Of a stretch of DNA of 24,099 nucleotides, positions 1 to 24,099 are shown piece by piece. Under the pieces are notes generated by a model that was not told the origin of the DNA, searched no databases, and was given only the letters and a program-made list of their open reading frames with translations. The stretch covers positions 1 through 24,099 of the IMG/VR virus record IMGVR_UViG_3300009435_000055. One strand, given 5' to 3'. Each line of letters opens with the position of its first letter. The stretch's first letter is position 1. Source of the DNA: a virus. Lineage: Duplodnaviria > Caudoviricetes. The position numbers and the translations under genes are program-made.

Positions 1-1
1 C

Positions 2-238
2 AACACTAACATAACGAGAGCGATCAGAAAGGCCACCGGCCTTAACCATGTGAAGGTTCACGCTGGTGGTGGAGTTTGCCGCTTCTATAGCGATGATAAA
101 CGCACTGCTGAGGTATTAAGCAGTTTGGACTTGCCTTCAGTTTACGTTGATAGAATCTGTCATTTAGACCTAGACCAATGGGTGACAGAGTTTCAGGGCG
201 GTATTGATTCAGATTACAAAAGGAGTTTGATCAAATGA
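2..238 (+). CDS. Hypothetical phage protein, probably 5'-truncated by the window edge
   Basis: The frame of ORF 50..238 is open back to position 2 (NTNITRAIRKATGLNHVKVH...). Its TGA overlaps the next ATG (ATGA, 235-238). Confidence 0.6.
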   Translation, partial: NTNITRAIRKATGLNHVKVHAGGGVCRFYSDDKRTAEVLSSLDLPSVYVDRICHLDLDQWVTEFQGGIDSDYKRSLIK

Positions 239-420
239 CCCCATCAAAAATGGCAAAAGAAATGGGGCTGAAAAGCCTTGCTCAAGTTTCAGTAATGACT
301 GGAGTCAGCCCACAAACCCTGACAAACTGGCACAAGAACAAACCAAAACTACTCAAGATTGTATTGAGGGGCTGTTTGTTCTATGTCGGGCTAAGCTTAG
401 ACAATAGGATTGAGCAATGA
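235..420 (+). CDS. Small helix-turn-helix (Cro/XRE-like) DNA-binding protein
   Basis: 61 aa with HTH pattern SLAQVSVMTGVSPQTLTNW. ATGA overlaps at both ends. Confidence 0.7.
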   Translation: MTPSKMAKEMGLKSLAQVSVMTGVSPQTLTNWHKNKPKLLKIVLRGCLFYVGLSLDNRIEQ

Positions 421-524
421 CAGAAACAGACCCTAATGGCCTCAAATGTCACCAAACGGGGGCCAAGCTAGATGCTGGGAAAGTAAAGGCCGGTATCTAT
501 CAAGGTAGACGCGCTAACAGTTAG
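417..524 (+). pseudogene. 35-codon remnant resembling the N-terminus of DUF5664 (dATP/dGTP diphosphohydrolase-like) phage proteins
   Basis: ATG at 417 overlaps the upstream TGA. Translates MTETDPNGLKCHQTGAKLDAGKVKAGIYQGRRANS*. DPxG...H..GAKLDAGK is a recalled N-terminal signature of this family; the ORF stops before any catalytic core. Confidence 0.55.
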
Positions 525-587
525 AGGCTATGCTTGGGCGAATGAGTATAGTTTGATCATTTAATAATCAGACTTTGAGGTTCAGCA

Positions 588-968
588 ATGAGCTTTGTTT
601 CGTGGTTTACAGGTGGTGGCAAACAGGTCGATAAGGTAACTGATGCAGTTATCAATGGAATCGACGCTGTATTTTATACTGACGAAGAAAAGGCCGCAGA
701 TACTGCAAAGCGGTCAGCTCTATGGTTTAAATTCATGGAGCTATCCAGAGAAGAATCCAGCATTAAAAGTGTCACCCGCAGAATCATCGCAATATTGGTA
801 ATGGTTCACTGGTTGTTATTCCTCGATGTTGCCGCAGTGCTATATCTGTTAGACAAACAACCTCAGGCAAAAGCAATATTTGACCTGTCCAACAGTATGC
901 TATGGATCGTTGGCGGGGTTGGTGCTTTCTACTTTGGGGCGCACTTGTTGCGACAGGCTAAGAAATGA
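588..968 (+). CDS. Holin, GTA-type '3TM holin'-like
   Basis: 126 aa. GIDAVFYTDEEKA motif, then TRRIIA and hydrophobic helices (IIAILVMVHWLLFLDVAAVLYLL; MLWIVGGVGAFYFG) and a basic C-terminus. SD GAGG upstream. Confidence 0.7.
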   Translation: MSFVSWFTGGGKQVDKVTDAVINGIDAVFYTDEEKAADTAKRSALWFKFMELSREESSIKSVTRRIIAILVMVHWLLFLDVAAVLYLLDKQPQAKAIFDLSNSMLWIVGGVGAFYFGAHLLRQAKK

Positions 969-1189
969 ACCTTTCAGACTTAATCCAAAAGATCGTTAAA
1001 CACAGTTTGGATGATGCCTTGTATGAGGTGGCGATCATTTGCGAGTCTCAGTTGAGTTCACTGGCGATGGCAAGACTGTTAGACTTAGATAAAGAAGTTG
1101 ATGAAATAGTCTTTGAAGAAATGCAACCAGACACTTATGAGGCTCTTTCTGTGAAAATGCCTCAATTGTGTGAGGGCTGCGAAGATTAA
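965..1189 (+). CDS. Hypothetical acidic protein
   Basis: 74 aa, ATGA-coupled to the holin, fills the gap to the next leader. Confidence 0.6.
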   Translation: MNLSDLIQKIVKHSLDDALYEVAIICESQLSSLAMARLLDLDKEVDEIVFEEMQPDTYEALSVKMPQLCEGCED

Positions 1190-1197
1190 ACTTTCCT

Positions 1198-1236
1198 GTT
1201 GTCTCTGTGAGATAACGATTTATCCTTGGGGGATAA
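1198..1236 (+). promoter_or_regulatory. Tandem RNA hairpins with pentaloops in the ParB leader; the second covers the SD
   Basis: GTTGTCT-CTGTG-AGATAAC (1198-1216) and TTATCC-TTGGG-GGATAA (1220-1236). ATG at 1238. Confidence 0.6.
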
Positions 1237-1237
1237 T

Positions 1238-1780
1238 ATGGTTGAGCATGAATACAAGAAACTCAAAGTTTCAGATTTAATTCCATATGTCAACAATTCA
1301 CGCACCCACTCAGAAGACCAAATCAATCAAGTGGCCGCCTCGATCAAAGAGTTCGGTTTCACCAATCCAATTTTAGTCGATGAAGATGGCGGCATCATAG
1401 CCGGTCATGGGCGCGTTATGGCCGCAAAGAAGCTGGGCCTTGAAGAAGCCCCATGTATTGAGTTAGTCGGCCTGACAGCTACACAGAAGAAAGCCTACAT
1501 CATTGCTGATAACCAGTTGGCTCTTAATGCCGGGTGGGATTTCGATCTGTTAAAACTGGAAGTTGAAACGTTGCAAGAATTGGACTTTGATGTCGGGTTG
1601 CTGGGTTTTGATGATAAATTTTTATCAGAACTACTTGATTTGGACGAATCAAAGACAACGACTTCTCCAGTTATAGACGATGAATATCTCATTGTTGTGA
1701 TGTGCGACAACGAAGAACAACAAGCGGAACTTTATGAGGAGTTTCAAGACAGACAGTTAACCATGAAAATAATGGATTGA
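1238..1780 (+). CDS. ParB/Srx N-terminal domain protein (phage packaging-locus type, no methylase fused)
   Basis: PYVNNSRTHS..QI..VAASIKEFGFTNPILVD...IIAGHGRVMAA is a classic ParB-N motif. ATG 1238 after GGGGA is preferred over TTG 1226. Short C-terminal segment EYLIVVMCDNEEQQAELYEE. Confidence 0.85.
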   Translation: MVEHEYKKLKVSDLIPYVNNSRTHSEDQINQVAASIKEFGFTNPILVDEDGGIIAGHGRVMAAKKLGLEEAPCIELVGLTATQKKAYIIADNQLALNAGWDFDLLKLEVETLQELDFDVGLLGFDDKFLSELLDLDESKTTTSPVIDDEYLIVVMCDNEEQQAELYEEFQDRQLTMKIMD

Positions 1781-1784
1781 TTAA

Positions 1785-2885
1785 ATGAAAAACTATAATG
1801 TTGTTCTAAAGTCACCAGTGTCTAAGTCGTTTCGTTGTCAAAAAGCCGCTGACAGCCTTGATATTGACACCGAAAAGAAATCTGTTCACACCCTCAACGT
1901 AGACGCTGACATTGACTCCGATTTTAATGTTGGGTTGATCATCGGCGCATCAGGGTCTGGAAAAACTACACTTGCCAAACAAATATATGGTGATGATTGT
2001 TTCGGATTTGAAATCGACCCGACTAAACCAATCATCGAGCAATTCCCGTCAGACTTTAAATACGAAGACTGTGTGAGAATTCTCAATGGTATAGGGCTTA
2101 CTTCGGTTCCTTGTTGGATTCGACCAGTGTTCACTTTATCCAATGGGCAAAAAGCCAGAGCAGAAGCTGCGTTGATATTGGCTAATGGTGAAAACTCCAT
2201 AATTGACGAATGGACAAGCGTGGTAGATAGAACCGTAGCCAAAGCAATGAGTCATTGTCTGCAAAAATCGGCACGGACGAAAAACCGAAAAATAGTCTTA
2301 TTGTCTTGTCATTATGATGTCATTGAATGGTTAAACCCTGATTGGATTATTGATTGCAATAAAGAATCATATACAGATCGGAGGTTACTTCGACAAAATT
2401 ACGAGAGAAAAGAAAAACTTGAGTTTGAAATCAGATCAGCCGATAGAAAGTCGTGGCGAATGTTTAGCAAGTATCATTATTTGAGTGATAAATTGCCCGG
2501 TGGTCATAATGAATATTATGGGTTGTTTCACGGGGACGACCAAATAGGATTTCAATGCTTCTCAAACTATGTGCCGTGGAAAGACAAACATCGTCCAAAA
2601 CAAATGCACTTTAACCGAACCGTGGTTCATCCTGATTATGTTGGTTTGGGGTTGGGCGTGTTGATGATAAACGAAACAAGTCGAATGATGAAAGAACGTG
2701 GATTTAAGGTAATGGGTAAATTTTCATCTACACCAGTTTTTAAGTCGTTGACGCAAAATACTAAGTTGTGGAAGTTAAAAAAAGCGGAGCGTCAGATAAA
2801 AACAATCACTGCCGGCGGGAATATGGACAGAAAAACAGGGTTCAGGCAAAAGATAAAAGTCTTTAGTTTTGAATATATAGGTTAA
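1785..2885 (+). CDS. ABC-type ATPase fused to a C-terminal GNAT (Mom-like) acyltransferase
   Basis: Walker A GASGSGKTT, signature LSNGQ, Walker B IIDEW, H-switch SCHYD. The C-terminal half has FSKYHYL and an acetyl-CoA-binding-like motif RTVVHPDYVGLGLG. No transmembrane segments. Confidence 0.8.
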   Translation: MKNYNVVLKSPVSKSFRCQKAADSLDIDTEKKSVHTLNVDADIDSDFNVGLIIGASGSGKTTLAKQIYGDDCFGFEIDPTKPIIEQFPSDFKYEDCVRILNGIGLTSVPCWIRPVFTLSNGQKARAEAALILANGENSIIDEWTSVVDRTVAKAMSHCLQKSARTKNRKIVLLSCHYDVIEWLNPDWIIDCNKESYTDRRLLRQNYERKEKLEFEIRSADRKSWRMFSKYHYLSDKLPGGHNEYYGLFHGDDQIGFQCFSNYVPWKDKHRPKQMHFNRTVVHPDYVGLGLGVLMINETSRMMKERGFKVMGKFSSTPVFKSLTQNTKLWKLKKAERQIKTITAGGNMDRKTGFRQKIKVFSFEYIG

Positions 2886-2919
2886 TAATGCCTCTGAATA
2901 AGAAACAAAGGGGTATTGT

Positions 2920-3807
2920 ATGAGAGAACATCTGCTCATTCCAGACTGTCAGGTTAAGCCCGGCGTTCCAATCGATCACCTTGACTGGATCGGAAAATAC
3001 ATTGTGGATAAGAAGCCCGATGTGGTTATCAACATTGGCGACTTTGCTGATATGGCATCCCTATCCAGTTATGACAAAGGAAAGCGGTCTGCTGAAGGGC
3101 GAAGAATACGAGAAGATTTAGACGCAACCTATACAGCTATGATTAAGCTGATGAAGCCGTTGAAGGATTACAACGCCAGAAAGATCAGGAACAAGGAAAA
3201 GCAATATAAGCCTGAACTTATTTTCACACTTGGCAATCACGAGCATAGGATAAGCAGGGCGGCAGAGAACGATGCTGCTTTGGATGGCTTCTTGAATCTT
3301 CAAGAACTCAACTATGAGAAGTTTGGTTGGAAGGTTTGTCCATTCCTTGATATTGCTCACGCTGACGGCATTGCCTATTCACATTATTTTTACAACCCAA
3401 TGACGGGTCGCCCCTATGGTGGGCAGAACATCAAAACGCGCCTAAACAATATCGGCTTCAGCTTCTCAATGGGCCACCAGCAAGGCTATGACTCAGGACA
3501 GAAGTATCTCAACAACGGAAGAACTATCCGCGGCCTAGTTGCAGGGTCATGTTATCTACACGATGAAGATTATATAGGGCCGCAAGCAAATGGGCATTGG
3601 AGAGGAGTTATATATAAGCATGAAGTCTTTGACGGAAACTATGACCTGATGGAAGTTTCTTTGGATTTTTTGTGCAGGCAATACAATGATATTGAACCGG
3701 GGCTTAGAGTTTGGGAATATATGAAAATCAGATACCCAGAACTCTATAAAGAATCCCATTGGCTTCAATGGCAAGAATCACGGCACAATCAGATAGAAAC
3801 TTCCTAA
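2920..3807 (+). CDS. Calcineurin-like metallophosphoesterase
   Basis: Motifs in order: IPDCQ, IGDFAD, LGNHE, YSH, MGHQQ. SD AGGGG upstream. Confidence 0.8.
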   Translation: MREHLLIPDCQVKPGVPIDHLDWIGKYIVDKKPDVVINIGDFADMASLSSYDKGKRSAEGRRIREDLDATYTAMIKLMKPLKDYNARKIRNKEKQYKPELIFTLGNHEHRISRAAENDAALDGFLNLQELNYEKFGWKVCPFLDIAHADGIAYSHYFYNPMTGRPYGGQNIKTRLNNIGFSFSMGHQQGYDSGQKYLNNGRTIRGLVAGSCYLHDEDYIGPQANGHWRGVIYKHEVFDGNYDLMEVSLDFLCRQYNDIEPGLRVWEYMKIRYPELYKESHWLQWQESRHNQIETS

Positions 3808-3959
3808 TGAATGCCCACGTCTCAAGGTATTACTTTTTTATGATGTGGCTGGCTAAATACAACAACAGACCGATGGCTCAATTAACTTATTACAGCCTAT
3901 GGGAAGAAGAGAAAGCCGGCGGTTCTCAGATAAGCAAAGGTTTAAACAGGAATGGATAA
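3807..3959 (+). CDS. Small hypothetical protein (about 50 aa)
   Basis: ATG 3807 overlaps the upstream TAA (TAATG) and the stop overlaps the TerS start region. Shorter than the track call of 3759. Confidence 0.45.
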   Translation: MNAHVSRYYFFMMWLAKYNNRPMAQLTYYSLWEEEKAGGSQISKGLNRNG

Positions 3960-4335
3960 AGCAGGAAGGCACAACGGGCCATATCCGAAAAAGATTGACT
4001 ATGACGCTCTGGATAAATTATGTGCAATTCAGTGTACTGGGGAAGAGTGCGCGGCCTTCTTGAATATGGATTATGACACGTTAAACAACAGGCTAAAGCA
4101 AGACGGGAATGGCGGTTTTTCGGACTATTACCAACAAAAGGCATCAAGCGGCAAAATATCACTGAGAAGAAAGCAATATTCAAAGGCTGTGAATGAGGGA
4201 AACCCCACTATGCTTATCTGGTTAGGCAAGCAATGGTTGGGGCAGAAAGACGGTATTGAGCCTGAAGGAAACAAAGCCCAACCAATAGCCATCCACTTCA
4301 ATGTAGAGAGTGCGAGGAAAGATGCCGACGCTTAA
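3952..4335 (+). CDS. Terminase small subunit-like protein
   Basis: HTH-like N-terminus (TGEECAAFLNMDYDTL), MLIWLGKQWLGQKD motif typical of phage TerS-like proteins, and position immediately before TerL. Confidence 0.75.
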   Translation: MDKAGRHNGPYPKKIDYDALDKLCAIQCTGEECAAFLNMDYDTLNNRLKQDGNGGFSDYYQQKASSGKISLRRKQYSKAVNEGNPTMLIWLGKQWLGQKDGIEPEGNKAQPIAIHFNVESARKDADA

Positions 4336-5566
4336 CATTCCTCAAGCCAAATTCTTGCAGATGCCTAATAAGTTCAGGGCGTTTGTTTGTGGCTATGGCG
4401 GAGGCAAAACTTGGGTCGGGTCTACAGGGTTAATCAATCACTTCGCTCAGTTCCCCAATGTTGATGCAGCCTATTACGCGCCGACCTATAAGATCGTCAA
4501 AGGCGTGTTCTACCAGACCATTGAGGAAGTGGCCTACAGCATGGGATTTGATACCCGCGTGAAGGTAGGTGACCACGAAGTCCATATCAGTTATGGCAGG
4601 AAACACTATGGGGTTATCCATTGCAGAACGATGGACAATCCAGAGAATATCGTTGGCTATAAGTCAGGTCATGCTCTGGTTGATGAAATAGACATTCTAA
4701 CCCAAGAGAAAGCCACGCAATCATGGCGCAAAATATTGGCTCGGATGCGGTATAAGGTTGATGGGCTGAGAAATGGCATTGATGTAACCACCACCCCAGA
4801 AGGCTTCAAATTCACCCATGATCGTTTTGTTAAGCGTGGGGGTGATAACTACGGGTTGATCCAAGCCAGCACCTATGACAATGAGAAGAACCTCCCAGAC
4901 GACTATATTGAATCACTAAGAGAAGATTACCCGCCTCAGTTGATCGAGGCTTATCTCAATGGCCAGTTCGTCAATCTAACCAGTGGGACGGTTTATCAAA
5001 ACTACAACCGTGAGGCCCATCGATCAATAGAAGTGGTCAAGGATGGAGAGCCGCTATTCGTTGGAATGGATTTCAACGTCACAAAGATGGCTGCGACGAT
5101 ATATGTCCAACGTGATGGTGGGAAAACGTGGCACTCGGTTGATGAAATAACGAACGGTTACGATACCCCAGAAATGATTACACTTCTAAAAGAACGTTAT
5201 CCCGGCCACCCAATCACTGTATATCCTGATGCCAGTGGTAGAAATAGAAAGTCAGTTGGCGCATCATCGTCAGACATCGCATTGCTTGAAGGCGTGTTTA
5301 TGGTCAGGGCACACAGTTCCAATCCATTTGTGAAAGATAGAGTGCTTGCGGTAAACTCGGCCTTTCATCGTGGCGTTTTATTTATCAACGATAAAAAATG
5401 CCCGACAACCGCCGGTAACTTTGAACAACAGGTTTATGGATCAAACGGTGAGCCAGACAAAAAAGGCGGCAAAGACCACCAAAACGATGCTTCAGGCTAT
5501 CCGATAGCCTATGAAATGCCGGTGGTTAGACCGCCGATAAACTTACAAGTTAAATATGCAAGGTAG
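4322..5566 (+). CDS. terL: Terminase large subunit
   Basis: Walker A CGYGGGKT, Walker B ALVDEID, motif III TTTPEG, RNase H-like nuclease VGMDFN...DHQNDA. ATG 4322 follows GAGG. Confidence 0.95.
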   Translation: MPTLNIPQAKFLQMPNKFRAFVCGYGGGKTWVGSTGLINHFAQFPNVDAAYYAPTYKIVKGVFYQTIEEVAYSMGFDTRVKVGDHEVHISYGRKHYGVIHCRTMDNPENIVGYKSGHALVDEIDILTQEKATQSWRKILARMRYKVDGLRNGIDVTTTPEGFKFTHDRFVKRGGDNYGLIQASTYDNEKNLPDDYIESLREDYPPQLIEAYLNGQFVNLTSGTVYQNYNREAHRSIEVVKDGEPLFVGMDFNVTKMAATIYVQRDGGKTWHSVDEITNGYDTPEMITLLKERYPGHPITVYPDASGRNRKSVGASSSDIALLEGVFMVRAHSSNPFVKDRVLAVNSAFHRGVLFINDKKCPTTAGNFEQQVYGSNGEPDKKGGKDHQNDASGYPIAYEMPVVRPPINLQVKYAR

Positions 5567-5572
5567 ATAATC

Positions 5573-7018
5573 ATGCCAGTGTCAGACAACCATCCAGACT
5601 ATCAAGCCGCGCTTCCACAGTGGGAAATGTCGCGCGACGCTGTTGCAGGGTCTACAGCAATCAAGACTCGCCAATCTATGAGCGAAAACAATCAATCTGG
5701 CGGGAATATGGCCGGAGTTCGTTATCTGCCAATGCCAAACCCTGAAGACCAAAGTATTGAGAATCGCCAAAGATATGCGGATTACAAATTGCGAGCCAAT
5801 TATGTGAACGTCACCGGGCAGACAAAGGAAGGAATGGTTGGTCTTGTTTATCGAATCGATCCAACAGTCATCTTGCCGCCCACTATCGAATATTTGAATG
5901 GGTCAACAGATGGTGGCGCCATTACGCTCAACCAATTATCGAAGGGCGCATTGTGCGACTGCTTGGAAGTTGGTCGGTCAGGCATCTTAACTGATTACCC
6001 AATGGCCGATATTGGGCTGACTCAAAGCGAGGTTTCGGCATTAGAGCTGCGGGCCAATCTGTTGCGCTATACAGCCGAGAGTATTATCAACTGGCGAACC
6101 ATTAAAGTTGGCGGTGTTAAAAAGCTGTCTCTGGTGGTGCTTGCTGAACCAACGCAAAAGTTATCAGAAGACGGGTTCTCTTACGAATCAGTTATCTATC
6201 ACAGGGTTCTGCGATTGACTAATGGCATTTATTCTCAATCATTATATGACGAGGATGATAAGGTCATCGAAACAGATTCCGGCGAAACGCTGATCTTCCC
6301 TAGAAAGTCTAACGGGGCATTGTGGAACGAAATTCCATTCACGTTTATCGGCACAGAAGACAATGATGAAGCTGTAGACAAAGCAACGCTTTATGACATC
6401 GCAGAAGTCAACATTGCCCATTATAGAAACAGTGCAGACTATGAGGAATCCAGCTATATGGTTGGACAACCTACGCCATACGTCACTGGTTTGACACAGG
6501 GGTGGGTTGATGCGGTGCTTGATGGAAAGATAACGCTTGGATCAAGGGCCGCAATTCTATTGCCAGAAGGCGCATCAGCCGGGCTTATTCAGGCACAATC
6601 GAACCAAATGCCAATCGAAGGAATGAAGCACAAAGAACAACAAATGATCCAGATCGGCGCAAGGATAATCACTGACCAATCCGGCAATGAAACAGCGACA
6701 GGTGCCAAGATTAAGTTTGCAGGTCAGAATTCAAAGCTGGGGGCCATTATTGGAAACGTAGAAGAAGCCATTGAACGGTCACTTGGATGGGCGTTAGAGT
6801 TTATGGGCGGCGTTGGTGATGTAACGTTTGAGCTGAACAGGAAGTTCCACGATATTGAAATTGATCCGCAAGAAATCATTGCCGACATTCAATTGCTGGA
6901 TCGTGGCGTTATAGCGATGGAAGATATGCGTAATAGATTGAGGAAGTTCAACATCATTGAGCAAGACCGTGATGATGAAATGATTGAAGCCGAGGCAGAA
7001 GCAGACGACCCAATCTGA
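5573..7018 (+). CDS. Portal protein (DUF4055-type)
   Basis: 481 aa directly after TerL. HPDY...W, YLP.P, RY..Y..RA...N and IAEVNIAHYRNSADYE are typical of DUF4055 portals. Confidence 0.88.
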   Translation: MPVSDNHPDYQAALPQWEMSRDAVAGSTAIKTRQSMSENNQSGGNMAGVRYLPMPNPEDQSIENRQRYADYKLRANYVNVTGQTKEGMVGLVYRIDPTVILPPTIEYLNGSTDGGAITLNQLSKGALCDCLEVGRSGILTDYPMADIGLTQSEVSALELRANLLRYTAESIINWRTIKVGGVKKLSLVVLAEPTQKLSEDGFSYESVIYHRVLRLTNGIYSQSLYDEDDKVIETDSGETLIFPRKSNGALWNEIPFTFIGTEDNDEAVDKATLYDIAEVNIAHYRNSADYEESSYMVGQPTPYVTGLTQGWVDAVLDGKITLGSRAAILLPEGASAGLIQAQSNQMPIEGMKHKEQQMIQIGARIITDQSGNETATGAKIKFAGQNSKLGAIIGNVEEAIERSLGWALEFMGGVGDVTFELNRKFHDIEIDPQEIIADIQLLDRGVIAMEDMRNRLRKFNIIEQDRDDEMIEAEAEADDPI

Positions 7019-8046
7019 TGAGTGACTTCTTGCTTGATGCCACCGTTCGTCATGCCGTGTTTGTTCAACGGTATGCTTCCGGTCAAGCCAGAGAAATCAA
7101 AGAGCCGTTGTTCGTGCTGCGAGATAACGTTGTCGAAAGGCTGTTGTCAGAACCAGATAACTTTGACGAAGTGCGGATGGCTCAGTTGATGGAAGCTGTC
7201 GGCAGTTACAGCGATGAATTCTCTGAGGATTTTAGCAAGAAGATGTCGGTGATGATTGAAGATTTCTCGGAATCAGAAACAGAGTTTAGCTATGAGATGT
7301 TGGCTGCTGTCGTTATCGGGGCTGGTTTTTTAATGCCAGACAAAGGCCATATTGCTCGGACTGTAGCCAGAAAAGAGATGTCGGTACTGGATGGGGCAGG
7401 GACAATTACGGCAAAAGACGCGACCACACAATTTACAAAAAAGAAGGGCCGTGAGATAATCCGAACCATCAATGATGCCATATTGCTTGGGAGTACAACG
7501 AAAGAAGCGGCAGCGAACGTTTCAGAATTGATAAGTTTAAGGCAAGCAGCGCAAGCCGAATCGTTGACAAAGACAACCGCCAATTTTATCAGTGCAGCAG
7601 CGACAGATTCGGTTATAACGGCAAATTCTGCATTGTTTGCTGGCTATCAATGGGTGTCAATCTTAGATTCAAGAACAACTTTGATTTGTGCTGGCCGTGA
7701 TGGGAATATTTATCCTGTAGGAAAAGGGCCATTGCCTCCGGCTCATTGGGGTTGTCGTTCACGGGTCTTACCTTTAGTTAAGCCAGAATTTGAAAAGGAT
7801 AAGGCCAGAGCTGGGAGTAGCAGACCATCTCCAAAGGATTACGGCGACTGGCTAAAGAGTCAGCCGGCCAGCTTCCAAGACGAATATTTCTCAAAGTTCC
7901 CAGACGGGGCAAAGAAAGCAAAACTATTTAGGGCAGGTGGTTTGCCCATTGAAAGGTTCCGAGATGAGCTTGGGGCCGAATATACATTGGAACAATTAAG
8001 GAATTTAAACCCAGTTGCGTTTCAACGGGCAGGGGTGGCACTGTAA
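7018..8046 (+). CDS. Minor head protein (SPP1 gp7 / Mu gpF family)
   Basis: WVSILDSRTTLIC...PPAHWGCRS signature; lies after the portal. Confidence 0.9.
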   Translation: MSDFLLDATVRHAVFVQRYASGQAREIKEPLFVLRDNVVERLLSEPDNFDEVRMAQLMEAVGSYSDEFSEDFSKKMSVMIEDFSESETEFSYEMLAAVVIGAGFLMPDKGHIARTVARKEMSVLDGAGTITAKDATTQFTKKKGREIIRTINDAILLGSTTKEAAANVSELISLRQAAQAESLTKTTANFISAAATDSVITANSALFAGYQWVSILDSRTTLICAGRDGNIYPVGKGPLPPAHWGCRSRVLPLVKPEFEKDKARAGSSRPSPKDYGDWLKSQPASFQDEYFSKFPDGAKKAKLFRAGGLPIERFRDELGAEYTLEQLRNLNPVAFQRAGVAL

Positions 8047-8068
8047 TAATTTATAGTGTATAAGGAAT

Positions 8069-8096
8069 ATAGCCGGTGGCTATTGGTTTGTGACCA
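8069..8096 (+). promoter_or_regulatory. Tandem pentaloop hairpins in the scaffold leader
   Basis: ATAGC-CGGTG-GCTAT (8069-8083) and TGGT-TTGTG-ACCA (8084-8096), just upstream of SD CAGGA and ATG 8114. Confidence 0.6.
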
Positions 8097-8113
8097 TAAA
8101 CAGGAAAATAACT

Positions 8114-8761
8114 ATGAGCGACGAAAACGAAGCAGAAGTTAAGCCAAATGAAGAAATGTTGGCGATGGCTGAACAGTTAAAAGAGGCGCAAGCCAACAAT
8201 GATTCAATGAAGTTGAAAATGGATCAGTTGTTATCAGAAACAAAGAAAGCAAAGGATTTGCAGCGAGAAGCCGAAGTTGTAGCTACTCGCGAGGCTGAAG
8301 AAAAAGCCAAGAAGGATGGGGATTTCCAGCAGTTGCATAAAAGCAGCGAGGAAGCCCGCCAAGCACTGGAGGAAAGGTTGACTGAATTGATGTCGGCAAA
8401 CGCTAATGAAAAGCGCAACACCGCAGCGATAAAGATTTCTTCTGAGCTTGCAGACGGTTATAACGCAGAATTGTTATCTGGGTTTGTGGCCAGCCGGTTG
8501 AAATACACCGATGACGGATTGAAAGTTGTTGACGCTGCTGGGAACTTAACTGTTTCCACTGTTGACGACTTAAAAACAGAATTCCAAGCTGATGCGCGAT
8601 ATGCGGCATTACTAAAAGGCAATCAATCGTCTGGTGGGTCAGCAAATGGAAGTTCTGCGAACAACGGCAAAGCTAAAGTTATGACAAGGGCTGATTTTGA
8701 CAAACAAAGCCCTGAAAACAGGATGAAATTTATGACTTCAGGGGGCGCAATTCACGACTAA
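8114..8761 (+). CDS. Capsid scaffolding protein
   Basis: Charged coiled-coil, Gly/Ser/Asn linker and C-terminal MTRADFDKQSPENRMKF helix; immediately before the capsid gene. ATG 8114 follows CAGGA. Confidence 0.85.
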   Translation: MSDENEAEVKPNEEMLAMAEQLKEAQANNDSMKLKMDQLLSETKKAKDLQREAEVVATREAEEKAKKDGDFQQLHKSSEEARQALEERLTELMSANANEKRNTAAIKISSELADGYNAELLSGFVASRLKYTDDGLKVVDAAGNLTVSTVDDLKTEFQADARYAALLKGNQSSGGSANGSSANNGKAKVMTRADFDKQSPENRMKFMTSGGAIHD

Positions 8762-8774
8762 AGCCCAAACATAA

Positions 8775-8835
8775 TGCGAGGGCCCGTGGCTGACGCAGAC
8801 AAATCAAAGGCGCAACGGTTTGTGACCGATTAGCC
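8775..8835 (+). promoter_or_regulatory. Tandem pentaloop hairpins in the major capsid leader
   Basis: TGCG-AG-GGC-CCGTG-GCT-GA-CGCA (8775-8797) and CGGT-TTGTG-ACCG (8816-8828, extendable by GGC/GCC), then a U-rich tract and SD AAGGA. Confidence 0.6.
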
Positions 8836-8876
8836 AAAAAACACTTTTCTTTTTTTCTTTTCAAGGACTAATTATC

Positions 8877-10016
8877 ATGGCTAATACACTAACTAACCTA
8901 GCACCAGACCTATATCAAGCACTCGACACTGTTTCACGCGAACTGGTTGGATTCATTCCTTCAGTAACTCTTGATTCAGGCGTTGAACGCGCTGCTGTAG
9001 GGCAAAACGTCCGCAGTTATGTTACTCCGGCGGCCACAGCGTCAAACATCACTCCCGGCGTTACTGCCCCGAATGATGGCGACAATGTAATTACCAACCA
9101 ATCAATCACTATCACCAAAGCGCGTGGCGTTCCTGTTCGTTGGAATGGCGAAGAACAACGTGGCATGAATTCTGGCCCCGGTTATAGCTCTATCCTTCAA
9201 TCTCAGTTTGCTCAGGCGATGCGTACACTGACGAACGAAATGGAAGCTGATCTGGCTGGCTTGTATAGCACCACTTCTCGCGCCTATGGTACGGCTGGCA
9301 CTACGCCATTCGCTTCTGACCTGACTGACACCGCACAAGTTCGCAAGATTCTTGCTGATAACGGCGCACCTTTGTCAGATATGCAGATGGTTATCGATAC
9401 CACTGCGGGCGCGAAAATGCGTACTCTAACCCAACTAACTAAAGCCAACGAAGCTGCTGATGCGTCTTTGCTGCGTCAAGGCGTTTTGCTTGATGTTCAT
9501 GGCATGGCTATTCGTGAGTCGGCTCAAGTCGGCACAATCACCAACGGCACCGGAACCAGCTACACTTCCAGCACTGCTGGTTTTGCTGTTGGAGCTACCA
9601 GCATCGCACTTATCACTGGCTCAGGAACTATTCTGGCTGGTGATGTTATTACCTTCGCTGGTGATGCAAATAAGTATGTTGTTGAAGTTGGCATTTCCGC
9701 TCCCGGTTCAATCACTATCGCTGCTCCCGGCTTGCGTCAAGCTGTTGCGGCTTCTGCTGTTGCTGTTACTGTTGGCGGTGATTTTGCTGCAAACATGGCA
9801 TTCAGTCGTTCAGCCATCGTTCTTGCTACTCGCGCCCCCGCCATTCCATCTGAAGGCGATAGTGCAGACGATGCGATGATGATTACTGATCCGCGTTCTG
9901 GCTTGAGCTTTGAGGTTCGTCTTTATAAGCAATATCGTCAGATTCGTTATGAAGTGGCTGCTGCTTGGGGCCAACATAACTTTAAGCCAGAGCATACAGC
10001 TTTGCTGCTTGGTTAA
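8877..10016 (+). CDS. Major capsid protein, P22 coat-like HK97 fold with a beta insertion domain
   Basis: MANTLT...ALDTVSRELVGFIP start and C-terminal DPRSGLSFEVR..KQYRQ..YEV...WG...KPEH. Biased codon usage, strong SD, followed by a terminator. Confidence 0.92.
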   Translation: MANTLTNLAPDLYQALDTVSRELVGFIPSVTLDSGVERAAVGQNVRSYVTPAATASNITPGVTAPNDGDNVITNQSITITKARGVPVRWNGEEQRGMNSGPGYSSILQSQFAQAMRTLTNEMEADLAGLYSTTSRAYGTAGTTPFASDLTDTAQVRKILADNGAPLSDMQMVIDTTAGAKMRTLTQLTKANEAADASLLRQGVLLDVHGMAIRESAQVGTITNGTGTSYTSSTAGFAVGATSIALITGSGTILAGDVITFAGDANKYVVEVGISAPGSITIAAPGLRQAVAASAVAVTVGGDFAANMAFSRSAIVLATRAPAIPSEGDSADDAMMITDPRSGLSFEVRLYKQYRQIRYEVAAAWGQHNFKPEHTALLLG

Positions 10017-10024
10017 TCCCAGTT

Positions 10025-10048
10025 GGGGGGCTTCGGCCCCTCTTTTTT
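10025..10048 (+). terminator. Rho-independent terminator after the capsid gene
   Basis: GGGGGC-TTCG-GCCCCT stem with a cUUCGg tetraloop, followed by CTTTTTT. Confidence 0.85.
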
Positions 10049-10067
10049 CTTATTTTTGGGGTGAGTT

Positions 10068-10199
10068 ATGAAACTCGAAACAGTAGTTGTTCAAACTGAA
10101 GCTGGGCCTGTTGTTATCAACAAGTCTGACTTTGACGCAAAGAAACACAGCTTAGAAACAAAGCAAGTCAAGAAAGCCAAAAAAGCCAAGGCTGAATAA
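10068..10199 (+). CDS. Small capsid-adjacent protein (43 aa), not in the ORF track
   Basis: MKLETVVVQTEAGPVVINKSDFDAKKHSLETKQVKKAKKAKAE*. GGGGTGAG SD upstream; TAA overlaps the next ATG. Confidence 0.75.
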   Translation: MKLETVVVQTEAGPVVINKSDFDAKKHSLETKQVKKAKKAKAE

Positions 10200-11059
10200 T
10201 GGCCGATGAAATTCCGTTCAAGAAAACACCTCCAAAGTGGCGAACCATTGCCGCTGGAATTTGGACGGACATTCTCAACGATTGGTCTGCATCATTTGAA
10301 ACGAGCAATCGAGGAACGACTGCGCTAGGCGTTTTTATTCAAGATCAAACTTCACAAGTTCTTTCTGTTCCCTTTTTGAAAGACAAAACACCAACAACCC
10401 TAGCAGTTGACGCAGCAGTTAATACTCGCACATTGACACTTTCTCCGGGTCATGGTGCTGTAGTGGGTGATGTCTTAAAATTATCAGAAGGTCTAAATTT
10501 TATCCAAGCTGAAATTCTTGTCGTTGCTGTCAATGTGATAACAATAGATCAACCGACTTCATTTGCGAAAGTTGCGGGTTCTCCTGTTGTTATATCTACA
10601 CAAAATATGTTGGTCGATGGATCAGTCACCCCAGAAATTTTCCGCGTGTTGCCATTGCCCGAACAGGTTGTCGATGTTGTGAGCGTTATTTTGGAAATAC
10701 GCGGTGCTTCTGGTGACATTATGGATTTCAGTTCTTTTGGCAGCAGGGAGGAATTGACCAACGGTTGTGTGCTTAGAATTAACAATGGCGACAACACGTT
10801 TAAAAACTTGTTTAATTTTAAATCAAATTCTGATTTCATAGGGAGAGGGTTTGACCACGCTTTCTTAAACGCGAAAACTGGCAACACGATTGCTGGGTTC
10901 ACCTCAAGAGTTACATGGGGCGGACAGTCTAAGCATGGTGTAGTCATACGAATTGATGGAAATAAGGGTGAATCCTTAGAGTTGATCGTGCAAGATAACC
11001 TTCTGGGCGTTAATACTCGCTTCCGTTTATCCACGCAAGGCCATGAGGTGCAAAATTAA
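10199..11059 (+). CDS. Uncharacterised beta-rich putative virion protein (286 aa)
   Basis: Long ORF coupled at both ends (TAATG; stop 1 nt before the adaptor ATG). Val/Ile/Thr/Gly-rich. No family recognised. Confidence 0.75.
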   Translation: MADEIPFKKTPPKWRTIAAGIWTDILNDWSASFETSNRGTTALGVFIQDQTSQVLSVPFLKDKTPTTLAVDAAVNTRTLTLSPGHGAVVGDVLKLSEGLNFIQAEILVVAVNVITIDQPTSFAKVAGSPVVISTQNMLVDGSVTPEIFRVLPLPEQVVDVVSVILEIRGASGDIMDFSSFGSREELTNGCVLRINNGDNTFKNLFNFKSNSDFIGRGFDHAFLNAKTGNTIAGFTSRVTWGGQSKHGVVIRIDGNKGESLELIVQDNLLGVNTRFRLSTQGHEVQN

Positions 11060-11060
11060 A

Positions 11061-11534
11061 ATGACAATTATTGTCGAAGATGGTTCGGTGGTAACGGGCG
11101 CGAATAGTTACGCAACAGAGGCCGAGTTGACCGCATATGCTACGGCTCGTGGTATCACTTTGACGATCGGCGCTGAACTGTTGTTGATTAAAGCGATGGA
11201 TTGGATCGAGATTCAGAAATATAAAGGCGACCAAATAGACTGTGAGCAAGTTTTGGAATGGCCTAGGTATAATGTAATCACTCGGATTGGCTGCAACACG
11301 GCCTCTGATGCCATCCCACGACAGCTAAAGCAGCAATTATTGTATGTTGCCACCGGAATAGATCAAGGATATGACCCTACGGCGTACAGAGAACGCGCTA
11401 CATCGTCAGAAACTAATTGCCTTGGCGATCAGGTCGCCTATCTCAGCGGCGCGTTAGATAGCTATTCTCCAAGCACAGTGGCCAATCGTTTTAATGAGTT
11501 GTTGCGCCCAAGAACGATGGCTTACAGATTATGA
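11061..11534 (+). CDS. Head-tail adaptor (DnaT-like domain family)
   Basis: MTIIVEDGS...ANSY....L..YA..RG...LLIKAMD.IE...Q.LEWPR...IP..LK signature. ATG 11061 follows GAGGTG. Confidence 0.85.
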   Translation: MTIIVEDGSVVTGANSYATEAELTAYATARGITLTIGAELLLIKAMDWIEIQKYKGDQIDCEQVLEWPRYNVITRIGCNTASDAIPRQLKQQLLYVATGIDQGYDPTAYRERATSSETNCLGDQVAYLSGALDSYSPSTVANRFNELLRPRTMAYRL

Positions 11535-11890
11535 GTTTGCTTGCCAGACAGTTGAGGCATTGCGGCCAGTATATTTCGATTCAGACTCGCAGCCTTGTTC
11601 CGCCCGCATTTGGGTCGGTTGACGCTGGTTTGGATTTTGTAGAAAAGCACAATGTGAAGGCTTTGGTGCGAACCACTAGGGGCAAAACGTTATTTGATGG
11701 CGTTTCAACTGATCAAGTGGTGACGCATAAACTCGGCATAGAATACTTGGCCGGGATCACTGCTGAAGATTGGGTTCTATTCAACGGATCGAGACTTGAT
11801 ATTTTGGACGTTGAGAATTGTGGTGAAGCAAACAAAGAGCTGATTCTCACTTGCAATGATCGAGGCACTAAGGAAGCGAGCAAAGCCTGA
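11531..11890 (+). CDS. Head closure / head-tail joining protein (SPP1 gp16-like)
   Basis: 119 aa, THK..I.Y..GIT.ED.V.F....LDI.DVEN pattern, synteny. Confidence 0.75.
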   Translation: MSLLARQLRHCGQYISIQTRSLVPPAFGSVDAGLDFVEKHNVKALVRTTRGKTLFDGVSTDQVVTHKLGIEYLAGITAEDWVLFNGSRLDILDVENCGEANKELILTCNDRGTKEASKA

Positions 11891-12351
11891 TGAGTATGAT
11901 CGCAGCGTCAGACAATGATCGCATTTTCCTAAAGATTAAAAACCTTGAGAAAACGACCAAGAAAAACTTGCGGCGGGCATTATATGATTCTGGGCTTGAT
12001 TACAAGAACAGCGCAAACAAAGAGATATTGAGAAAGCCCAAAGGCGGGAAGTTGTATATCCGCAAAGACCGAGCTGGAAGAAGGCGCAGACACATAGCTT
12101 CTGCACCGGGCGAAACCCACGCCAACATGACTGGGGCACTAAGAAGATCGCTTGGCTTTTTAGTGAAGGGACAAAGCCAGTTAGAATTTGGTTATGGCGT
12201 TGAAGCAATAAAAGCCCCAGACTATGCAGAATCGCTAGAGTTTGGAACCCAGAAGATGGCATCAAGACCAACACTGCGGAACGCCATCAAAGCTGGAAGG
12301 AGAAACACCATCAACAATATAGAGCGGGCAATAAAGAAGGGTTTTAAATGA
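11890..12351 (+). CDS. Neck / tail-completion protein (HK97 gp10-like)
   Basis: Basic; HIASAPGE..ANMTGALRRS and YAESLEFGT.KM..RP.L..A motifs. Confidence 0.82.
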   Translation: MSMIAASDNDRIFLKIKNLEKTTKKNLRRALYDSGLDYKNSANKEILRKPKGGKLYIRKDRAGRRRRHIASAPGETHANMTGALRRSLGFLVKGQSQLEFGYGVEAIKAPDYAESLEFGTQKMASRPTLRNAIKAGRRNTINNIERAIKKGFK

Positions 12352-13433
12352 GAGCGCACGATATAGCTACAGTGTTAGCGGCAAGGCTCCCATTCTTTGT
12401 TGACGACTTCACAAATAGCTTGGCAGTAGCCACCGTGACCAGATCAGGGTCGGCGGTCACTGTAACGACTTCTGCTGCTCACAGCCTATCGGTTGGAAGT
12501 AAAGTTAATATGACGGGCGCACAAACGCCTATCGCTTGCAGTATTGTCAGGGCCGGGATTCTCGCAACCATTACCACTACGGCTGACCACGATTACACTG
12601 AAGAATCGGGCGCAACGGTAATCATTGCAGGAGCGACAGAAGCAGGATTCAACGGCACTTTCACAATCAATACAGTTCCAAACCGCAGAACAGTAACTTT
12701 CGTGGTTGCTGATAGCGGCGCCACAATAGCCACTGGCTCGCCTTTAGTGCTAAACGGTACTAATCCATATCAGAGTTATAACGGGTTGCAAGAAGTGACC
12801 ACAGTGCCTTCAGCAACCACGTTCACTTATGAGTCAGCAGATTCGACACTGTTTACCCCAGCAAGCGGAACAATTGTGGCAAAGACAGCCCCAAGAGTCG
12901 GCGCAACCGTATCGGTGGAAAGAATCATTGAGGCTTACACTCAGCAACCGCAGTCAAAGGCTTGGTTGTTTGTTGTCTTGAATGACGGGGTTGCCAGCAA
13001 AAATAAAAACATTGATACCGATGCCACAGATAATATACAACGTGGCCAATTCTTCAATCAGCGGATTATTCAGAACGTCAGTTTATATCTATTCTTGCCT
13101 ACTGCTGACGAAATATCTGGCCGTGATTCAAGGGATAGGGCAGAAGAATTACTCAGACCTATTTGTCAATCTATCTTGATGGAAAAGTTCGACGGATTAA
13201 CTGCCGAGGGCCAGAACAACCCGCTCCAGTTTTTAGAGCATGGGTTTGAGGCTTATAACGCGGCGTTTTATGTTCACCGATACACGTTCCAGATGAGCAT
13301 TCAAATGACCGGCGAAGATGTTTATATTCCAAATGAGTCTGTAGCCTTCAGGGATATTGGGTTGGTTACTGGTTTGGATGTCGGGGCCGAAACCTTTACA
13401 ACTGAAATTGACTTGGACGATGTGCCACTATGA
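12348..13433 (+). CDS. Tail terminator-like protein with a large nested beta-domain insertion
   Basis: Lies between neck and sheath. The C-terminal half resembles tail-terminator proteins; residues about 25-178 are two Thr-rich beta domains, one inside the other. Confidence 0.65.
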   Translation: MRAHDIATVLAARLPFFVDDFTNSLAVATVTRSGSAVTVTTSAAHSLSVGSKVNMTGAQTPIACSIVRAGILATITTTADHDYTEESGATVIIAGATEAGFNGTFTINTVPNRRTVTFVVADSGATIATGSPLVLNGTNPYQSYNGLQEVTTVPSATTFTYESADSTLFTPASGTIVAKTAPRVGATVSVERIIEAYTQQPQSKAWLFVVLNDGVASKNKNIDTDATDNIQRGQFFNQRIIQNVSLYLFLPTADEISGRDSRDRAEELLRPICQSILMEKFDGLTAEGQNNPLQFLEHGFEAYNAAFYVHRYTFQMSIQMTGEDVYIPNESVAFRDIGLVTGLDVGAETFTTEIDLDDVPL

Positions 13434-13609
13434 AAATAAAGATTAAGAACGTCCGGGGTTATTTCCCCGACCAGATAATTACTATACAAACAGACAGTGC
13501 CGGAATACCATTAGAACAATTCTGGCGCAAGCGGTTGAAAGATGCTTGTGTCGATAATTGCATTGAGGTCATTACGACTTCTGAATCAAAAAAGGGGAAG
13601 TCTAAATGA
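13430..13609 (+). CDS. Small pre-sheath protein (59 aa, Mu gp38/DUF2635-like position), not in the ORF track
   Basis: MKIKIKNVRGYFPDQIITIQTDSAGIPLEQFWRKRLKDACVDNCIEVITTSESKKGKSK*. ATGA overlaps at both ends; FWRKRLKD resembles the W.RRL.D motif. Confidence 0.75.
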   Translation: MKIKIKNVRGYFPDQIITIQTDSAGIPLEQFWRKRLKDACVDNCIEVITTSESKKGKSK

Positions 13610-15156
13610 CCACCATCTTGCAACCAAAAGTGACAGTAAACATTGTCAATTCTTCACAAGCTGTAACCAACACGGGTCAAAAGATTCTGGTCGTTGGTCA
13701 GAAAGTAGCCTCCGGGACTGCTGTCGCTGGCGCATTGACTCAATCCATTGCCAACGGTGGGGCTGAAAATGCCTTATTTGGCAGAACTTCTCAACTTGCC
13801 AAGTTAGTAAGGGCGAACAAAGTGAGAAATCAATCGATCCAGATTGACGCTATTGCTTTGGATGATGCTGGTGGTGGTACGGCGGCGGCTGGTGCGTTTG
13901 TTGTTACTGGTACAGCTACGGAAGCTGGAACGTTTACAATTATCGTCGGTTCTGAGTTGAACCACAGCTTCAGCGTTGCTGTTGCTTCTGGCACTACTGC
14001 TACAGCCGTTGGTGACTTAATCGTTACAGCGTTGGGACTTGATCTCGATCTTCCGGCTACCGCAGTCAATACCTCTGGCAGCGTTGCTATTACAGCAGTG
14101 AACAAAGGCACTTATGGCAACAGCTTTGGCCTAGAAATTCGAGGTTCAATCGCTGGTTTGTCTACTTCCGTTACCGCTATGGCCGGTGGTGCAACTGACC
14201 CAACATTGACTGCTCTCTTTGATGTTGTTGGCGATGCCCGCTATCAAGCTATCGTTTGGCCTTATCCTGACTCGTTATCTGTTCTAACCGCATTCCTTAA
14301 CCCTCGCTTTAATGCTGACGGTAAAGTGCTTGACGGTGTTGGCTTCACAGCCAAAGCAGACACATTTTCAAACCTGAAAGTTCTTGGTGCTGCGCCTAAC
14401 AGCCAGAGCCTAGTTGTGATCGGTGACAAACTAGAATCAGAAACAAATTATAAAGGCCCGTCCATCGTTGAAATCCCAATGGTTAAAGCGGCACAACTTG
14501 CTGGCTTTAGATCATTGCGGTTGGATTCAAGCGGCGTGAGTATTGCTGATCTGATCATCACTACAAATGGCCCACTTGATTCATTTGGTGGCCCTGCGTT
14601 GGCATCAAAGCCTTTCTTCAATATGCCTTTTGCTGATTTGTTGCCAATTCGTGTAGGTCGCGGGTTCGATGATTCAGAAATTGAAGACTTAAAGTCTAAC
14701 GGTATATCCTTGTTGGGTAATAACCCTGCTGGGAACACTGTTGTCGCTGGCGAAATAGTCACTACTTATCTGACCGATACTGCTGGTAATCCTGATGTGA
14801 CGTTTGGCTTCTTGAGTTATGTTGACACAGCTTCACAAGCCCGTGAATATCGTTACAACAACTACCGCGCTAGATTTGCACAGTCTCGCTTGACTGAAGG
14901 CGACATCATCAAAGGCCGGGACATGGCTAATGAACTGGTCATTCGTTCTTACTCTAAACGGTTGTATCAAGATTTGAGCGGCGTTGATTATGTTTTGCTT
15001 GAATCTGGCGAAGATGCTCTAAACTTCTTTAATGAAAACCTTATTATTTCGATTGATAAGGCACTCGGCAAAGTAACCATTCAAAGCACTGATCCAATCG
15101 TAACTCAACTGCGCGAACTTGCTATCACAAGCAAAATCGCTTTCTCCATAAACTAA
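13606..15156 (+). CDS. Contractile tail sheath protein (Mu gpL-like)
   Basis: 516 aa. ILVVGQK, LFGRTSQLA, AVNKG.YGN, MAGGATDP and IVTTY.TD.AGNPD are Mu-type sheath motifs. Confidence 0.93.
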   Translation: MTTILQPKVTVNIVNSSQAVTNTGQKILVVGQKVASGTAVAGALTQSIANGGAENALFGRTSQLAKLVRANKVRNQSIQIDAIALDDAGGGTAAAGAFVVTGTATEAGTFTIIVGSELNHSFSVAVASGTTATAVGDLIVTALGLDLDLPATAVNTSGSVAITAVNKGTYGNSFGLEIRGSIAGLSTSVTAMAGGATDPTLTALFDVVGDARYQAIVWPYPDSLSVLTAFLNPRFNADGKVLDGVGFTAKADTFSNLKVLGAAPNSQSLVVIGDKLESETNYKGPSIVEIPMVKAAQLAGFRSLRLDSSGVSIADLIITTNGPLDSFGGPALASKPFFNMPFADLLPIRVGRGFDDSEIEDLKSNGISLLGNNPAGNTVVAGEIVTTYLTDTAGNPDVTFGFLSYVDTASQAREYRYNNYRARFAQSRLTEGDIIKGRDMANELVIRSYSKRLYQDLSGVDYVLLESGEDALNFFNENLIISIDKALGKVTIQSTDPIVTQLRELAITSKIAFSIN

Positions 15157-15168
15157 GGGGTTTGACCG

Positions 15169-15558
15169 ATGGCTAACCAATTAAACGATTTCACGATCTT
15201 GGTTAATAACCAACAAGTGGCCTATACCGCAGACTCTTTGAGTTGGAAGGATGGCTTTGGCGATTACAAGGTGCGAAACGCAGTAGTAGGAGGCGGGCAA
15301 ACTGAGCAGATATTCTCTAAAGACTTGGCCTCTAAGTTTGGCATGGTTAAGTTTTCGATGCCTTCTACCACTGAGAATGAAGCCTTCAAACGCGCTTGGA
15401 AAGTTGGCGACAACACCAACACTATTGAGTTGATTGGCCCTAATGGGTCAGGCATAACCAAGATTTTCACTCAAGCGGCAATCCTTGATGACCCAGAGAC
15501 TAACGCCTCACAAGATGGCAACATCGATGTGGAGTTCAATAGCAAGCCAGCACAATAA
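15169..15558 (+). CDS. Tail tube protein
   Basis: 129 aa, beta-rich, immediately after the sheath, strong SD AAGGGG. Confidence 0.85.
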   Translation: MANQLNDFTILVNNQQVAYTADSLSWKDGFGDYKVRNAVVGGGQTEQIFSKDLASKFGMVKFSMPSTTENEAFKRAWKVGDNTNTIELIGPNGSGITKIFTQAAILDDPETNASQDGNIDVEFNSKPAQ

Positions 15559-15587
15559 CAGGTAAACGCAATGAGTGAGATCATAGC

Positions 15588-16031
15588 ATGAGCGAAATTA
15601 ATGTAGAGCTTAAAAAGCCTTTTGAGTATTCACATAAAGGCGAAATGGAAAAGGCGAGTTTTATCACTTTACCAGAACCCATTTTTCGGGATTTGGATAA
15701 AATAGCACCGATAAAACAAGCCTTTGTTTCTGCAATAAATGAATTGGCAAGTGATACAGACACCAGCGGGAATTCAGCCATCGATAAGTCAGACAACGAT
15801 AGCGGGGGCATTACCGGCCCTATGATTATGGCTTTAATGTATCGATCAAAAGGAAACATGGCACAGGTTTTTTTATACGCTCAGGATTTATTCAAAAGTG
15901 TGGCATTGGTTGACGGTGAACAAAAGCTCACCGTTCCGCTGATGGAGAAAATGGCTGTTGCTGACTTTGAAAACCTTGTGGGGGAATACCTCGCAAATTT
16001 TATAGCACCATCCCTGATGGATGGACTGTAG
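15588..16031 (+). CDS. Tail assembly chaperone (gpG-like)
   Basis: Between tube and tape measure; ends ...GEYLANFIAPSLMDGL with a slippery site near its end. Confidence 0.85.
   Translation: MSEINVELKKPFEYSHKGEMEKASFITLPEPIFRDLDKIAPIKQAFVSAINELASDTDTSGNSAIDKSDNDSGGITGPMIMALMYRSKGNMAQVFLYAQDLFKSVALVDGEQKLTVPLMEKMAVADFENLVGEYLANFIAPSLMDGL
15995..16024 (+). promoter_or_regulatory. Programmed -1 ribosomal frameshift signal
   Basis: Correctly phased heptamer A-AAT-TTT (15995-16001), 6-nt spacer, hairpin CCATCC-CTGAT-GGATGG (16008-16024). Confidence 0.8.
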
Positions 16032-16201
16032 ATAAGCACAGGCTGGAAATTTGCAAGGTCGCCGCTTTCTTTGAGGGCGGGATCAGTTATACAGAATTGG
16101 CAGGGATGCCACTCGCTGAATTCTTCAAGGTGTCAGAATGCGCCAATGAAATAGCGAAACTTAGACGCAGAGAGATGGAAAAGGCACGCCATGGCAAATA
16201 A
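16001..16201 (+). CDS. -1 frame extension giving the gpGT-like chaperone (about 204 aa in total from 15588)
   Basis: The -1 frame is open: YSTIPDGWTVDKHRLEICKVAAFFEGGISYTELAGMPLAEFFKVSECANEIAKLRRREMEKARHGK*. It overlaps the tape-measure start. Confidence 0.8.
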   Translation, partial: YSTIPDGWTVDKHRLEICKVAAFFEGGISYTELAGMPLAEFFKVSECANEIAKLRRREMEKARHGK

Positions 16202-16342
16202 AGTCAGTTTCATCATCGAGTTAAAGGATAAATATTCCGCAGCCGCTCGGCAGATTAATACCGCCAATGACAAAATGGCTCGCGGGTTGTCTACCGTCAA
16301 GGCAAAAGTCGATAAGTTATACAGAATTGGCAGGGATGCCAC
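16085..16342. repeat. Exact 28-bp direct repeat, two copies 230 bp apart
   Basis: AGTTATACAGAATTGGCAGGGATGCCAC at 16085-16112 and 16315-16342 (31/32 identical including the preceding GAT[C/A]). Confidence 0.95.
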
Positions 16343-17450
16343 AAAGACCGGCGCAATAATGACTGCGGCTATCACTGTTCCGATAGCATTGATGGCGAAG
16401 AAGATGGTGGACTCTGCTTCTAATGCCGAAGAAACCAGCGACAAGTTCAAAGCGGTTTTCAGTGGAGTAGCTGTAGAAGCTGACAAAGCTGCGGACAAGT
16501 TTGCAAAAACCTTCTTTTTGGCCCGATCTAGTGCTGATGAAATGCTTGGATCAACTGGCGATCTAGTCGTTGGCTTTGGGTTTATGGATAAAGAAGCCCT
16601 TGCTCTATCTCAAACCGTTGGCAAACTTGCACTCGATCTGGGCGCATTCCAAAATAAAGAACCTGCCGAGGTTGTTCAGTCATTAACGAACGCGTTATCT
16701 GGTGAGGCAGAGGCACTTAAATCTCTCGGCATTGTAATCAACCAAAATAACCCGGCATTTAAGAAAGCGTTAAAACTTAACACAGCAGCCGCCGAAGGCG
16801 ATATTGTACGCGGTAAAGCGTTGACGATATTGGCTGAATCGTTTAGACAGACTGCAAAAGCACAAGACAACTATCTAACCACAATCGATACGTTTGCCGG
16901 GCAACAAAGGGTTGCAGCAGAGGCCACTAAAGAACTAAATGAGTCATTTGGCAAACTTTTGCTGCCAACTGCCGTAAAAATTGCCAAAAAAATCACCTCA
17001 ATTTCCAATTCAATGGAAGGAATGTCTGAGGGGACAAAGAAAGTAATTTTGTTTGCTGGCCTGTTCTTAGCTATAGCTGGGCCACTGCTTGTGATCGTCG
17101 GGTTGCTTGCGATTGCTTTCTCTGCTGTTTCAGCCCCAGTTATAATTATTGGCGCACTCATTGCTGGGGCTGTGGCAGGAATTATGTTGTTCTCAGATGA
17201 GATTTCAGCCGCACTATCATTAATAAAGGAATTGTGGTTTCAGACAAGCCTTGGGAAGATAGCTGGGTTCGCCATTGATTTGTTTAGCTCTGCTCCACCA
17301 TCTACTCCGGTGAACAATGGCTCGGCTTCTCTAAATGGTGAGATTAGTGTTTCTGCTACGCCGGGAACAACGATCAACAGCACATCGCTGAAAGGTCAAT
17401 CATCCGGCCTAAATATGGGAGTTAATATGGTGGCTGCAAATGGCGGGTGA
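16191..17450 (+). CDS. Tape measure protein (short, 419 aa)
   Basis: Ala/Lys-rich helical protein; SLTNALSGEAEALKSLGIVI motif; hydrophobic segment LAIAGPLLVIVG...; follows the chaperones. Confidence 0.88.
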   Translation: MANKVSFIIELKDKYSAAARQINTANDKMARGLSTVKAKVDKLYRIGRDATKTGAIMTAAITVPIALMAKKMVDSASNAEETSDKFKAVFSGVAVEADKAADKFAKTFFLARSSADEMLGSTGDLVVGFGFMDKEALALSQTVGKLALDLGAFQNKEPAEVVQSLTNALSGEAEALKSLGIVINQNNPAFKKALKLNTAAAEGDIVRGKALTILAESFRQTAKAQDNYLTTIDTFAGQQRVAAEATKELNESFGKLLLPTAVKIAKKITSISNSMEGMSEGTKKVILFAGLFLAIAGPLLVIVGLLAIAFSAVSAPVIIIGALIAGAVAGIMLFSDEISAALSLIKELWFQTSLGKIAGFAIDLFSSAPPSTPVNNGSASLNGEISVSATPGTTINSTSLKGQSSGLNMGVNMVAANGG

Positions 17451-18636
17451 AGATGGGATTTTTGAAGGCAAATATAAAAAGGTTCAAATCCGAATTTCGA
17501 GTGCGTCATTATCTGGTGGCCGCAGGAAAGCAATAAAGCTATTTCCTAACAGGGACACGCAAAGCGTTGAAGACATGGGGATGATCCCCAGAAAATATGC
17601 GTTAGAGATCATATTAAGCGCAACACAGACAAAAGATTACTTCGGTTATCGGAAAGAGCTTCTAGCAGCCCTTGAGGACGCGTCTAACGGCACTTTGGTT
17701 CACCCTCTTTACGGTGTTATCCATGACGTAGCCGTGACCTCATACAGCATCAATGAGAGTTTTGGAGAATTTGGGTTTGCTACTGTTTCGGTAGAATTTG
17801 AGATTGATTCAAACACCGGAATACCGACAAGCTCAAGTGCTTCAGGCCCATTGATTACTTCGGCCAATAAGATTGTTCAATCATCCCTTGAATCATATAT
17901 TGGTGAAGGATTCACGCTGACCGGCAAGAGCATCAAGAATGCAGTTGACGCGATTGATAAAGTAAATGCCATCATCAACAAGGTACGAAAAGAAGCTGCT
18001 TTCACTGGTGTGGCTGCTGAAGCGATTAACGAATTCAACGCATTGTTGTCAGGGACTTCAGACAATGTTAACAGTCTAGTTAAAGACCCATTGGCGTTGG
18101 CCGACTCTTTGAACCGAGTATTTGAAAGCGTTGGAGGTCTGTTTTCTTCAGCCTCAGCCACGTTTGGAACCTTTGAACGACTGTTTGGCTTTGGTGAATC
18201 TGATACTGACATCATCCCGACCACCACAAGCCTGATCCAACGAATCAAGAACCGAAGCGTTTTAAATTCCTATGTTGGAGCCTCTGCTCTTGGCTACGCT
18301 CAATTGTCTGCAATTGAAATTGAATATACGACCACCGCAGAAATTGATAACGTGACAAAAGTGTTAGAGCGGCAGTTTGTTGCAGTCATGGAAAGTGATG
18401 CAGACCAGCCAAGCAAAGATGCTTTAATCGAAACAAGGATTCTAGTCACTGACGCTTTACAAGAAGCAAGGCTTCGCGCTAGTGCGATCATCACAGTGAG
18501 GACTACAGACACGACTGCCAGATTGCTTGCATTTGACTACTACGGCTCGCCTGAACTTGGTGAGACAATCAATGATCTCAACTTATTTGAGAACGTTTCT
18601 TTCGTCAGTGGTGAAGTGGAGATTCTCACGCAATGA
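17440..18636 (+). CDS. Mu gpN-like 'DNA circularisation' / tail initiator protein
   Basis: GGRRK....FPNRD...VEDMG and L.AALE....GTLVHPLYG N-terminal motifs; C-terminal LAFDYYG....I.DLN segment. Confidence 0.88.
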   Translation: MAGEDGIFEGKYKKVQIRISSASLSGGRRKAIKLFPNRDTQSVEDMGMIPRKYALEIILSATQTKDYFGYRKELLAALEDASNGTLVHPLYGVIHDVAVTSYSINESFGEFGFATVSVEFEIDSNTGIPTSSSASGPLITSANKIVQSSLESYIGEGFTLTGKSIKNAVDAIDKVNAIINKVRKEAAFTGVAAEAINEFNALLSGTSDNVNSLVKDPLALADSLNRVFESVGGLFSSASATFGTFERLFGFGESDTDIIPTTTSLIQRIKNRSVLNSYVGASALGYAQLSAIEIEYTTTAEIDNVTKVLERQFVAVMESDADQPSKDALIETRILVTDALQEARLRASAIITVRTTDTTARLLAFDYYGSPELGETINDLNLFENVSFVSGEVEILTQ

Positions 18637-19796
18637 AATTGGAAGTAAACGGGGTTCAATATGACAACTTTATTTCTGCTGAGTGTGAAACCCGGCTGGA
18701 TGCGTTAGCCAATTCTTTCTCCTTTACCGCCATAAATCCAAATGGTGTCGTTTTTCCATTTAAGGGTGGGGAGTCTTGCAAAGTTATCGTTGATGGTGAA
18801 GTTGTATTGACCGGCGAGATTGAAGTTGTAGAAGTTAGCTATGACGGCGGCGACCATGAGGTTACGGTGCAAGGTAGAAGCACAGCGGCAAAGCTGTTAG
18901 ACAGCACTATAGGGCTTCTGGGCGACATTGTAGGCGAAGGTTTGACTTTGAGGGCTTTGATTGAAGCTGTCATTGCCCATTTAGGGTTAGATATTAAAGT
19001 TCGTGATGATGTAAGGCCGCGCCCCTTTAGTATTGCTGAAGAATTGGCAGCACCAGAACCCGGTGATAATGCTTTTAGATTTATCGAGAAGTTCACAAAG
19101 AAACGTCAAGTCATGCTTCACCCCAGCCCTGATGGTGGGATTGTTATCGCTGCAAATTCAGGCATTCAAGCAGCAGGAAGGGTTCAGCATATATTGAACG
19201 CTTTTGACAATAACGTTATTTCCAGCAACTTTAGATATGATACTACCGGTCGATTTAATGCCTATTTTATGGCATCACAGCTTAATCCTGTCGTCTTGAA
19301 TGTCACTGGTGGGTCTGATCTCGCTACGCTGGTGAACCAAGGCGGCGGGGTTTCTGACCCCGGTATCAATAAAGGGAAGCAAATGGTTATCGTTACTGAT
19401 GCGCCTTTTTCTGATGCGGAATGCGAGAGCCGCGCAAGATGGGAAGCTGATGTTAGAAAGGCCAGAGGGCTTGTTTATAGCGCAGTGGTCAACAAATACA
19501 GGGAAGCAGGAGACACTGGGAAATTGTGGGGCGTTAATAAACTATATCAGATAAACGATGATTTCATTGGTAAAAATGAACCCATGCTCTGCAACTCGGT
19601 TAAGTACTCATTAAACAATGAGGACGGTCGTGTTACTGGGCTGGGCTTTGTTGGCCCTAATTCTTATACATTATCACTTAAAGACTTTGCTGGCGGGTCA
19701 GTATCGACTAATTTCCTAAGCCCCATTGGGCCATCGGCAAAAAGTAAGCCAATAATTAGCCTTGCCTCATTGCTGGAGAATCTTGGTGGCGTTTAA
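18633..19796 (+). CDS. Baseplate hub (Mu gp44/gpP-like)
   Basis: V.VDGE.VLTG.I, V.GRS....LLDS and RARWEA.VR.AR motifs; synteny. Confidence 0.88.
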   Translation: MKLEVNGVQYDNFISAECETRLDALANSFSFTAINPNGVVFPFKGGESCKVIVDGEVVLTGEIEVVEVSYDGGDHEVTVQGRSTAAKLLDSTIGLLGDIVGEGLTLRALIEAVIAHLGLDIKVRDDVRPRPFSIAEELAAPEPGDNAFRFIEKFTKKRQVMLHPSPDGGIVIAANSGIQAAGRVQHILNAFDNNVISSNFRYDTTGRFNAYFMASQLNPVVLNVTGGSDLATLVNQGGGVSDPGINKGKQMVIVTDAPFSDAECESRARWEADVRKARGLVYSAVVNKYREAGDTGKLWGVNKLYQINDDFIGKNEPMLCNSVKYSLNNEDGRVTGLGFVGPNSYTLSLKDFAGGSVSTNFLSPIGPSAKSKPIISLASLLENLGGV

Positions 19797-20295
19797 AAAC
19801 TTAAAATGGTCGCTGGTATCTGGTGAATTAAAAGCTGACACACAGTTTCCAGAGCAACAGGTTCAATATTTAGGCAAAACTGCTAATTCGTTTGCCCACT
19901 ATCCGTATGGTATGCACTCAAATGCTGCTATCGGCGCATTGGCTTTGATGTTTTCGGTTGGAGATCATTCAGAGAACAGAGTTGTTTTAGCTTGTGACCC
20001 GGCACAAAGACCAGAACTGTTGCCCGGCGAAGTTATGTTTTATCACCCGTTGTTACCAACTACACTAATTTATCTAAAAAATGATGGAACGGTTGCCATT
20101 AAATCAGCAGTTTCTGTTGACGTAACAGCCCCAGAAGCCAGCTTTTCCGGCAATGTAACTATCGCAGGTAATTTATCAGTGACTGGGGCCACTTCATTAA
20201 GTGATGCCGTGACTTCCAATGGTGTTAATATAAGTGACACGCATAAGCATAGCGGCGTAACAACCGGATCGGGCAGCACAGGCAATCCAGTATGA
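19786..20295 (+). CDS. Baseplate spike (Mu gp45 / P2 gpV-like)
   Basis: YPYGMHS, L.PGEV..YH and C-terminal metal-binding HKH-SGV. GTG 19786 after GGAG is preferred over the track start of 19762. Confidence 0.88.
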   Translation: MAFKNLKWSLVSGELKADTQFPEQQVQYLGKTANSFAHYPYGMHSNAAIGALALMFSVGDHSENRVVLACDPAQRPELLPGEVMFYHPLLPTTLIYLKNDGTVAIKSAVSVDVTAPEASFSGNVTIAGNLSVTGATSLSDAVTSNGVNISDTHKHSGVTTGSGSTGNPV

Positions 20296-20729
20296 GAAAT
20301 GACGCGGCAATAAACAAAGACAAAGGCTATTGGGATTTCGATATTGATGCTAATGGTCAAATCAATGCTACTGCATCATTTAATACTTCCATCTTGCGGT
20401 CTTTGTTAAGTGAACGGCGGGCATTGCCAGATGAAATGACTGACCCCAAACGCAGAAGGGGTTGGATTGGCAATGACAAATATGAAAACGGTTCTAAGAT
20501 TTGGTTGTTGAGTCAATCGAGGCTCACTAGATCGAATATAAACAGGCTGGAAACTGAGGCTGAATCGGCCCTTCAATGGCTGGTTGACGATGGCTTGGCT
20601 GTTTTGGTTGAAGATGCCGTAGTGGTAGTTCAAGGCGGGAGAGTTTTTCTCACCGTCACCATTCGCTATAGTGATGACTCAGTTGAAAATATAACTTTGG
20701 CCTTGTGGGAAAATACAGGAAATAATTAA
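20292..20729 (+). CDS. Baseplate wedge protein (Mu gp46-like)
   Basis: SLLSERRA, RRGWIG, GSKIWLL and ALQWLVDDG motifs. Confidence 0.9.
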   Translation: MRNDAAINKDKGYWDFDIDANGQINATASFNTSILRSLLSERRALPDEMTDPKRRRGWIGNDKYENGSKIWLLSQSRLTRSNINRLETEAESALQWLVDDGLAVLVEDAVVVVQGGRVFLTVTIRYSDDSVENITLALWENTGNN

Positions 20730-20730
20730 G

Positions 20731-22272
20731 ATGGCGTTAAATCTTCCAAAGACAGCAGCAGAAGTCGTATTGAGATCGAAGGTTGATGTTCAAAGAGAGC
20801 TGCAACAATCTGATCCGTTCCTAAAAAACCATTGGCTTCTCGCCATTATTACTGCGAATGGCAACAGAGTTTTTGATTTCTATCTACAGCTTAAACAGGC
20901 CATGAAAGCATTGGTTCCTGATACTTCTTTCGGGGAGTGGCTCATTAGATGGGCTGCTATTTACGGGAAATCTCTATTGCCTGCGACTCAATCCACGGGA
21001 AACCTTGTGGCCACAGGTACAGCTACTTACTCCATCCCGTCTGGGACTGTTTGCGTTTTATCAACGGGAACATATACGTCAACCGCTGCCGGTACATTAT
21101 CAACCAACTCAATTTCCATTGCGGGCCTTGTTAGATCAGGAACCACTGTTACAGCTACGACTACCAGTGACCACGGTTTAGGAAATAACGTTGAAGTCAC
21201 CATTTCTGGGGCTGTAGAAACTGGCTATAACGTCACCAACACCCAGATCACTGTGACAGCAGCAAACACTTTCACTTATACCGTTGACGGTTCGCCCACA
21301 TCCCCAGCAACAGGAACCATTCTGGCTGGTTATGTTTCGGTAACTATCCCGGTGAAATCCGATGCTTTTGGCGAGAGTCAGAACCTAAACTCAGGCGCGA
21401 CATTGACATTGCAAAGCCCTCTTGCTGGAATATCAGATACGTTGGCAGTTGATTTCGGTGCCATTGGTGGCGGCACTGACGCTGAGACAGAAACATCACT
21501 TAGAACGCGAATGATTGACCGAATACAAAACCCAGTTTCACATTTTAATGAAGCAGCCATTGTTGATAAAGCTAAAGAAATTGCTGGCGTGACTCGCGTC
21601 TTTGTTGAGTCGGCTGGAACGATACTGGCAACAACCAGCGTCACATCAATTGTTCGGACAGGAAACGTTGCAACGGTAACAGCTACCGCACATGGCCTTG
21701 ATTCTGGTATGGACGTGACTATTTCAGGAGCAGTAGAAACGGCTTATAACGGAACTTTCGTTGTGATCGTTGAGAGTGCGAGCGTGTTCCACTACATAGT
21801 TGCGGGAACGCCAACGACTCCGGCCACTGGAACTATTTTGGCAGATTCACAGGTTGCACTTGGCGTAGTGAATGTTTACTTCACAAGAGACAATGATGAC
21901 AACCTGATTCCTACTGGTTCAGAAGTGAACGTGGTGGCAGCTAAGTTGTTGGAGATTCTCCCGGCTAACACTCAAACCACTGATTTGAACGTTGCTGCAC
22001 CAACAGCAGTTCCGACTGATTTTGTCTTCTCTGATCTTACGCCCAACACTGCTGGAATGAGAACGGCTGTCACAGCCAATTTAAATCAATTTTTCAGAGA
22101 AAACACTATTGTTGGTTCTGACGTAGATCAGGACGCATACCGGGCAGCGATATTCAATTCTGTTGATATTGATACGGGTGTTGAGGTTCAAACATTTACG
22201 CTTTCTGCTCCATCGGCTGACATTACAGTTATTGCTGGTGAGATTGGCACATTGGGTAATATTACTTACTAA
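20731..22272 (+). CDS. Baseplate J / Mu gp47-like wedge protein with two inserted beta domains
   Basis: PDT..GEWL..WA..YG, GGG.D.ET...LR.R and W/AKEI.GVTRVFV motifs; enlarged to 513 aa by two roughly 70-aa inserts. Confidence 0.9.
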   Translation: MALNLPKTAAEVVLRSKVDVQRELQQSDPFLKNHWLLAIITANGNRVFDFYLQLKQAMKALVPDTSFGEWLIRWAAIYGKSLLPATQSTGNLVATGTATYSIPSGTVCVLSTGTYTSTAAGTLSTNSISIAGLVRSGTTVTATTTSDHGLGNNVEVTISGAVETGYNVTNTQITVTAANTFTYTVDGSPTSPATGTILAGYVSVTIPVKSDAFGESQNLNSGATLTLQSPLAGISDTLAVDFGAIGGGTDAETETSLRTRMIDRIQNPVSHFNEAAIVDKAKEIAGVTRVFVESAGTILATTSVTSIVRTGNVATVTATAHGLDSGMDVTISGAVETAYNGTFVVIVESASVFHYIVAGTPTTPATGTILADSQVALGVVNVYFTRDNDDNLIPTGSEVNVVAAKLLEILPANTQTTDLNVAAPTAVPTDFVFSDLTPNTAGMRTAVTANLNQFFRENTIVGSDVDQDAYRAAIFNSVDIDTGVEVQTFTLSAPSADITVIAGEIGTLGNITY

Positions 22273-22283
22273 AGGTTTTTGCA

Positions 22284-23813
22284 ATGAGTAGAGCGGATTT
22301 TGTAAAAGAAACCAGCGTCACTACAGGCATATTGTCGTATTCACTTGATGGTGCTGCCATTGGATTTCGGTCTTTTCTTGCTGGGGATGGTATTACAACT
22401 GGCGACACTGTTAGATATTCGGTTACTGACGGGGTTAATTTCGAGGTTTCTGAGGGTGTTATAACTGCTGGAAGCCCAGACAATTTAAGCCGTAACACCG
22501 TTATTGTGTCGAGTAATTCAAATGCGCCTGTTAATTGGACGGGCAAAACATTAACTATTGCACTTATATTAAGTGCGGAAGAAATGGATGCCTTTCTTTC
22601 CACGACTGACATCGGCGTGACCGTTCAGCCATACGATGCAACCACTGTCCTCGATGCTGATGTAACCTATGAATTGCTCAACAATAATGGAGATGTGGGG
22701 ACTACAGCAGGCACTCTTGCCATAGGAGACCACCTACACACAGGCGTGTACGAACCCGCTGATGCCACTATTCTTAAAGACGCTGATATAGGTGTAACAG
22801 TACAGGGGTATACAGCAGTTCTTGCGGCAACTACAGCATCTTTCTTAACAGCAGATGAAACTAAACTAGATGGCATTGAGGCTCTTGCTGACGTTACTGA
22901 TACAGCGAACGTCGCTGCTGCCGGTGCGTTGATGGACAGTGAAGTTGATGCTGACATCAAAACATTAGTGCTTCCAGCTAGTACAACGATAAGTACCTTC
23001 GGTGCAAGCCTAATAGATGATGCGGCTGCTGTTAATGCAAGGACTACTCTTGGGTTAACTATCGGTACAGACGTACAAGCATACGATGCAACTATCGTAA
23101 AAGACGCCGACATTGGCGTAACAGTTCAAGGCTATACAGCAGTGCTTGCAGCAACTACAGCATCATTTCTGATTGCCGATGAAACCAAGTTGGACGCAAT
23201 AGAATCTCTTGCAGACGTTACTGACTCAACGAACGTAGCTGCTGCTGGTGCACTGATGGAAAGCGAAGTTGATGCTAACATCAAGACCTTATCGCTGCCA
23301 GCCAGTACAACCATCAGCACTTTCGGTGCAAGCCTTGTGGATGACGCTGCTGCTGTTAACGCTAGGACTACTCTAGGGCTAGTTATTGGCACAGATGTTC
23401 AGGCTTACGACTCAACAATAGTAGTGGATGCCGATATTGGCGTAACGGTTCAAGGTTACGATGTTGATACAGCTAAGCTGGATGTTGCTCAGACGTTTAC
23501 TGACATCAACGAATTTGAACGCCCTAGAGATGGAGTTCAGAATTACGCTGGGACAGTTCTCAGCACTGATGGCGGGGCAATGCAGCGGATTAACCTAACT
23601 GGGAACACTACTTTTACGGAGTCAATGGGGCAAGGAGACACCATTAGTTTACAAATCGCTGATGGAGCGGGAGGATATACAATCACTTGGCCCACGATGG
23701 ATTGGATAGGGGGTTCTGCCCCTACCCTAGCGACGACAGGCAGAACAATGGTGGTGATATGGAAGAATGATGCAGGAGTCTTGTACGGCAACCACGTTGG
23801 AGACCACGCCTGA
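22284..23813 (+). CDS. Tail fibre-like protein with internal tandem repeats
   Basis: N-terminus DFVKET..TTG...FEV.EG...LSR.TV..SSN; repeated DIGVTVQ.Y units; C-terminal ITWPT..WIGGSAPTL domain. Confidence 0.8.
   Translation: MSRADFVKETSVTTGILSYSLDGAAIGFRSFLAGDGITTGDTVRYSVTDGVNFEVSEGVITAGSPDNLSRNTVIVSSNSNAPVNWTGKTLTIALILSAEEMDAFLSTTDIGVTVQPYDATTVLDADVTYELLNNNGDVGTTAGTLAIGDHLHTGVYEPADATILKDADIGVTVQGYTAVLAATTASFLTADETKLDGIEALADVTDTANVAAAGALMDSEVDADIKTLVLPASTTISTFGASLIDDAAAVNARTTLGLTIGTDVQAYDATIVKDADIGVTVQGYTAVLAATTASFLIADETKLDAIESLADVTDSTNVAAAGALMESEVDANIKTLSLPASTTISTFGASLVDDAAAVNARTTLGLVIGTDVQAYDSTIVVDADIGVTVQGYDVDTAKLDVAQTFTDINEFERPRDGVQNYAGTVLSTDGGAMQRINLTGNTTFTESMGQGDTISLQIADGAGGYTITWPTMDWIGGSAPTLATTGRTMVVIWKNDAGVLYGNHVGDHA
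22779..23459 (+). repeat. 324-bp (108-aa) tandem repeat, two full copies plus the start of a third
   Basis: DADIGVTVQGY begins at 22779, 23103 and 23427. The protein copies are nearly identical while the DNA differs at many synonymous sites. Confidence 0.9.
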
Positions 23814-24099
23814 TGTTTGGTATGAGTAAGCTGATGATGGGTAATAATGGTGGTGGTGGTGGTGGCGGATATTACTTTGAGTACACCGACAACAAACAGA
23901 ATAACTCAACTGCAACCTCTTACACCTTCACCACAACACAGCTTGGTACTCCAGATACTGACCGGATGATTATAATTTCTGCTGTTACAACAGGCTCGGT
24001 AGGGGGGTCAGGTATACCAAGCACCGTGACTGTTGGTGGTGTTAGCCTGACAAAAGCCGATGGGATTCAACAACCATTCGGTTTCTCTTATTGTGCATC
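23813..24099 (+). CDS. Fibre-associated (adhesin-like) protein with a poly-Gly linker, 3'-truncated; not in the ORF track
   Basis: TGATG overlap. MFGMSKLMMGNNGGGGGGGYYFEYTDNKQNNSTATSYTFTTTQLGTPDTDRMIIISAV... stays open to the window end. Confidence 0.75.
   Translation, partial: MFGMSKLMMGNNGGGGGGGYYFEYTDNKQNNSTATSYTFTTTQLGTPDTDRMIIISAVTTGSVGGSGIPSTVTVGGVSLTKADGIQQPFGFSYCA

Follow-up and report, generated by a model that had tools for sequence, protein, structure and literature searches.

In the head-tail operon of the virus analysed here, the genes for the scaffolding protein and the major capsid (coat) protein are each preceded by two small hairpins with similar loops, and the questions raised by this locus are whether the two pairs are one and the same RNA signal, where related phages carry it, and what might read it. 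The initial annotation, which was made from the letters alone, had described matching twin-hairpin elements with five-nucleotide loops and covarying stems in front of both genes, and had pointed to the autoregulation of the phage P22 scaffold as a precedent. The window (the whole stretch of DNA that was analysed, 24,099 nucleotides) comes from the record of a 24-kb virus that CheckV rates as 55% complete, and its head-tail operon encodes terminase, a DUF4055 portal, a Mu F-like protein, scaffold, major capsid and a contractile tail. In the window, coat is the next gene after scaffold, and the relevant features are as follows.

7018..8046, plus strand: head morphogenesis gene (Mu F-like; phrog_241, PF04233), 5′ of the element
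8059..8064, plus strand: possible -10 hexamer TATAAG, 4 nt 5′ of the first stem (from sequence)
8069..8083, plus strand: scaffold-leader hairpin S1, ATAGC-CGGTG-GCTAT, a 5-bp stem plus C-G closing pair with a GGU triloop (covariation in relatives)
8084..8096, plus strand: scaffold-leader hairpin S2, TGGT-TTGTG-ACCA, a 4-bp stem plus U-G closing pair with a UGU triloop
8102..8105, plus strand: Shine-Dalgarno-like AGGA of the scaffold gene (from sequence)
8114..8761, plus strand: head scaffolding protein, 215 aa, ATG at 8114 (phrog_206)
8775..8797, plus strand: coat-leader hairpin C1, GGC-CCGTG-GCT core at 8781-8791 with a CGU triloop, the stem extended across a 2x2 internal loop
8816..8828, plus strand: coat-leader hairpin C2, CGGT-TTGTG-ACCG, with a UGU triloop
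8845..8867, plus strand: pyrimidine-rich stretch followed by the coat Shine-Dalgarno-like AAGGA at 8863-8867 (from sequence)
8877..10016, plus strand: major capsid protein, P22-coat-like in the annotation of relatives (phrog_283, annotated phage matches)
10025..10042, plus strand: intrinsic-terminator-like hairpin, 3′ of the coat gene

The hairpins of the window

All four hairpins stand where the initial annotation had placed them, and the identical core that it had seen in S2 and C2, GGTTTGTGACC, occurs in the window at 8085 and 8817 only, both strands having been searched. S2 ends 5 nt from the scaffold Shine-Dalgarno and is weak alone, with a pairing probability of about 0.2 in context. On the coat side the pair is predicted to be stable in the window: C1 reaches a pairing probability of at least 0.98 and has counterparts with different stems at the same place in two relatives (L001 and L003), and the loop of C2 starts 57 nt 5′ of the coat ATG. 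Nevertheless, the window alone is not proof of an element, since it contains 27 plus-strand and 14 minus-strand NNGTG hairpins of at least 3 bp (41 on the two strands) and the folding z-scores of the leaders, between -0.5 and -1.9, are uninformative; the proof has to come from relatives. A further hairpin inside the scaffold gene of the window (8481-8491) was taken as chance, its position not being conserved.

The hexamer at 8059..8064 is a possible internal promoter for scaffold and coat, although a sigma-70 consensus scan did not call it and found no plus-strand promoter in 7900-10300. Just 3′ of C2, eight bases (8829-8836) are complementary to the coat start region (8878-8885), with which folding predicts a pairing; L001 and L003 keep no more than 4-5 of these bases.

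Among cultured phages, Paraglaciecola Antarctic JLT virus 2 is the nearest relative (71.5% coat and 52.4% scaffold identity), and a search of a genome collection returned one match, a 3.8-kb contig inside a Psychromonas MAG; given this phage relative and this contig, the host is likely a marine gammaproteobacterium. In metatranscriptome X1, near-identical contigs cover 8133-9612 (depth 422) and the region upstream (depth 14-26), contigs that show neither start, strand nor expression rank, and 7994-8132, including the scaffold leader, is uncovered.

Conservation and pairing in front of the scaffold gene

The comparison drew on 245 sequences (the fetched loci and the window), of which 230 have a callable scaffold start and yield 137 distinct leaders. 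These are represented by 101 leaders with less than 80% scaffold identity, 58 of which are at least 43% identical to the window scaffold, a cut-off picked after the list had been seen. At least one Y-N-G-T-G hairpin lies within 75 nt of the scaffold start in 55 of these 58 dereplicated relatives and at least two in 35, compared with means of 1.89 (maximum 6) and 0.01 (maximum 1) per 58 leaders in 100 dinucleotide shuffles, and with a single leader when the minus strand is used as control. The three misses are a miscalled start (L067), a 2-bp stem (L163) and a locus without a leader (L025). When YNGTG words are counted without any selection on pairing, 92/114 in the leaders have a stem versus 223/1886 elsewhere. 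The pair is also present in the scaffold leader of Paraglaciecola phage JLT2 (MW805362), a cultured carrier in which the reader could be sought directly.

When a covariance model trained on 26 leaders is run on five whole records, four of them (one a training sequence) give a single match each, located at the scaffold start; on the window, likewise a training sequence, the model scores strongly at the scaffold leader only, with 12.4 bits (E 0.27) at the coat leader. The initial annotation had allowed for a match to an existing family, and Rfam 15, including GP20-a and GP20-b, gave none at the gathering threshold: the window had 4 chance-level matches (E 4.7-7.3), none of them in 8047-8890, and 7 related loci had 0. 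Judged by sequence comparison, the element is a real cis-acting RNA signal without an Rfam match, and it holds a fixed strand and a fixed position 5′ of one gene family, as cis-regulatory structured RNAs do.

The anatomy of the unit was derived from 111 hairpins, selected on an xxGTx loop and on three of the four flanking pairs being Watson-Crick. The first and fifth loop positions are C-G in 55 of them, U-G in 39, U-A in 4, C-A in 0 and something else in 13, while the second varies (U 51, A 45, G 9, C 6). Positions 1 and 5 therefore pair, and the supposed five-nucleotide loop is instead an N-G-U triloop on a Y-R closing pair (Y·G in the hairpins of the window). The base after position 5 pairs in 38/38 rows of distal hairpins, a bulged sixth nucleotide being absent. 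Among 98 hairpins, the first three pairs of the stem include 10 G-U and 0 A-C combinations; this tolerance of G-U and absence of A-C, seen again at the closing pair (U-G 39 versus C-A 0), points to RNA of the sense (mRNA) strand.

The covariation read from the window extends, in its relatives, to compensatory change at every pair. Specifically, in 38 distinct distal hairpins all 7 pairs vary on both sides, with 108 such cells versus 35.6 in shuffles (0/500), and 87% of cells pair at the true register versus 33-47% in slid controls; in 26 two-hairpin leaders 94% of cells pair, both sets having been chosen as paired, which biases the counts upward. The proximal loop lies 13-40 nt from the scaffold start, and in 49/55 leaders a Shine-Dalgarno-like word (leniently chosen) begins no more than 5 nt from the last stem or overlaps it.

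More distant scaffolds show the same arrangement with other loops, namely N-G-G, N-G-A, Y-N-A-G-G or Y-GGAU-G. At least two N-G-G hairpins are found in 10/25 representatives at 25-43% scaffold identity, and the proximal hairpin holds the Shine-Dalgarno itself in N-G-G and several N-G-A leaders. The apical G and the closing pair are common to the N-G-U, N-G-G and N-G-A classes, which are mixed in one locus (L217). For experiment, the element is a minimal and mutable target, and the N-G-U and N-G-G lineages provide a natural specificity swap. Cultured phages with a related coat are JLT2, qsb1, P106B, CGphi29 and HK639 (L247-L251), with GGAUG-type loops in HK639 and CGphi29 (both leaders) and in P106B, and CAAGG-type loops in Acinetobacter phage qsb1; through HK639 the fixed-loop leader class could readily be tested in E. 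coli.

Some loci depart from the common arrangement. Three (L057-L059) have long coat leaders with repeated Y-UGC-G hairpins and none of these in their scaffold leaders, one (L014) has a single GGC-CCGTG-GCC hairpin in its coat leader and a scaffold 2.2 kb upstream without such a leader, and five N-G-G loci (L254, L261, L262, L265 and L286) have an extra CAGGG hairpin in the early part of the scaffold gene, about 75 nt into it and about 610 nt from its stop.

Copies hidden in the scaffold coding sequence

The initial claim that the hairpins precede both genes stood for the scaffold (55/58 leaders) and not for the coat, where a separate intergenic copy is confined to 3/74 distinct scaffold-coat junctions (L001, L003, and the window together with L081, an identical copy of it), a single group on the scaffold tree (SH-aLRT 93). 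Most relatives hold hairpins in the 3′ coding sequence of the scaffold gene, and in that form the signal does mark the stretch 5′ of coat, as had been proposed. More specifically, a histogram of positions shows that hairpins pile up a second time within the scaffold gene, at about 100, 125 and 212 nt from its stop codon, the sites at about 100 and 125 falling in a Gly-rich linker that is unstructured in the AlphaFold model.

Gly-Gly-Ala codons favour such hairpins, and random synonymous recoding was therefore used as the null. In the stretch 88-140 nt before the scaffold stop, a region chosen after the histogram had been seen, a Y-NGU-G hairpin occurs in 48/60 N-G-U loci versus 10.1 after recoding (maximum 18 in 300 recodings), and a Y-NGG-G hairpin in 10/10 N-G-G loci versus 0.8 (maximum 4). 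The coat gene, treated in the same way as a control, has no excess (21 versus 17.3). With a stem of at least 4 bp required, 41 of the 60 N-G-U loci have embedded copies, 3 intergenic ones, 0 both and 16 neither.

The hidden copies also agree with the leader in their third loop letter. At the site 100 nt before the stop it is T in 43/47 N-G-U loci and G in 9/9 N-G-G loci with a hairpin, GGG being rare in the scaffolds of the latter lineage (53/553 Gly codons), and the switch from U to G in the leader amounts to 1 independent contrast when only well-supported branches count and to 2 when the best tree is used, so that a Fisher test of the match overstates it. A further 16 rows with N-G-G leaders agree on the letter, most of them being close kin and some the same contigs, and the one N-A-G locus (L078) repeats its own loop word 134 and 103 nt ahead of the scaffold stop. 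In N-G-A lineages hidden N-G-A copies are without clear excess (2/8 versus 0.6, maximum 3), and lineages with GGAUG leaders have embedded copies in that stretch in 0/5 cases, with none in HK639, CGphi29 or P106B.

What is surprising here is the presence of hidden coding-sequence copies together with a loop letter matched between them and the leader; the element thus described appears as a variant of the scaffold-leader class with an unexpected hidden second site. The hidden copies suggest that RNA structure shapes part of the scaffold linker, which is predicted to be disordered, and codons shaped in this way would matter for the annotation and recoding of phage head genes.

A third hidden hairpin, some 212 nt from the stop, spans L-T-V-S codons in 24/60 loci (L004, L009 and L054 among them) versus 2.5 after recoding. 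Its sequence starts with TTGAC, and it was tried as the -35 box of a promoter and rejected, only 6/18 having even a 4/6 match to a -10 box.

The coat-side hairpins lie at a variable distance of about 50-140 nt 5′ of the coat start and therefore cannot cover the coat ribosome site directly. Clamping them in folding predictions lowers the pairing of the Shine-Dalgarno region from 0.77 to 0.56 in L001 and from 0.73 to 0.39 in L003, and leaves it at 0.56 in the window, which suggests that, in the model, their folding frees the coat Shine-Dalgarno in the two relatives and not in the window.

Possible readers and known systems

A single trans-acting reader would be expected to select such a pattern, in which the tip is fixed, the stems vary freely and the copies of one genome match each other, and the placement of the hairpins at or over the Shine-Dalgarno makes repression of scaffold translation the most direct outcome. 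The reading that we favour, at slightly less than an even chance, is that the hairpins form a protein-bound array of translational operators, most likely read by free scaffold, which would repress its own translation. Specifically, one phage head protein, likeliest unassembled scaffold, would bind the Y-NGU-G tips; a dimer of the scaffold, a predicted coiled coil, could use its small domains to grip a pair of hairpins separated by 12-22 nt, and a bound pair beside the ribosome site would repress scaffold translation. Surplus scaffold would in this manner stop its own production and couple it to the supply of coat, while any effect of the downstream pair on coat, given its distance from the coat start, would be indirect (through refolding, processing or stability).

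A more far-reaching version, which we regard as rather doubtful, is that the scaffolds of this family are sequence-specific RNA-binding proteins reading a lineage-specific triloop code that recurs along their own message, including wobble bases of the Gly-rich linker, with free scaffold blocking its own start and governing coat from the downstream pair. Such an arrangement would be a self-contained sensor of the scaffold-to-coat ratio and would give long-known scaffold autoregulation a defined RNA target. AlphaFold2 models of the scaffold show a long helix (11-112), a small alpha/beta domain of 60 residues (about 113-168), the Gly-rich linker and a C-terminal domain (189-214), the alpha/beta domain being conserved and having conserved basic residues. 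Pfam gives no match to the scaffold, a fold search with the full model returns coiled coils only, and for the small domain nothing is found by sequence or, with Foldseek, at E <= 0.001. The best VIA-align match of residues 100-170 is weak (Z 3.7, rmsd 3.4, 57 aligned) and the best Atlas score of 0.86 is a lead only; a weak fold match is no evidence of a new fold.

The loop class changes 4 times on the scaffold tree versus 7 on the coat tree for 65 taxa (at least 13 in shuffles), and 4, 6 and 6 times on the scaffold, coat and Mu F trees for 50 taxa; since the leader is physically attached to the scaffold gene, tracking of the scaffold tree is expected from linkage alone. No scaffold residue was seen by eye to track the loop letter. 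Some loci (L025, L033, L209, L211, L213 and L223) have no scaffold leader, the scaffold gene lying 13-21 nt after the Mu F stop; the conserved scaffold residues are kept in L025, L209, L213 and L223, and the embedded hairpins 5′ of coat in L025, L033 and L223.

The RNA-level evidence is blind to the identity of the reader, and a lineage-specific loop letter would fit any phage-encoded one. The same operator might then be read by another phage protein, either free coat or a small regulator, which is nevertheless unlikely: the coat tree fits the loop class worse (7 versus 4 changes), coats 72% identical to that of the window go with N-G-A leaders and a distant scaffold (L028 and L035), the scaffold-coat gap of the window is without a gene, and a CsrA family gene (PF02599) is present in 0/5 records, of which two are classed complete, one is a cultured genome and that of the window is 55% complete.

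We consider it quite unlikely that the role of the hairpins, whether or not a protein binds them, is to govern the processing or stability of the mRNA, as protected 5′ ends or cleavage marks that would raise scaffold-coat RNA over upstream RNA and coat RNA over scaffold RNA. The first stem often begins 4-10 nt 3′ of a -10-like hexamer, a match of at least 5/6 to TATAAT lying within 25 nt of it in 26/55 leaders (shuffle mean 12.0, maximum 23 in 1000 shuffles), and this would suit such a role, as would coat-side pairs at varying distances too far from the coat start to cover it, and leaderless loci (L025 and L223) that keep the embedded pair. However, a plain 5′ protective hairpin requires no fixed loop, the stems are short and weak, the proximal N-G-G hairpin contains the Shine-Dalgarno, and in many relatives the leader directly follows the stop codon of the preceding gene or a terminator.

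Decidedly improbable, in our view, is a host RNA-binding protein that reads Y-NGN-G triloops and tunes the translation of very abundant messages. It could account for the apical G and closing pair common to three loop classes and for their mixture in L217, and C-G-closed triloops have been proposed as protein-recognition motifs elsewhere (PMC1636360); a tolerant shared reader, on the other hand, would not demand that the third loop base match between leader and hidden copies despite a rare codon, and N-G-U loops lack the GGA core of CsrA sites.

The tandem hairpins, standing just 3′ of a possible promoter, might also resemble nut/boxB-like or put-like signals for antitermination, allowing read-through of late-operon terminators such as the one after the coat gene and those before the leader in several relatives. 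This is very unlikely, as hairpins 3′ of a terminator are no help in passing it, the spacing to the Shine-Dalgarno and start is tight (with the Shine-Dalgarno enclosed in sister lineages), and the extra copies lie up to 700 nt downstream inside coding sequence. Finally, action as double-stranded DNA (a palindromic operator or hairpin promoter), which the initial annotation had named as the finding that would count against an RNA element, or plain chance, could be suspected from short inverted repeats near a possible promoter and from the abundance of such hairpins in the window, but appears largely refuted and is barely credible, because pairing is conserved and the stem sequences are not, on the sense strand alone G-U is accepted but A-C is excluded, and the minus strand gives 1/58 and shuffles at most 6/58.

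Among known systems, the closest in function to the favoured operator is P22, where self-regulation of the scaffold has reportedly been on record since 1985, in the work of Casjens and Adams and of Wyckoff and Casjens. The N-terminus of the P22 scaffold is implicated in translational autoregulation (bioRxiv 2022.12.13.520362). The P22 precedent applies to function, in that a scaffold partnered by a P22-like coat controls its own synthesis post-transcriptionally, and fails for the RNA site: gene 8 begins 13 nt after the portal stop, gene 5 overlaps the stop of gene 8, and there is no intergenic twin-hairpin leader, a Y-NGU-G pair being absent by eye before both genes. No P22 record is among 8 tblastn matches to the window scaffold.

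Predicted structured RNAs in leaders have been published for another gene family, GP20, which we take to be a scaffold protein. Fremin et al. 2023 (PMC10690425) predicted cis-regulatory structured RNAs no more than 25 nt from phage GP20-type genes, including GP20-a (RF02991), GP20-b (RF03003) and other candidates 5′ of GP20, DUF4355 and Phage-scaffold genes, the named hosts of these leader candidates being mostly gut or soil bacteria; the study lists 8,495 DNA-virus candidates in all. The element differs from GP20-a and GP20-b in that neither the window nor the 7 related loci match Rfam and the window scaffold has no Pfam match. Five 11-nt motif strings are absent from the searched supplementary files of PMC10690425, and the motif may be among the candidates of that study or in the supplement of Weinberg 2017 (PMC5737381), both compared by description only. 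A literature search found neither a description of a Y-NGU-G scaffold-leader element nor a conserved RNA site for scaffold self-regulation in phages other than P22.

CsrA/RsmA operators are tandem small hairpins with fixed loops, the last of them at the Shine-Dalgarno; the loops here differ in being N-G-U without GGA, as do the phages in the absence of a CsrA gene from the five records. In shape, the tip resembles HBV epsilon, whose UGU triloop, closed by C-G, has been put forward as a motif for protein recognition and likened to IRE and TAR (PMC1636360), and the Roquin CDE, a triloop read by Roquin (PMC11499389). The pair between positions 1 and 5 that closes those triloops is found here too (C-G 55, U-G 39 and U-A 4 of 111), whereas the pseudo-triloops of HBV epsilon and IRE carry a bulged sixth base that is absent here; HBV epsilon, IRE and CDE belong to eukaryotes or animal viruses, and the likeness is one of shape and not of homology. 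In phage YuA a conserved, transcribed ncRNA candidate derived from the 5′UTR precedes the major head gene gp56 (PMC10914365), and, as described, it is like the present element in being a conserved part of a major head leader.

Two further stretches of the window deserve mention. Directly 5′ of the terminase genes, 1238-3807 (plus strand) encodes ParB-like, ATPase/acetyltransferase-like (phrog_11143) and metallophosphoesterase proteins, and in the short gap before the ParB-like gene (ATG 1238), which is absent from 5 related records, an 8-bp hairpin at 1197-1217 (plus strand) has the same Y-NGU-G tip (CTGTG) and could be a fifth site, or chance. After the coat terminator, 10071-10180 (plus strand) holds an apparent short reading frame, below the 50-aa cut-off used for open reading frames, with similar N-termini in L001, L003, L005 and L020.
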